64,000 nucleotides of DNA from the IMG/VR virus record IMGVR_UViG_3300028549_001428; one strand, 5' to 3'. A program made the position numbers and the translations under genes. Each line of letters opens with the position of its first letter. The stretch's first letter is position 1. Positions 1 through 64,000 of this stretch are shown piece by piece. Source of the stretch: a virus. Lineage: Duplodnaviria > Heunggongvirae > Uroviricota > Caudoviricetes. Below the pieces are notes generated by a model. That model ran no database searches. It was given only the letters and a program-made list of their open reading frames with translations, and was not told where the DNA came from.

Positions 1-963
1 GCATATAGATATCTGTTTGTACAACCTCAATGGATTACACAAGCGTCTTCACCATCTGCTGGCAATATAACAACAGCAATACAAACTGAAAGTACACGAA
101 CACCATCCGAATTAAATCTTGATGGATTATCAAGCACTGAAATTATAGCAATTGCAAGAGTCATAATTGTATACACAGCAAATAACTGGTCAATTCGACA
201 AGTTTCCTTATTATCAGGTAATAAATTTTCACAAATTGGATCACCAGCAGGTAATTATTTAACTGTTGTTTCAACTGATTTAACTCTTACTGGTAGTGGA
301 ACTACAGCTAGTCCACTTAAAGTTAACAGAACTATATCACGTGATTGGACTACTAGTTCTCTTATATATGATGACGAAATCGTTGTTGATATAGCAACTA
401 ATTATTTATATAGGGCAACTACTGAATTCACTAGTGACTCAAGTACAATTCAAACTGATATTACAGCAGGTCGTTTAGTTCAAGTGGGTGGTGGTTCATC
501 GTCTGGATCAACTGGTGTAGAAACTATGCAATTAGGAGATGCTAATGCAGCTAATGGTGTATTTGACGGAGCATATGCGTGGATTGGTGGTGTAATTCCA
601 TTATCAAGCGTTACAATAGCAACCATGAAAATGTGGGTTACACAATCAGCCAATGGAACATTAACATTAGGTATTTATGATAGCTCATTTGCAAAAGTAG
701 CAGAAACTGCAACAATCACTAATCCAACAACAGGTTTGGTCAGTGGAACCCTAAGTGCATCATACACATTAAATGCAGGGACTTTATATTATTTTGGTAT
801 AAGTGGTTCTATAAATGGATTATCCGTTCTTGGCTCAACTGGCTTATTCTCGTCTAACACGCCATATATAGCAAAAGAAGATTTGAATGCATCATCACTA
901 CCAACAACTTTTTCTGGTGGGTCTAGTACGGGTCGTAGATTTTGGATTGGAGCCTACGCATAA
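1..963 (+). CDS. Tail fibre/virion structural protein, 5'-truncated by the window edge
   Basis: Frame appears open from base 1 (AYRYLFVQPQW...) into ORF 484..963; Ser/Thr/Gly-rich beta composition; next to a collagen/C1q gene. Confidence 0.5.
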   Translation, partial: AYRYLFVQPQWITQASSPSAGNITTAIQTESTRTPSELNLDGLSSTEIIAIARVIIVYTANNWSIRQVSLLSGNKFSQIGSPAGNYLTVVSTDLTLTGSGTTASPLKVNRTISRDWTTSSLIYDDEIVVDIATNYLYRATTEFTSDSSTIQTDITAGRLVQVGGGSSSGSTGVETMQLGDANAANGVFDGAYAWIGGVIPLSSVTIATMKMWVTQSANGTLTLGIYDSSFAKVAETATITNPTTGLVSGTLSASYTLNAGTLYYFGISGSINGLSVLGSTGLFSSNTPYIAKEDLNASSLPTTFSGGSSTGRRFWIGAYA

Positions 964-976
964 TTGAGGAATTATC

Positions 977-2089
977 ATGATAAAATTTGAAAATACATTT
1001 CCAGCTAAATTAACTAATATAACAGGTAGTACATTGTGCGGAATTACTGCTGGTAATTTCATAGAACTTGACATCGATCATATGAGTGATACTCAAACAT
1101 TTTATAATACATATGCAGAATTAGCATATAATTATATATTGGATGGCAGTCTAGTTGCACGTGACTTATCTAATTCTGTTATATCACCATATATTGCAGG
1201 AACCGCTTTCTTGAATAGTAGAACCAATGTTCAATCTTATGTGACAGGATCTACTTATTATATTACTACCGATAATGCACATATAGGATATCAAGGCCCG
1301 CAGGGTTCGCAGGGAGACACGGGTGTTGCACCGATAGGTCAGTTACCTGGATTTTTAGCACAATTAAGTAGTAATCATAACGCAACTGATTCGGCATATA
1401 CAAAAGTATTATTAAATTCAGTTGATTATGATACTAATGGTTGGTTTGCTAATTCTAGATTCACACCACAGCAAGCTGGTTGGTATCTGGTTGGTGGTGC
1501 AATAACAATAATTAATATAAGTGATGGTAAAAAAGTAATAGCAGTTATATATAAAAACGGTGCTGTTTATGGTATGTTAGGCAGAGGAACTGTAGGTGGA
1601 ACTGATTATGCTGGCTTTTCGGGTTCTATTCCTGTGTACTTTAATGGAACGACTGATTATGTAGAATTATATGGATATCATAACAATGGAACTGATTTAA
1701 ATTTTGCAGGTTCAACAGCACATAATTGTTATATGTGGGCAATAGCATTAGAAGGAATACAAGGCATAGAAGGTAATCAGGGTACACAAGGATCACAAGG
1801 TAATCAGGGGTCACAAGGCAATCAAGGTGAGTCAGTTACGGGATCACAGGGCAATCAAGGATCACAGGGTTCTCAAGGTAATCAAGGTAATCAAGGTAAT
1901 CAAGGATCGCAAGGTAGACAAGGATCACAGGGTTCAACTGGTGCTCAAGGTAATCAAGGCACAACAGGTACACAAGGACCCATCGCAAATGTAACAGGAA
2001 CCAACGAAGTAACTAGTATAGAAGTAGTAAGTGCAATACCAGCAATTGGTGCACGTGTTTCGGGTAGGTTGTATTTCCTTATTGGGTAA
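977..2089 (+). CDS. Collagen-like fibre protein with C1q/TNF-like domain
   Basis: Long G-X-Q triplet run (GNQGSQ...); C1q-like segment 'VDYDTNGWF..SRFTPQQAGWYLV'; GAGGA RBS. Confidence 0.75.
   Translation: MIKFENTFPAKLTNITGSTLCGITAGNFIELDIDHMSDTQTFYNTYAELAYNYILDGSLVARDLSNSVISPYIAGTAFLNSRTNVQSYVTGSTYYITTDNAHIGYQGPQGSQGDTGVAPIGQLPGFLAQLSSNHNATDSAYTKVLLNSVDYDTNGWFANSRFTPQQAGWYLVGGAITIINISDGKKVIAVIYKNGAVYGMLGRGTVGGTDYAGFSGSIPVYFNGTTDYVELYGYHNNGTDLNFAGSTAHNCYMWAIALEGIQGIEGNQGTQGSQGNQGSQGNQGESVTGSQGNQGSQGSQGNQGNQGNQGSQGRQGSQGSTGAQGNQGTTGTQGPIANVTGTNEVTSIEVVSAIPAIGARVSGRLYFLIG
1770..1980 (+). repeat. 9-bp-period collagen-coding repeat (ggtaatcaa/ggatcacag)
   Basis: Tandem GGN-NNN-CAR codons visible in sequence. 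Confidence 0.85.
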
Positions 2090-2092
2090 CTT

Positions 2093-2677
2093 ATGGCAAG
2101 TACAAGTAACATAGCAATTAATTCAATATCGGCAATAGCTGATATTGGTATTAATTCAGTAAATATGATAGAAGCATATCACTGGAATGGAACTGATTTG
2201 AATTTAGTTTGGCAGAAAGGTGGTAGTGCAGAATCATGGGTAACATATAGTGCTGATTATGTATTTTTGGCTGAATATACGCCATCTGCTAACATGGAAG
2301 TAAGTTCATTTAAAATGATACAAAATAAAAATGGCCCTGTATATAATTATTTCTATGGTATATATGTTAAATCAACAAGAGCACCAGTGGCTAATGCTGT
2401 TGCAACTAATAATAGTGGAGTTAGCATCGTTGCTGATGGTACATATTTAGGAGAAAATAAATATATACATACAAAATCATATTCCGCTGGTGCATATCCA
2501 TCATTAACTGCTGGAGTTACTTATTATGTTGGATGTGCTGAACGTTATGCATCATATAAAATATTAAGCGGTTCCAACGTAGCAGTTAATGCACTTGGTT
2601 GGTCAGTTGGTAACAATCCTATACAGCCTGTAGTAGCAGTAGCAACACCAATTTATTTAGAGGTAATAGCAGTATGA
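2093..2677 (+). CDS. Putative tail fibre-associated protein
   Basis: Coupled to the collagen gene; beta-rich composition. Confidence 0.4.
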   Translation: MASTSNIAINSISAIADIGINSVNMIEAYHWNGTDLNLVWQKGGSAESWVTYSADYVFLAEYTPSANMEVSSFKMIQNKNGPVYNYFYGIYVKSTRAPVANAVATNNSGVSIVADGTYLGENKYIHTKSYSAGAYPSLTAGVTYYVGCAERYASYKILSGSNVAVNALGWSVGNNPIQPVVAVATPIYLEVIAV

Positions 2678-3282
2678 TATACTTAGTAAAAAATTCAATG
2701 AATTATATCATTGGTATATTTGAAACAACAACATTAGCAAATGAGTATTTAAGCAGTATAGGAATTACAACATTTGAAGATTTTTCGTATCTAATGAGGA
2801 TTAACGACATGAAATATATAAGTAGAATATGCTTTGTTAATGATACATGCATATATAACAATAAAATATTTTGGACAGAAACGGCACAGAATGTATTAGT
2901 AAATTACAATGCATATACAGTGAAAGATTGTTTTGGTGTTACTATATATAAAGATCAATTTAAAAAAGAATTAGATACTAATTCAATGCGAATCAATGAT
3001 ATATATACAACAGCAGATCAGGTAAATTATAATATGATCATAGGAAACGAATTTATTTCTTTATTTAGAGAAGAATGCGTTAATGGTGACTTAGGACCTC
3101 TTAATGGTTTAGATATAGCAACAAAAACAGCTAATGTAATTCCTCTTGTCATGACAGGTTCATTTAAAGAAGCTGCGTATGTATTAGCACATATAACACC
3201 CGATGTTTTTCTAACAACTGACTTATTAACAAAGTACACAAATATGTTATTATCAGCAGATGTTATAACCTACCAACGTTAG
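2674..3282 (+). CDS. Hypothetical protein (possible fibre assembly chaperone)
   Basis: ATGA overlap with the upstream gene; position after fibre genes. Confidence 0.35.
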   Translation: MIYLVKNSMNYIIGIFETTTLANEYLSSIGITTFEDFSYLMRINDMKYISRICFVNDTCIYNNKIFWTETAQNVLVNYNAYTVKDCFGVTIYKDQFKKELDTNSMRINDIYTTADQVNYNMIIGNEFISLFREECVNGDLGPLNGLDIATKTANVIPLVMTGSFKEAAYVLAHITPDVFLTTDLLTKYTNMLLSADVITYQR

Positions 3283-3284
3283 GG

Positions 3285-3761
3285 GTGATTTTCATGAATA
3301 TACATATAGTACTAATAATGGGTAAGTTAGAATATAAAGGTACTGGGATTATATCTTCATTTAATGGACTAGAACTTGTCGAATTAACTAATGATATACA
3401 TTATGTATTTAAATATAACAACAGAAATGAAATGTTCACAATTACTGTACCCAAGGGATTTGTAACTGACTTTGGAACAGTTCCTAAATGGGCACAATGC
3501 ATAATCAATCCACAAGGCAAAGGAACATTAGCTTATATTTTACATGATTGGCTTTGTATAACGAACATGTATCCACGAAAAAAAGCCGATAAGATATTAT
3601 TTGAAACATTAGATTATTGTGGCGTTGATTACAATCGACGCTTAATTACATATGTAGCAGTTAGATTTTATGCAGTGATTATAGATAGATTATTAGATGA
3701 TCATATAGTATCAGCTATGGATACATTAAACAATGTACTTAAAACAAAAAAGACCGATTAA
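3285..3761 (+). CDS. DUF1353 family protein
   Basis: Motifs 'VPKGFVTDFGTVP' and 'AYILHDWLC...RKKADKIL'. Confidence 0.75.
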   Translation: MIFMNIHIVLIMGKLEYKGTGIISSFNGLELVELTNDIHYVFKYNNRNEMFTITVPKGFVTDFGTVPKWAQCIINPQGKGTLAYILHDWLCITNMYPRKKADKILFETLDYCGVDYNRRLITYVAVRFYAVIIDRLLDDHIVSAMDTLNNVLKTKKTD

Positions 3762-3776
3762 TCGGTCTTTTTTTTA
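3747..3776. terminator. Bidirectional intrinsic terminator
   Basis: aaaaaagaccga-ttaa-tcggtcttttttt between convergent genes. Confidence 0.8.
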
Positions 3777-4256
3777 TATCTTTATTTGTTTTTCGTAATC
3801 TTTTTGTGTTATTGGTTTATTTCCAACTGCGGTTGCTGTATTATTGAGTGTCCATCCCTGATCTTTGAATGCATTCAATACTTTTTCTACAGTTAATTCA
3901 GTCTTCTTTTCAACCTCTTTAGCTACGTCTTCTTTTCCTTTATCATCAAATCTATCATTAAAATCATATTCCATACGATTATAATTTCTAGTATGTTCAC
4001 GACCAGGAGTTCCGTACATAGGATCTTCTGGTTCGAACTTGTTTTGAATCTTAGCTAATTTATTAAAATCATGATTATGGAATTGTTTATAGGCTCTTTC
4101 TAGGAATTCATCACTTTCTTCCCCTACATCACCTATTCTTGGTAAATTTCTCTGCACGTCAGCAAAGAAATCTCTATACTCATGTTTTACATTAAAGTTT
4201 GCTTGACCATTTAACATTGTTGACGGAATGCTACTACTACCCATAATTAAATCCAC
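3774..4256 (-). CDS. Hypothetical protein (late)
   Basis: ORF with a TATAAACT motif upstream. Confidence 0.55.
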   Translation of the reverse strand: MDLIMGSSSIPSTMLNGQANFNVKHEYRDFFADVQRNLPRIGDVGEESDEFLERAYKQFHNHDFNKLAKIQNKFEPEDPMYGTPGREHTRNYNRMEYDFNDRFDDKGKEDVAKEVEKKTELTVEKVLNAFKDQGWTLNNTATAVGNKPITQKDYEKQIKI

Positions 4257-4288
4257 ATTTTATTTATACTATAAGTTTATATAAAATG

Positions 4289-4864
4289 CTATTTCATTTT
4301 TTCTAGCAACGAAACGTATGCATCCAATGCCTTTATTATAGGGGCAGCTGTTGCGCCTAGCTTATTTACATATTCCTTTTTTGACTCAGGTATCCATGCA
4401 TTTATATTACGCAAGGCTTCTAATGTCTTTCTCATATGTATAATTGTTATATCAATAGGTGGTCTTTGCTGTTGCTGGACTGTTTGTTGCATTGTTGGTG
4501 CATTGGATGGTCTTCCTTGATTCGGAGTCTTCTCAGTGCCTATTATATTACCTAATTGGGATAATACATTATTCATCTCATTCAATTTACTTCCGGCATT
4601 GGAATAATCAGGTTCTTTTCTAATAGAATTAATACTTTCTTGAATTACTTGTTTTGGATTCGCTTGTTGAGCTGGTTTATATTTTTGTATATTAGCCATA
4701 TCAACGAAACTATTACCAAGACTTGAATTGATAGCAGGCGTATATTCTTTACCACCTAATATCTCATCTAAATCAATATCATCATAATTATCAGGCATAG
4801 CTACTGACATCTGCTCAACTTCAACTATTTTTTCGGGACGTTTATTTTGCATAATTACCTTCAT
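4289..4864 (-). CDS. Hypothetical protein (late)
   Basis: ORF downstream of the capsid gene; TATAAACC upstream. Confidence 0.55.
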   Translation of the reverse strand: MKVIMQNKRPEKIVEVEQMSVAMPDNYDDIDLDEILGGKEYTPAINSSLGNSFVDMANIQKYKPAQQANPKQVIQESINSIRKEPDYSNAGSKLNEMNNVLSQLGNIIGTEKTPNQGRPSNAPTMQQTVQQQQRPPIDITIIHMRKTLEALRNINAWIPESKKEYVNKLGATAAPIIKALDAYVSLLEKMK

Positions 4865-4902
4865 TTATTATAGGTTTATATATAACATATATTTTTTCCA
4901 AT

Positions 4903-4934
4903 AAAAAAGAGCACTGAGTTTCCTCAGTGCTCTT
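4903..4934 (-). terminator. Intrinsic terminator after major capsid gene
   Basis: aagagcactgag...ctcagtgctctt hairpin followed by a U-run on the minus strand. Confidence 0.8.
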
Positions 4935-4958
4935 ACTAACTTATATTACTGTAGTTGA

Positions 4959-6350
4959 TTAGACTTCAGCAGTGTCACCTTCGTACACACCACCTAGACC
5001 AGCTTCGCCATCATAAGATGCGCCAGACTGTTCCCAAGGATATGCAGATGTATTGCTAGAATCAATACCAAGGATTGCATAGTTGATGTTCTTGAAGTTA
5101 ATTAGACGATAGAATTGTCCGGCACCTAATAGGTTCGCAACAATAGCATATCTTGATTTAACTATCAAACGTGGAGAACCATCTTCCTGACCAGCAGTTT
5201 TTGTGAAGATATATGGGATATATGGCATAAATATGATACCCGATTCACCCTGACGTGCGCCCTTATAACCAACTAGAGCATAGGATTCTTCGGCATAGAT
5301 ATCACGGTAAACCTTGATTCCACCACCGATTAAAGAACCTGCTTCAGCAACACCGCCAGAAGGCTGCATGTTCATCTTACCATCAAGGTAAGCAGCTGGA
5401 GTATAGATACCATTGTTTAGAGTAGAGATAGCAGCAACAACATCAGGAGATGCGATTACCCAGTTACCAGAACCCATACGTGAAGTTACAGCGATCTTCT
5501 GAGCCACAGCGATAATTGTGTTAACAATACCACCAGCGATTCTTTCAGCAGCCCAACGACCGTCCATTGCCTTAGATGTAGTTGATGCAAGATCAACTTC
5601 TAGAGCAGCCTCACCACCCAATCCTCTTGCAGTAGCAGCGAATTTCAATGAAGCTAGGATTTCTCTATCGATTTCCTGTTGGATTTCGAACTGTAGAGCT
5701 TCGAGCAATAATGCTTCGATGTCCTGACCATGAACAGCAGCTAAGTCCTGTTGTAGTTCAAGAGTGTAATGTGATTTAATGGCACGAGTACCAACGATAA
5801 CAGAACCCTTAATAACTTTGATAGATGCTCTCTTAATCATGTTACCTGGAGTAGTTGTACCATCATTCATGTAGTTATTAACAGTTGATCCATTTCCTTC
5901 TTGGTAGTTAGAAAGGAATTCGCCTTCAGAAGTTGACCAAGGAGTACCATTACCTGGCTGTTTACCAGTGTGGTCGGTATCAAGATCGAAACCGATTTCT
6001 TTCTTCTGACCCTTACGGAAATCAGTGGTCTTAGTTGTGCCTTCGTACAAATAACGTAGAGCAAAATAGATACCCTGTGGAGTTGTGGTAGGAATAACTG
6101 CGATAGTATTCATAGCCAACAATTCTGGGAACTGTCTACGGATTAGAGGAAGTGCATACTGCTGATAAACTTCAACGTCTGCGGTGACGTTAGCAGATTC
6201 TGCTAGGAAGCCCTTGTTTAGCTTAACTTGGTTTTCCAATAGAGTAGCGAGGATTGATGCCTCGGTCTGACTTCTAATTGGTGATCCAATATTACTTTCA
6301 AGAACTGGTGCCCATTTCTGGACTAAACTTTTTTTCATTGTTGTTGGCAT
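4959..6350 (-). CDS. gp23: Major capsid protein, T4 gp23-like
   Basis: 'LVQKWAPVLE', 'LLENQ', 'YTLELQQDLAAVHGQD', 'EIDREI', 'VGYKG', 'PYIP', 'KSRY' motifs. Confidence 0.95.
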   Translation of the reverse strand: MPTTMKKSLVQKWAPVLESNIGSPIRSQTEASILATLLENQVKLNKGFLAESANVTADVEVYQQYALPLIRRQFPELLAMNTIAVIPTTTPQGIYFALRYLYEGTTKTTDFRKGQKKEIGFDLDTDHTGKQPGNGTPWSTSEGEFLSNYQEGNGSTVNNYMNDGTTTPGNMIKRASIKVIKGSVIVGTRAIKSHYTLELQQDLAAVHGQDIEALLLEALQFEIQQEIDREILASLKFAATARGLGGEAALEVDLASTTSKAMDGRWAAERIAGGIVNTIIAVAQKIAVTSRMGSGNWVIASPDVVAAISTLNNGIYTPAAYLDGKMNMQPSGGVAEAGSLIGGGIKVYRDIYAEESYALVGYKGARQGESGIIFMPYIPYIFTKTAGQEDGSPRLIVKSRYAIVANLLGAGQFYRLINFKNINYAILGIDSSNTSAYPWEQSGASYDGEAGLGGVYEGDTAEV

Positions 6351-6490
6351 ATTAAGTTACCTTAAATTACGGTCGTGATATGTTTTGACCTATTCAATAT
6401 TTGTTTATAAATAAAGAAAAATTATTTTTTAATTTGGTTCTATAATATGCATTGAAATCAAAAAATACTGTGTATATCGTTATGTAATAT

Positions 6491-6520
6491 AAAAAGACCC
6501 TCAATATTGAGGGTCTTTTT
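6491..6520 (-). terminator. Intrinsic terminator between gp22 and gp23
   Basis: aaaaagaccctcaa/ttgagggtcttttt inverted repeat. Confidence 0.7.
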
Positions 6521-6521
6521 G

Positions 6522-7385
6522 TTATCCGAATTGGTTGAATCCAAGTCCTCGATAATTAGTAATCATTGTTAATGTTTCTCGTGTATCTTTTTCCATTGAG
6601 GTTAATTCCTCAGTAACAGATTCGGATAACATTTCTTTACTGATATTAGGAGTAAACAAAGCCTTCTGTTGCTTTAATCCTTTACCTAGACTTTCAAACT
6701 TTGGTTTTGATTCAGAGTAAGGTGATCCAGTTGATCCACTAATCTCACTATTCAAATCATCCAACGCATCTTTAACCTGATCCAAATCAATTTCACCATT
6801 GAATTTATCAGATTCTGCATTATCGCTAAATAATTCTGAATGATCACCATCTAAGAATGATGCTATAGTATCTTTATCAATTTCTCTAATATCTTTATTT
6901 TTAAAGAATTCAACCGCAGCATCTACTACTTCTGGACGCATGCCTTTAGTTTCTTTCATAATCATAACAAGTTTTAATTGATCGTTGTACATATCTTTAA
7001 CAGCCTGTACTTCATTATATGCGCTTTGTAATTTCTTACCAGCATCTTTCAATTGAACCTGTAATTGCTTAGTTGCATCAGTAGTTGGTATACCAGCATC
7101 TTCCAGTAGATTTACCATGTCTTTCACAATTCCATAAAATTTTTGTGTCACCATTTCAGATGCGTTTCCCTTGACACTCTCGATAATAACATTATTTACT
7201 TTATTATCGAATTTGACAGACAAACTTTCTACAAGTGCATCAAATTTCTTTGAATTCTCTTTTTCAATGATCTCAATTCTTTTATCAATTGATTCATTTA
7301 TTGATTTTTCGACTGAGCTAATAGTTGTACTAGGCAACGAATTTATTTCAGTTGAGCTAAGTATATCTTTAAGTTGTATTGCCAT
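6522..7385 (-). CDS. gp22: Prohead core scaffold, gp22-like
   Basis: Synteny between protease and capsid; coiled-coil; repeated xxES motifs. Confidence 0.7.
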   Translation of the reverse strand: MAIQLKDILSSTEINSLPSTTISSVEKSINESIDKRIEIIEKENSKKFDALVESLSVKFDNKVNNVIIESVKGNASEMVTQKFYGIVKDMVNLLEDAGIPTTDATKQLQVQLKDAGKKLQSAYNEVQAVKDMYNDQLKLVMIMKETKGMRPEVVDAAVEFFKNKDIREIDKDTIASFLDGDHSELFSDNAESDKFNGEIDLDQVKDALDDLNSEISGSTGSPYSESKPKFESLGKGLKQQKALFTPNISKEMLSESVTEELTSMEKDTRETLTMITNYRGLGFNQFG

Positions 7386-7394
7386 AATAATTCC

Positions 7395-8144
7395 TTAACC
7401 TATAAATAAATTTTTATATTTGATTAGTGCACTTTCCAATGCTATTCTATCATATTTGTTATAACCAACTTTCAAGTCACGATTTTTCATGAACTCTACT
7501 CTACCCATTTCAATGCTTTCTGTTAGAATTTTCATATTAACAGGTTTAATGCTTTCAAATTTATGGTTTATTAATGCTTTATTATCAAATGAAGGATTTC
7601 CTACAACATCAACTGTTATAAAACGATAATCCCTGTCTACTTCATAAAAACCACGCCCAGTTTCAACAACAGAACCAGCACCACGCAATGAATAACCAGG
7701 TACATATCCAATCTTTAATAGACCTGCTAAATTTCTACCTGCATCAGTTTCTTCAGCAACTATCATTTTACAGAATAAATTATTACCCTTAAAATAAAGT
7801 TCTTCAACTCTTGCACAAGTCTTCATTAAATTCATTTCAAATACTGAATAGTCTTTTCCATCACCATCAGGTGTTAAACGTGGGTGATTTAATTCAGCAG
7901 CCAAACGACCATATGGAATCATATCTTTATTTAATCTAGCAACTTCAGCTTCTAAGATCTTTTTAGGATATGCTCTACCATTTATACCAGGGACATCACA
8001 TACGATAGCTGTACCGAATATCTTTAAAAATTTCTTTTTAGTACCCGTAATGTCAATACCTTCTTCTATTAGAACCTTGGTATCATCAAAACACGGTGAA
8101 CTAATCATATCTTCATCATAAATCTTACGCATGGCTATCTCCAT
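7395..8144 (-). CDS. gp21: Prohead protease, gp21-like
   Basis: 'NGRAYP', 'ELNHP', 'GYSLRGAGS', 'TVDVVGNPS'. Confidence 0.93.
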   Translation of the reverse strand: MEIAMRKIYDEDMISSPCFDDTKVLIEEGIDITGTKKKFLKIFGTAIVCDVPGINGRAYPKKILEAEVARLNKDMIPYGRLAAELNHPRLTPDGDGKDYSVFEMNLMKTCARVEELYFKGNNLFCKMIVAEETDAGRNLAGLLKIGYVPGYSLRGAGSVVETGRGFYEVDRDYRFITVDVVGNPSFDNKALINHKFESIKPVNMKILTESIEMGRVEFMKNRDLKVGYNKYDRIALESALIKYKNLFIG

Positions 8145-8295
8145 TGAAACTTTCAGTAATTATTGTCATAATATCTTTCTCTTTTTCGGTAATAATACTT
8201 TCAGACAATTCTCTAACTATCTTATCAACTCGCTGATTATCATCAGCAAGAAGACCGCTAATTAACGCTTTGATTTGTTTTTGTGTATTATTCAT
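8125..8295 (-). CDS. Small prohead core protein (gp67/gp68 position), 56 aa, not in the ORF track
   Basis: Hand translation MNNTQKQIKALISGLLADDNQRVDKIVRELSESIITEKEKDIMTIITESFNGDSHA; between portal and protease; TATAAACT upstream. Confidence 0.6.
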   Translation of the reverse strand: MNNTQKQIKALISGLLADDNQRVDKIVRELSESIITEKEKDIMTIITESFNGDSHA

Positions 8296-8324
8296 AATAT
8301 GAGTTTATATATTTATTAATTTTA

Positions 8325-9962
8325 TTAATTACTGCTTTCTTCGGTTTCAGCCTCTTCTGCCTTCAATTGTTCTTTTATGTCAGTGATTTCAGCATCTGAT
8401 AGCTTCAATCCTTTACGAAGTGCAAATGCAATAGATATAACACCACCTGGATTATCTTCAGTTCTAACATGAGCCATATAACCTTCGAATGCTTCTAGAT
8501 TAATTTTAGTTATCTCAGCATCAATGTAATTCTGGAATGCATTAGCTTTATTAAATTGTATACCAAAATTTTCTTGTAATTTTATATCGTCTGATATATC
8601 ATTCTTGGTATTCAATACCATTACAAATAATCTGGTTAATATATGTTCTAAAGGCATTTGATAACGCTGAACCATTCTAGCAAATGCAACTTCAGCCTGT
8701 GTAACTTCACCAATTTTACCAGAAGTATAGCTTTCACCATCACCAGCCAATGCAGTTACACGACCAGGTGGGACTTTCATAGCATTAACTAGGTTTCGTT
8801 TGAAGTATTTCAAATCTTCAATATTACCTATATTATCGCCACCCTTCAGTCTATCAATGGATGATCCATTACTCTGACTAGATGTTGATATGAAAAAGTG
8901 TTCAGATAATCCAATAACACGGCCATTGTTAGTTATTTCACCTGTTGATGTATTATAATCAACTTTACGTGAGAATATCTTAGCCTGATCTTTCATGAAC
9001 TTTTCAGCCTTTGGTTTAGGCATCATACCAGTATCAATTTTAAATACTAATTTTTCACTACCCCATTGTATACGATACATTGTAATAGAGTCTTCAATTG
9101 TATTTAATTGATTAAATGGTTTAATTGCAGCTTCTAATGGCGATCTTGGATCATTAATACCGCCTGGACCATACATACCCAAATCAGCATATAAAATCTG
9201 GTTTGGTGAGAAATCAATGTAATTCTTACCAGCAGTTTTTGAATTTACGGTATATGTACCTTCTAGCATTTGTCTATAACCTATAACTAGGTTATCCTGT
9301 ACGATCAATATCATATTTTGAGCAGGTAGAAGATTAACACCTACTATCTCATTTTTCTTTTCACTATACACAACTTCTAAGAATATTCTACCTTCAACCA
9401 ACATGGTACGCATTAACTGCCAACCTTCTTTGTCAAAGTTAAGAATGCGTTTTAATACTTCTCTTCTAAAAATTTTATGTAATTTTACTTGTACTGCATG
9501 ACCTATTTCGGCATCTGGATCTACTTTGAGTGAACATATTTCACCCAAGTCATCTTTATAAATACCTTCATCACATATTTGGTCAAGTGCTTCACCAACT
9601 TCTGATCTACCAGCTACCCTATAATATTTAAGTACTCGTTCTTTATTCTTTTTCCAATATAGATGAACCTGATTTTCTGCAATTACATCTTGCATTCTAG
9701 CAGGGTCAACATTTGGCGAATATACACCCAACGTTGGTGCAAATGAACTAAACCCATCAGGAGACAATCCGTTTGGATAAGTTAATTGTTTTTTACCTTG
9801 ACCTACAATATTTCGAGATACATCTAAATCTCGTTCTACTTCATCACGGTTAAATATTCTATCGAATACAGGTCCTTTTTGGTTTGCTAACCCATAATCT
9901 CTAGAACGAGATAATATTCTCGTTGCGATTGTATCTTGTTCTTTTCGTGGCTCTATCAACAT
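8325..9962 (-). CDS. gp20: Portal protein, gp20-like
   Basis: 'AIKPFNQLNTIEDSITMYRI', 'VFKIDTGMMPKPKAE', 'IEDLKYF', 'VPPGR'. Confidence 0.95.
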   Translation of the reverse strand: MLIEPRKEQDTIATRILSRSRDYGLANQKGPVFDRIFNRDEVERDLDVSRNIVGQGKKQLTYPNGLSPDGFSSFAPTLGVYSPNVDPARMQDVIAENQVHLYWKKNKERVLKYYRVAGRSEVGEALDQICDEGIYKDDLGEICSLKVDPDAEIGHAVQVKLHKIFRREVLKRILNFDKEGWQLMRTMLVEGRIFLEVVYSEKKNEIVGVNLLPAQNMILIVQDNLVIGYRQMLEGTYTVNSKTAGKNYIDFSPNQILYADLGMYGPGGINDPRSPLEAAIKPFNQLNTIEDSITMYRIQWGSEKLVFKIDTGMMPKPKAEKFMKDQAKIFSRKVDYNTSTGEITNNGRVIGLSEHFFISTSSQSNGSSIDRLKGGDNIGNIEDLKYFKRNLVNAMKVPPGRVTALAGDGESYTSGKIGEVTQAEVAFARMVQRYQMPLEHILTRLFVMVLNTKNDISDDIKLQENFGIQFNKANAFQNYIDAEITKINLEAFEGYMAHVRTEDNPGGVISIAFALRKGLKLSDAEITDIKEQLKAEEAETEESSN

Positions 9963-10034
9963 ATTAATTAAACCTTAATTAACTATAAAAATAGTTTATT
10001 TTGTTATTGTAAAGGAAGTTTATAATTAATATGA

Positions 10035-10265
10035 TTAAAAATTACCTTTATTGCTTTTTTTACGCAAATCCAGTATCACACCTTCATAACATATACCAAA
10101 GTCATTTGTTCTTGACTTCTTAAAATGATCCTGTAAATCACTTCTATTTATATTCTTACTAAGTACACGCTTATCATGTTCAAGTGATTCATAGAACACA
10201 TAGAAGTCAGAAAACCCAACATTAAATATTGGAATTCCATTATATGTAAAATCACCCAGCATCAC
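10035..10265 (-). CDS. Hypothetical protein
   Basis: ORF overlapping the upstream gene. Confidence 0.45.
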   Translation of the reverse strand: MMLGDFTYNGIPIFNVGFSDFYVFYESLEHDKRVLSKNINRSDLQDHFKKSRTNDFGICYEGVILDLRKKSNKGNF

Positions 10266-11025
10266 TCGTACCTACTTTAGATAAGCGTTTCCAGTTATGT
10301 GCTTGATTCTCTATACGATCCTTGGTAACATTAAGAATATTACCACTTTCTATTATTTTTGCTAGTTTAACCAACAATTTAATACCTTCACCAGTAATTT
10401 TGTTATGATCTATTAGTTTGTTATCTTCACATATCTTCTTAATTTCTTCAAATGCACCCAATGCTCTCACATTGAATGTAGCTTCTACTGAATTTATTAT
10501 ACTACCATCGAATTCAATTGAGGTAGGAACTCTATCTACCCTAATTGTATATACCAAAAATGTTGCTACTGTTAGTGATCTTGATACATAATCACAGTAA
10601 TTTAATGTTTCTTCATTCATTTCTACATATGAATCATCATGATATAAGGATTCAGGTAAATATTCCTTATCATTCACAGCAGTTATTATTTTATCAAATG
10701 TGTCCTTAACCTTATGTAAGTTAGTTCCACTCTTCATATTCATAATAAATAATGGATCTATATACTTTATATATTCGAAATTAGATACTAATGATTTTAA
10801 ATTATCTTCACCCATCTGTTTTTTTATCAACAACACGAATTTATCCAACATAGTGAATGCCCACTTATCAGACCCATCTGGATTTCCTATAATATTTCCT
10901 ATAGAATCGATGATATCCATGTTACATGCATCACTCTCTTGAATACCGTCAAATAGACGCTTCATTAAGTAAACATAAAGTTTATTATCAAATTCAAGTT
11001 TAGTTTTTTTGTACTGTTCAGCCAT
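10252..11025 (-). CDS. Hypothetical protein (late)
   Basis: ORF with TATAAACTA at 11046-11054. Confidence 0.6.
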   Translation of the reverse strand: MAEQYKKTKLEFDNKLYVYLMKRLFDGIQESDACNMDIIDSIGNIIGNPDGSDKWAFTMLDKFVLLIKKQMGEDNLKSLVSNFEYIKYIDPLFIMNMKSGTNLHKVKDTFDKIITAVNDKEYLPESLYHDDSYVEMNEETLNYCDYVSRSLTVATFLVYTIRVDRVPTSIEFDGSIINSVEATFNVRALGAFEEIKKICEDNKLIDHNKITGEGIKLLVKLAKIIESGNILNVTKDRIENQAHNWKRLSKVGTSDAG

Positions 11026-11063
11026 TGTAAATTACCCACTTATCCTAGTTTATACAATCCTTA

Positions 11064-13292
11064 TTAGGATTTTTTTGATTGCGCATCATTAGACAAATCA
11101 TTATGATCTTTCAACAATGGATATAACCATGTAGTTGATTTCTTTAAATTGCTGTTTTGCATAGTAAATGGTATGGTTGGAGGTGCACTATTGGTGAAAT
11201 TAGCATTCTCATATCCTTTAGGTGCTTTCTCATTCTGCCATATTTCGATATGATATGCAGGGTCAGATCCTGGACCTTTAGGGGATGGTCCAAGAAATGC
11301 TCTAATTATACCTTGTTCTTTAGCAGACAAAAATACTTCACGTAAACTTGGACTTTTGTTATTAGGAACCATTCTAGTAGGACTAATATCAATTGCCTGT
11401 ACGTTATTAGGATCGGCACCATGCTTAGATATTTTTTCTGGTGGTGATGATTTAATTGTACTTAACATTTCACCACGTACTTTCTTAATCTGACTTGGAT
11501 CGGTAAATGGTGTAGTACTGCCCAATCCATACTTTTCTTTATATGAATCATATACAGAAACAACCTTTTTACCAGGAGATGCATACGATACTCTATTATT
11601 TTTCTGTAAATTATTAAACATTGTCTGTGCTTGTGATTCTGGTGGTCTATACAAACTAGTTACAATTACTTCTTTAACACCAGCCGATCCACATAATGAT
11701 TTAATAACATTTGCCGACAATTCACTCAATTGAGTTGATTTAACCCATGAATCGAATTTTATTGTTACGGAACCTTCTTCTGGCTTTGCTAAACTTCCAT
11801 TAGAACCCGAACCACCAGCAACGCCTTCATTTGAATATCTTAATAGTGTTCCACTCATCAAAATATCAAATTTTCTATTTCTTAATTCAGATGTGCTATG
11901 GAATGGGTCTAATTTAGCAGTAGAAGCACCGTATTCAATAATTGATTTGCCTAATCCTTTGTATATTAGATTAGCTTCGGCTATACGTCTTTTACGTAAT
12001 AATTTTCCACTTTCTTCAGATACTTCAGAACCATATGTCAATCTAGCTAATATATCAGCTACCCATGTAAAATATTGATTTGCTAATGTATCACTTTTTG
12101 GTAAACCATTAGGTGCTACTATCGCTCCTGTTGTTGTTAATGTAGTTGATTTACCCGATGAATCTATTATTTGATCCAATCCAGAAATTCCATACATATG
12201 AACCGAATAAGAGTAACCAGTTAAGTAATATACACCCATAGTAACACAATAACTTATAAATCCAGCTTCTGAACTCTTTGATGGATCAATACTCAAGCCA
12301 TTTGTCCATAAAAAACTACACACAGCAGTTTTTACATATTCAGGACACGAATTATGCGTCAAAGCACCCCAATGAGAATGCGCCCAATTTTGTCTGTTAT
12401 TTATTACATCCCATAGGGTAGATTGTACATATCTAAAGAATGAAGCCTGTATTTGAGCATCGTTAATACTAAATCCAGAATATTTAGAATCTGCTTGGAT
12501 TGCACTTTCATCCATAGTAGCAGCCTTTCTTACAATATCATATTGCTCTGCTGTTAATCCACCCTTTACATCACCTGTTGATGCTAAATTCTTATCCACA
12601 GCATTTACAGCAAATACATTCTTAATGAATAAATCACGTCTTGCATTACCCTGATCTAATAATATATTAGCACCCAATCTAGTTTTACCATTACCAGTAA
12701 AATAAAATTTTGTACTCTTTACAGGTTCTTGCTGATATAAGAAATCCCAGTTTGGTTGGAAAAATCCTGGTTTAAATGTATTTGCTATACTTACAGGCAA
12801 TCCATCCAACCCAATAGCAATAGGTGGTATTAAATCTGCATTAAACGGACTAGAACCCATTGCTGATGTAGTTTGTGCTTCAGCCATCTGTCTAGATGCA
12901 TTTATAGATTGCAAAGGAACAAGTGGACCTTGTGAAATAGCACTTATACCATTACCTATAGCATTCACTTGAGCAGAATTCGCACTTGCCCTAATATCTA
13001 ATTTATCAACGATTTCTTGCATGTCATTTGTAATAATTCCCTGTTCACCATCTGACAAAAAATATAATAACATATCAGCAACAGCACTTGATAATTGACT
13101 CATTCTGGTTTGGTTAATTACAGGAACTTGTTCTCTTTGTTCCTTAGTTAATCCATTATTTGGATCATTTACGTCATAGTACCCATATTTATTTAATATA
13201 GAATAAAATTGACCTTCTCTACCTGTAGAAGCCTCATGCGTTCTTTTGATAGCATTTTCCATTCTACCAGAATAATGTGAATTTAATGGCAT
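11064..13292 (-). CDS. Virion-associated peptidoglycan hydrolase: lysozyme-like segment plus M15-type Zn peptidase
   Basis: 'LRKRRIAEANL' lysozyme C-terminal motif; 'TSLYR...SKH...AIDI...HIE' M15 motifs. Confidence 0.6.
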   Translation of the reverse strand: MPLNSHYSGRMENAIKRTHEASTGREGQFYSILNKYGYYDVNDPNNGLTKEQREQVPVINQTRMSQLSSAVADMLLYFLSDGEQGIITNDMQEIVDKLDIRASANSAQVNAIGNGISAISQGPLVPLQSINASRQMAEAQTTSAMGSSPFNADLIPPIAIGLDGLPVSIANTFKPGFFQPNWDFLYQQEPVKSTKFYFTGNGKTRLGANILLDQGNARRDLFIKNVFAVNAVDKNLASTGDVKGGLTAEQYDIVRKAATMDESAIQADSKYSGFSINDAQIQASFFRYVQSTLWDVINNRQNWAHSHWGALTHNSCPEYVKTAVCSFLWTNGLSIDPSKSSEAGFISYCVTMGVYYLTGYSYSVHMYGISGLDQIIDSSGKSTTLTTTGAIVAPNGLPKSDTLANQYFTWVADILARLTYGSEVSEESGKLLRKRRIAEANLIYKGLGKSIIEYGASTAKLDPFHSTSELRNRKFDILMSGTLLRYSNEGVAGGSGSNGSLAKPEEGSVTIKFDSWVKSTQLSELSANVIKSLCGSAGVKEVIVTSLYRPPESQAQTMFNNLQKNNRVSYASPGKKVVSVYDSYKEKYGLGSTTPFTDPSQIKKVRGEMLSTIKSSPPEKISKHGADPNNVQAIDISPTRMVPNNKSPSLREVFLSAKEQGIIRAFLGPSPKGPGSDPAYHIEIWQNEKAPKGYENANFTNSAPPTIPFTMQNSNLKKSTTWLYPLLKDHNDLSNDAQSKKS

Positions 13293-13453
13293 TTTTTAAT
13301 TTACCTTACAATTATATAAACAATTATAGATTATTTAAATATGTTTATCATAAACAATTTTATGTTTTATCTTAAATTATAAAAATAAAATTGAATTGTT
13401 ATAAACTATTTGAAAACACCAATATTGTGTTAGCCGATTAAAGAGGAACTTCA

Positions 13454-14824
13454 ATGAAGACCAATAAAAATACAAACAAAACAATGACTGCGTTTCAGTT
13501 CATGAAAGAATTTGAAAACACACAACTAATCATGGAATCTATCGCTGACGCTACTGCTGTCGAAAGAAAAGCATTACTAGAGTCTGGATTCGGGGGTCCA
13601 AGTGCCGATACTAACGGCTTATTTGACATGAATTCACTTTTAGATGTTGAAGTAAGTGACAAGCCAGAAAATCAACCTAGATACTACAACTCACCTGTAG
13701 ATCCTTTGAATGATTCTGACAAGGCATTGATAGTTGATGCATTTGCTAAGAAATTAGAAGAAATGAAAGACGATGTTATCGATTTCTCCGACATTGGACC
13801 AATCGCAACAGTAATTAAAAATAGTTATGGATTCAAACAGGATATTGAAAAATTCTTGCAAGATACAATCCAAAAGACTTCAAATTGGATGACTCAGCAG
13901 AATAATACCGAAGCTAATACTAACGGTGTTGCTGAAATGAAGGATGGCGGTCCTACTGATATTAAACCACAGACTTCAGGTATTGATGGTGGTGATATGG
14001 GTATGGGTGGTGGTGATATGGGTATGGGCGACGATATGGGCATGGGTGGTGAAGGCATCCCTGCTATGGAAGAAGTTCCAGTATTAACCGATACAGATGC
14101 TGTTGCTGAAGATATCGTTCCACCAGAACTTGGCGGTGATGTTGGTATGGGTGATGAAGGAATGGATCTTGGTTTAGGCGAAGATGTTCCTCCTGTTGGC
14201 GACGAAGGAATGGACCTTGGTTTAGGTGAAGATGTTCCTCCTGTTAGCGACGATGTTGGTGACGATGTTGGCGTTCCTCCAGTTGGTGACGATGTTGGTG
14301 GTGACGATGTTGGTGGTGATGATGTTGGCGAAGATGTTCCACCAATCGAAGACGAAACACCTGCCGAAGAAAAGAAAGAAGAAAAGAAAGAAGGTGATAA
14401 AGAAGAGGGTGAAGAGAAAGAAGATGATAAGGAAACAGATGAATTGCTAGAATCCATTATGACCGATTATCAGAAATCATCCAAAGCTAAAGAATCTGTT
14501 AATGCTATAAATGAAAGCGTTGAAAAGAGCAAGGCAGTTAAAGCACAATTAGAAGCAATTTCTAATACTTATCACTCTAAAGAAAATGCAAAAGTTGAAG
14601 CGATTAAACAAGATAAAATGATAAAAGCACAGCTTGAATCAATCTCAAGTAACTACAAAGCTACAGTAAATGCTAAATTAGAAGCAATCGAAAAAGAAAA
14701 AGAAATTGACGGTAAATTAAATCAACTTCTTGAATCTCATAAACAGAAAACTTCTACAGATGGCAAAACAAACTTAACAGCTAGACTAGAAGCAAAAGAT
14801 AAAATCGAAAAACTAACTAAATAA
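13454..14824 (+). CDS. Acidic low-complexity internal head/scaffold-like protein
   Basis: TATAAACTA promoter, GAGGA RBS, D/G/E repeats, many (L/I/Q)xES/EA motifs. Confidence 0.55.
   Translation: MKTNKNTNKTMTAFQFMKEFENTQLIMESIADATAVERKALLESGFGGPSADTNGLFDMNSLLDVEVSDKPENQPRYYNSPVDPLNDSDKALIVDAFAKKLEEMKDDVIDFSDIGPIATVIKNSYGFKQDIEKFLQDTIQKTSNWMTQQNNTEANTNGVAEMKDGGPTDIKPQTSGIDGGDMGMGGGDMGMGDDMGMGGEGIPAMEEVPVLTDTDAVAEDIVPPELGGDVGMGDEGMDLGLGEDVPPVGDEGMDLGLGEDVPPVSDDVGDDVGVPPVGDDVGGDDVGGDDVGEDVPPIEDETPAEEKKEEKKEGDKEEGEEKEDDKETDELLESIMTDYQKSSKAKESVNAINESVEKSKAVKAQLEAISNTYHSKENAKVEAIKQDKMIKAQLESISSNYKATVNAKLEAIEKEKEIDGKLNQLLESHKQKTSTDGKTNLTARLEAKDKIEKLTK
13986..14345 (+). repeat. Coding tandem repeats (GGDMGM; GDEGMDLGLGEDVPPV x2; GDDVG)
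   Basis: Visible in DNA and protein. Confidence 0.8.
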
Positions 14825-14865
14825 ATAAATAAATAAAGGGCGATTAAAAATCACCCTTTTTTATT

Positions 14866-15552
14866 TTACATCATATCATAAACATCTGGTCCTTTAGCTT
14901 TTATTTCTCTAGCTAACAGATGTTTTATGTTATCATTCATATTACAAGTAACAAAATCAGGATTACTGACACTCAATTCTATCCACCTATCAACGATTTT
15001 ATAAAAACTATCACAAGTTCCTATAATATCAGTTAAAGCATCATGTAAATTTCCTTCAGGCTTTACGCCCAACGCTTCCATTATAGTACCTAACTTAATA
15101 TTAGGAACATTTAACAAACCTTGTTTCTTTAAAGGTCTAGTTAAATCCATTAAATCATATACTACTTTCTGACTAAAATAATAATCAAATGGTAAATCAC
15201 CATCATCTTTATGTTTATTCCAGAACGATGCCAAAAAACGCCAGTCAAATGACTTAACGTTTTGACCAGCTATAATATATCTAGGCTCACCTTTTACAAC
15301 ATACTTCTCAAATATATTTTTAAGTCCAGCATATGCTATTTTTGGATCAGGATATGTTCTTAGTTCTTCTACTGTTTTACCAATTATTTGTAAAGCATCC
15401 TTACTAATAGCATTCCAATTGATAGGAGCAGCAACATAATTAAATGATTCTAAAATCTTTCTATTTTCCGTGACCAATCCAGCGACTTGAATTATATCTT
15501 GTCTTTTATCATCAAATCCAGTTGTTTCGGTATCTATAAATATTACTTTCAT
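14866..15552 (-). CDS. DEDDh 3'-5' exonuclease (DnaQ-like)
   Basis: 'FIDTETTG', 'GQNVKSFD', 'HDALTD'. Confidence 0.9.
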   Translation of the reverse strand: MKVIFIDTETTGFDDKRQDIIQVAGLVTENRKILESFNYVAAPINWNAISKDALQIIGKTVEELRTYPDPKIAYAGLKNIFEKYVVKGEPRYIIAGQNVKSFDWRFLASFWNKHKDDGDLPFDYYFSQKVVYDLMDLTRPLKKQGLLNVPNIKLGTIMEALGVKPEGNLHDALTDIIGTCDSFYKIVDRWIELSVSNPDFVTCNMNDNIKHLLAREIKAKGPDVYDMM

Positions 15553-15700
15553 TATAATTACATATTTGTTTGTATATTATAAATATAACTTTATTATATT
15601 AAAATATCAAATATTTTATTGAAATGCGGTGATTATAACATTATTTACCGCATTTTTTGCGGAGTTAATCTATATTGATACTATATATTAGGATATTAAT

Positions 15701-16033
15701 ATGGCTATAATAAAGAAAACTGAAATAATAACACAAATATTTAACGATAAATCTCTTGCAGTTGTACAAATAAATTCAAAAATGACACCTAAAAAATGGG
15801 GTGAAGCTAAATATCTATTCGATAAATCAAATGGAAATCTAAATATAGACCCAGATTATTACAAAACCATTTCATGGGATGAGTGGGACATATTTGCAAA
15901 AGAAATGCAGTTTGATGATGAATTGTGGATGTATATACTGGAATCCGAAAATCATTATATCGACTTCACACAAGGTTTTGCTATTGTACGAAATAGGAAA
16001 CCTATCGTTATTTTTGATATAACATCAGAATAA
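15701..16033 (+). CDS. Hypothetical protein
   Basis: ORF with AGGA RBS. Confidence 0.55.
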   Translation: MAIIKKTEIITQIFNDKSLAVVQINSKMTPKKWGEAKYLFDKSNGNLNIDPDYYKTISWDEWDIFAKEMQFDDELWMYILESENHYIDFTQGFAIVRNRKPIVIFDITSE

Positions 16034-16039
16034 ATTTAA

Positions 16040-16759
16040 TTAAAGCGGAGTAAGTGTCTTTGGATTGAATCCATATGATTTAACCCATTTTCTTATTGCA
16101 TTATCGGATACTCCATATTTCAATCTCAATGGATAATATCCATATTCCTTGATATCAGATATTAATACATCTATATTAGGGCGTGATGTTTTTCTTTTAT
16201 TAAGATCACTACATTTTACACATGATTTAGATTTTTTGATTTTGTTATTACCGCAACTACATATATATACTAACTTATTACATTTACCTGCAAATGTATT
16301 TGTTTGGCTATGACAATGAGGACATAATATACGTAGATTTTGTAGTCTGTTATCATTATATATACCATTTATATGATCTATTTGTAATACCAATGGTTTA
16401 TTATTCCATATAGGTAATTGATTACATATGTAACATTGGTTTAACAAAAAACCATCAGCTATCAATCTCTGTTTAAGTCGAGTTCTATCATACGTTGAGT
16501 TTTCTACGAGTATGTCAGATAACGGAATTTTTTTAGATTTAGATATTAATTTAATTGCTTTGTATGGTGAAGTAAAATGATCAGTAGATAAACCTAGTGC
16601 TTTAATTCGTTTATGTAATGTTTTATTGTTACCTCCTCTATTATTTGAACCTATGTATGAATGCACTTCATTGAATGAAGTGCATTTTTTAATCAAATCA
16701 GTAAACTCAGCATCATTAAATTTTACCCATATTTTACTATATAATTTTTGTATATGCAT
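16040..16759 (-). CDS. HNH homing endonuclease
   Basis: CxxC, 'LQIDHINGIYNDNRLQNLRILCPHCH'; C-terminal HTH 'KYGVSDNAIRKW'. Confidence 0.9.
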   Translation of the reverse strand: MHIQKLYSKIWVKFNDAEFTDLIKKCTSFNEVHSYIGSNNRGGNNKTLHKRIKALGLSTDHFTSPYKAIKLISKSKKIPLSDILVENSTYDRTRLKQRLIADGFLLNQCYICNQLPIWNNKPLVLQIDHINGIYNDNRLQNLRILCPHCHSQTNTFAGKCNKLVYICSCGNNKIKKSKSCVKCSDLNKRKTSRPNIDVLISDIKEYGYYPLRLKYGVSDNAIRKWVKSYGFNPKTLTPL

Positions 16760-16817
16760 ATTTTTGAACCTCTAGTATTATTTATAGTTTATACAATAGG
16801 TTCAAAAATATTTTTTA

Positions 16818-16888
16818 TTGACCTAGCTGGGATCGAACCAGCGTACTTCGGGTCAGAGCCGAAGGCACTACCTCTATGCTATAGGTCA
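16818..16888 (-). tRNA. tRNA-Gln(CTG)
   Basis: Cloverleaf: TGACCTA acceptor, TTCGG-CTCTGAC-CCGAA, GCTGG-TTCGATC-CCAGC; U1-A72; CCA not encoded. Confidence 0.9.
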
Positions 16889-16896
16889 TCATTATA

Positions 16897-16979
16897 TTGT
16901 CCATGTAGGAGTCGAACCTACAGTATCCTTTCGGATGCCAGATTCAAAATCTGGTGAGCTACCATTACTCTAATGGACA
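16897..16979 (-). tRNA. tRNA-Gln(TTG) with an atypical long variable arm
   Basis: TGTCCAT acceptor, CCAGA-TTTTGAA-TCTGG, variable hairpin ATCC-GAAA-GGAT, GTAGG-TTCGACT-CCTAC. Confidence 0.85.
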
Positions 16980-16984
16980 TCATA

Positions 16985-17057
16985 TTGTCCGTGCTGGACT
17001 CGAACCAGCATCCTTGTGCTTCAAAGGCACCTGCTCCACCAATTGAGCTAACGGACA
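16985..17057 (-). tRNA. tRNA-Gln(TTG)
   Basis: TGTCCGT acceptor, GTGC-CTTTGAA-GCAC, GCTGG-TTCGAGT-CCAGC. Confidence 0.9.
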
Positions 17058-17170
17058 TCAAATTTATTTATCACATTTAGAACACTTAATTTCCTTATTA
17101 TAACTGAAATATAATAAGGAACCACATCTATCACATAACTTTACATAATACATATACACCTCTATATACG

Positions 17171-17198
17171 AAAAGAACTCTTGCTTCTGCAAGAGTCC
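17171..17198 (-). terminator. Attenuator terminator upstream of the tRNA-Gln operon
   Basis: GGACTCTTGC-AGAA-GCAAGAGTTC-TTTT. Confidence 0.85.
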
Positions 17199-17222
17199 CT
17201 TAATTTATTTGCCATAACAGCA

Positions 17223-17285
17223 TCAAAAAGGTGGTCTAGCAGAGCTATCCATTACTTGTTGTTGCTGTTGTTGTAAATTCTTCAT
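17223..17285 (-). CDS. Gln leader peptide MKNLQQQQQQVMDSSARPPF
   Basis: ATG 7 nt after the -10 box; 5 CAA + 1 CAG tandem codons; followed by a terminator and three tRNA-Gln genes. Confidence 0.8.
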   Translation of the reverse strand: MKNLQQQQQQVMDSSARPPF

Positions 17286-18281
17286 ATTATTAATATAGTT
17301 CTTTTTTAGCGATTTGTCAATACTTTTTTGATGTTTTATTGTTTTAGGGTCTATTTTATAGTAACGGCACCATCGACGAACAGCATTATCAGACACACCA
17401 TATTTAGCCCCAACTAAAACAAAATTACTTTCTTGTATTTCTTTAATTAATACATCCAATGTAGGTCTATCTACCTTTCTCTTATGTGGAATTAAAGTTG
17501 AATTAATCATCCGACAATCATATCCACAACATACTTGTTTGATCGTATTTGGTATAAAATTATTATTACATATAGGACATATTTTTGTTTTATATCTTGA
17601 TGTATTATCGTATAACGAAATTAAATTTATCCCTTTATGCTTATTTGATGCATACTCAAGATATGGTTTGATTTCTACCTTTGTCAATATCTTTAATACA
17701 TTAGGAGACTTAACTGCATTAAATTTAGCTTTAGTATGTTCTGTTATATAGCCTTTAACTTCTATAAATGTACCATCAACATATCTAAAATCAGGATGGT
17801 ATTCATGTGTTTCATTTTCCCATTCATATGGAAATGATATAGTATTACGGATAAATGATATGTTATGATCTAAATGATATATCACCCATGCTAATTCCCA
17901 TGTACTATCACACCAATATCCGTTATACCATCCAGATTTTCCTCTACCTGCACCTTTACGCACACCGCCTGAGTTTTGTTTTAATTTTGTAATTGTTTCT
18001 GGTGTATGTTTCTTTCCCTTAAAATATGCTATACGAACACCAGTAGCATAGTTGGATTTAACCATATCACTATATACTTTAAGTCGCTGATCTGTATGTT
18101 TAGTTAATCCTTTATTCCATGTAGTTATCGTTCTTGTATCTCTACCACATTTATGATTAACACCAATTCCATGCATTCTCCATATATGAGATGCGATTCC
18201 TTTACTACCATATTCTTCTCCACATGTAGGACATGCATATTTGTTTGTATGTGGATTTAACCACTCTATTTGTATTTTCAT
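17223..18281 (-). CDS. PD-(D/E)XK-type putative homing endonuclease with Zn finger, NUMOD3-like motif and HTH
   Basis: 'CPTC..HIWRMH', 'FKGKKHTPET', 'DSTWE..YHPDF..FIEVKG', 'KYGVSDNAVRRW'; reads in frame into the leader peptide. Confidence 0.75.
   Translation of the reverse strand: MKIQIEWLNPHTNKYACPTCGEEYGSKGIASHIWRMHGIGVNHKCGRDTRTITTWNKGLTKHTDQRLKVYSDMVKSNYATGVRIAYFKGKKHTPETITKLKQNSGGVRKGAGRGKSGWYNGYWCDSTWELAWVIYHLDHNISFIRNTISFPYEWENETHEYHPDFRYVDGTFIEVKGYITEHTKAKFNAVKSPNVLKILTKVEIKPYLEYASNKHKGINLISLYDNTSRYKTKICPICNNNFIPNTIKQVCCGYDCRMINSTLIPHKRKVDRPTLDVLIKEIQESNFVLVGAKYGVSDNAVRRWCRYYKIDPKTIKHQKSIDKSLKKNYINNMKNLQQQQQQVMDSSARPPF
17292..17320 (-). promoter_or_regulatory. sigma70-type promoter of the tRNA-Gln operon
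   Basis: TTGACA-17 nt-TATATT. Confidence 0.85.
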
Positions 18282-18342
18282 ACATATAGTTTATATAAAC
18301 TGAACATTATATTAAATTATTCAATCAAAAGCAAATACCAAA

Positions 18343-18415
18343 TGCCAACTTTCGCAATCGAAGCGAATCCCCATGATCTTCAGTCACGTGTGCAGACCTC
18401 TTACACCAAGTTGGC
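18343..18415 (-). tRNA. tRNA-Phe(GAA)
   Basis: GCCAACT acceptor, CGTGA-CTGAAGA-TCATG, TTCGC-TTCGATT-GCGAA. Confidence 0.85.
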
Positions 18416-18428
18416 TTAATTAAACTAA

Positions 18429-18503
18429 TGGTTCTGGTCGAAGTCGAATCGACAACCCCCGCATTAAAAGTGCGGTGCTACTAACCAGTTGAGCTACAGA
18501 ACC
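18429..18503 (-). tRNA. tRNA-Lys(TTT)
   Basis: GGTTCTG acceptor, CCGCA-CTTTTAA-TGCGG, GTCGA-TTCGACT-TCGAC. Confidence 0.9.
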
Positions 18504-18507
18504 TTAG

Positions 18508-18580
18508 TGGATGTGGTAGGATTTGAACCTACTCCCCCTGCATTATGAGAGCAGTGCTCGACCAATTGAGCTTCACATCC
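18508..18580 (-). tRNA. tRNA with CAT anticodon (elongator Met or lysidine Ile2)
   Basis: GGATGTG acceptor, CTGCT-CTCATAA-TGCAG, GTAGG-TTCAAAT-CCTAC; no initiator features. Confidence 0.85.
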
Positions 18581-18584
18581 ATAT

Positions 18585-19448
18585 TCATTTTACATGTACC
18601 CAACTTCTGCCATAGATCACATTAGCTATGGTAGATTTAGATACATTCATTAAATCAGCAATGATTCGTTGAGATTTACCAATAGAATACAAATATCGTA
18701 TTTGTATAACACCTTCCTCAGTTAACTTAGAATCCGATCTAGATTCTCCTTTAGGAGCTATTACATGTGATCGTATTTTTACATCGTATATAATACCACT
18801 ATCTTGTATATATTTTTTTATCAATCGTTTTGATGTTGGTATATCATATTTTTTCAACCATTTTCTAATTGCATTATCTGATACCCCATATATTTCACCT
18901 ATTTGCACCATCGTCTTATCACTTAAATGAGAAATTAATTCAGTCATAGATGGCATTTTTGATACATTAAAATTTATACCATGAGTATCTATTATTTTTC
19001 TAATTCGATTATAGTTTCCACCAAATGCCTGTAATCCTAATTTCATTAACGCTATACGAGCATTTGGCGATTCTTTAATTACATCAATAAAATCGTTATC
19101 TGATTTATATTTTTTGTTAAACTGTAATTTAACATTAGCCCCAGAAAATGTTTTTGTTTGACTATGACATGTAGGACATAATAATCTAATATTATCAATT
19201 AAATTATTATGACGATCACCATCAATATGGTCAACCTGTAATGTTACAGGCTTATTCATCCAAGTGTTAATCCCACATATAGAACACACATCTTTAATAA
19301 TTTCATGTTTAATCAACATACTTTTAATTAACGATCTATTTACATAATGTGAATGAGCACAAAATACTGAATCAAATGGCGTTCTAATAGTACCCCCATT
19401 TGATATAGGAGAATTCCAATCATGTTTTAAGTTATCTAATTTATTCAT
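18585..19448 (-). CDS. HNH homing endonuclease with HTH modules
   Basis: 'LQVDHIDGDRHNNLIDNIRLLCPTCH'; 'YGVSDNAIRKW'; 'KGE...SKLTE'. Confidence 0.9.
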   Translation of the reverse strand: MNKLDNLKHDWNSPISNGGTIRTPFDSVFCAHSHYVNRSLIKSMLIKHEIIKDVCSICGINTWMNKPVTLQVDHIDGDRHNNLIDNIRLLCPTCHSQTKTFSGANVKLQFNKKYKSDNDFIDVIKESPNARIALMKLGLQAFGGNYNRIRKIIDTHGINFNVSKMPSMTELISHLSDKTMVQIGEIYGVSDNAIRKWLKKYDIPTSKRLIKKYIQDSGIIYDVKIRSHVIAPKGESRSDSKLTEEGVIQIRYLYSIGKSQRIIADLMNVSKSTIANVIYGRSWVHVK

Positions 19449-19565
19449 ATAATTACCAAGTATAATAAATATAGTTTATAATACTCGATAATTATGCAAT
19501 TAAAATTAGTTCAATTCATTGCTAATTTATCAAACAACACTTAATATGCTAGATATTAAGTAATA

Positions 19566-19658
19566 TGGGTTGAATAGGATTCGAACCTATCTACTGCGAG
19601 TCCATACGGCAATTTGGTAAAGCAGGGAGGATTTACAGTCCTCTGCCGTTATCAACCC
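19566..19658 (-). tRNA. tRNA-Tyr(GTA), non-canonical (no D-arm, enlarged variable region)
   Basis: GGGTTGA/TCAACCC-A acceptor, GAGGA-CTGTAAA-TCCTC, ATAGG-TTCGAAT-CCTAT; only 8 nt between acceptor and anticodon stems. Confidence 0.75.
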
Positions 19659-19668
19659 AAAAATTTAG

Positions 19669-19776
19669 TGGGGGACAGTGGATTCGAACCACCATAGTAA
19701 GTTACATATTACGTAATTTTTTCACCTACACGTATGTCACCCATACGCCACGCTAACCAATATCGTGCTGTACCCC
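19669..19776 (-). ncRNA. tRNA-like RNA with aberrant anticodon loop and ~37-nt variable region
   Basis: Acceptor GGGGTAC/GTCCCCC, D-arm CACG..CGTG, CGTATG-GGTGA-CATACG, T-arm GGTGG-TTCGAAT-CCACT. Confidence 0.6.
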
Positions 19777-19831
19777 GTATTGTAAAATCAACTCTCATAT
19801 CGCTAGTATATAAGTCTCCACTTTGCAAAAC

Positions 19832-19860
19832 AAAAAACCCACTTCTTGTGGAAGTGGGCT
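19832..19860 (-). terminator. Attenuator terminator upstream of the Tyr/CAT/Lys/Phe tRNA operon
   Basis: AGCCCACTTC-CACAA-GAAGTGGGTT-TTTT. Confidence 0.85.
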
Positions 19861-19896
19861 TTATAACTTTTGTCATACGCATTTTACGTATATAAG

Positions 19897-19968
19897 TTAT
19901 CGCATCACACTTCCTTTCGGAGTTGTTTTTATAAATCGATAATACTTATATATACGTTTCATGTTCAT
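19897..19968 (-). CDS. Leader peptide MNMKRIYKYYRFIKTTPKGSVMR
   Basis: ATG 7 nt after the -10 box; K/Y/I(ATA)/F/R-rich control segment; 3' part complementary to the terminator arm. Confidence 0.75.
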   Translation of the reverse strand: MNMKRIYKYYRFIKTTPKGSVMR

Positions 19969-19974
19969 ACCTTT

Positions 19975-20002
19975 AATATAGTTCTTTTTTGTTGTTTGTC
20001 AA
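19975..20002 (-). promoter_or_regulatory. sigma70-type promoter of the second tRNA operon
   Basis: TTGACA-16 nt-TATATT; shares AAAAAAGAACTATATTAA with the Gln-operon promoter. Confidence 0.8.
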
Positions 20003-20095
20003 AACTTTTTTCAGATTTCTTAAAATTTCTTTTTCAAGTTCTCTGATATGGTTAATATAGTAAATTTCGTTTCAGTTGTCAATCTTTTTTTTTTC

Positions 20096-20288
20096 AAAAA
20101 TAACGACATGGATACAGTACATTCCTTTAGACACCACAAGTTCTCATTGGTTAGAGAACTAGGAACTCTTAGCCTTGTCAAGCATGGGATACTTTCTCGA
20201 TTTCTACTACACGGGATTTCACCGCCACTCCTTACAACTCGTCCATAGAGTCATAAAGTTTTCGATCACCGACCATATCCATGTCGTT
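20096..20288 (-). ncRNA. Unidentified ~190-nt structured RNA
   Basis: Predicted TSS coincides with a 17-bp terminal stem AACGACATGGATATGGT/ACTGTATCCATGTCGTT followed by a U-tract; internal hairpins. Confidence 0.7.
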
Positions 20289-20294
20289 AAGAGT

Positions 20295-20323
20295 AATATA
20301 GTAATTCAAGTAACGAATGTCAA
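20295..20323 (-). promoter_or_regulatory. sigma70-type promoter of the ncRNA
   Basis: TTGACA-17 nt-TATATT. Confidence 0.85.
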
Positions 20324-20331
20324 TACTTTTT

Positions 20332-22053
20332 TTAAAGATTTTTTATTTCTTTCCAGTGCATGTGTTCAGCATATGCTTCTGGGTCTGATTCTTTCAAGTA
20401 TTCTTCATATTCAGCATCATATCGATCACTTTCAGCTTTTTGATAATCATAAGCCATTGAGGTCAATTTATCTTCTTTAGCGTTTCGTTTAGCTTCTTTA
20501 GCTTTTGCTTCTGGTGTATATCGTAGCATATCCTTTTCCTGATCCCTAATATCATCAGCATTCATTTTAATGCGAAGTATATCATCATTTGAATATACAT
20601 CAAAATCATATTTAGCAATACCATTAAGTCTGTTATTTGTTAAAAATACTTTCTTGTTTTTATCACTCATTGCTTTAAACATGGATATGATAGCCATGAT
20701 TAGTCGTTCTCTGGTTGATTCTGGTTTTGGATATTTGTATTCTGGATAGAATCCCTGACCTTCCATAATACCTGCATCATCTTCCATCTTTTTAAGTCTA
20801 TCATAATAATCAGGAATTTCTGCTTCATGATCCTTTGCAATTTCATATGCTATTTCTGGATTATTAGTGTGTTCAGATTCTACATCTATACCCATATCTA
20901 ATTGATCTTCAATGTCCTCTACAGGGAGTCCATGCTTCTTTGCGATATCTTCTGGTGTCATTCCATCGGCTCTACCACCAATAAGATGTTCCTCGGTTTC
21001 AACCGATTCAAATCTTCCTTTAGGTTTTGAATAGTGTTCTTTCATAACTTGTTCTGTGAAGCCAGCATCACGTAACATCAATTCACCACGACATTTACCA
21101 TATGATCCAATTCGTGTCATATCACCGCCTAACAAGCCCATAGTACCCATTAGATCAAACATACCACTAACGAATTCATTCTCCCATAACGGTTGTATTT
21201 GCTCTTGTGTTAAGTAACGAGGACTTCTGCTATTACCACGAGTTTCCGCTTCATATGTCAGTATAGCTTGACAATAAAATTTAAATGGTATTCCAAGTAA
21301 TCTTTCAAATTCTTTTGGCGTTATTTTATCAACTTTATCACTTATTACCCATAGATCTTCTGGATCGCTATCATATACTTTAGCAACTACGCCTGATTGT
21401 TGTATATATCCATCAGCTTCAACTCCATTCTGCGCAATACCTTTAGCATTTTTAGGTAATTTCAGTACTTTATCATTTCCTAAATCGAATACGGTACGAG
21501 AACTACCAGTACCTAACTGTGGTAATTTTGATTTAGCATACTTAACACGTGATGCAAAACTAGGTAATGTTTTAAATGTTTTTACATCGAAAGGTTCGGA
21601 TGCGGTTGATGCCTCAAAGCCTTCAATTAATATATTATATAAAGTATCATTTACATTTGGTTGTAATGATTCTAAAAAATTGCGTAGTAGTGTATACGTT
21701 GTTTCCATTATAGGTTCCTCTGCTTGTCGTATCATCGAATTTGATATTCTAAAATCTTTATTTCGTCCCTTATTTGGTTTAAATCCCAATCCACCGTAAA
21801 ACTTTTTTAATTTTCCAATCTTACCACCGAAATCCTTAGATGGTGATAAAGAAACTGGTTTATGTACTGCATTGGCATATGTAATGATATCATTCATTAT
21901 TTTTGTACCAATGCCTTGATTTCTATGTTCAGGATTAACAACAATTCTAGAAACATCTACACTTGTTCTACCATCCCAAACGAATAAATCAGCAACCTCT
22001 TTATATTTATTCTTGATATCATCTAAGGTCATATTAACTCTCGTCATATTCAA
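20332..22053 (-). CDS. Polyvalent protein: GNAT acetyltransferase + kinase-like domain + DUF5661-like domain
   Basis: 'VNPEHRNQGIGTKIM..FYGGLGF'; 'LGTGSSRTVF..KVLKL'; 'GIDVESEHT..EIAKDH..EIPDYY'. Confidence 0.65.
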   Translation of the reverse strand: MNMTRVNMTLDDIKNKYKEVADLFVWDGRTSVDVSRIVVNPEHRNQGIGTKIMNDIITYANAVHKPVSLSPSKDFGGKIGKLKKFYGGLGFKPNKGRNKDFRISNSMIRQAEEPIMETTYTLLRNFLESLQPNVNDTLYNILIEGFEASTASEPFDVKTFKTLPSFASRVKYAKSKLPQLGTGSSRTVFDLGNDKVLKLPKNAKGIAQNGVEADGYIQQSGVVAKVYDSDPEDLWVISDKVDKITPKEFERLLGIPFKFYCQAILTYEAETRGNSRSPRYLTQEQIQPLWENEFVSGMFDLMGTMGLLGGDMTRIGSYGKCRGELMLRDAGFTEQVMKEHYSKPKGRFESVETEEHLIGGRADGMTPEDIAKKHGLPVEDIEDQLDMGIDVESEHTNNPEIAYEIAKDHEAEIPDYYDRLKKMEDDAGIMEGQGFYPEYKYPKPESTRERLIMAIISMFKAMSDKNKKVFLTNNRLNGIAKYDFDVYSNDDILRIKMNADDIRDQEKDMLRYTPEAKAKEAKRNAKEDKLTSMAYDYQKAESDRYDAEYEEYLKESDPEAYAEHMHWKEIKNL

Positions 22054-23359
22054 TTATAATATTCGGAACGGTTTGACCTACTGTGCTATCACCTCTCACT
22101 TCAAGCTGTAGAAACACATAATCAGTTTCACCAGCAGCCATAGGGTTACTAATACCACCATTCACTGTATTTATGTTATAATTACCTACTAAACATGTTC
22201 TAGTGTTTGTTATAGTATTGCCATATCCAAGATTGTATACTGATTGATATCCTACTATAACATAACCTGCTTCGGCTACTGCAACTGGATCTACTGTAAC
22301 AACTTCATTAACAGTACCACCATTTTCAACGGTAATGCCATTTATAACAATTTCTCGTTCTACATTAGCAATAACACTTGTGCTATTATTTAAAAATCTT
22401 ATTGGATCAGTATCGCCATTGACATTTATAAATCTATAAATTTTATTTTCATCAAAATTTATACTTGGATTCTTACTTCCATTTAAATAATATACTTTAG
22501 AACCGCTTGATAGTGTTCTAACTTCTACTGTATATTCTTCTGTTGTTGCTGGTGTAACTGACAGGTCAATCCATGTAATGGTGTAACCCATGTTTACATT
22601 GGTTGAATTTCCGTATTTAAGTCCACTTGGGTAAGCAAGTAATAATGCAGAGGTTGCATTTATTGTAACTACACGCTCACCACTCACTGTGCTAACTACA
22701 ATATCAGATGAAACAACTGGTAAATTAGTAACTGCATCGTATACCGTAAATGTAACAGCACCATTTGTTTTATCGATAAATTGATATGAATTTCCTACAA
22801 TAATAGGTACGTCAATCTGGCGTTCATTATTTAAATACATTAAATTACCAACACCAATATCATGTATGGTTATGTTGTAATTTAATACAGGTAATTTTTC
22901 ATCTACATATTGACCACTATTTCCATTAACTCTTAATAGAAATGGACTTTCCTTCGAGTAATTCCATACATCATTAACTGCAACCAATGATTTAGAATTA
23001 GTTGGTTTAGCATATGATCTACTATTACCTACATATAATTTAGGTACTTTATCATCTGTTGGTCTTGCTGTTTCTGGATATAATCTAATATGACTTAATT
23101 GATTGGACGGTGGTGTTTTTAATACTAACTTAAATATTGACTCAAATGAGTATGCCGTAGCATCTGGTTCATCTGGTCTATACACACAATAAGTATTTGC
23201 ATCTGATTTATCATCCGATGGCACTACACCATTACTTCCAACGCTTTGATATACGGCAGGTACTGCGGCATCTATTCGTTTGATTCCAATGCTAGTTACA
23301 GGAGTGCCAAATGCACTATCCTTTCCAGTATATTTATAAATTTGAAATGTTGCTGCCAT
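22034..23359 (-). CDS. Virion structural protein
   Basis: Beta-rich; co-oriented downstream of the neck gene. Confidence 0.5.
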   Translation of the reverse strand: MAATFQIYKYTGKDSAFGTPVTSIGIKRIDAAVPAVYQSVGSNGVVPSDDKSDANTYCVYRPDEPDATAYSFESIFKLVLKTPPSNQLSHIRLYPETARPTDDKVPKLYVGNSRSYAKPTNSKSLVAVNDVWNYSKESPFLLRVNGNSGQYVDEKLPVLNYNITIHDIGVGNLMYLNNERQIDVPIIVGNSYQFIDKTNGAVTFTVYDAVTNLPVVSSDIVVSTVSGERVVTINATSALLLAYPSGLKYGNSTNVNMGYTITWIDLSVTPATTEEYTVEVRTLSSGSKVYYLNGSKNPSINFDENKIYRFINVNGDTDPIRFLNNSTSVIANVEREIVINGITVENGGTVNEVVTVDPVAVAEAGYVIVGYQSVYNLGYGNTITNTRTCLVGNYNINTVNGGISNPMAAGETDYVFLQLEVRGDSTVGQTVPNIIIEYDES

Positions 23360-23370
23360 ACATGCTCCAA

Positions 23371-24111
23371 TTACATATCTAAATCGGTTAATATAAATGG
23401 TGTAGCCGATTCATCACGTATCATCTTCAACAACTCAGCATATCGCTTTGTTGCATCATCTAATAATTTCTGACCATTGACTTTACCACCACCAGGTAAT
23501 TGATAATCATCACGTGATAATACTTTACCCCATAAAATTTCTACACGAGCTACTACAAAGTCACGGAATAATGGGTTAGCGAATATTTCAGCCATTGCAG
23601 CCTTTCTATAAATTCTACATAACGCAACTCTATCACTTCTAGGCGTAGGAACTATTCTTAATCTATGTGCCTGTGCATGGAACTGTACTTGATATTGCAC
23701 ACCAACTAATTTTTGAACGTCAGCTAGGTATCTCATAGCACCTGTATAGGTGACTAAATCAAATTGTGACCATCCAGTGGTTGCAACTAATGACTCTCCA
23801 GCACCTACGTCAAAAGCCGTCCACGGTGTGAATCCATTACCAAATGAAGGTGCTACATCTATAATATCAGTTACTTCTTCGGGTACGTCATACTCAATGA
23901 TACCAGCTTTCAATCTAAGTACCATCCAATCATGGAATGATCCCTCATCTTGATTCTCTCTTACGAACCAATCTAAGCAGTTTTGAATTGCTAAATGAAT
24001 ATGTCCTAATCCATTTTTTTCTTCTAATTCTAATTCAATTTCCAAAACTGGATGACCCAATTCTGCTTTGACATATTCAACCATGTCATCACGGGTAATA
24101 TATGAATACAT
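23371..24111 (-). CDS. gp13: Neck protein, gp13-like
   Basis: 'YVKAELGHPVLEIEL', 'WGKVLS...QLPGGGKVNGQKL'. Confidence 0.8.
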   Translation of the reverse strand: MYSYITRDDMVEYVKAELGHPVLEIELELEEKNGLGHIHLAIQNCLDWFVRENQDEGSFHDWMVLRLKAGIIEYDVPEEVTDIIDVAPSFGNGFTPWTAFDVGAGESLVATTGWSQFDLVTYTGAMRYLADVQKLVGVQYQVQFHAQAHRLRIVPTPRSDRVALCRIYRKAAMAEIFANPLFRDFVVARVEILWGKVLSRDDYQLPGGGKVNGQKLLDDATKRYAELLKMIRDESATPFILTDLDM

Positions 24112-24136
24112 AATAAACTATTTCCTTTTTTATAGT

Positions 24137-27100
24137 TTATAAAATATCGCTTGCTTTAGGCATTCTATTCTTTTTCAATAATTCAATTGTCTTCTCAATC
24201 TTATTACTTACTTGAATAGCTTCTATAGTTGGCTTTTCTTTAGTTAATAAAGCCTTTCTAGCACCTACTTGCTGTGATGTTGATACTAATTTTTCGAATA
24301 CCGACTCACTTAAACTTGTTTTGCTATCTGGTTCCACATCTTCAATATTTGCACCAGCACCCTTAACAGTACCATCAGGGTCGGTTTTCTTATTATTGAT
24401 ATCTATTCGTGCATACATATCTCTTAATTGAGGGAATGTCAATAGATCCTGTGTATTTATTACACCAAATTCATTTTCTAATAAGTCATACTGTTTAAAG
24501 TTAGGTGAATTGTAGAAACTATCATATAAGAATTTTATCTTTAAATTATTGAAATTATCCAATATCTTCTTATATTCTTCATATAGTTGATCTGCAATCA
24601 ATGCATGCATGATTCTAGCATCACTAGACTGTGGATTGCCATTATCATCATAACCATCAATAACAGCAATATCGGTTTTGATTGTTATTATATCAGCATC
24701 ATTTTCACTTACAAATTTACCATCTTGATATTGTCCAAATTGAACCGAATTAAAATCAATTTGTTTCTGACCGAATGTATTACCATTACCTTCTCTATGA
24801 GTTGATCTAGCATCCAATATAAATGTAGTCAATTTTCCATCATATAGAGTTATATAAGAACCATCACTAAAATCATCTATACTTATTTTTATATCATAAT
24901 AAAAATCACCTAAATATGATTTAACAAATTTTATTGGATCGGTCTTATAATATCTACTTACGATATTAGAATATCTATCAATATAATCACCAGATAACAA
25001 CCCTCTACTCGCACTATAGTTACCTATTAGAGAATTGAATACAACTAATTGGTTAAATGACTTAGGATTACTTGCTTTCCATTCAGATACCAATTTTCTG
25101 CCCATCAAATCAGTACCATTCGCATTCATTTTAGACTGCACCAACATTAAGAATTCTTTAACATCCTTTAATATCAAGTTATTAGGAATATTGAAATTAG
25201 TAATCTTATTAGGATCAACCCATATTTCGTTATTTATATTTATTCCATTAGTTAATGAATTATTGCCTTTTAATATATATGGATCATTCGATGTTAAGTA
25301 AGTATCGGTAGTAGCTATATATCCCATTTCGGTAACATTTACGTAAGAATTAGCAACCACAGGATCATACTGTAGGTATGCACTGTCTCTAAACTTTAAT
25401 GCATCTTTGTGATTTACACCTATAGGTAAGAATTCCCATACAAATATATCTGGACCAGTTACTAACTGACCACACCAGACTACATTCATTGAAGTTCCAT
25501 AATCACCTAATCTACAACCTTCAACAAAGGCTTCTGCAATATTAAGTAACTTCTTCATATCAGCACTGCCATCAAGAATAGGAGTTACTAAATCAGCTTC
25601 AGTTATTCTAATTTTTACAGCCAATCCATAATTATGCCATGACAAGAAACTACTTACAGAACCACCCAGTTGTAATTTTTCCTGATCGTCAAATGATCTA
25701 GTGGTTTCTATTAAATGCACTCGATTTTTACCAAATTGATTATTTAGTATCTGCATTAAGAATTGCACTTTATTGTATATATCTATACCACCACGCAAAT
25801 CACTAATTGATTTACTTGATTTATGGAATATTTCCCATCCAACTATATCATCATTCAATACAATATTACCACCATAATCTAATGTATAGTCACCGTTACG
25901 GTTTTTATTAGCATATTGTCCTTGATCGAATGGACCAAATTCAGAAAATACTTTCTTTCTTAATTCACCATCATATGGTAAATGAGGCATTGCATATTTT
26001 ATCGTTATGTTTCTTGGTTCATCTGGTTCTTTTGAATTGTCAAATGGTAATATAATCGTATCTAGATTACCTGTAGTTGTTGTGTATGCCGCAAATGAAG
26101 CTGTATCAACCGTAAATGCTATGTGAGTGGAATCTTGTATAGTACCAGAAAATGAGCCATTTCCATTAGCGTTATCGCAATTAGATATAGTGAATGATAC
26201 AGTCTCAGGGAATGGTTTAGTATTCATTATATTCACAGGAATTGCTTTACTTAATGTAACATTTACGGCATTTCCATTAGCTGTTAGTGAGGAAAATGCA
26301 ATGTTAACATCATTATTTTTTCCTAGTGGTTTGTCATTTTTTCTATATTTTTCGTATGTATTTGTATCTACAAAATTTACTTCCACCCAACGAACACCAA
26401 GATCAACACGCACATATACAGTTCGTTTTCTACCGAAAATGTTTTTACGTCTTACTTTCTTTCGTTTAGTTCCCATATACACAGGAATTAATAATCTGCA
26501 TAAACGCTTATCATAAGTGAAGGCAGAATCTAACACAGGTCCCATTGGATCTGTATCATCATCTCCGTCTCTAACAAACTGTCTACTTGGGAATACAGAT
26601 TCATTAGTATAATGTTGATACCAGCGTATTCGTTTAATTATAGCATTTAACGCTTTCAAACTATCTTTGGAATTGCTTATACTCTCAAGCGATAAAGCCA
26701 TAAGCGCAGCTCCAACACCCATTGATATAAATGAAGTTGCTACAATAGCCGAAACTCTATTTATTTGTTTCTTTATTTTTGGTAATGTATCTATTATTTC
26801 ATTAATATTCACTTCATCAGGCAGTATATATTCCATTTGATGTATTTTTCTATCATCTTTGGTCATTGCTTGATTAACACCGTTATCCTCATAGTATGAC
26901 CATAAGGTTTTGGTGTATGTAATACCTTTGTATACATATGGTGTATTATCAACAACAGATTCAGCACTACCATCAAATTGCATCGTAATGGCATCATATG
27001 AATTATCTGTTGGTACTATTGGTTTTTTTATTAATCCTAAATCTTCATCATCAACAAATGAATTAACCAACATGCTTGAATTTATTGCCTTAAATAACTC

Positions 27101-28015
27101 ACGTAGTTCACTAACAAAGTCATCATATAACTCTTCGGCTGGTGTATAATATGATTTGAATACTTCTTTAATTGATAAATTAAATGGTGTTATATCATTT
27201 GCTGTTAAATTATCCATCCCACCATCTGCAATTTTTCGATTTATAAAATCAGGTGCAAGTGCTCTACTAAAGTAAAAATTATAAAATGGATAAATTTGCG
27301 TGTAATTTTTATCACGTCCATTTTCATCTTCTTCAGCATTATATTCTTTAACTACTACCTCAACACCATTTTCCATTAGTCGTTCTGTTAATTGATTTAA
27401 CGAACTATAGAATTTTTTTCTGGTTAGACACCCACGATATTTAGTATCAGATACGTCTAGATCGGTTTTTAACGCAACGAAATCACCATTAGGATAATTG
27501 AACCCATTACTAATATTCAATTTATTGTTTGAGAATAACCCTAAAGCAGCAAATACACCCTTTTCAATAATAGGCTCTGTATTATTAGCGAATCGTAAAT
27601 GTCTTGGTATTATACCAGCATACACATTATCGTACAAATTTAAAACTGATGGATTTTGATTTTGAGTAAAGTCGATTAGTTCATTTTCTACTACATTTTC
27701 ACCTATAAGTCTATAATAGACTACTTTATTACCAGATTCATCCAGCGTATACTCACCATTATCATCTTTTGGGTTATAGGAAAATACCCCAGAGGTAATT
27801 GTATCTGTTGATGGTGGTGTTGATGCATATGTGTATATATAGTTGATGTTCTCATCAACTATTTCAGATAATTCAACCTCAGAAATCTCATTATTTTCAT
27901 CTTTTTCTAATATAGAGGCATCTGTTTTAACCTCAAGATCACTTAAATTAATCTTGACATCATTTTTTATCTTCTTTCCTTTGGGGAAATCATAGTAATC
28001 AAAATCTATATTCAC
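24137..28015 (-). CDS. Large virion protein with M15-like peptidase domain
   Basis: 'ETTRSFDDQEKL...SWHNYGLAV'; late promoter at 28036-28044. Confidence 0.55.
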   Translation of the reverse strand: MNIDFDYYDFPKGKKIKNDVKINLSDLEVKTDASILEKDENNEISEVELSEIVDENINYIYTYASTPPSTDTITSGVFSYNPKDDNGEYTLDESGNKVVYYRLIGENVVENELIDFTQNQNPSVLNLYDNVYAGIIPRHLRFANNTEPIIEKGVFAALGLFSNNKLNISNGFNYPNGDFVALKTDLDVSDTKYRGCLTRKKFYSSLNQLTERLMENGVEVVVKEYNAEEDENGRDKNYTQIYPFYNFYFSRALAPDFINRKIADGGMDNLTANDITPFNLSIKEVFKSYYTPAEELYDDFVSELRELFKAINSSMLVNSFVDDEDLGLIKKPIVPTDNSYDAITMQFDGSAESVVDNTPYVYKGITYTKTLWSYYEDNGVNQAMTKDDRKIHQMEYILPDEVNINEIIDTLPKIKKQINRVSAIVATSFISMGVGAALMALSLESISNSKDSLKALNAIIKRIRWYQHYTNESVFPSRQFVRDGDDDTDPMGPVLDSAFTYDKRLCRLLIPVYMGTKRKKVRRKNIFGRKRTVYVRVDLGVRWVEVNFVDTNTYEKYRKNDKPLGKNNDVNIAFSSLTANGNAVNVTLSKAIPVNIMNTKPFPETVSFTISNCDNANGNGSFSGTIQDSTHIAFTVDTASFAAYTTTTGNLDTIILPFDNSKEPDEPRNITIKYAMPHLPYDGELRKKVFSEFGPFDQGQYANKNRNGDYTLDYGGNIVLNDDIVGWEIFHKSSKSISDLRGGIDIYNKVQFLMQILNNQFGKNRVHLIETTRSFDDQEKLQLGGSVSSFLSWHNYGLAVKIRITEADLVTPILDGSADMKKLLNIAEAFVEGCRLGDYGTSMNVVWCGQLVTGPDIFVWEFLPIGVNHKDALKFRDSAYLQYDPVVANSYVNVTEMGYIATTDTYLTSNDPYILKGNNSLTNGININNEIWVDPNKITNFNIPNNLILKDVKEFLMLVQSKMNANGTDLMGRKLVSEWKASNPKSFNQLVVFNSLIGNYSASRGLLSGDYIDRYSNIVSRYYKTDPIKFVKSYLGDFYYDIKISIDDFSDGSYITLYDGKLTTFILDARSTHREGNGNTFGQKQIDFNSVQFGQYQDGKFVSENDADIITIKTDIAVIDGYDDNGNPQSSDARIMHALIADQLYEEYKKILDNFNNLKIKFLYDSFYNSPNFKQYDLLENEFGVINTQDLLTFPQLRDMYARIDINNKKTDPDGTVKGAGANIEDVEPDSKTSLSESVFEKLVSTSQQVGARKALLTKEKPTIEAIQVSNKIEKTIELLKKNRMPKASDIL

Positions 28016-28047
28016 ATCAAATCCATTATTTTCTATAGTTTATACTA

Positions 28048-28569
28048 TTATTCACCTGAATTTCCGTCCCACCTAGCTTGATTTAGGGTATAATTGGATT
28101 CTTCAGAGTTATCGAATTGATATAATATCTCATCATTCAGCGGCATCATGCATTTACTTCTCTCATTACTCTTTTTCCAGCTTTGTCTAAATGCGTTTGT
28201 TACTATCATACCTATGTAATAATATGGATCGTTATTTTGTGATGTTTCCAGTGATTTTACACTATCATAATTATGTACATATCTAAGTACATGCTCAGTG
28301 GCTTTTCCTTTCATATCTTCTTTCCAATCATCTGTGTAACTTCGCCATCTGAAATTACCTAGAGTTTTATCTATTATCAACAATGCAATTTGAGCTAACT
28401 CTCTCGGCATTGGAAATGTAATATCTAGACTTCTCTTAAATTTGTATGCCATTATCAAATCAGATAAATATTCTTTATCGATTCGCCCATTCTTCATCGC
28501 ATTAAAACGTTGAAGTGGTGTCATTACCGATTGTTCTGCTTCTATTTCAGATTTCTTGCGTCTTGCCAT
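28048..28569 (-). CDS. gp55: Late-transcription sigma factor, gp55-like
   Basis: 'SYTDDWKEDM...RYVHNYD...DPYYYIGMIVTNAF'. Confidence 0.8.
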   Translation of the reverse strand: MARRKKSEIEAEQSVMTPLQRFNAMKNGRIDKEYLSDLIMAYKFKRSLDITFPMPRELAQIALLIIDKTLGNFRWRSYTDDWKEDMKGKATEHVLRYVHNYDSVKSLETSQNNDPYYYIGMIVTNAFRQSWKKSNERSKCMMPLNDEILYQFDNSEESNYTLNQARWDGNSGE

Positions 28570-29261
28570 TTTTTACCCATATTGACTAGATGCACCGTAA
28601 AATTTTCTAAATACTCTTTTAATGTGATTCCTGAGAAATCTGACATATATAGAATACAGTATTTACGATCAGACCCTAAACAATCTTCTAGTCGGCTATA
28701 ACAATTAAAAATATATTTCAATTCTTTGTCCAAAACAACATTATTTAATGAATTTGAAATAATTTCTTTATATTTATTGATTAACCATAGTTTCCCTGCT
28801 ATATGGAAGATTGACATACCATTACCAAAACTTCGGTATACGGTTGATTCTTTAACATCTGGGGTGTCACATAATATAATATTATCAATCACTGATATAT
28901 ATTCAGCATAAAATGTAGAGGCTGCATCATCTATAAATAACATTTGGTGGATAATGTCAATCCAATCAATAACGATTCTATTAAATAATGTAAAAAATGA
29001 AATCGGTAAGTCGCATATAGCTTTATTTTTGTTATTAATTTCATCATTTATAAGATCATATAATAACGATGAATTTTCTCTATCCATTTTAAATGAATTT
29101 ATGTAATCTAATATAATTGGATTATCTGTATTTAAAGGGTCAAATTTAACCACTTGTCTATGCAGTGATGTATAACGATATCCTGTATTACTTGAATAAT
29201 CATAGATAAAGTCATTCATCTTCTTTCTCCCATTCAACAACAGATGGACTATACAACGCAT
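28542..29261 (-). CDS. Hypothetical protein (start probably 29219)
   Basis: ORF in the operon; ATGA overlap with the upstream gene. Confidence 0.5.
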   Translation of the reverse strand: MRCIVHLLLNGRKKMNDFIYDYSSNTGYRYTSLHRQVVKFDPLNTDNPIILDYINSFKMDRENSSLLYDLINDEINNKNKAICDLPISFFTLFNRIVIDWIDIIHQMLFIDDAASTFYAEYISVIDNIILCDTPDVKESTVYRSFGNGMSIFHIAGKLWLINKYKEIISNSLNNVVLDKELKYIFNCYSRLEDCLGSDRKYCILYMSDFSGITLKEYLENFTVHLVNMGKKWQDARNLK

Positions 29262-30123
29262 GATTCATTTCAAAAATAGATCCGTGATGTGGGTCGATAA
29301 CACACATTGAATTTGTGGTACATGTTATTGAGAATGAATTAAAATCACATAAATGTAAATTACATCTAATTAATATGCAATCAACCATGCTTGATCGTCT
29401 GAAATCACTATTTCTTATATCAATATTGGTAAAAACGCACTGGATTAAGTCATTATCTTTAAAATCCGTCTTTGATAATAACGAATCTATAAATGATGTG
29501 TATAGAACTTTTGATTGGATTAAACTCGTGTTGGACATAGAACACGCCACATACATACAATCACATATATTGACATAATCATTAATTGAATGTTCTAAAT
29601 TGGATTCATAGAATCTAGTTCGAGCAATTGCACTTGATGTGAAATCACATTTGGTTAATGTGCATGAATTAAATATACATGAATTTATAACCGAATATGT
29701 TAAATTACAGTCAGTAAATACACAATTATAAAAAACACATCCACAGAAATAACTATTGCTTAAATCAGAACCCGTAAAATCACAACCTACTATTATTTTA
29801 CCAGTTAATGCAATGGCTTCTACCAGTAATTTATTATCATTTACTCGGATTCTATATTTATCTAATTTATTTGGTTTGTATATAATTGAAGTAGCTTTTG
29901 CATCTACTAATTGATCTAATTCAGCATTTATATCAGTATCTAACTGATCAGAAAATATTAGATTCTTATCTACATTTAGCTTTATTCGTTCACCAACATG
30001 TCTTAATTCAGTTGAATGCGTTAATGATTCCAGTTCATGTACAGAATAACCAAATGTATTAGCTACCTTTATGTTCCAGTTATCTGCTGTTAAATTTACT
30101 AGGTCATTAAAATATATATTCAT
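29212..30123 (-). CDS. Pentapeptide repeat protein
   Basis: Extended 5-residue periodicity (CDFTG SDLSN SYFCG CVFYN CVFTD CNLTY...). Confidence 0.85.
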   Translation of the reverse strand: MNIYFNDLVNLTADNWNIKVANTFGYSVHELESLTHSTELRHVGERIKLNVDKNLIFSDQLDTDINAELDQLVDAKATSIIYKPNKLDKYRIRVNDNKLLVEAIALTGKIIVGCDFTGSDLSNSYFCGCVFYNCVFTDCNLTYSVINSCIFNSCTLTKCDFTSSAIARTRFYESNLEHSINDYVNICDCMYVACSMSNTSLIQSKVLYTSFIDSLLSKTDFKDNDLIQCVFTNIDIRNSDFRRSSMVDCILIRCNLHLCDFNSFSITCTTNSMCVIDPHHGSIFEMNHALYSPSVVEWEKEDE

Positions 30124-30186
30124 ATCTTTTATTATAATGGATATATAATAAAAGATATTTTTAATTTACTATAAAATAGCAATTAT

Positions 30187-32427
30187 TTAGTATTTAGTTC
30201 TAGTTGGAGCAAGTGACACTTCTCTCAAGGATGAATATCTACCATCATGACTGACTTCAATTTTGTTGTCAAAGCATTCTGTAATATCAGTTCCACGGTG
30301 AGTTATCAAGTATATACTACCAATTTCTTCTATTTTATTCTTTAATAACATTACCATGTCTCTAAGTGCTTCTGCATCAGTAGATATATCCAAAACTTCA
30401 TCTAAGAATAGGATATTGATCTTGAAATCAGCAATTCTAGTAACGAAATCTCTAAATGCCATAGCAATAGCAAAATTAATCTTACGCTTCTGACCTTCAG
30501 ACAACCCATTATACACTTCAGCTAATCCATAACGACTAGTAAAGGTGTATTGCATGGTTTCATCGAATTCCACAACATAAGGCAAATCAAATATCTTCAT
30601 ATTATCCATAATTGCTCTATTCAAGTTAGGAACGAAAATATTTAATACTATTTTCTTCATTCCCTTATCGGAACACATGGAATCTATATATTTGGTTATC
30701 TCTATTTCATCGGAATATTTAACTACTCTTTCCTTTGCTGTATTAAGATCCTTTTCAATATTTTGTAATTTTTTAATTGTTGAATTTAATGAATCTTCTA
30801 TATTAGAATTAACACTTTTTTCAGCAATAATAGCCTTTTTTGATGCAATTGTTGATGTAATTGTAGTAACATTTGTATCTGCATTTAATTTTATCTGTTT
30901 CTGCGTTGCTGCTTTCACTCGTAAATCATTTAATTCAGCTTCTAATATCTTCTTTTGTGCTAATTTAGCATTTAACTCATCTACCTTTTTAGTAGCTTCG
31001 ATTACACTACCAACACCAGCCGTATCAATAAGATTTTTCTTATTATTGATAGAGCGTTCCATTGCATCTATTGATGTAATTAGTGGGTTATATGTATTAC
31101 GTTCATAATTACTATAATCTTCATAAAAACCTGCATATTCAGCTAACTTCAATTTAATATCAACCAATTGAGCTTCATAGGTATCTACTAATTTAGTTAA
31201 TTCAACACACTGAATATTTATTGCATCATTCGTCTTTTTTAATGCTTTATATTCTTCTCTATATGACTTCTTTATTGTTTCGATATCATTTTCAGTAGAT
31301 GGCTTTCCGCATGTATGGCATGGTATACCAGCAACTAAAGCATTTGCTTTTGCTGTAATTCCTTCCAAGGTTGTGGTGTTAATAGCCATTGTGGTTTGAT
31401 ATGAAGACACCTTTTTATCACCGTCTTTTATCAATGCATTTAATTCAGTTGATTTTGAATTTAATGTTTTTACATCAATCGAATCAACTAGTTTCTTTTT
31501 TGCATCTAACGTATTTTTTATTGTTGGTGCATTATCTAAAAGGATAACTAATTGAGCTTCCTCTGTTTTTATCAAAGGAAACACAGAAATTACATTGTTA
31601 TATTTAACCAATTCAGAATCAACATTAGACAATAAATCATATTGCGTCTTAATTTCTTTACCAGAATTTAAAACCGTATTGTACTCAAGTGTTGTGTTAT
31701 ATGCGGTTTTTGTTGCTTCTACTAATGATACTTCCAACGTTTCGACTTCTTCTTTAAGTTCTAATATGTTATTAGCACGTTCAGCTTCCATCTGTGATAT
31801 TATAGTAGATAATTCAACTCTATCTTTATCATACTTAACTACATCGCTTGTGGCAGAATCAAATTTAGTCATAGCATCTTTATACGCTATCTTATTTAAA
31901 TCCTTCCATTTATCAATACACAATACTAATACGGATTCCATCAACTCACGTTTGTCTTTAGGTTCCATATCAATGAATGGAACTGTGCTGATAGTATTTA
32001 ACGAAATTATATTTTCCCATATAGAAGTATTGAATCCCAATATTTCTTCTTCAAATACTTTTTGAGAAACCGAGGCTTCCTTCGGTACTAGTACATCATT
32101 CTTATACATGACTGTTTTTGTACTACCTGAACCTGTCATAGTTCTCGACATAACATATTTATCAGAACCCTTACTATCAGTTCTGATGAACTCACCCTCA
32201 ACAAATAAATTAGACTTATTTGCTGTGTTCTTCAGTTGTTCTTTTTTTATGTTTCTATATGGCTTATTGAAAAACAATAAATTCATTGCTTCCAGAATAG
32301 CACTCTTACCTACACCATTTGGTCCAGATATCCAGGTCACGCCCTTCTTAAAAGTAACTTCATTAATGTTATTACCATAAGACAAAATATTAGAAAATCT
32401 CAATCTAACTAAGTCGAGTGAATGCAT
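30187..32427 (-). CDS. gp46: SbcC/Rad50-like recombination ATPase, gp46
   Basis: Walker A 'GPNGVGKS', Zn hook 'CHTC', signature 'LSEGQK', Walker B 'LFLDE'. Confidence 0.93.
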   Translation of the reverse strand: MHSLDLVRLRFSNILSYGNNINEVTFKKGVTWISGPNGVGKSAILEAMNLLFFNKPYRNIKKEQLKNTANKSNLFVEGEFIRTDSKGSDKYVMSRTMTGSGSTKTVMYKNDVLVPKEASVSQKVFEEEILGFNTSIWENIISLNTISTVPFIDMEPKDKRELMESVLVLCIDKWKDLNKIAYKDAMTKFDSATSDVVKYDKDRVELSTIISQMEAERANNILELKEEVETLEVSLVEATKTAYNTTLEYNTVLNSGKEIKTQYDLLSNVDSELVKYNNVISVFPLIKTEEAQLVILLDNAPTIKNTLDAKKKLVDSIDVKTLNSKSTELNALIKDGDKKVSSYQTTMAINTTTLEGITAKANALVAGIPCHTCGKPSTENDIETIKKSYREEYKALKKTNDAINIQCVELTKLVDTYEAQLVDIKLKLAEYAGFYEDYSNYERNTYNPLITSIDAMERSINNKKNLIDTAGVGSVIEATKKVDELNAKLAQKKILEAELNDLRVKAATQKQIKLNADTNVTTITSTIASKKAIIAEKSVNSNIEDSLNSTIKKLQNIEKDLNTAKERVVKYSDEIEITKYIDSMCSDKGMKKIVLNIFVPNLNRAIMDNMKIFDLPYVVEFDETMQYTFTSRYGLAEVYNGLSEGQKRKINFAIAMAFRDFVTRIADFKINILFLDEVLDISTDAEALRDMVMLLKNKIEEIGSIYLITHRGTDITECFDNKIEVSHDGRYSSLREVSLAPTRTKY

Positions 32428-33758
32428 TAAAATACCTCTTCATCATAATTACTGTTCATATTTAGTGGATCATCAAACACACCACCTAGTGATTGGAATA
32501 CTCGCTTTGGTTTAACTGCTTCATTATATTCCATTTCTTCTTCACTTACCTCAACCACTGGTGTAAATACATCTGGATGATCATTCACATAATTAATATC
32601 AAGTAATGAATAATAGCCCATATCTTTCAATTTATTCACACGCTGAAGCATTTTATCATTTATACCCAATTTGGATAAAATTTCAGTACCTTCAAATTCG
32701 GCAGTTACTGCATCGATTGCTTCACATATAGAACGCTGGACGTGTGTAGGAATATACTTAAAATCAATTAGTTTTTGATTTCTAATATATTGATTATCCC
32801 AACCTTCTGATTTTGATTTGGTGTATACATCAGTAGTTGCTTCATATAAAGTCTTTGCAGTTCCTTTACCAACCTTTTTCTTCTTGTTAGGTAAAGCCAT
32901 TCCATTGATATTATCCGAACTATCACCACTCAATATTTTAGTTTCGAGATACTCAACTGGACTTACGCATTCAGTCATATTATCTGTGTAATGGTTATAT
33001 ATTTTAACGTTAGGATTGGTTAATAGCTGATTAAAGTCGGAGTCTTTACTTATTACAATAATGGAATCATAATTACTATTTAAATATTGTGTTGTTACAT
33101 AAGCAACATCATCACCTTCAGCACCAGTAACCCGAACACATTTAGCTCGGTATAATTTACCTATCTCAGCGGCAAAAATTTCCTTATGTTCTTTCCATAG
33201 AGATTTTGGTGTTATAAATTCCCATTCTTCTCCACGTGTTCCTTTATATTTAGGTAACATAGGAGTTCCATTAGGCATATACAAACTCCACATAACATCT
33301 TGAGTTGCTTGTGGTAATTGATTCAGCTTACGTGATTTTAAAGCATATATATGAGCATCTGCTATTATATCCATCGGTGTAAACATATAGTCATCACCAT
33401 TTTTATATACTTTAAATAAACAATTGTCAAATCTTATATAGAAAGCAGTAGCATCATAATATACAGTTGCGTTTTCACCGTAATATTCTTTAACATAATC
33501 AAAACGCCATACGTTCTTTCCCTCTAATGCACATACAATATCTTTAGGATTAAATAACTTTATATATTTTAGCATCTTATTAACCATATGATTATTCCAT
33601 ACAATTAATTCATCTTCGGATGATTCTAAATTTAGAACTGTTGTTCTCTTCTCTGATTTCAGAGAGTGCATTTGGTGGTACGATAAACTAGCCCAATCGA
33701 CTACTAATAATCTATTAGGTGAAAAAGGGTACGATTTTAATGGATTATATGTATTCAT
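32427..33758 (-). CDS. rnh: T4-type RNase H / 5'-3' flap exonuclease
   Basis: 'LLVVD', 'YKGTR', 'EGDD', 'SKDSDFNQL', 'GDSSDNI'. Confidence 0.85.
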   Translation of the reverse strand: MNTYNPLKSYPFSPNRLLVVDWASLSYHQMHSLKSEKRTTVLNLESSEDELIVWNNHMVNKMLKYIKLFNPKDIVCALEGKNVWRFDYVKEYYGENATVYYDATAFYIRFDNCLFKVYKNGDDYMFTPMDIIADAHIYALKSRKLNQLPQATQDVMWSLYMPNGTPMLPKYKGTRGEEWEFITPKSLWKEHKEIFAAEIGKLYRAKCVRVTGAEGDDVAYVTTQYLNSNYDSIIVISKDSDFNQLLTNPNVKIYNHYTDNMTECVSPVEYLETKILSGDSSDNINGMALPNKKKKVGKGTAKTLYEATTDVYTKSKSEGWDNQYIRNQKLIDFKYIPTHVQRSICEAIDAVTAEFEGTEILSKLGINDKMLQRVNKLKDMGYYSLLDINYVNDHPDVFTPVVEVSEEEMEYNEAVKPKRVFQSLGGVFDDPLNMNSNYDEEVF

Positions 33759-33791
33759 GGAATAAATATAGCATTATACTGAAAAATATAT

Positions 33792-34058
33792 CTAATTTTT
33801 ATTACATAATTCTCGTATATATATTCTTTGCTTTATGAATTCATCAACTTGAGAATTTAATTCATCCATATATGCAATTAAATCAGTTATGTTATGTGAA
33901 TCACCTTTTCTATATTGAGACATATCCTCACATGCCAATACAGAAATCAAAACGTCTCGTTGAATTATAATATCATCAATATCAACCAACGCCAGTATAT
34001 CATCATTACATTCAATTATGTTCATTACTAAGTTTAATATATAATCAGTGTTTTTCAT
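33792..34058 (-). CDS. Hypothetical protein
   Basis: ORF coupled to RuvC gene. Confidence 0.45.
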   Translation of the reverse strand: MKNTDYILNLVMNIIECNDDILALVDIDDIIIQRDVLISVLACEDMSQYRKGDSHNITDLIAYMDELNSQVDEFIKQRIYIRELCNKN

Positions 34059-34726
34059 AATTTCTTTATTATTTTAGTTTCTGAAATGGATTGTATTTTT
34101 TTGCTTGATTTATGTTCAATTAAGGTTACTTTCCCTTCTGTAAGAGCCTCTGCACCTAATGTATCATAAATAATATGGGTTCTCAATACTTCAGCAATCC
34201 AGAATGCGTCACATAAATCCGAATGAGGACTATCATTCTGTGGTAACTTATCAAACTGCTTTGGATATAATTGTGGATACTCTTCTTTAAACATAGCAGA
34301 CATCTGAGTTTTATCTGCTGATCCACTACCAGTAGCAAAACGCTTTATTACAGACGGTGGATATATCATAATACCCTTACCAGCATCATAAAACATCTTT
34401 TTCATACCACCTATAAACTCACCTATCTGAAAAATAGAATTTGTTTTGGTTGCACCATATGCATATCCTTCAAATGCTACATGCTTAACATCATCCATAT
34501 CTTCATTTATTATTTCATACGCTATATTTTGTCGATCAAACATATTAGATTTCAAATACTTGGTTCCGACTGATGTTAAGTTTACATTTTCCTCATTAAT
34601 ACATCTTATCTTTACACTATTATAACCATAAAATTTAATATCTATAATTGAAAAATTATTAGGACCTAATTCCATAATACATTTTCCACTTGAGTTCATT
34701 GAGGGGTCAATTCCACATATTTTCAT
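34055..34726 (-). CDS. RuvC-like Holliday junction resolvase
   Basis: 'ICGIDPS', 'AFEGYAYG', 'KRFATGSGSADK', 'DLCDAF'. Confidence 0.85.
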   Translation of the reverse strand: MKICGIDPSMNSSGKCIMELGPNNFSIIDIKFYGYNSVKIRCINEENVNLTSVGTKYLKSNMFDRQNIAYEIINEDMDDVKHVAFEGYAYGATKTNSIFQIGEFIGGMKKMFYDAGKGIMIYPPSVIKRFATGSGSADKTQMSAMFKEEYPQLYPKQFDKLPQNDSPHSDLCDAFWIAEVLRTHIIYDTLGAEALTEGKVTLIEHKSSKKIQSISETKIIKKL

Positions 34727-34829
34727 ATAAAAACCATTATTATATCATTTTTTATTGACGATGATATAAACTATTTTATATAAAAATACATTATTAACAA
34801 TGTACAAACAATATATTGAGGTAAATACT

Positions 34830-34979
34830 ATGAAAAAGTGTAATATAATAAACCCAGCAATTAATCCTATAGCTGGTAGAAAATTAACTACTGGGAAAAT
34901 ATTAATGGACAGAACTGTTTATGCAAGTAAAACAGTTACTGAAGAACAGAAACTAAATATAAAACCATTATTCAGTTAA
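34830..34979 (+). CDS. Small late protein, 49 aa, not in the ORF track
   Basis: MKKCNIINPAINPIAGRKL...KPLFS; GAGG RBS; TATAAACTA at 34765. Confidence 0.5.
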   Translation: MKKCNIINPAINPIAGRKLTTGKILMDRTVYASKTVTEEQKLNIKPLFS

Positions 34980-36739
34980 ATAAACTGAGATGGTTTAGAT
35001 TTAGGCTTAATCCCTGTAGTTTTTTTCTTCTTAGAGACTGCCTTTGTAGCAGTCTCTTTTTTTGCTGTTAATGAATCTGGATCTACCGTAGCTTCAAATA
35101 TACCAGTAAGATCCAATTCAGTAATTGGGATATCATCCATCTGATAATAGAATTTTCTGAAGCGATAATGTTGCATCGCATAGTTTTCTTTTAATCTAGG
35201 TGTTCCACCCTTTCGTGGCTTAGTATAATAACTGCAATTATCACAAATATCAAATACTCGTGCTAATTTCTTATCTTTATGCGCACGTACTATTCTACCT
35301 ATAGACTGAACAACTTCATACATTGATTTGGAAAATTCAGCTAATACCAAATTATGGAGTAATTTTATATTTACGCCTTGCTTCATAGTACCATAGGTAG
35401 CAATTATTATATTACCTGTACTATTCTCCATTTCCTTTCTGATTTTTTCACGTTCCTCGGTTTCAATATCACCCTGAACTACATAATATTTAAACTGAGG
35501 ATAGGTTTCAGTTAAATATTTATACATATCAGCTAATGTACTCTTGGATTTATATAGCATTACCGTGTTTTCATCGGTTCGTATTTTTCCCGATGAAATA
35601 AGTAAATCCATTACTCGCTTTCGACTTCCATTATTTGTAATTAATGAATATTCTTCTTTATAGTTCTTGCTACATACAGTAGCCCTAATAGATTGAGCAT
35701 AAGGCACAATTAATGTTATAACTTCAACTGGGGTTAATATACCCTTTTGTACTAGTTCTTTTAATCTAACTATATCTTCTTTTCTACCTAATGCGCCTTC
35801 AACCCAAGCGGCATCTAAGCCTTCAGTTGGTAAAGTACCCGATAATCCAATTTTAAAATCAGTTGCATTAACACATTTATCTAAGATATCTCTTAATACA
35901 GCACCACGAGTTCCATGTGCTTCATCAACTATAACAGCAGTAAATACAGTGAAGAATGAATCTGGTTTATTCTGCAAACTCTGCCAAGTTGAAATAGTCA
36001 CAGGTTTGAGCATAACCTCTTCACCCAATTTCAACTCTTCTAAATTTCGTTTTTGTTTAGCTGTTAATTTATCCTTAGAATCGCCATGTATCAATGTACA
36101 ATAGTCTTCAGCACCAACCCACCCATAATCATCATGATAATCACTATATAATTGTTCAACTAAGTTAGTTGATGGAACTATAACTAATATTTTTTTCTTT
36201 TCTACTTCCATCAAATATCTGGATATAACATACATAGACAACGACTTACCAGCCGCTGTACATGCTAATAACGATGATCTTCTACCATTTAATGCACGAT
36301 TTACTAATTTTATTTGATGTTCATAAGGTGTTATAACCTCATTACTTTTTTTATTGTATAAATTTAATGTAGATATGTATTTAGTTAAAAACTCATTATC
36401 AATTAAACCATTAGGTGACTTATATACTTTTTTTACAGCATCACTTACTCGAATGCGTAATTTTGGTTTTCTATCTTGTAAATATTTAGTTGCTCGTGGT
36501 ATTAAACCAATAGGCAATGTTTGAGTTGCTTTATCGTATATGTATATAACACCGTCAGTAAACCCTTCATCATATTCCCATGTGTATAGAGTTTTGGTAT
36601 CAAAATAGGATAACCCAGAATACAATAAGGCATTAATGCCATTTATTTCATCCTTGGATGGTGCTGTAATTCTAATAATGGCTTTGGTAGAATCGTATAT
36701 ATCAAATTCTACATAATAATCGTTGCTTATTGTATTCAT
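34976..36739 (-). CDS. uvsW: UvsW SF2 helicase
   Basis: 'TAAGKS', 'ISTWQS', 'DEAH', 'GLSGT', 'QSIGR'. Confidence 0.9.
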   Translation of the reverse strand: MNTISNDYYVEFDIYDSTKAIIRITAPSKDEINGINALLYSGLSYFDTKTLYTWEYDEGFTDGVIYIYDKATQTLPIGLIPRATKYLQDRKPKLRIRVSDAVKKVYKSPNGLIDNEFLTKYISTLNLYNKKSNEVITPYEHQIKLVNRALNGRRSSLLACTAAGKSLSMYVISRYLMEVEKKKILVIVPSTNLVEQLYSDYHDDYGWVGAEDYCTLIHGDSKDKLTAKQKRNLEELKLGEEVMLKPVTISTWQSLQNKPDSFFTVFTAVIVDEAHGTRGAVLRDILDKCVNATDFKIGLSGTLPTEGLDAAWVEGALGRKEDIVRLKELVQKGILTPVEVITLIVPYAQSIRATVCSKNYKEEYSLITNNGSRKRVMDLLISSGKIRTDENTVMLYKSKSTLADMYKYLTETYPQFKYYVVQGDIETEEREKIRKEMENSTGNIIIATYGTMKQGVNIKLLHNLVLAEFSKSMYEVVQSIGRIVRAHKDKKLARVFDICDNCSYYTKPRKGGTPRLKENYAMQHYRFRKFYYQMDDIPITELDLTGIFEATVDPDSLTAKKETATKAVSKKKKTTGIKPKSKPSQFI

Positions 36740-36773
36740 CTATTAAAAATATCTTAATTTATATTAAAATACA

Positions 36774-37820
36774 TTATTTCGATGAAGGATTTATAATATC
36801 ATTTGCAGAAACTTTCTTAATATTATTTTCTATCTCTTTGGGTTCTGTATTATCACCTAATATTTTTGAAGCATCAACTTCTTTCTTTTCAAGTTCCTTT
36901 GGTTGGTTTAATATGTTAGATGCTGGTTGTTCTCTAGGTATATATTCAACATCGGTTTCGTCCTGAATTAAATCAGATGCTGGTGCAGGTTCTGCGTCAG
37001 GTGCCTTTTCTTCTTCTTCGACTGTTTTATTTGCATCATCTATAACATTTGATGCATTGTCTTGAACCATCTGATCCATTTTTTGACCAGCTTCATATAA
37101 AGAATCTAGAATAGGAGCCTTCTCTTCTGTAGGTATGGCTACAGGTTCACCACGTTTTCTTTCTGGTGGTTCTTGTATAATTTCTAATGGTTGCTTACCA
37201 TCATCTACTTTCTCTGTTTTTTCTGCGTCTACAGTAGTAGTATTGTTAAATTTTCTAGCCTTACTCATTATATCAAAAGCATTTGCTGGGAAATATTTAA
37301 GCACCGAATGTAAATGCTTGCACATCGAAAGATTACCACTCGGATCTCTCACTTTAGGGAATGATGGATTTGTTTGTGCATTAGGCACTAATGTTGATAA
37401 TCCAGTAGCTAACGATCCTTTATGATTTCCACTAGGTCCATTATTGTGCATCATACCAGACCAATAAAAATCATAACAATTACAATGAACTCTTACATCT
37501 GAGTTAGTTAAAATATCCTTATATAATTTTGGTTGCCATTTTTCTTTAGCTAATGCAAATAACCCACCCTTTGTAGGAACAATAACCTCAACCACAACAT
37601 CATATTGTTTACCACTATCGCTTTGACTATTAACCTTCCAATGAGTTCGAGCATGTCCATCAGTTGATTGATCTATTGATTCAAATTTTGTTCTATGTAT
37701 ACCAGATGATCTAGCTTTTCGAGCTGGATCTACATGCGTATCCAATGAGGCAAATGATTCTTCAATGAGAACATTCTGGGTTTTTGATAATGCTTTTAAT
37801 AATTGACTAATTTTAATCAT
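36774..37820 (-). CDS. SWIM zinc-finger protein
   Basis: 'VHCNCYDF...MCKHL'. Confidence 0.65.
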   Translation of the reverse strand: MIKISQLLKALSKTQNVLIEESFASLDTHVDPARKARSSGIHRTKFESIDQSTDGHARTHWKVNSQSDSGKQYDVVVEVIVPTKGGLFALAKEKWQPKLYKDILTNSDVRVHCNCYDFYWSGMMHNNGPSGNHKGSLATGLSTLVPNAQTNPSFPKVRDPSGNLSMCKHLHSVLKYFPANAFDIMSKARKFNNTTTVDAEKTEKVDDGKQPLEIIQEPPERKRGEPVAIPTEEKAPILDSLYEAGQKMDQMVQDNASNVIDDANKTVEEEEKAPDAEPAPASDLIQDETDVEYIPREQPASNILNQPKELEKKEVDASKILGDNTEPKEIENNIKKVSANDIINPSSK

Positions 37821-38697
37821 TTCTTGCCTGATGGAATAACATATTATATTGAGTTTCGTCTAATACAGTAATATATTCTGAATTATTGTTTAATACACTC
37901 ACATATACAATATATTTTTGACCTTCTGGTAATTGCATGAATTTTAATTCTTCTTCAGATCCTTTTATTTTAGCGGTGAGTGCTAGATATGGCTCTTGAG
38001 TATCAGGACGTATCATTTCGGATGTAGATGCATAATATTTTGTAATATACGTGGCAGGTACTTTACCCTTGACCATTTTTGTGCCACCTTTACCTGTTGT
38101 GAAGCAGTCATATTCTGATGAGTTACCAAACTCTGATTTCTTAGTTAGTAATAAATTTCTAAATACAGGTGTTTTCGATTCCTCATTTGCATTTAATACA
38201 GAATCTATTTCTGATTTAGTTAATACACCATCCAAATCTTTTTCATCTATATCTTTTAATTGTTCTGTTAATTGAATTTCAGGATATCCACTACTTTTAT
38301 CAACCGCATTCTTCGAGGATTGCTGTGTAGGTTCCTTTTTTCCATCAATTGGCTTCGTTTCAGGTTCTTTTTTTGGTGATTTATCAGCAGAATCAGGTTT
38401 TTTAGTATCCTTTTTTAATGGATCTTCTTTTTTTGTAGCTACTGGAGGTGGGGTTTTTGGTTCTTCCTTAATACTAGCATCATACATACCATTTTTCGTA
38501 GTATTCTTGGTATCCATTTCTATCATATCTGGACGTTTACTGCTAGTAGGTTTGGCTTGAGACGTGGGCTCATTTTTCTTAATTAATCCACTTGATTCAA
38601 ATAAACCTATTATACTACCACTATTTTCAGCATTAATAGTTTTTAATAATGTTCTTTTCTCGGACTCTAATAATTGTAATAAATCATGTTTCTGCAT
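37813..38697 (-). CDS. Hypothetical late protein (possible internal head protein)
   Basis: TATAAACT upstream; LLES/LFES motifs; charged low-complexity region. Confidence 0.5.
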   Translation of the reverse strand: MQKHDLLQLLESEKRTLLKTINAENSGSIIGLFESSGLIKKNEPTSQAKPTSSKRPDMIEMDTKNTTKNGMYDASIKEEPKTPPPVATKKEDPLKKDTKKPDSADKSPKKEPETKPIDGKKEPTQQSSKNAVDKSSGYPEIQLTEQLKDIDEKDLDGVLTKSEIDSVLNANEESKTPVFRNLLLTKKSEFGNSSEYDCFTTGKGGTKMVKGKVPATYITKYYASTSEMIRPDTQEPYLALTAKIKGSEEELKFMQLPEGQKYIVYVSVLNNNSEYITVLDETQYNMLFHQARND

Positions 38698-38730
38698 ATA
38701 AAACCTCTGTTAGCAGTTTATAATAACAAA

Positions 38731-38885
38731 AAGGGAAAACATAAATGGTATTCATTTCTTATATCTTCTCTCTTATTTCTAAAAAAAATCTGATTTGTTA
38801 ATTTGCTTTTTGTAATTTTGATCTATATTGATGCTTAGAAGGGAAAACATAAATGGTATTCCATTCTTATATTCTCATTCTCTTT
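38731..38885 (+). repeat. Imperfect ~40-bp direct repeat (aagggaaaacataaatggtatt...cttatat) x2
   Basis: Copies start at 38731 and 38839 in a divergent intergenic region. Confidence 0.8.
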
Positions 38886-38929
38886 CTCAATTTTGTTCTA
38901 GATTTCAACTTTTTTGTTATATTTGTCCT

Positions 38930-40345
38930 ATGAAGTTAAGCGATGTTATTATTCAGGTTCCAATAAAGGCTAAAACCGATATTGAATTTTTGTTAAAATA
39001 TAAAAAACCTACATTCCCATGTAATGTCGATTACTTGCTATATATTGTTGGTAAGTTGATTCAAATACCACAATTTAATGCAAAATTGAAGAATTTGAAT
39101 AAAGTTCCTATGTATTCAGTGATTTTGCGATATGAATTGGGTAAAAACTACAAAAAATACATAGATTATCTCATTGATAATAAAGTAATTGAAACTGATA
39201 ATCATTATATTGTATCATCGCCAGAGCATGAAGGTAAATGTAAATGCTACGGTCTTACTAAGAAATACAGATCATCTAATTTGGTGGATCATACAATAAG
39301 TAAGAAATCTCTTTTAAAACAAATTTTAAAATGGAAAGAAAAAGTATTTAATGAATTCGAAAAAGATGAATTGTTAGTTAAATTATACGGAATGATGGAT
39401 GGATTCACTATTGATATCGATTCAGCGACTAATAAATTAGATACAATGCTTGAAAATCACGAAATTAATCAGCGTCAGTATGATATAGAAGTTAGTAAAT
39501 GTAAGAAAATAAATAACAAAAAAGAAACTTCTCTATCATTATTCATAACTAAAGATTCTTATGATAGAGTTCATACTAATTTCACTAATATTTCTAAAGT
39601 AATTAGAGAAAATTACCTCTATCATAATGGAAATAAAGTGAGAGGCATTGATATAATATCTTCACAGGCATCATTATTATGTTCATTATTCACTGAGTAC
39701 AGAGATTCACTGAAATATGTAAATGAAAATCCATTTGAAGTTATAGATTTACCTAAAAATGTTGATGTTAGAGATAAATACGTCAATAAATTGAATAAAT
39801 ATACAGGTCCTGATATATATGTAGATATAAATCGTACTGTTAATTATTTTGATTTAGATCCTACTACTATGATTGCAAAAACATCAAAGGAAATTTCTAA
39901 ATATATTCAGGCAATGTGCTCTGAAGGTATTTATGAATTTTTTCAATATAAATATGATGAAATGTTTGGTGTTAATAAAGATCGTAAAGATGTTAAGAAG
40001 AAATGGATTTCCTATATATTTGGTAAATCGTATTCAACTAAACCAGCCAATGAAGAATCATATATGATTTATATGATATGGAATGCTGAATTTCCTATGC
40101 TAAATAACATATTAAATCATTTTAAATCATCTGATTATAAAACTCTTGCACATACACTACAAAGAAATGAAGCAAATTTAATATTCAATAAGGTGTGTCC
40201 AGCGATAGATACTGAATTATCTATCGAATATTGTACTGTTCATGATTCTATCATAGTTGAAGAACAATATTGCGAACAAGTATCCGAAATATTTGATAGA
40301 GTACTTGCTGAAAACAACATAATTACGAATGTAAAAATTGATTAA
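38930..40345 (+). CDS. Family-A polymerase-fold protein without exonuclease (possible replication initiator)
   Basis: 'DRVHT', motif A 'GIDIISSQ', motif B 'R..VKK...YIFG', 'LQRNEA', motif C 'TVHDSI'; ATG 38930 follows TATATT-N6. Confidence 0.6.
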   Translation: MKLSDVIIQVPIKAKTDIEFLLKYKKPTFPCNVDYLLYIVGKLIQIPQFNAKLKNLNKVPMYSVILRYELGKNYKKYIDYLIDNKVIETDNHYIVSSPEHEGKCKCYGLTKKYRSSNLVDHTISKKSLLKQILKWKEKVFNEFEKDELLVKLYGMMDGFTIDIDSATNKLDTMLENHEINQRQYDIEVSKCKKINNKKETSLSLFITKDSYDRVHTNFTNISKVIRENYLYHNGNKVRGIDIISSQASLLCSLFTEYRDSLKYVNENPFEVIDLPKNVDVRDKYVNKLNKYTGPDIYVDINRTVNYFDLDPTTMIAKTSKEISKYIQAMCSEGIYEFFQYKYDEMFGVNKDRKDVKKKWISYIFGKSYSTKPANEESYMIYMIWNAEFPMLNNILNHFKSSDYKTLAHTLQRNEANLIFNKVCPAIDTELSIEYCTVHDSIIVEEQYCEQVSEIFDRVLAENNIITNVKID

Positions 40346-40386
40346 TAATAACATATATTTCATATATATCCAAAATTGGAGAAAAT

Positions 40387-40623
40387 ATGAAACGTGTAGG
40401 TATTATAGAAGTAAGTGTTGATACAGTAAAGGTAATTGGATTCGGTGGATTAAATGGCACCAGTACCGTATATGACGATGATTTGGGATTAGATGTCTCA
40501 GTTACTAAAGTTCTATTAGATAATGGAACTGAATTTTTAGTAAAGGATTCTATTATAGGTGATGAAGACGCTATACTAAAAAACATCAGTGAATATAAGG
40601 CAAAAGGGTATAAACTTATTTAA
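40387..40623 (+). CDS. Hypothetical protein
   Basis: GGAG RBS. Confidence 0.55.
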   Translation: MKRVGIIEVSVDTVKVIGFGGLNGTSTVYDDDLGLDVSVTKVLLDNGTEFLVKDSIIGDEDAILKNISEYKAKGYKLI

Positions 40624-40673
40624 CTAAAATATAAACTATCGCAGTAACAACGTCCTGACAAGGAAGTATTTTT

Positions 40674-40949
40674 ATGGACACAAATTGGTTCAATGTAAAA
40701 ATAGATGGTAATTCGAAAAGTAATGACTTATTAGAAAAACCAAATAAACTAGGTAAATATGGAAAAAGAAGTGAATTAGAACCACTTTTACGAAGATTAT
40801 ATAAAGATAGACGAGAAACTGATCAATTATTGTCACATATTAAATATACAGTAGAAACATTTAGATCACATTTTTCAAAAGAAGATAATGAAGGTATGAT
40901 ACATAACTGTAATGCTATACTGCAAAAAATAAATGCAAATTTAGATTAA
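40674..40949 (+). CDS. Hypothetical late protein
   Basis: TATAAACTA at 40630; AGGA RBS. Confidence 0.55.
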   Translation: MDTNWFNVKIDGNSKSNDLLEKPNKLGKYGKRSELEPLLRRLYKDRRETDQLLSHIKYTVETFRSHFSKEDNEGMIHNCNAILQKINANLD

Positions 40950-41389
40950 AATAGACTCTCTAGTAATAGAGAGTTTCTTTTTTCCATAATTAATTTACCT
41001 AGCATATTATTTCCTACAGGTGGATCTGATTTTAAATCAACTCCCCAAAATCTGTCATTCCACCAATTACCCTCTTGAATATATTCATTACCTGTACTTA
41101 ATAATAATTCACGATATGGCTCTTGGCTATATTTTTGATCTATACATACTTTCATAACTGAAAGTTTTAATGTATTCCATTCTGGAGATAAAACTAACTC
41201 TCTACCTTTTCGTTTTATGATACGTGGGTTGGGTTCAGTTTTACAAACCATTTTCCATTCGGGGTCTGATGATTTAGCTGATACATACGCATGTTCTACA
41301 GATGCATATTCAATATTGTCAATAATAATTTTACATGGTTCCATATTGGATAACCATTTATACTCATCTGATTTAAAATGCTCGATCAT
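40946..41389 (-). CDS. NADAR (YbiA) family protein
   Basis: 'WLSN', 'YASVEHAY', 'LLLSTG...EGNWWNDRFWG...GNNMLGKLIM'. Confidence 0.9.
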   Translation of the reverse strand: MIEHFKSDEYKWLSNMEPCKIIIDNIEYASVEHAYVSAKSSDPEWKMVCKTEPNPRIIKRKGRELVLSPEWNTLKLSVMKVCIDQKYSQEPYRELLLSTGNEYIQEGNWWNDRFWGVDLKSDPPVGNNMLGKLIMEKRNSLLLESLF

Positions 41390-41424
41390 ATTAAAAATAT
41401 AGCAATTTTTGCTATATTTGTATC

Positions 41425-42486
41425 ATGTTTACAATAGTTATACCATATTATGATACAAATTCTTCGTATAGACAACGAAACTTATTTAAAGTTATACGAA
41501 ACTACAAATCTATAGCTCCTGACTTTGATATAATAATAGTTGAACAAAATGGTAATGAGCAACTAGAAGATATCATCGAAGATGAGTATAAATGTAAATA
41601 CTTAAATGTTCGTATGGATTATGATTTATTTCATAAGACCAGATTATTAAATTATGCTATTGATAATTGTGAAAGCGAATATATAATAATGGCTGATGCT
41701 GATTGTATTATCACACCAACCGCTATTCAGTCACTAAAGAATGAACATTCAATGGGTAGTATTGTATATCCATTTAATTCAGTTGATTATTACAGTGAAG
41801 CACATACCAGAAAATTAATTGGTTATACACCTGTAGAAAAATCATATAAAGTTGATCGTGGGTTGCCATTAAAGAGATTTACAGGTATGGTTAATTGCTT
41901 TAGTAGATCTACTTATGAGGATGTAGGTAAATTTGATGAGGATATAATTGGATGGGGTTCTGAAGATGATGTATTCTTAATGAAATGTGAACGCCTGGTA
42001 TCACCTTCATATAGAACTCAATTAGATTCACCATTAATTCATTTATTCCATCCAAAAAGCGATACTGATGATTACAAGAAAAGTAATCAATTTATGAAAA
42101 ATAAAAAGATAAGTGCTTTAATCAAACGAATGGATATAGATGATTTGAAATCATATACAACTGATTCATCTACACTACCAAAGTTAATAAGCAAATACGA
42201 AGCAACTGATAGATTAAGTTTGATTATTAAATGGAAGTTCAAGAATGTAGTCGTGACATTTGACTCCACTATATACGATATGGAAACATTTGACAATCTC
42301 AGTGTTGGAAAAATTTTACGCACTATATACGATGTAGATGGATATGACTTCATGATGAGTATCGTAAAAGAAATTCATACAAAGGTTACTGACCTAGATA
42401 GTAACGACATCAATGAAATCAACGAATGTATCGCAATGTGTTCAAAATCACATGGTGATCTTCATCACCCTACAATCAATAAATAA
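41425..42486 (+). CDS. GT-A glycosyltransferase (GT2/GT7-like)
   Basis: 'IVIPY', 'IIIVEQ', 'DAD', 'FDE...GWGSED', 'HLFHP'. Confidence 0.85.
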   Translation: MFTIVIPYYDTNSSYRQRNLFKVIRNYKSIAPDFDIIIVEQNGNEQLEDIIEDEYKCKYLNVRMDYDLFHKTRLLNYAIDNCESEYIIMADADCIITPTAIQSLKNEHSMGSIVYPFNSVDYYSEAHTRKLIGYTPVEKSYKVDRGLPLKRFTGMVNCFSRSTYEDVGKFDEDIIGWGSEDDVFLMKCERLVSPSYRTQLDSPLIHLFHPKSDTDDYKKSNQFMKNKKISALIKRMDIDDLKSYTTDSSTLPKLISKYEATDRLSLIIKWKFKNVVVTFDSTIYDMETFDNLSVGKILRTIYDVDGYDFMMSIVKEIHTKVTDLDSNDINEINECIAMCSKSHGDLHHPTINK

Positions 42487-42529
42487 ATGTCTATATTGAT
42501 TATATAGACACACAATCAAGGAGTTTATT

Positions 42530-43411
42530 ATGGAATTAATAGCAGCAGGTACAGGATCAGCATTTACAATGAAAAATTGGCAATCCAATTTTGTCATCAG
42601 ACAAAATGGCAAGTGTTTATTGATTGATTGTGGCGGTGATATTCGTCAAGCATTAGCTGAATTGGGAATTCCAATTAGTGAACTTGATGTGTATATTTCT
42701 CACGCACATGCTGACCATATTGGTGGATTGGAATGGTTGGGATTCTGTACATTATTTAATCCAACATTAAAAAAACCAAGGATTTATGGTGAAGTCAATT
42801 TACTAAAGGACTTATGGAATAAGAGTTTAGTTGGTGGTATGGAAGGATTAGAAGGGACTAAATATACAGAAGTTGGTGGTGATGGCGTTCTACTATCAAC
42901 ATATTTCGATGTACATCCTGTATATACTAACAGTAGCTTCATATGGGAAGGAATTAGATTTGATATAGTTCAAAGTGTTCATATAACGGCAAAATATGCA
43001 TTATCTAATTCATTTGGTCTTATGTGGACAGACCCAGATACTAATGAACGGATTTATGTAACTACTGATTGTCAGTATTCACCCGAAGCGTCTATGAGAG
43101 CTTTCTATCAAGAAGCCGATCATATTTTCCAAGATTGTGAAACATCTCCATTTAAGTCAGGTGTTCATGCTAATTATAGTGATTTAAAAACTCTTCCATC
43201 AGAAATGAAAAAGAAAATGTGGTTATATCATTATCAAGATAATGTTATCGATGAATGGGATGTGTGGAATGAACGTGCAATTGCAGATGGGTTCCGTGGA
43301 TTCTTAAAAACAGGTGCTGTATTTTCTAGAAATTATATAGCACAGGAAGGTGGGTTTGTAGGTAATATAATTCACAGATTACTGAACCGTGATAAGATGG
43401 GATTATCGTGA
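42530..43411 (+). CDS. MBL-fold hydrolase, Apyc1 (anti-Pycsar)-like
   Basis: 'GTGSAF', 'LLIDCG', 'SHAHADHIGGLE', 'LWNKSLVGG', 'FQDC', 'GVHA', 'LYHYQDN' match the Apyc1 family pattern as recalled. Confidence 0.75.
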   Translation: MELIAAGTGSAFTMKNWQSNFVIRQNGKCLLIDCGGDIRQALAELGIPISELDVYISHAHADHIGGLEWLGFCTLFNPTLKKPRIYGEVNLLKDLWNKSLVGGMEGLEGTKYTEVGGDGVLLSTYFDVHPVYTNSSFIWEGIRFDIVQSVHITAKYALSNSFGLMWTDPDTNERIYVTTDCQYSPEASMRAFYQEADHIFQDCETSPFKSGVHANYSDLKTLPSEMKKKMWLYHYQDNVIDEWDVWNERAIADGFRGFLKTGAVFSRNYIAQEGGFVGNIIHRLLNRDKMGLS

Positions 43412-43512
43412 TTTCGGAGTAGAAATATCACGGTCTTTGATTGCTTAATGAATGATATAATATATGTCAGAAAAAACGTGTGTTATTAGATAGAATTATG
43501 TATATTTAATGT

Positions 43513-43788
43513 AGAATAGCTGAAAGTGTTATTCACCCCTCGTTTGAATACTAAGGGGCTTGTTAATTTGGAAGTTTTGTCAGCTTCGTTAGAATTCACG
43601 AGATATATTGAATGATTGACTAGCTTACTTCTGCCTTTGACTCGTAAGAGACAATTGTAAGAAAAACTGAACTGAATGTACGTGACAGTACGAAATACAC
43701 CCTCTGGTGCTCGTCTAGCTGGAGGCTCTGAGTCGGTCAGTAGCGAAGATGTATATATACCCTCGTAAGAGGTGCTCCCTTACGGGAA
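43513..43788 (+). ncRNA. Stand-alone omega-RNA (IsrB type) with ~15-nt guide
   Basis: Scaffold from 43528 is colinear with the omega-RNA at 45302 (shared CTCTGGTGCTCGTCTAGCTGGAG, CGAAGATGTATATATACCCTCGTAAGAGGTG); TATATT at 43501. Confidence 0.85.
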
Positions 43789-43820
43789 AAGAAGACTGCG
43801 TAGAAATACGTAGTCTTTTT
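43787..43820 (+). terminator. Intrinsic terminator of the stand-alone omega-RNA
   Basis: AAGACTGCGTA-GAAA-TACGTAGTCTT-TTT. Confidence 0.8.
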
Positions 43821-43957
43821 ATTGATAAAACTAAATTATTTTCTATATTATATCACCATTATCTCATGGAGTGAGAAAGTATGAACGTAAAGCGAGAATA
43901 TATAAATTTCTCAATATAAATACTGATACAATTGATATTTTTTGATATATTTACCGT

Positions 43958-44941
43958 ATGAGTATTAACTATTATACAGTTTTAGGCGTTCAATCAACAG
44001 CAGATATAAGCGAAGTAAAATCAGCTTATAAAAAATTGGCAATTCAATATCATCCAGATAAATCACCTGGATTTGAAGATAAATTCAAAGAAATTAATGA
44101 AGCATATTCAGTTTTATCTGATGATAAAAAACGAGCTGATTATGATTCTAAATTAACCTTTTCATCCACATTTAAGAGATGGGGATATGCATTCGGTGAA
44201 TCAACCGTAGCAAAAGATTTTGGTAAATCATACAAACAAGAACCACCTAAAGGTAAACCATATAAATATCAACTAAAGGTGACTCTGGATGATTGTATAA
44301 ATGGTTCTACTATAGAGCGAGATATAATATATAACGCAAAATGTCCGATGTGTGATGGCACAGGGGCTAGAACTCGAAAGACATGTCCTGTATGCAATGG
44401 TATGGCAGCCGTTAAGAAAATAGTTAATGGTGAGTATGTCGTAGTTCAATGTGAAAATTGCCATAGTACTGGAAACGTTATTAACGATGTATGTTTGCAT
44501 TGTAAAGGTAAATCAATTATAAAAAAGACTCAAACAATAAAGATAAAAATACCAGTAGGCGCAACCCATAATCAAATAATCAAATTACCAGGATTAGGTA
44601 ATGCAGGTGTATTTGGTGGTGCTAGAGGTGATTTACATCTGAATATACATCAGCTAGAAGATAGTAGATATACACGAACTGGTGATGACTTACATATTAA
44701 ATATGATGTAAGTGCAATAGATTTAATACTAGGTAAAACATTTGATGTAGAAACACCGACTGGTAATATAACCGTAACGATACCAGCAGGTACACAACCA
44801 ACAGCAAAAATACGGGTAAAGAATAAAGGAATTAACGGTGGTAACTTCTATATTGCATTTAAAATGGTAATTCCTACTCAATTATCGCCTGATGAACTAG
44901 AATTATATACAAAATTAAGAAACTTAGAGTTTTCTATTTAA
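43958..44941 (+). CDS. dnaJ: DnaJ co-chaperone
   Basis: J domain with HPD; four CxxCxGxG-like repeats; C-terminal domain. Confidence 0.9.
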   Translation: MSINYYTVLGVQSTADISEVKSAYKKLAIQYHPDKSPGFEDKFKEINEAYSVLSDDKKRADYDSKLTFSSTFKRWGYAFGESTVAKDFGKSYKQEPPKGKPYKYQLKVTLDDCINGSTIERDIIYNAKCPMCDGTGARTRKTCPVCNGMAAVKKIVNGEYVVVQCENCHSTGNVINDVCLHCKGKSIIKKTQTIKIKIPVGATHNQIIKLPGLGNAGVFGGARGDLHLNIHQLEDSRYTRTGDDLHIKYDVSAIDLILGKTFDVETPTGNITVTIPAGTQPTAKIRVKNKGINGGNFYIAFKMVIPTQLSPDELELYTKLRNLEFSI

Positions 44942-44987
44942 CAATAATTTATATTTTAAGTAACATAATTATAAAGGATGCTATCAA

Positions 44988-45341
44988 ATGAAGCTAACAT
45001 TAGAAGAAAGATTTAACCTAAGTCGTTACAGCAGAAAATTGCCATGTACATTAGGACTTAGATTGGCTATAAGTGATTTTTTGGCACAGATTGAAATAAC
45101 TGCCGATGAATTAAAGACATATGATGTTCAAATCACGCCTAATTTATTCACATGTACCGATCCAACTTATACAGTAACGTATGAATCATTCCCTTCAGCA
45201 GTTGTTGAGTCAATGAAGCGATATGTATCTATCGTTGATAATGAAAAAAATGCGGATAATATATTATTACATAAAATCATTGAAACATTTAAGAAAGTAA
45301 TGTCAATCACCCCTGAGTTAAAGACTCAGGGGCTTGTGTAA
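44988..45341 (+). CDS. Hypothetical protein; last 13-14 codons derive from the inserted element
   Basis: ORF runs into the element's left end at 45302. Confidence 0.55.
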   Translation: MKLTLEERFNLSRYSRKLPCTLGLRLAISDFLAQIEITADELKTYDVQITPNLFTCTDPTYTVTYESFPSAVVESMKRYVSIVDNEKNADNILLHKIIETFKKVMSITPELKTQGLV

Positions 45342-45560
45342 TCTGAAGATTTGTCATCTTCGTGAAAATTAACAGGATATACTGAACTGATTGAACTAGT
45401 CTAAGTGAGTTTCGTTCCGTAAGGAACGAAATATAACAAACTGAATCATTGTACGTGACTGTACAATCACTCTCTGGTGCTCGTCTAGCTGGAGATCAAG
45501 TGAGGTGGTCAGTGACGAAGATGTATATATACCCTCGTAAGAGGTGTGTCCTTACGGACA
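45302..45560 (+). ncRNA. Cognate omega-RNA scaffold of IsrB; guide is the flank ending at 45301
   Basis: Starts GTCAATCACCCC; multiple hairpins; directly upstream of isrB. Confidence 0.85.
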
Positions 45561-45575
45561 AATTTTAGGAAGTGA

Positions 45576-46589
45576 ATGATGTTAGTAGGAGTTGCATATA
45601 ATGGACAGGCTTTGATGCCAACCTCGCCCCAAAGGGCGAGGCTGCTTATTGCGTCCAGAAATGCAACTCCTTACATTCATAAAGGTGTCTTCTGTATCAG
45701 GTTGAATAGAGCACCTTCTAATAATAAAACTCAACCAATAGCTATCGGGATTGATCCGGGATCAAAGAAAGAAGGAATTTCAGTAGTCACTAATACAAAA
45801 ACTGTATTGAACATACAGTTAAATGCAGTCTCTTGGGTTAAGGATGCTGTAGAATCCCGAAGAAATGCTCGTAGAGCGAGAAGACAACGGAATACCCCTT
45901 GTAGAAATCCACAAGAGAATTATAATGAAGTTGGGTTTATGCCACCTTCAACTAAAGCTAGATGGCAATCTAAACTTAATCTAATTAAATCATTGAAATC
46001 AATCTTTCCTATTTCTATCTGCGTAGTAGAAGACATTAAGGCTAAGACATTGAAGGGAAAGGCTAAATGGAATGTTTCATTTAGTCCATTGGAAGTTGGA
46101 AAGAAATGGTTTTATAATCAAATAGAATCACTTGGATTAAATTTAGTGTTGAAGGAAGGATTTGAAACTGCTGAGTTGCGGAAGCAACACAGCCTTTCAA
46201 AATCCAAACAAAAATTATCAGATAAATGGGACGCTCATTGTGTCGATTCTTGGGTTCTTGCTTCATCGCAGATGACAACATTACCAACTATTGACAAGAC
46301 AATGATATTAATTAAACCAATGCAGTTCCATAGAAGGCAATTACATGCATACCAACCTGCTAAAGGTGGTATTCGTAGACCCTACGGGTCAACAAGATCA
46401 ATGGGATTTAGAAGAGGAAGTATTGTTTCTCATCCAAAATTTGGAATTTGCACCATAGGTGGAACTTCCAAAACCAAAATCAGTTTGCATAATTTACAAA
46501 CTGGTAAACGCTTAACTCAGAATTCTTTAAGTTCTGATGTTAAGTTTAAAGCATTTAACAATTATAACATTTTTATACCCCGAAGCTAA
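45576..46589 (+). CDS. isrB: IsrB RNA-guided nickase
   Basis: PLMP-like 'ALMPT', RuvC-I 'IGIDPG', bridge helix 'RRNARRARRQR', RuvC-II 'VVED', RuvC-III 'HCVD'; no HNH; 337 aa. Confidence 0.9.
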   Translation: MMLVGVAYNGQALMPTSPQRARLLIASRNATPYIHKGVFCIRLNRAPSNNKTQPIAIGIDPGSKKEGISVVTNTKTVLNIQLNAVSWVKDAVESRRNARRARRQRNTPCRNPQENYNEVGFMPPSTKARWQSKLNLIKSLKSIFPISICVVEDIKAKTLKGKAKWNVSFSPLEVGKKWFYNQIESLGLNLVLKEGFETAELRKQHSLSKSKQKLSDKWDAHCVDSWVLASSQMTTLPTIDKTMILIKPMQFHRRQLHAYQPAKGGIRRPYGSTRSMGFRRGSIVSHPKFGICTIGGTSKTKISLHNLQTGKRLTQNSLSSDVKFKAFNNYNIFIPRS

Positions 46590-46615
46590 AGACTTCGGGG
46601 TTTCATGAGGGATAT

Positions 46616-47611
46616 ATGAAATTAACTGACAGTGTAAATGCGATCTATAATATAGATTTAGATCAATCTATTATTGAATTCAAAACCGAATTCAATAATA
46701 TTTCTAAATTACCTGATCCAACAGGTAGTCATACATTTACTATATCATCATATGAAGATAATAAAGTTATTACTGAAGTTTTTTTCTGTAGTGTTTATAG
46801 CAAAACTGTATTAATATATGCATCGCAGGTTGCAGTTGAAGTAAATATTGGAAATAAACAAAATACTGATCCTGATGATACCACAGTAGAATATGAAATT
46901 ACTGGTGGTTCGGTTAATGATATTGGTGGTTCATTTATAGAACAATTAGCTAATGAAAATAAATCATCTGCATATTATATTGGTAGACACTTAAATAATG
47001 ATAACTTAGATGATCATGTATCCAATTTGATAAATAATAACCTACATGAACTGAATCCATTAGTATTAGATAACGACCTCCGTAATAATATAATAAATAT
47101 GACACATCCTGATATAAAATTGATTTATAGCAAGACTGTGAATAGCGTTTATTATGATATATATACTATACCATCTAATAGTACATTTAAAATACAACAG
47201 GTAGATGGTATTGATGATGTTGATAACCATAACATAGTTGATGTTGTTATTGTTTCTAGTAATCCTGATTTGGTATATTTAGGTGATTGTTGTAATTCTC
47301 GTGGATTTTATTATAGAATATATGCATTAAACAATTCAGACGAATTATCATGTGCTATTGATATATTGAATGCCGAAACTGATGATATAGATAATTTAGT
47401 CATTGATTATACCGAGCTGGTTGATATATCAGTTGATTTTTTCAATGAACGAATGAATATGTTCAAGAGTGATGTAAATATAGCAATTGAAAAAGAAGAA
47501 CTGCCCGTTGGACTTGATGAAAATCCATACTCAAATAGATATTTTGATGTAGATAAGGCAGTAAATCAAAAAGAACCATTAAAGATGTCACGCAGATTAG
47601 GTGAAGGATAA
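46616..47611 (+). CDS. Hypothetical protein
   Basis: 331-aa ORF. Confidence 0.6.
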   Translation: MKLTDSVNAIYNIDLDQSIIEFKTEFNNISKLPDPTGSHTFTISSYEDNKVITEVFFCSVYSKTVLIYASQVAVEVNIGNKQNTDPDDTTVEYEITGGSVNDIGGSFIEQLANENKSSAYYIGRHLNNDNLDDHVSNLINNNLHELNPLVLDNDLRNNIINMTHPDIKLIYSKTVNSVYYDIYTIPSNSTFKIQQVDGIDDVDNHNIVDVVIVSSNPDLVYLGDCCNSRGFYYRIYALNNSDELSCAIDILNAETDDIDNLVIDYTELVDISVDFFNERMNMFKSDVNIAIEKEELPVGLDENPYSNRYFDVDKAVNQKEPLKMSRRLGEG

Positions 47612-47614
47612 TAA

Positions 47615-48400
47615 ATGCAAGTATATAAATTTAACTCCGTATTCGATCATGTAGCTATCACATTACATGAATTATTCGATAAAAATCCTAAATTCGATAA
47701 GACATTATTTGTATTAGGATATAATGTACTAAAAGATTTAAACTTTTTACGTCAACAATATAAAGGGTATAAGATAATTATATACCAACTTGAACAATTG
47801 CATGATAAATCATATTGGGCTAATAAGCAATCATTTAATAATTTGAAACAAGCTGATGAAATTTGGGATTATGATAGAAGTAATATCGAATGGATGGCTA
47901 AAAATTTTGGTATTCAGGCGCATTTTTTACCAATATTATATACAAATAGCTTAAAAACAATGGACCCCGTAGAGGTTGTTAAGCCAGATATTGACGTATT
48001 ATTCTATGGTTATACTCAAGAAAGACGTGCACGTATGATTTTTACCATGCAACAAAAAATGGCTGGTAAATTTAAGGTTTTTAATATGTATGGTATTTGG
48101 GGGAAAGAATTGGATGAATATATCTCCCGAAGCAAGTTAATTATAAATATACATGCAGATGAAATTGCTAAACAAGAACAAGTTAGAATGTATTATCCTG
48201 TTATTAATGGTAGATGTGTATTGAGTGAATTGAGTCCAACTAACTATTTAGGTGATTCTATTATTCAAGTACCATATGAGAAAATGGTAGATGCTACTAT
48301 AAAAATACTTGAAAGCGATAAATGGAAATCACAGGCATTAAAATGTTCTGATATATATAAAAACATATCGAATGAGTATAAAAACAAACTAAAAATGTAA
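47615..48400 (+). CDS. Glycosyltransferase-like (GT-B type) protein
   Basis: 'YQLEQL', 'IWDY', 'IDVLFYG', 'SKLIINIH...EQVR...VLSE'. Confidence 0.6.
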   Translation: MQVYKFNSVFDHVAITLHELFDKNPKFDKTLFVLGYNVLKDLNFLRQQYKGYKIIIYQLEQLHDKSYWANKQSFNNLKQADEIWDYDRSNIEWMAKNFGIQAHFLPILYTNSLKTMDPVEVVKPDIDVLFYGYTQERRARMIFTMQQKMAGKFKVFNMYGIWGKELDEYISRSKLIINIHADEIAKQEQVRMYYPVINGRCVLSELSPTNYLGDSIIQVPYEKMVDATIKILESDKWKSQALKCSDIYKNISNEYKNKLKM

Positions 48401-48466
48401 TAACACAATAATTAAACCTATATTTTTATTATAAACTATGGTAAATTGGTTTAATTTTGTAATATT

Positions 48467-51400
48467 ATGGCTATACAATTTCGTTTACATGAAGGCTCCC
48501 ATCAAACTAGTGGGACAAGCATTGATATCTATAAATTGTTTTTTGGTGTGTACCGAGTAAATAGCGGTACATATTACTTACCTGATTATAGAATTAGAGG
48601 ATTTTTCAATCATCATTTTCCTCAATCCATTATATCATCAAATACTGGATATATTGTTACAAACATCCAATCCACGCAAGGTATTAATATCCAAGCATCG
48701 CAGGGATATAATGACTGGATGGATGATATTAGACCTCCAAGAATAGATTCAGACAAATTTTGTTCAGAAATTGATATTTATTTCCCATCAGGAACTTTAA
48801 ACTCAAGTAATCCATCTGCACATGATGGTCAATTCAGTTTAATGGGTTCTGTTGGTGGTGGTATTCGTGAAGGTAGATATAATGATGTACAAGAATCATA
48901 TTCATATTTAGATGGAAATACTTCTTATATAACAAATCCATCAAATTGGATTCTTGAAAATAGAATAAATGTAAAGACTAGAAATATACAAAGTATATCA
49001 TCAGTTGGTACTTTAGTAACGGTAACAACTACAGCAAATCATGGATATTCGACAGGCAATGCAATTCGTATAGCTGGGTTAGGTAATGAATCTTCTAGAT
49101 TATTTGGTGCTCCTGGTGAAAGATATACAGGTACATATAAAATAACAGTAACTGGATTAAACACTTTTACATATACAACTAGACATGTTGTTACAGCATC
49201 CACATATAATACTGGGGTATGTGAATACTGGGAAGCCGTAGTACATGAAAGTCGAATAAGTTCAATTCAAGGTAATGGTACAGGAACAATAACCATAAAT
49301 ACCACAGATTCACATAATTTACAAACCAATGATTTGATCGTTATAGGTGGCACTGTTAATTATAATGGTTCTGCCGTTAGAGTTTTAAGCAGTACATCAA
49401 CAAGTATAACATGTAGCATACCATCAAATACAAGCACAACACTAGAAAATGTGGGTATTGTATATCATTCATCACCGACCCCATCGGCTGCAATTCCCAT
49501 AAATTATAGTATTGGATATGAGGCTAATATACCAGATGATCATACAATAATAACTAAATTAGTCTATGCAGATAAAGATACTTATATACGAGTAGGTGAT
49601 ACAAATGGTCATGGTGGATCAACATCATTAAGTGTGATAAATCATGTAGGTGATATATCAAAAGCATTATTTAATTTCCCTATTGATGATGTTGTATTAT
49701 CTGATCTATTATTTGCTGAAATATGCACTTATTATGCTGGTGGTAGTGATGATAATGGTCAATTGGCATTATATCAAATGTCCACGGATACATGGAGTGA
49801 TTCAGGTACATACACAACATTAAACCCACTCATAGTTACTCCAGTAGATCAGGTAGGTAGTTATTCGTTTGGTAGTACAGGATCTAAAGAACTCAATACC
49901 TACACAAAATTCACCGTTTCAACCGCAAAAGTATTGGATTGGATGAATGGAGTAAAATATCCATCAGTTGCCTTAGTAAAATTAGATAATGAAGGTATAA
50001 CAAACCAATTTCTTAGTTCGGAAAATACCGAATATAAACCTTATTTGGTTATTAGTTCTGGTGTAATTGAAGATGATACAAAACCGACACTAACTATAGT
50101 TGATAGTTTTATGTATCTAACATGCAACTCAATTCAAGGTAATGGTACTGGTAAAGTTACTGTATCTACTGATAATGCTCACTTATTGGTTTCTGGTGAT
50201 ATAATTCATTTATATAATGCAACTAACTATGAAGTCATATCAGCTACCGTATTGGGTGGAGCTGATGCACCAACTACATACACATTCAAAATAAATATAG
50301 TAGGAAATACCAGTGTAATAAACGATACATCGGGTATTATACAAAGAACAACAACAATTAAATTATCAGCACTTGGTTATGATAATGAAGAAATATCTAA
50401 CAACTCTGCTGATATTTCAATTAGAAAAACAACATCTTTAACGGATGTTGGTGAATATAATGTGGTAAAAAGTTCTGATGGTCACTCAGTAACATTTGAC
50501 TTCAATCTTCTAGGTATAGATGATGGATATTTTGATGTATCTGTGAAGGACGTAAATGGAAATACTAGTTTATTACCATTTCAACCACCTATAATAATGG
50601 ATTATTTTAATGAATTTGGTGAATCATATTCAGTTATGAAATCTGGTAGACCTATATATGTAAAGGGATTTAACGTTGATTATTACAATGCATCATTTAC
50701 ATCAATTATAGGAGATTCTAATTTATCTGGTGGTATAATCACTGGTGGTAATAATATATCAGTTTCTTCCTTTAATACCGTAGACAATTGGTTTAGTTTC
50801 CAATTCCCTGCAGGTTTACAGGCTGGGTATACTGTATCCAACATTGATACAACACTTAATACAATTACGTTAGACGATGTAGCTATAAAAGTTGGTGATG
50901 TAATTGCATTTAATTCAACAGGTAATTTCATACAACCTCCTTTAATAGTTGGTAAATTGTATTTTGTTAAGACAGTGACTATTAGCGGATCTGATTCTAT
51001 CATAACACTATCAGATAATGTATTACTTTCTACTACTGTTGATTTAACAACTGCAAGTTATACTGTGAATATGGTTGCGTCTAATATAGCAACTCCATTG
51101 TATATTAATCGTGATGGGTTTAATTCATATAGTTATTATAATAGATTATATGTAAGATTAGATGAGTATGCACCGAAAATATATATACCAGATATAGTTG
51201 GTATTAATGATGTCATTGATATAGTTATAAGTGATTTATATTCTATTGATACTGATAGTGTGACATTTATTAATGGAGATCAAGAAGGTTCTCCTATTGA
51301 TGTCAATGGTGATGGTAAAGTATTGATTTATTCAGTTAGAATTACAGCACCTGGTACTTTTATAGCATCTGCTGCTGATAATAATGGAAATATTGCATAT

Positions 51401-52951
51401 TCATCATCATATGTAGCTCCTATATTTACTCCATTTATCGAAGTAATAGGCACTACTATAAATTCACCAACATCATTTGTGTTAACTGTACGAGTAACTG
51501 ATGCTGATATATCAGCAATAGTAGCACCAGATAACGCATCTAGAGGTATTTTTGTGGAAGGATCGGTAGCAAACACCACATATGGAACTGTAACTAATTT
51601 GGCTACGTTTGCTGATGGTATTACATTTGATATCGTAGTCACTGCATTAGGTGATGGCGTTATGAAGATATATGCTCATAACAATAATGATGATATCAGT
51701 TCACTGATACATCCAATTATAACATTAGTAACTCCTGATTGTTTAAAGGCTGGTGATATAGCAGAGGTGACAGGTGTTAATCTATCACCAATTGGTTTAC
51801 CAAGATCATTTATTAGCGATAAAATTCAAATAAATGAAACAACAGCAACCAATAAATACTTACAAACAACTATCCTAAGTGGAATTACTGATGGTACTAT
51901 AATATTTGCGCTAAGTGTGGAAAATACCACAGGAACCGTATTTAGTAACCCTATATCAAAGATATCTGACAATACAGGACCTATTATTACATTAATTGGT
52001 GATGCTGTGGTTGATATTAAACAGAGTAATGAGTATGTTGATATGGGTGCAACCGCACAGGATAATATCTCTGGTAATGTAACTGATAATATAGTAACTA
52101 CAGGTAATGTGGATACAAATACCATAGGTACTTATTATATAACATATACAGCATTCGATGAGTGTGGTAATACATCAACCATTAGTAGACAGGTTAATGT
52201 AGGTACTGGATGTCCTGTTTACATAGCACTATCAACCAACAATGCTTATGTTGATGATCAGATTACTATATACGCAACGGTTGGCTTGTTTAACCCAACG
52301 GTATTATCTAACATAGTTACTGTAAATGGAATAGTTGCACAGATTTTAACTGGCGATAGAGATCATTTAATAATTGTAATACCTGAAGGTGCTACTACTG
52401 GATATGTTCAAGTTGAAACAGGACCAACTAATACTGGATATGAAAACTGCTCTTTAAGTAATGTAGCTACATTAAATGTATTATATCCAGATACTGCGTT
52501 TACTGAAATATCAAGCAAATCAAAATCAGGATTATTGTCTATATTTAATAATGGATTCAATCAGAGTGCTATATATAATAGAGATTTAGCATACTCAAAC
52601 TTTGTAGAAGTTACTGATGAAAATAGTATGATTCAGAATCTATATACTATTTTATTGACTGAAATAGGAACTAGATTCTTTAATAATTCATTTGGTGCAA
52701 CCATACAATCTAAATTATTCTCAGTAGTTGATGATTACGAGTCATTTGAATCGAATTTAATGAACGAAATAAATAAATTAGTTGAAAAATATGAACCTAG
52801 AATAACTATAATTATAGAACAATCATTTGTGGTATTTGATGAATATTATAATTCTGCACGTGTTGTATTAGCTGTTAAAGTACCTACAGGAAATGTAAAA
52901 ACAGTATCATTGACATTTAAAAATGTTAATAATGGTGAGGCAAATATATGA
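48467..52951 (+). CDS. Multidomain baseplate protein with C-terminal gp25-like domain
   Basis: C-terminal 'IQNLYTILLTEIGTRFFNNSFGA...KYEPRI'; Ig-like 'PIITLIG..YVDMGATAQD..VDTNTIGTYYITY'; IPT-like; late promoter at 48430. Confidence 0.7.
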   Translation: MAIQFRLHEGSHQTSGTSIDIYKLFFGVYRVNSGTYYLPDYRIRGFFNHHFPQSIISSNTGYIVTNIQSTQGINIQASQGYNDWMDDIRPPRIDSDKFCSEIDIYFPSGTLNSSNPSAHDGQFSLMGSVGGGIREGRYNDVQESYSYLDGNTSYITNPSNWILENRINVKTRNIQSISSVGTLVTVTTTANHGYSTGNAIRIAGLGNESSRLFGAPGERYTGTYKITVTGLNTFTYTTRHVVTASTYNTGVCEYWEAVVHESRISSIQGNGTGTITINTTDSHNLQTNDLIVIGGTVNYNGSAVRVLSSTSTSITCSIPSNTSTTLENVGIVYHSSPTPSAAIPINYSIGYEANIPDDHTIITKLVYADKDTYIRVGDTNGHGGSTSLSVINHVGDISKALFNFPIDDVVLSDLLFAEICTYYAGGSDDNGQLALYQMSTDTWSDSGTYTTLNPLIVTPVDQVGSYSFGSTGSKELNTYTKFTVSTAKVLDWMNGVKYPSVALVKLDNEGITNQFLSSENTEYKPYLVISSGVIEDDTKPTLTIVDSFMYLTCNSIQGNGTGKVTVSTDNAHLLVSGDIIHLYNATNYEVISATVLGGADAPTTYTFKINIVGNTSVINDTSGIIQRTTTIKLSALGYDNEEISNNSADISIRKTTSLTDVGEYNVVKSSDGHSVTFDFNLLGIDDGYFDVSVKDVNGNTSLLPFQPPIIMDYFNEFGESYSVMKSGRPIYVKGFNVDYYNASFTSIIGDSNLSGGIITGGNNISVSSFNTVDNWFSFQFPAGLQAGYTVSNIDTTLNTITLDDVAIKVGDVIAFNSTGNFIQPPLIVGKLYFVKTVTISGSDSIITLSDNVLLSTTVDLTTASYTVNMVASNIATPLYINRDGFNSYSYYNRLYVRLDEYAPKIYIPDIVGINDVIDIVISDLYSIDTDSVTFINGDQEGSPIDVNGDGKVLIYSVRITAPGTFIASAADNNGNIAYSSSYVAPIFTPFIEVIGTTINSPTSFVLTVRVTDADISAIVAPDNASRGIFVEGSVANTTYGTVTNLATFADGITFDIVVTALGDGVMKIYAHNNNDDISSLIHPIITLVTPDCLKAGDIAEVTGVNLSPIGLPRSFISDKIQINETTATNKYLQTTILSGITDGTIIFALSVENTTGTVFSNPISKISDNTGPIITLIGDAVVDIKQSNEYVDMGATAQDNISGNVTDNIVTTGNVDTNTIGTYYITYTAFDECGNTSTISRQVNVGTGCPVYIALSTNNAYVDDQITIYATVGLFNPTVLSNIVTVNGIVAQILTGDRDHLIIVIPEGATTGYVQVETGPTNTGYENCSLSNVATLNVLYPDTAFTEISSKSKSGLLSIFNNGFNQSAIYNRDLAYSNFVEVTDENSMIQNLYTILLTEIGTRFFNNSFGATIQSKLFSVVDDYESFESNLMNEINKLVEKYEPRITIIIEQSFVVFDEYYNSARVVLAVKVPTGNVKTVSLTFKNVNNGEANI

Positions 52952-53868
52952 TAGTTAAAAACATAGATAGTACTACCCAATTAGTATTTACTGATAATAT
53001 AATAACCGATATTAATTCAATATGTGCTGGATTGGGGTATACAAAAAAAGATGGTGAATTATATAAATCTGTAGAAATTACTAGAGATTTTAATTATTAC
53101 CCAGTGTATTCAGATGGTTCTATATTAGCTACAAAAATATCATATAAAAAAGTCAATACTATAGTGTTAAACAAAAAGACTGAAATAACGGTCACTGATA
53201 CCACTATCAATAGATTAGTTAACACATTAAATAGATGTGGATCTGATTATAGTGTAGTTATTAAAGGTAATGTATTAAATGGTGGATTATCTTTAGATGT
53301 TAATAATAACATAGCATCAAAAGATGGAACTAAAATATCTATCAATAAATCAAGTAATACAGGAAATGAAGAAAAAAAGATGTCTAATTTCATCCATAAC
53401 ATGAGTATGGATAATGGTAGAATGTTATATCCAGTACTGAAACGATTTTCAAATACTGTGCATTTATTCAAGGGCAATAAATCAGTATTAACCGGATATG
53501 TAAAATTAGATGACTATTTGTATATAATGAAAATGCCACCAGCAGGGATAAAAAGTTTAACTAACGCATCTAATTGCAATTACAATATTAACTTTAATTC
53601 GCATATATGTGAAGTTGAAATAACCGATGTTGTAGATGGTAAGATAAAATATACATTGAATTTTAGTGGTAACATGACTTCGGTTAATAATAGCGGAAAG
53701 TTTAATCCATACATTTTATTTACAACAAGTCCTATTTCAATGCAAAATCAAAGAATGCCTTTTCAGACAGTTAATGTAAATGGTTTGCATGTATTCATAA
53801 CACCACTGCTATTTAATAATAAAGAAACACTAGCTAAATTGAAAGGTGGAATAAATTTATTATCTTAA
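52948..53868 (+). CDS. Hypothetical protein
   Basis: ATGA overlap with the upstream gene. Confidence 0.55.
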   Translation: MIVKNIDSTTQLVFTDNIITDINSICAGLGYTKKDGELYKSVEITRDFNYYPVYSDGSILATKISYKKVNTIVLNKKTEITVTDTTINRLVNTLNRCGSDYSVVIKGNVLNGGLSLDVNNNIASKDGTKISINKSSNTGNEEKKMSNFIHNMSMDNGRMLYPVLKRFSNTVHLFKGNKSVLTGYVKLDDYLYIMKMPPAGIKSLTNASNCNYNINFNSHICEVEITDVVDGKIKYTLNFSGNMTSVNNSGKFNPYILFTTSPISMQNQRMPFQTVNVNGLHVFITPLLFNNKETLAKLKGGINLLS

Positions 53869-53933
53869 CAAATTTAATGTAATCGATACATAAATAAAGT
53901 ATTTTATAGTCATGATAAATAAGGGATAGTTAC

Positions 53934-55199
53934 ATGACTAAAAAAGAAAAAGTATCATTAGCATCATCATTTGATTTTTTCAAAACAGTAAAAACAGGTG
54001 ATAAATTTACAGATGCAGGTAAGAAAAGAGAAATTAATGCATGGATAGACACTGGATCATATACGCTAAATGCGTTGATATCTGGTGACATGACCAAGGG
54101 TTTCCCAGGAAATCGTGCAGTTATGTTAGCAGGTGAAGAAGCAGTAGGTAAAACATTCTTCGCTATCTATGGATTTGCAAAACCTCTAGTTGATATGGGA
54201 TATTTCATATTTTACGTTGATACAGAAAATGCTGTAACCGAAGATCAATTAGTTTCATTCGGATTGCCTGAAGGGTCGTTCAAAATTATATCACAGGATA
54301 TTGTTGAAGAATTGAAAACTAATTTTGATACAATATTGAATCAATTGGAAGAAGCTCGTGGTAAGGCACTATCTAATAAAAACAAGTGCGCATTCATCAT
54401 TGACTCTCAAGGTATGTTAGATACATTGAAGTCAAGAAAAGATATCAAGGAAGAAAACTATGTTAGTGATATGACACTTCAGAAAGAATTGAAGCGTTTA
54501 TATAGATCTATCCTTGTTAGAATGGGTGAACTTGAAATACCTATGCTAATTACTAACCACGTATACACAAATATCGGTGGTTATGGTGATCCTAAGAAGG
54601 TTGCTGGTGGTAGCGGTGGTTTATATGCATCTAGTGTTATATTGTCAATGAAAAAGAAACAATATAAAGAAGGTGATACAAGAAAGGGTACTATCATCAC
54701 AGCAAAGAATCTAAAATCTCGTATATGTCGTGATGGACTTGAATCATGTGTGTATTTGAATTTTGAAAGGGGTTTGAATAAATGGTATGGATTGCATTTA
54801 TTTGCTCGTGATGGTGATCTAATCGAAAAATTCAATTCAGATCATGAAGATATGGGTGTTGTAGCTCCTAAATATAAAGGAAAATCAACTCTATATGTAA
54901 TTAAAGATCCAAAGAAAGAACCTAAAAACTGGATCGTATGTAAGGATACTGAATTACATAAAGGAAGTACAATAGGTACTATCTTTGATGAAATCAATAC
55001 ATATGTTAAGGATACCTTTAAATTGCTGAACCCATCCGATTTTGATTATGGTGATGAAGATCCAGATGAACAGGATATTGAAATATCGGAAGATAATTTC
55101 AAGGCTGAAGGTGAAGATACTGACGATACTAAGGTTGTTAAGGCAACTAAAGGGAAGAAAAAGTTAGTAATCAGCGCACAAGAAGAAGATTCAGAATAA
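53934..55199 (+). CDS. uvsX: UvsX/RecA-like recombinase
   Basis: 'IDTGSYTLNALISG', 'AGEEAVGKT', 'YVDTE', 'TNHVY', 'GGSG..YASS'. Confidence 0.93.
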   Translation: MTKKEKVSLASSFDFFKTVKTGDKFTDAGKKREINAWIDTGSYTLNALISGDMTKGFPGNRAVMLAGEEAVGKTFFAIYGFAKPLVDMGYFIFYVDTENAVTEDQLVSFGLPEGSFKIISQDIVEELKTNFDTILNQLEEARGKALSNKNKCAFIIDSQGMLDTLKSRKDIKEENYVSDMTLQKELKRLYRSILVRMGELEIPMLITNHVYTNIGGYGDPKKVAGGSGGLYASSVILSMKKKQYKEGDTRKGTIITAKNLKSRICRDGLESCVYLNFERGLNKWYGLHLFARDGDLIEKFNSDHEDMGVVAPKYKGKSTLYVIKDPKKEPKNWIVCKDTELHKGSTIGTIFDEINTYVKDTFKLLNPSDFDYGDEDPDEQDIEISEDNFKAEGEDTDDTKVVKATKGKKKLVISAQEEDSE

Positions 55200-55291
55200 T
55201 TAAATGTACTAATAACAAAATAAAAAAAGTCACGTGTATGTCACGTGACTTTTTCTTTTTTATGTATATTTGTATGTAGGAGTTTTTATAT

Positions 55292-56869
55292 ATGTCCGAA
55301 GTATACGATTTATCACGTGAAGATCTAGTTTTACGTAAATTTTTTGAGGATTCGATCATCCAAAGTCGAATTTGTAACCATTTAGACCCTGATTTGTTCG
55401 ATGATCAGGATAATAAAAGAATATGTGATTTTATCAATAGATTTCATAAAAAATTTAGTAAATACCCATCAGCACAAGAATTAATTATTGCATTGCCAAA
55501 AGGTACACGAGAACGTACTAAATTAATGGCTATTAATAATGCTACTATTCCTACATTGGATAGAGATTTTGCTATATCTATGATCGAAAGTTTTTTCAGA
55601 GAAAAACAAACTGAAAAAGTATTAACTAACGCAGCTGAATTTATTCATGATGGACAAGTTGATAATATTGGTGACTTAGTAAAAGAACTACACAATGCAG
55701 TAAATTTTACATTGAATTTAGATATTGGTTTACATCTTTCCGATGATGCGCAAGAAGCATTGGATAGACTTAATGTTAGTTTACGTGCCATCCCTGCCGC
55801 TTTAGAGCTTGTTAGACGGGCTACTTCACCAAAGGATGGTTATGGTGGTCACTACCGAAAAGCATTGTCTGTATACTATGGTATGCCGAATGTAGGTAAA
55901 TCTATTCTATTATGTAATGATGCTGCTTATGCATATCAAGCTGGTTTCAATGTTCTATATGTAACAATGGAAATGGCTGAAGAATTAATATGGGAAAGAA
56001 TTACTGCCAATATAACCGATATTGAATTAGGTACGGTTCGTGGTAAATCAGCACTAGAAATACAAGAGTTATTAGCGCAAAATAAATTAGAGCATGCTGA
56101 GAAAGCAGGTAATCTTTATGTTAAAGCAATGCCAACATCAGCTACTGTAGTTGATATTGAAAATGAAATTGTAGAGATTAAGAGAACTAAGGGTATTGAT
56201 ATTGATCTATTGGTTGTTGACTATATCGGTATCATGAAAGCAGCTAAGAGATTAGGATCGTTTAAAGATCATACTCTTTATACACTTATCAAGGAAGTTG
56301 CTGAACAGCTACGTGATCTTGCTAAATCAAAAAACATTGCTGTGGTTACTGCGTCTCAGTTGAAGCGTGAAGGTTATGAGAATAAAGAAGCAAGCATGAA
56401 AGATGTTGCTGGTTCAGTTGGTCTTAATGACACCGCTGACTTTGTTATAACTATTACACAAGATCCATTATTAAAATCATGTGGGTTGTTTGCTCATATG
56501 ATATTAAAAAATCGTTTTGGTTCTAATAGTGTCTCTGGTTTATCAAGAGTTGATTATGCTCATATGAGAGTAAGATCAGCAACAGCAGAAGATATTGATA
56601 AGTATAATGAGCAACAAATAAATCAAACTCAAACCATACCAGAATTCAACGCTAACACATTTGAAGTTAAAGGTTCATCCAATTCAGCAACTAATTCGGA
56701 TAGAGATAAAAATGTAAGAAAGCATAATTCTCCAAAAGGAAGAAATAATTCTCCTAATGACAGAGCAAAAAATATATCTTCTACTAATATAGACCATGAT
56801 TCGAGTGTTGAAGAATTAAGTGCAGATCAAAACACCGATGCGTTAGATGGATTTACCGGAGTATTTTAG
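55292..56869 (+). CDS. gp41: Replicative helicase gp41 (DnaB-like)
   Basis: 'PNVGKS', 'VLYVTMEMAEE', 'VVDYIGI', 'TASQLKR', 'LKNRFG'. Confidence 0.93.
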   Translation: MSEVYDLSREDLVLRKFFEDSIIQSRICNHLDPDLFDDQDNKRICDFINRFHKKFSKYPSAQELIIALPKGTRERTKLMAINNATIPTLDRDFAISMIESFFREKQTEKVLTNAAEFIHDGQVDNIGDLVKELHNAVNFTLNLDIGLHLSDDAQEALDRLNVSLRAIPAALELVRRATSPKDGYGGHYRKALSVYYGMPNVGKSILLCNDAAYAYQAGFNVLYVTMEMAEELIWERITANITDIELGTVRGKSALEIQELLAQNKLEHAEKAGNLYVKAMPTSATVVDIENEIVEIKRTKGIDIDLLVVDYIGIMKAAKRLGSFKDHTLYTLIKEVAEQLRDLAKSKNIAVVTASQLKREGYENKEASMKDVAGSVGLNDTADFVITITQDPLLKSCGLFAHMILKNRFGSNSVSGLSRVDYAHMRVRSATAEDIDKYNEQQINQTQTIPEFNANTFEVKGSSNSATNSDRDKNVRKHNSPKGRNNSPNDRAKNISSTNIDHDSSVEELSADQNTDALDGFTGVF

Positions 56870-57183
56870 TGATACATATATCAACCGAAATTGAACAATT
56901 GTTAATGACTAAACGTTCTGATAATGATGACGTTGCGACATTAGCAATGCCAGAACATAAATTTAAAAAAATGTCAGATAAATTGAATGATTCTATCTAT
57001 AGTGTATATACAAAATACAAAGATACGGGATTAAAAATGAGTGATATTATTTTAGGTCTTCGATTGCATTTCGACATTGAATATTTAGTTGAAAAATTAC
57101 TAAATAAAAAGATTAAAGCAATAATAAAAAAAGAATACACCGAGAGTAATACGATATATGCAAAGAAGAAAAATACCAAATAG
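56869..57183 (+). CDS. Possible gp33-like late transcription coactivator
   Basis: Size and helical pattern 'MSDIIL...DIEYLVEKLLNKKIKAIIKKE' resemble gp33; weak. Confidence 0.4.
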   Translation: MIHISTEIEQLLMTKRSDNDDVATLAMPEHKFKKMSDKLNDSIYSVYTKYKDTGLKMSDIILGLRLHFDIEYLVEKLLNKKIKAIIKKEYTESNTIYAKKKNTK

Positions 57184-57754
57184 TAACGATGTACATCAGC
57201 AATACAGAGACAAAATAAACGAAGCTCCAGAAGAAACACTGGAGCTTTCACATAATGCCTTAATTGAACGTGCAGGTGGTTCAATTAGTAATTTACCAGT
57301 GCAAACTAAAGAATTTAATGATTGGATAGAAGAACAAAGAAAATTAAGAAATCCATTGATTGGAAAATCATATATTCAATCAGCACCTGAATATAACGCA
57401 GAACAAACAAAATTGGGTGATATATCTGAATTGGTAAATGATGATGCTGTTAAATTCATTAAATCTGAAACAGGTAAAGCATTTGATGTAGAAGAAAGTC
57501 AAAAACTAATGGAAGAAAACGCATCATCCTCTGACAATCATGACATTAAATTTATCGATCTAACAATTATTGAGAATTCAACACAAAAGAGATTAGCTTT
57601 TGATAAAGAATCAATAGTTACTAATGCTACAGATGAATTAAAAAAGTATCACGGTGATGAAAATTACGCAACAGAAATTGATACAGAATCTGTAGTTGCC
57701 AATACACATAATTATTTATTGACGCAAGAAAATAATACAAAATTACTGAAATAA
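57158..57754 (+). CDS. Hypothetical protein
   Basis: 198-aa ORF. Confidence 0.55.
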   Translation: MQRRKIPNSNDVHQQYRDKINEAPEETLELSHNALIERAGGSISNLPVQTKEFNDWIEEQRKLRNPLIGKSYIQSAPEYNAEQTKLGDISELVNDDAVKFIKSETGKAFDVEESQKLMEENASSSDNHDIKFIDLTIIENSTQKRLAFDKESIVTNATDELKKYHGDENYATEIDTESVVANTHNYLLTQENNTKLLK

Positions 57755-57862
57755 TTCTGACAAACATAACAAAATAACTTATATTTATTAATGTTCACAG
57801 TATGGAACGGTAGTTCTCTAAATTGAACGTAACTTAAAACAATAATCGAACAGGAGTTCAAA

Positions 57863-58888
57863 ATGTCAGATTTCTTAACAGTAACAGCAGATACAGCAGC
57901 AGTAGAACCAGAGTCAACCGGTGGTCAAAAATATCAAAAGACTCCACCAGATCCACGATTCTGGAAACCAACAATAAAAAATGAAGCAAAAGAATACCAA
58001 GCTATGGTAAGAATGTTGCCTCGTGGATTTAATGGCTTGAAGAATAAGCTAAATCCTAGTGTAAAAATATTAACCCACAGATTAAAATCAGAACAGGCAA
58101 AAGTGTTCATGAACGTCAAGTGTAGAAAAATGCTTGGTGAAGATCAATTCTGTCCTATTTGTGATGCTGGTTGGGCGATATTTAATGAAGGTAAGGCTCA
58201 AAACAACAAAGAGATTAAGGATCAGGGTAAGGACATTCTTGCGAAAGAAAGTCATGTAATGAATATTCTTATTCGTAACGATATTCAAGTAACTGATCTT
58301 ATTGGTCAGGTTAAATTGTGGGAACACACAGGAAAGATGAATAAGACTCTGTTCGAACCTACCAAGGAAGAAAAGAGAGATCCATCAAAACCTGCTTCAA
58401 TAAAGAAAAAGCAAATTTTCTATCCATATAGTCCAAAGAATGGTCGTGACTTCTTGGTTATGGTAACTGAAGATCCTGAAAAGCATATGGCTTCATATGA
58501 TAATTCCGAATGGGATACAGATGGATTCTCCGACTTGGCTGGTAGCGATGCCGAAATCATGGCTATCTTGGATAAGTGCTATGACCTAACCGAATTCCTA
58601 ACAGTTCCATCTGCTGAAGAAGCAGGTCAGAAATATGCGGAATTCTGTGCAAAGGTTGAGCAGAAATTGGCTGGTAGAGCAGCTAATGGATCAATGCCAG
58701 GAACAGGAACAGCAACTGGTGCAGGTAAAGTAGCAACTAAGAATGTAAAGACTGGCGATGCTCAGAATTACTTCCAAGGTGCTTCGGTACAAACCCCATC
58801 AGCAAGTGCGTCCCCTGCCCCTTCAGCAGAACCTGAAGTAGAATTTGAATCGGAAAATTCAGCAGCAGATGATGAATTACCATTTTAA
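57863..58888 (+). CDS. gp32: ssDNA-binding protein gp32
   Basis: 'DPRFWKP', 'VRMLP', 'CPIC', 'GQVKLW', 'SYDNS', acidic tail 'DDELPF'. Confidence 0.9.
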   Translation: MSDFLTVTADTAAVEPESTGGQKYQKTPPDPRFWKPTIKNEAKEYQAMVRMLPRGFNGLKNKLNPSVKILTHRLKSEQAKVFMNVKCRKMLGEDQFCPICDAGWAIFNEGKAQNNKEIKDQGKDILAKESHVMNILIRNDIQVTDLIGQVKLWEHTGKMNKTLFEPTKEEKRDPSKPASIKKKQIFYPYSPKNGRDFLVMVTEDPEKHMASYDNSEWDTDGFSDLAGSDAEIMAILDKCYDLTEFLTVPSAEEAGQKYAEFCAKVEQKLAGRAANGSMPGTGTATGAGKVATKNVKTGDAQNYFQGASVQTPSASASPAPSAEPEVEFESENSAADDELPF

Positions 58889-58916
58889 TTTCTGATAAAA
58901 TATATATTAAAGAGAG

Positions 58917-59147
58917 ATGCACAACATCTCTCTTTTTTTTATGAATAACATTATTAAAACATCTATTGATACAGAATATGAATTCTACAAGGGATTAACT
59001 AATACTTTATTTGAATTAGAATATAATTCAAATATGAGAAGATTAGGTTCTTCAAAAAATAAATACAAATATCACAATACTTTACTATATTTGAGTATGA
59101 TAGAAACCACACTCAAGTCGATTAGAGAAGATGATAGACAACTTTGA
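58917..59147 (+). CDS. Hypothetical protein
   Basis: Short ORF overlapping primase. Confidence 0.4.
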   Translation: MHNISLFFMNNIIKTSIDTEYEFYKGLTNTLFELEYNSNMRRLGSSKNKYKYHNTLLYLSMIETTLKSIREDDRQL

Positions 59148-60345
59148 TTACAGTAGAATTCCAGACTCTTTGCTTCATGAGGCAGTTATTGAAAGTTTAG
59201 TTAACTGCGATTTGGAATGCAATAGAAGCGGAACTGAGTATACGTTTCATTGTCCTTTGTGTGGAGGACATACAAAAAATAAAACCAATAAATGTGCTTA
59301 TGTATATACAGATAAATGGAAATATGTATGTTACAACTGTAATAAATCATTTGCATTCACTAAATTTCTAAAAAACGAACATAATGAAATTTATAAGCGT
59401 GTAATATTTCACGCATTTGATAAGAAAAAACGTGATTGGAAGAAACCCCAAAAAACCAAAGCTGAAAAAACATATAACGCAACCAATTTATATAAATTTA
59501 AGGTAGGTGAATTAGTCGAGCTTACTGACGAAACTAATCCTACTGCAATAAAAGCATTAGAATATTGTCTTAGCAGACGTATACGAAAGTCTGTATATAA
59601 AAAATGGTTTGTATGTATCCGTGATGACAAATATAAAGATAGAGATACCAACGGAAATTATATAAAAAATGAAGATGGTCGATATGTAGGTAATGAATAT
59701 GGTAATAGAATTATAATACCTTATTACCGATATGGTGGTAAATGGATACAGTTTGATGCTCGTTCATTAGATGAACATTCATTACTTAGATATCGAAATT
59801 TGGAAAGTGCTGAACGTGAATTATATAACATTGATTTTTTAAATGTAAATGAACCATTCTTTCTATTGGAAGGTGCTATTGACTCAACATTTATAAAAAA
59901 TTCAATTGCGTTTGGTGGTACTAAACATTTAATGAAATTTCTAGAGCTACATCCTGAACTGAAAAAGAATGCTCATAACGGCACTGTTATTTGGGATAAT
60001 GACGATGCAGGTAAAGATGAAATTGAAAAAACTGTGAAGATGGGGTTTAGTTGGTTTGAGTGGACTCACATAAAACCAACTGAAGAATTTAAGTATGATA
60101 AAGATGGATCACTACGCCAAATTAAAGATATTAATAATGCCGTGATGTATTCTGACTGTTTTAAATTAGATAAGAATGGTTTTATTGTTTTTGACGATTT
60201 AAAAACCTATATTAGAAAAGCAGATGGTGCTATGATTAAATTAATGTTATTGCATGGAAATCGTGAGAAAATGAAATATGAAAAGCAAAAACAAGCTAAA
60301 AAAATCATAACAAAAAAATCTAAACCCACCACACCATATTTTTAA
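59131..60345 (+). CDS. gp61: DNA primase gp61
   Basis: Zn ribbon 'CPLCG..CYNC'; 'RIIIP'; TOPRIM 'EGAIDS', 'WDND', 'KDIN'. Confidence 0.9.
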   Translation: MIDNFDYSRIPDSLLHEAVIESLVNCDLECNRSGTEYTFHCPLCGGHTKNKTNKCAYVYTDKWKYVCYNCNKSFAFTKFLKNEHNEIYKRVIFHAFDKKKRDWKKPQKTKAEKTYNATNLYKFKVGELVELTDETNPTAIKALEYCLSRRIRKSVYKKWFVCIRDDKYKDRDTNGNYIKNEDGRYVGNEYGNRIIIPYYRYGGKWIQFDARSLDEHSLLRYRNLESAERELYNIDFLNVNEPFFLLEGAIDSTFIKNSIAFGGTKHLMKFLELHPELKKNAHNGTVIWDNDDAGKDEIEKTVKMGFSWFEWTHIKPTEEFKYDKDGSLRQIKDINNAVMYSDCFKLDKNGFIVFDDLKTYIRKADGAMIKLMLLHGNREKMKYEKQKQAKKIITKKSKPTTPYF

Positions 60346-60355
60346 GGATATCATT

Positions 60356-61402
60356 ATGGCTAAAGACAAAAAACAAACAAAAACAGAACAAAAAATTGTA
60401 CCGCAGATTGATATTAATGATGATATTAATATAGACTCCGATATTGAGGTTTCACTTGATGATTCGGATGAATCTATTGAAGGTGCATTCGATGATGCAA
60501 TGAATGAACTAGGTGAACAAAAAGATAAAAAAGACCAAGCACTTAAAGAAAAAGCAAGTAAGAAACGCCAAGTAGTAGAATCTACAAAAAAAGAATTGGG
60601 TATCAGACCTCCAAAGCAAAGCAAATTTCCTACGCAAAGCGATGATTTTTTGAGTAAGCCTGTTAGTGATAAGGCAGTTCATGTAATTTTGAATCAACAT
60701 ATGTCAAAAATATATATGGATGGGGTTGATTTTGCTCCTCGTATTTTAATGGGAATACCTGCGTTTAATAAGCAATGTAAGAAAAATGCATTTGAACACT
60801 TAATTAGAATGCAAGAAAAAATTCGTGAATTTCGAGGTACTGATCCAAAAAATGCACCTAAATGGATAATTATAAGCAATGATTCTTCTATGATACATGA
60901 TAGAAATCTTATTCCTCGGTTAGAAGAATTAAAGGAAAATACTCATGTAGCGGCTCCATATGGTTTTTCTCAAATTAGAGCATCTGGTAGATGGTTTAAT
61001 CTAGATAAGACAGATGTATATCGTGGATGCTATGCACAAGGCAATATGGACAACGTAGAATGGTCATATGTAAACGGAATGGGATATGAGGAAATATCTA
61101 GACGCAGAGTATTGATTGCACACGGTCCATTTATTGCCATTCGTGGTGAAACATTTATGTCATTGAATTTCAAAGATATGTCCGAACATATGGAATCTGG
61201 TTATTATCATTATATGGCAGATATATCATTAGAATGTCATAAGCGTGGATATCTAGTGGCTCAAATAAAATCAATGGCTTCTCAATATGATGATATAATG
61301 AAAGTGTTTTCGACTAGTGAAGTACAAGTAGATCATGCATATTTTACATCAAAATGGCAATCTATACTACCAATATCAATAGTACCAAAACCTACAAAAT
61401 AA
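60356..61402 (+). CDS. Hypothetical protein, possibly glycosyltransferase-like C-terminal half
   Basis: 'HGPFIAIRG...GYYHYMADISL'; weak. Confidence 0.45.
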   Translation: MAKDKKQTKTEQKIVPQIDINDDINIDSDIEVSLDDSDESIEGAFDDAMNELGEQKDKKDQALKEKASKKRQVVESTKKELGIRPPKQSKFPTQSDDFLSKPVSDKAVHVILNQHMSKIYMDGVDFAPRILMGIPAFNKQCKKNAFEHLIRMQEKIREFRGTDPKNAPKWIIISNDSSMIHDRNLIPRLEELKENTHVAAPYGFSQIRASGRWFNLDKTDVYRGCYAQGNMDNVEWSYVNGMGYEEISRRRVLIAHGPFIAIRGETFMSLNFKDMSEHMESGYYHYMADISLECHKRGYLVAQIKSMASQYDDIMKVFSTSEVQVDHAYFTSKWQSILPISIVPKPTK

Positions 61403-61462
61403 ATAAAAAGATCCCTTTGGGATCTTTTTTTATAAACTAATCACATATTAACAAGGTCATAT

Positions 61463-62122
61463 ATGTCTACAGCATTCGATAATTTACTATCATTAACACA
61501 GTCATTTGAACCATCCAATGGTGAAAAATGTAATCAATTTGGTAATAATGTATTACAACCTACCGATGGTGGTATATCAGATTTCAATAAAGGCGTTGCT
61601 ACGATGTCGCCATATGGTAGTAATTACAATATGGCATTAACTGAAGCCGTTGAATATCAATATGATACTAAATTATTATTTGATCACTTGAAACCAATCG
61701 AAGAATTATTCACTCAAAAACTAAAAGACCAGAATAAATCAGAAATGGAACGTAATAAAAAATACAAATCCAATGCTGATTATGGCTCTGGTATTGGATT
61801 TATGCAGGGTGTGGACGGTGAAGTGTCGGAAGATGAAGCCAATGCTATTAAAATGATGAAGCATGCTGAACACGAATCAAAATATCCACATATGCTATCA
61901 AGTAATGTTCAATTTGATTCCAAATATGATTTTTTAATGAGTTTAAAGAGTATTTTCTCTGATTTACCCGAAGATCAAATGAATAAAATCATAACAAATG
62001 CATCTGGATTCATTAGTGAATTTAAAATTGATAACTATAGAGATTTTATAAATACTGTAAAAACAGAAATGAAAAATCGAAACTATAGCAATACAGAAAG
62101 AGAGACTAGAGAATTTAGATAA
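61463..62122 (+). CDS. Hypothetical late protein
   Basis: TATAAACTA at 61431. Confidence 0.55.
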   Translation: MSTAFDNLLSLTQSFEPSNGEKCNQFGNNVLQPTDGGISDFNKGVATMSPYGSNYNMALTEAVEYQYDTKLLFDHLKPIEELFTQKLKDQNKSEMERNKKYKSNADYGSGIGFMQGVDGEVSEDEANAIKMMKHAEHESKYPHMLSSNVQFDSKYDFLMSLKSIFSDLPEDQMNKIITNASGFISEFKIDNYRDFINTVKTEMKNRNYSNTERETREFR

Positions 62123-62182
62123 AAAAGGGAACCTAAAAAGGTTCCTTTTTTGCTATATTATGTACATAAATATGGAGCATTT

Positions 62183-63025
62183 ATGGCATATCCGATAAAA
62201 ATAACTAAAGCATACTTAGAAGTATTAAAAAATCTGTTGAAGGTGGCTAATAAAAGAGAAGTTCTGTTCTTTAAAGAAACTGAAACCTATATGATATCCC
62301 TAATGGATATGGGTACATTGGTTCATATATCTACCTCGGCAAATAATATATCATATTCAGATCCTGAAATTGGTATAGCTAATATGCCTGAGTTTATGGA
62401 TTACATAAAAGCAATTGATTATCCAAAGAAAGGAAATATTAAGTTTGCTCAAGAACGATCAACTAAAGGTAGATTACTTGACTGTTTAGTATTTAGTGAT
62501 GATTACGCAACATATAGAACTGTTGTAGCCGATCAAACAAAGTTTACTCCAAAGTATGATAAAAAAGTGCCTGTTTCAAGAGATAACGATCCAATGAAAC
62601 TAGTCGCAAAATTTACGTTAGATACTGATGATCTTGAGAGATTAACAACTGACATAAAATTAATGAAAAAGAGTGAATTTTTTGGATTGACCGTAAATGA
62701 ATCAATTTCCATATATATGCGAGGAATGGAAAGACAACAAGTAACTAGATTAATCGACGAAACCAACTCCGTAATATTTGATTCAAATGCATTAAATGTA
62801 GATGGAATTGAAAAATATAGATTGTTTCCAAGTAGAATATTTAACTTCATGTCAACCTTCGATTGTAAATTTGATATCGAACTTAGATATCTCGAATCTA
62901 GAAACACATTAGCATTCAAAGCATTTGGTAAAGTAATGCAAGAAAATGGAGATTTGATTAATATTTATATCGCCTCTCCTGAAAGTACATCCCAAATTAT
63001 GAGTAATTTTGATATAGTTGAATAA
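62183..63025 (+). CDS. Sliding clamp, gp45-like
   Basis: N-terminus 'IKITKAYLEVLKN' and 'EIGIANMPEFM' resemble gp45; GGAG RBS before ATG 62183. Confidence 0.55.
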   Translation: MAYPIKITKAYLEVLKNLLKVANKREVLFFKETETYMISLMDMGTLVHISTSANNISYSDPEIGIANMPEFMDYIKAIDYPKKGNIKFAQERSTKGRLLDCLVFSDDYATYRTVVADQTKFTPKYDKKVPVSRDNDPMKLVAKFTLDTDDLERLTTDIKLMKKSEFFGLTVNESISIYMRGMERQQVTRLIDETNSVIFDSNALNVDGIEKYRLFPSRIFNFMSTFDCKFDIELRYLESRNTLAFKAFGKVMQENGDLINIYIASPESTSQIMSNFDIVE

Positions 63026-63098
63026 TTAAATGCGGTTTAATACCGCATTTTTTATTTAAATTATAAACTATTGATAATCACCAAAATTAGGTATAAAA

Positions 63099-64000
63099 AT
63101 GGAATTTAAGAAACTTGACGTACTAAATGCGCTAAAGAGTAAGAAGATTGATAATGGACCATCAGCTTCTGATACAAAATTAGATAAGCAAGATGTTATA
63201 AAAAATTTAGGTAAAGCATGTCCAAAGCCAACCGAAAAAACACCTGATAAAATAAATCAGATGGCTATCATTAAGAGAATGAATGGTGATATTGCTGACC
63301 CAGCCAAGGGAATTAAATTTGAATCCATTTGGACACCAGTTAAAGCAACCGTTAAGGACATTACTCAACGTATATTGACCGAAGCATCATTAACACCAAA
63401 TAACTCACCTAATGCATTTAGATTGGATTTAAAGAGTATTGTTCTAGATAAGATGCACAGTAAATTTAATATCAATAGAAAGAATAATAATGTTACTGTT
63501 GAATTAATTTACCCTAACGCAAATGGAAAAATTACAGTAAAATTAAATCTTGACGGTATAGATGATTCTGTATATGAAGTTGGTTTAGAAGATCAACAAT
63601 ACACAGGCAATTTTGGTGCGTCAATTATAAAATCAATAGATGATATATTGAACAAGCAAGCACAAGCGACTCCATCATTTGGTACACCATCTCAATTCGC
63701 AAATCCATCAGTTAGCGTATCTGGATTTTCTCCTAACTGGGTTCAGGGTGGATATAGCATGGAATCCGATGCAAGACATTTTAGTAATCTAATGACATTG
63801 GTTGAACAAGATGAAACAAAAAAACCAGAAGATGTAGATCCTACTGCTGATGAAGGTGGTGACGTACCTGTTGATGGTGGTGATGTTCCTACTGATGCTT
63901 CTGGTGATGTTAATTCCGATTCATTTGGTGCTGATGCATTCTCTGCTGATCCAGGTGGTATGGATATGGGCGGTGGTTCTGTTGGTGGTGGTATGGATTT
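63099..64000 (+). CDS. Late protein, 3'-truncated; acidic Gly/Asp-rich
   Basis: MEFKKLDVLNALKSKK...; TATAAACTA at 63062; appears open to the window end. Confidence 0.6.
   Translation, partial: MEFKKLDVLNALKSKKIDNGPSASDTKLDKQDVIKNLGKACPKPTEKTPDKINQMAIIKRMNGDIADPAKGIKFESIWTPVKATVKDITQRILTEASLTPNNSPNAFRLDLKSIVLDKMHSKFNINRKNNNVTVELIYPNANGKITVKLNLDGIDDSVYEVGLEDQQYTGNFGASIIKSIDDILNKQAQATPSFGTPSQFANPSVSVSGFSPNWVQGGYSMESDARHFSNLMTLVEQDETKKPEDVDPTADEGGDVPVDGGDVPTDASGDVNSDSFGADAFSADPGGMDMGGGSVGGGMD

Follow-up and report, generated by a model that had tools for sequence, protein, structure and literature searches.

The known attenuators of the trp, his and ilv type control biosynthetic, transport and synthetase genes, and in E. 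coli the chromosomal leader-peptide attenuator pheM-pheST controls a synthetase. Phage tRNAs, in turn, are said in the PARIS paper to counter tRNA-depleting defence. C. glutamicum ilvBNC is governed by the leader-peptide attenuator IlvL, in which the order of synthesis sets the switch (PMC11857589). T-boxes are riboswitches in which tRNA status decides between terminator and antiterminator and uncharged tRNA is bound directly (TBDB, 10.1101/2020.06.17.157016). Also described are the Anabaena trn tRNA array, which is induced under translational stress and has the repressor TrcR (PMC10272220, PMC8421152), and defence systems that act on tRNAs: retron-Eco7 depletes tRNA-Tyr, PrrC targets tRNA-Lys, and tRNA supplied by the phage rescues (PMC11555353, PMC10264068).

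Here we analyse a phage locus that resembles the first of these systems in build and differs in what it controls. The initial annotation of the window (the whole 64,000-nucleotide stretch of DNA under study) had proposed that a glutamine leader-peptide attenuator precedes three tRNA-Gln genes. In silico analysis confirms the attenuator layout, with strong backing from related phages: the Gln leader recurs ahead of Gln tRNAs in diverged relatives, and the leaders of other tRNA blocks contain codons for the amino acids of those blocks; a nuclease fusion, a Tyr unit within the window and a clade-wide system had been overlooked. On the evidence of sequence and folding models, we consider it probable (roughly 0.8) that the Gln unit is a trp/his-type transcription attenuator that depends on the ribosome and has the sensed tRNA as its output.

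The window is a segment of a T4-like phage, with portal, capsid, neck and UvsX genes. In cultured phages its capsid finds no match better than 32%, and no cultured relative was found by capsid comparison or by blastn of the Gln unit against cultured phages, where the best 15 of 234 matches covered tRNA bodies only. Three MAG bins contain distant relatives, each bin under a different name. Three homing-endonuclease-like genes are interspersed in the tRNA region (16040–16759, 17223–18281 and 18585–19448, minus strand), and a Lys module present in the related records G001, G003 and G005 is missing from the window.

All the parts listed in the initial annotation were found in their places on the minus strand. 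The sigma70-type promoter TTGACA-17-TATATT (17292–17320; TTGACA 17320–17315, TATATT 17297–17292) matches at 11 of 12 positions and is one of four minus-strand sites of the TTGAC..TATA[TA]T type. Six nucleotides separate its −10 box from the ATG of the leader, and the predicted transcription start lies at or adjoins this ATG, which would make the leader ORF leaderless. This ORF of 20 codons (MKNLQQQQQQVMDSSARPPF; 17223–17285, ATG at 17285, TGA at 17223) has stand-alone orthologues in G001, G003 and G005. Its putative sensor is a run of six Gln codons, five CAA and one CAG (17256–17273), which is unchanged in G001 and, as had been claimed, consists of the very codons read by the UUG and CUG tRNAs downstream. 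No other (CAR)6 occurs in the 64 kb, whichever strand is read; Gln makes up 6 of 19 leader codons (binomial P 1.7e-5).

Beyond a predicted intrinsic terminator, the tRNA search placed tRNA-Gln(TTG) at 16985–17057, a second tRNA-Gln(TTG) at 16897–16979 and tRNA-Gln(CTG) at 16818–16888, all on the minus strand. The second of these genes has a long, GNRA-capped variable arm, which is unusual for Gln. Between the terminator and the tRNAs lies a zinc-ribbon-like ORF of 29 aa (17064–17153, minus strand) with a Shine-Dalgarno sequence as well as a CxxC..CxxC pattern, whose Pfam matches are all sub-threshold. It is kept in G001 and L003 and absent in G003 and G005; it would be a co-gated passenger of the Gln switch.

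The leader is in frame with a homing-endonuclease-like ORF of 352 aa (17223–18281, minus strand), which reads through the promoter and ends at the stop codon common to both. The Gln run might then be a low-complexity nuclease tail and the hairpin the terminator of the nuclease, the tRNAs being transcribed otherwise. An in-frame fusion also occurs in L003, across a 3-nt indel and with a stop inside the nuclease; since the two fusions represent one ancestral event, L003 adds no independent support. Many viral contigs, moreover, have a Gln run after TATATT, in most cases with no relation to tRNAs. The pattern TATATT, ATGA and five CAR gave 118 loci in 55 of 64 collection parts and no new lineage; a downstream tRNA was called at five, of which the three genuine ones were already known members of the clade. 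The tRNA calls at L125 and L129 were judged false, as lying inside an ORF (L125 examined).

Such a chance arrangement is nevertheless highly improbable, being largely refuted by nuclease-free relatives. In G001, G003 and G005 the leader occurs by itself, and the endonuclease ORF is absent upstream of it. A paralogous nuclease ends 3 aa beyond the shared HTH region, so that the extra 37 residues of the window's nuclease are translated promoter and leader. Between 17060 and 17170, where a separate promoter would have spoken against the initial annotation, there is no site of the TTGAC..TATA[TA]T type, and none other of that type precedes the tRNAs; the pairing of leaders with tRNAs, ranked by permutation below, argues the same way. 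Because three relative lineages carry the leader standing alone, sequence comparison indicates that it is not merely a nuclease tail.

Folding of the Gln unit predicts three mutually exclusive hairpins, with the switch point just beyond the last Gln codon. The predicted terminator (17171–17198, minus strand) consists of a hairpin at 17198–17175 with a 10-bp stem (−15.1 kcal/mol) and a TTTT tail. In the predicted anti-antiterminator or pause (1:2) hairpin (17216–17269, minus strand; −17.9 kcal/mol), the Gln codons pair with the stretch that follows the stop codon; a 1:2 hairpin involving Gln codons was obtained in all four Gln units folded (−15.2 to −20.7 kcal/mol). The predicted 5′ strand of the antiterminator (17228–17245, minus strand) pairs with the 5′ arm and loop of the terminator (nascent RNA: −15.9 to −18.6 kcal/mol). 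The initial annotation had the distal part of the leader pair with the terminator. In ViennaRNA, 17245–17235 does pair with the arm and loop, with one U-U mismatch, but the closure is CCTT/AAGG and not CC/GG as proposed; G003 and G005 have G-C at the place of the mismatch. The leader region as a whole folds at z = −4.6 (0 of 200 shuffles equal), for which the terminator alone could account, and the antiterminator duplex of the window is marginal when taken by itself (17 of 300 shuffles as good).

The geometry of the unit is compatible with control by a ribosome. Counted from the last Gln codon, the antiterminator strand of the window occupies +13 to +25 and the stop codon ends at +33; the terminator lies 24 nt past the leader stop. 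The distance from the last Gln codon to the start of the antiterminator is 13 nt in G001 and G003 as in the window, and 9 nt in G005. With assumed ribosome footprints and the last sensor codon assigned by hand, the antiterminator survives footprints of 6–12 nt in 4/4 Gln units and is lost with the ribosome at the stop codon; a footprint of 15 nt weakens it in three of the four. Direct blocking of the terminator by the ribosome was rejected, as the leader stop is 23–40 nt from the stem in 20/20 units.

Folding with ribosome-masked segments, as suggested at the outset, yields the antiterminator in nascent RNA; at equilibrium the terminator prevails wherever the ribosome is placed (P 0.96–1.0), and equilibrium folding of the full RNA makes no switch visible in the window's Gln unit. 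A switch in this unit must therefore be kinetic. Across the 20 units folded (L070 was omitted as a near-duplicate of L065), the leader–terminator duplex averages −13.1 kcal/mol, compared with −9.0 in 99 controls (p = 3e-4, one unit per module). Swapping leaders and terminators among the Gln orthologues gave no clean compensation, since the G5 leader pairs equally well with the window terminator and with its own.

The tail of the window's Gln terminator is U4 followed by CGUAUAUA, the weakest U-tail of the 20 units and the reason why a terminator scanner missed this hairpin on the minus strand. So short a tail would suit a hairpin that serves as a processing or stability signal of the tRNA precursor (RNase entry, 5′ protection) with the leader tuning access, as would the 114 nt and the small ORF that separate it from the first tRNA, and the leaders of Pro blocks that lack U-tailed terminators. 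We regard this as very unlikely. The Gln hairpins of G003 and G005 carry U5–U6 tails 8–9 nt before the tRNA, tails are canonical in most of the 20 units, and the competing helix is directed at the 5′ arm of the terminator, all of which speak against such a role.

The same arrangement recurs around diverged sequences. In G001, to which L001, L002, L004 and L005 also belong as the same phage, this promoter, leader and terminator immediately follow a tRNA-Lys, with no nuclease, and the genes near the Gln unit are 71–73% identical to the window at the DNA level. Diverged Gln leaders are found in G003 (MKNLTLQQQQQQQQMHSQARIVV) and in G005 and G002 (MKTMNQQQQQQSMQSQARVVG), each ahead of its own, distinct terminator and of three tRNA-Gln genes. 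A stand-alone leader, a terminator and Gln tRNAs are common to G001, G003 and G005/G002, while flanks and terminators differ. CAA and CAG are mixed in every Gln run, and every Gln block has both UUG and CUG tRNAs. The −35 TTGACA is invariant, and TATATT present, in 5/5 aligned Gln units; in the window, G001 and G005 the putatively leaderless ATG follows the −10 box by 6–7 nt, and G003 has a Shine-Dalgarno sequence. Between the window and G001, the 73 functional nucleotides (Gln run, antiterminator and terminator) show no change, compared with 11 changes in 42 neighbouring nucleotides (p = 6e-6, with borders taken from the fold and similar variants seen beforehand). Two of the window–G001 changes shift a 7-mer that is still fully complementary to the Gln run, giving a register-shifted 1:2 hairpin.

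The window has another unit built in this way, 2.7 kb upstream of the Gln unit (19834–20002, minus strand), with a promoter at 20002–19975, a leader at 19968–19897 (MNMKRIYKYYRFIKTTPKGSVMR), a terminator at 19862–19834 and an antiterminator strand predicted by folding at 19914–19908. Its leader contains Tyr, Phe, Lys and Met codons and precedes a Tyr(GTA)-like gene and Met, Lys and Phe tRNAs; a nearly identical leader in G001 stands before Tyr, Met, Tyr, Phe and Phe tRNAs. The Rfam family Thr_leader matches this Tyr unit at 23.8 bits, below the gathering threshold of 55, and our mechanical leader/terminator script missed the unit. Two tRNA-like genes (19567–19658 and ~19669–19775, minus strand) were missed by default ARAGORN and by Rfam: one is a Tyr(GTA) gene that lacks a D arm and carries a long insert, the other is degenerate. 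G005 has a similar D-armless Tyr-like gene (L058, before position 1443). Also nearby, at 20103–20286 (minus strand), is a structured non-coding element (−55.7 kcal/mol, terminal stem of 12–13 bp) with its own promoter at 20323 and no Rfam match.

Leaders before other tRNA blocks extend the pattern. A tRNA search of 26 virus records gave matches in 16, and clusters were taken from 12 of these (not G006, G018, G019 or G025). The mechanical scan covered 20 tRNA-bearing stretches from the window and 11 records, G002 being omitted as a duplicate of G005. Before tRNAs, 21 of 22 terminators are preceded by a short ATG ORF that ends 21–35 nt upstream of the hairpin, and the 22nd ends an ordinary gene; by a similar rule, 10 of 99 other terminators have such an ORF. 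As the modules are phylogenetically related, these unit counts are not independent. G001 has a leader and a terminator at seven of its eight tRNA blocks, in units for Tyr/Met/Phe, Lys, Gln, Leu/Ser/His/Cys/Trp, Asn/Arg, Glu and Ala/Gly/Thr/Ile/Arg/Met/Val/Asp; the Pro block is its only one without a U-tailed terminator.

The initial annotation had called for a search of related phages for leader codons that vary with the downstream anticodons, and the codons indeed follow the amino acids of their blocks beyond permutation nulls. The true pairing of leaders with tRNAs ranks 1/5040 in G001 (seven units), 1/720 in G005 (six units) and 1/6 in G003, tests that are not independent because the G001 and G005 modules are orthologous. 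The ranks are the same for hand-picked leaders and for a rule that takes the best of all ORFs with ARAGORN calls only. In the distant phages G014, G020, G021 and G022, a single leader stands ahead of an array. The three array leaders tested encode 19, 20 and 19 distinct amino acids, counts reached by 2.7%, 0.12% and 1.7% of ~15,300 real protein windows. Two further leaders, found by eye and post hoc because their weak U-tails had been missed by the strict filter, precede partial arrays (L064, before 1615; L066, reverse, before 2141). Their codons fit their own arrays at 27/34 and 27/32, compared with 8/34 and 6/32 for each other's; their amino-acid sets are complementary and match 9/9 and 10/10 isotypes of their own arrays. 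Taken as sequence, this design of leader, terminator and tRNAs is real, non-random and clade-wide.

These counts also bear on a translated leader with a leaky terminator, tuned by the mean speed of ribosomes, that would set the dose statically or sense translation stress in general, with no useful tRNA-specific response in vivo. The weak U4 tail, the dominance of the terminator at equilibrium and the freeing of the antiterminator by any stall before codon 12, whatever its cause, all fit such a device. It would, however, need neither leader codons that track isotypes block by block nor all 20 amino acids before full arrays, and we consider it unlikely.

Several observations describe the range of the design. 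Leaders of 37–39 codons with 19–20 amino acids precede near-complete arrays at L067 1506 (reverse), L069 2052 (reverse), L065 423 and L070 1618. Arrays of 37–39 tRNAs in L060 (before 2301, reverse) and L061 (before 1740) have no leader; some 400 nt of conserved upstream sequence there are non-coding and apparently structured. The script scan found no unit at the G007 and G008 arrays, at one G013 array or at the scattered tRNAs of L063 and L068, and no U-tailed terminator unit at either Pro block. Both Pro blocks (L007, before 1093; L056, reverse, before 1157) have a promoter and a leader of 28–31 codons with Pro-Pro near its end; they are perhaps Rho-dependent or decayed. Some upstream leaders also hold codons of the next block: the Lys leader has Gln codons, the Asn leader Glu codons and the Tyr leader Lys codons (seen at L001 4587–4646 and L007 4006). 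In G001, the score of the Lys leader for Gln exceeds its score for Lys. The Tyr block of G003 begins with a suppressor-type tRNA with a TTA anticodon (L055 1251, ARAGORN). Among the flanks L009–L054, tRNAs were found in L009, L010 and L013 only.

In the attenuator reading of the Gln unit, RNA polymerase would start at about the ATG and a ribosome would load on the leader. When CAA and CAG are decoded slowly, the ribosome would wait on the Gln codons, the antiterminator would form first and tRNA-Gln would be transcribed; when decoding is fast, the ribosome would reach the stop codon and the terminator would form. An untranslated leader would favour the 1:2 hairpin and termination. The switch would rest on the order of synthesis, and ribosomes that finish the nuclease would cross the same Gln codons and stop, so that read-through transcripts would be gated too. 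Leader translation, kinetic control and the trigger are what we infer here. The likeliest trigger would be a loss of usable tRNA, through defence nucleases, host tRNA decay or the demand of the phage itself; this is a likelier signal than amino-acid starvation because extra tRNA would not cure starvation.

Extended to the clade, these jumbo phages may possess a genome-wide modular tRNA thermostat that detects a destroyed tRNA and transcribes only its replacement, a proposal we rate slightly above even odds. Each block would have its own codon-matched attenuator, or each array one leader with all 20 amino acids. What tRNA genes do for phages has long been asked, and a codon-specific switch would tell the hypotheses apart: codon compensation that is constitutive can do without a sensor, whereas replacement of lost tRNAs predicts negative feedback of this kind. 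If true, attenuation would be extended from enzymes to tRNAs, and a ready-made panel of sensors for tRNA supply, each with its own amino-acid specificity, would be at hand; if the thermostat holds, leader codons would be a readable record of the tRNAs attacked in uncultured hosts. As the unit is ~150 nt long and has a sigma70-type promoter, it is testable by a plain reporter.

Searches of the open-access literature, mostly by listings, found no description of tRNA-gene attenuation or phage tRNA attenuators, and no Gln-sensing leader-peptide attenuator was found there either. T-box membership was rejected, as no Rfam match at E <= 1 was obtained when stem I and the T-box bulge were sought; the Rfam leader families (Thr_leader, His_leader, Trp_leader and others) were likewise rejected, with no match on the Gln unit. 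In T-boxes, as would hold for the Gln unit, tRNA status decides between terminator and antiterminator; a T-box, however, binds uncharged tRNA directly, involves no leader translation and could not respond to the loss of a tRNA. The Anabaena trn array is turned on by translational stress, as the Gln tRNAs would be, but through a protein repressor that acts at initiation and is not codon-specific; PMC8421152 mentions neither attenuation nor a leader. Defences that deplete tRNAs are a likely selective reason for the Gln unit. In those studies, however, phage tRNA supply is ascribed to a strong promoter and attenuation is unmentioned (PMC11555353, PMC10264068).

The closest systems are the leader-peptide attenuators. 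The Gln unit shares with the trp, his and ilvBNC attenuators a short leader, control codons, the hairpins predicted as anti-antiterminator, antiterminator and terminator, and a predicted read-through upon stalling, and with IlvL a start codon that lies at or adjoins the transcription start (PMC11857589). It differs from trp, his and ilv attenuators in being a phage unit, in having tRNA genes as its output and in its repeated amino-acid-specific modules. It does not control biosynthetic, transport or synthetase genes. Like pheM-pheST, it would be an attenuator for a translation component of the sensed amino acid, which is the synthetase there and the tRNA in the phage unit. With tRNA genes and a 29-aa ORF as its output, the Gln unit would therefore be a variant rather than a plain member of the trp/his/ilv type.
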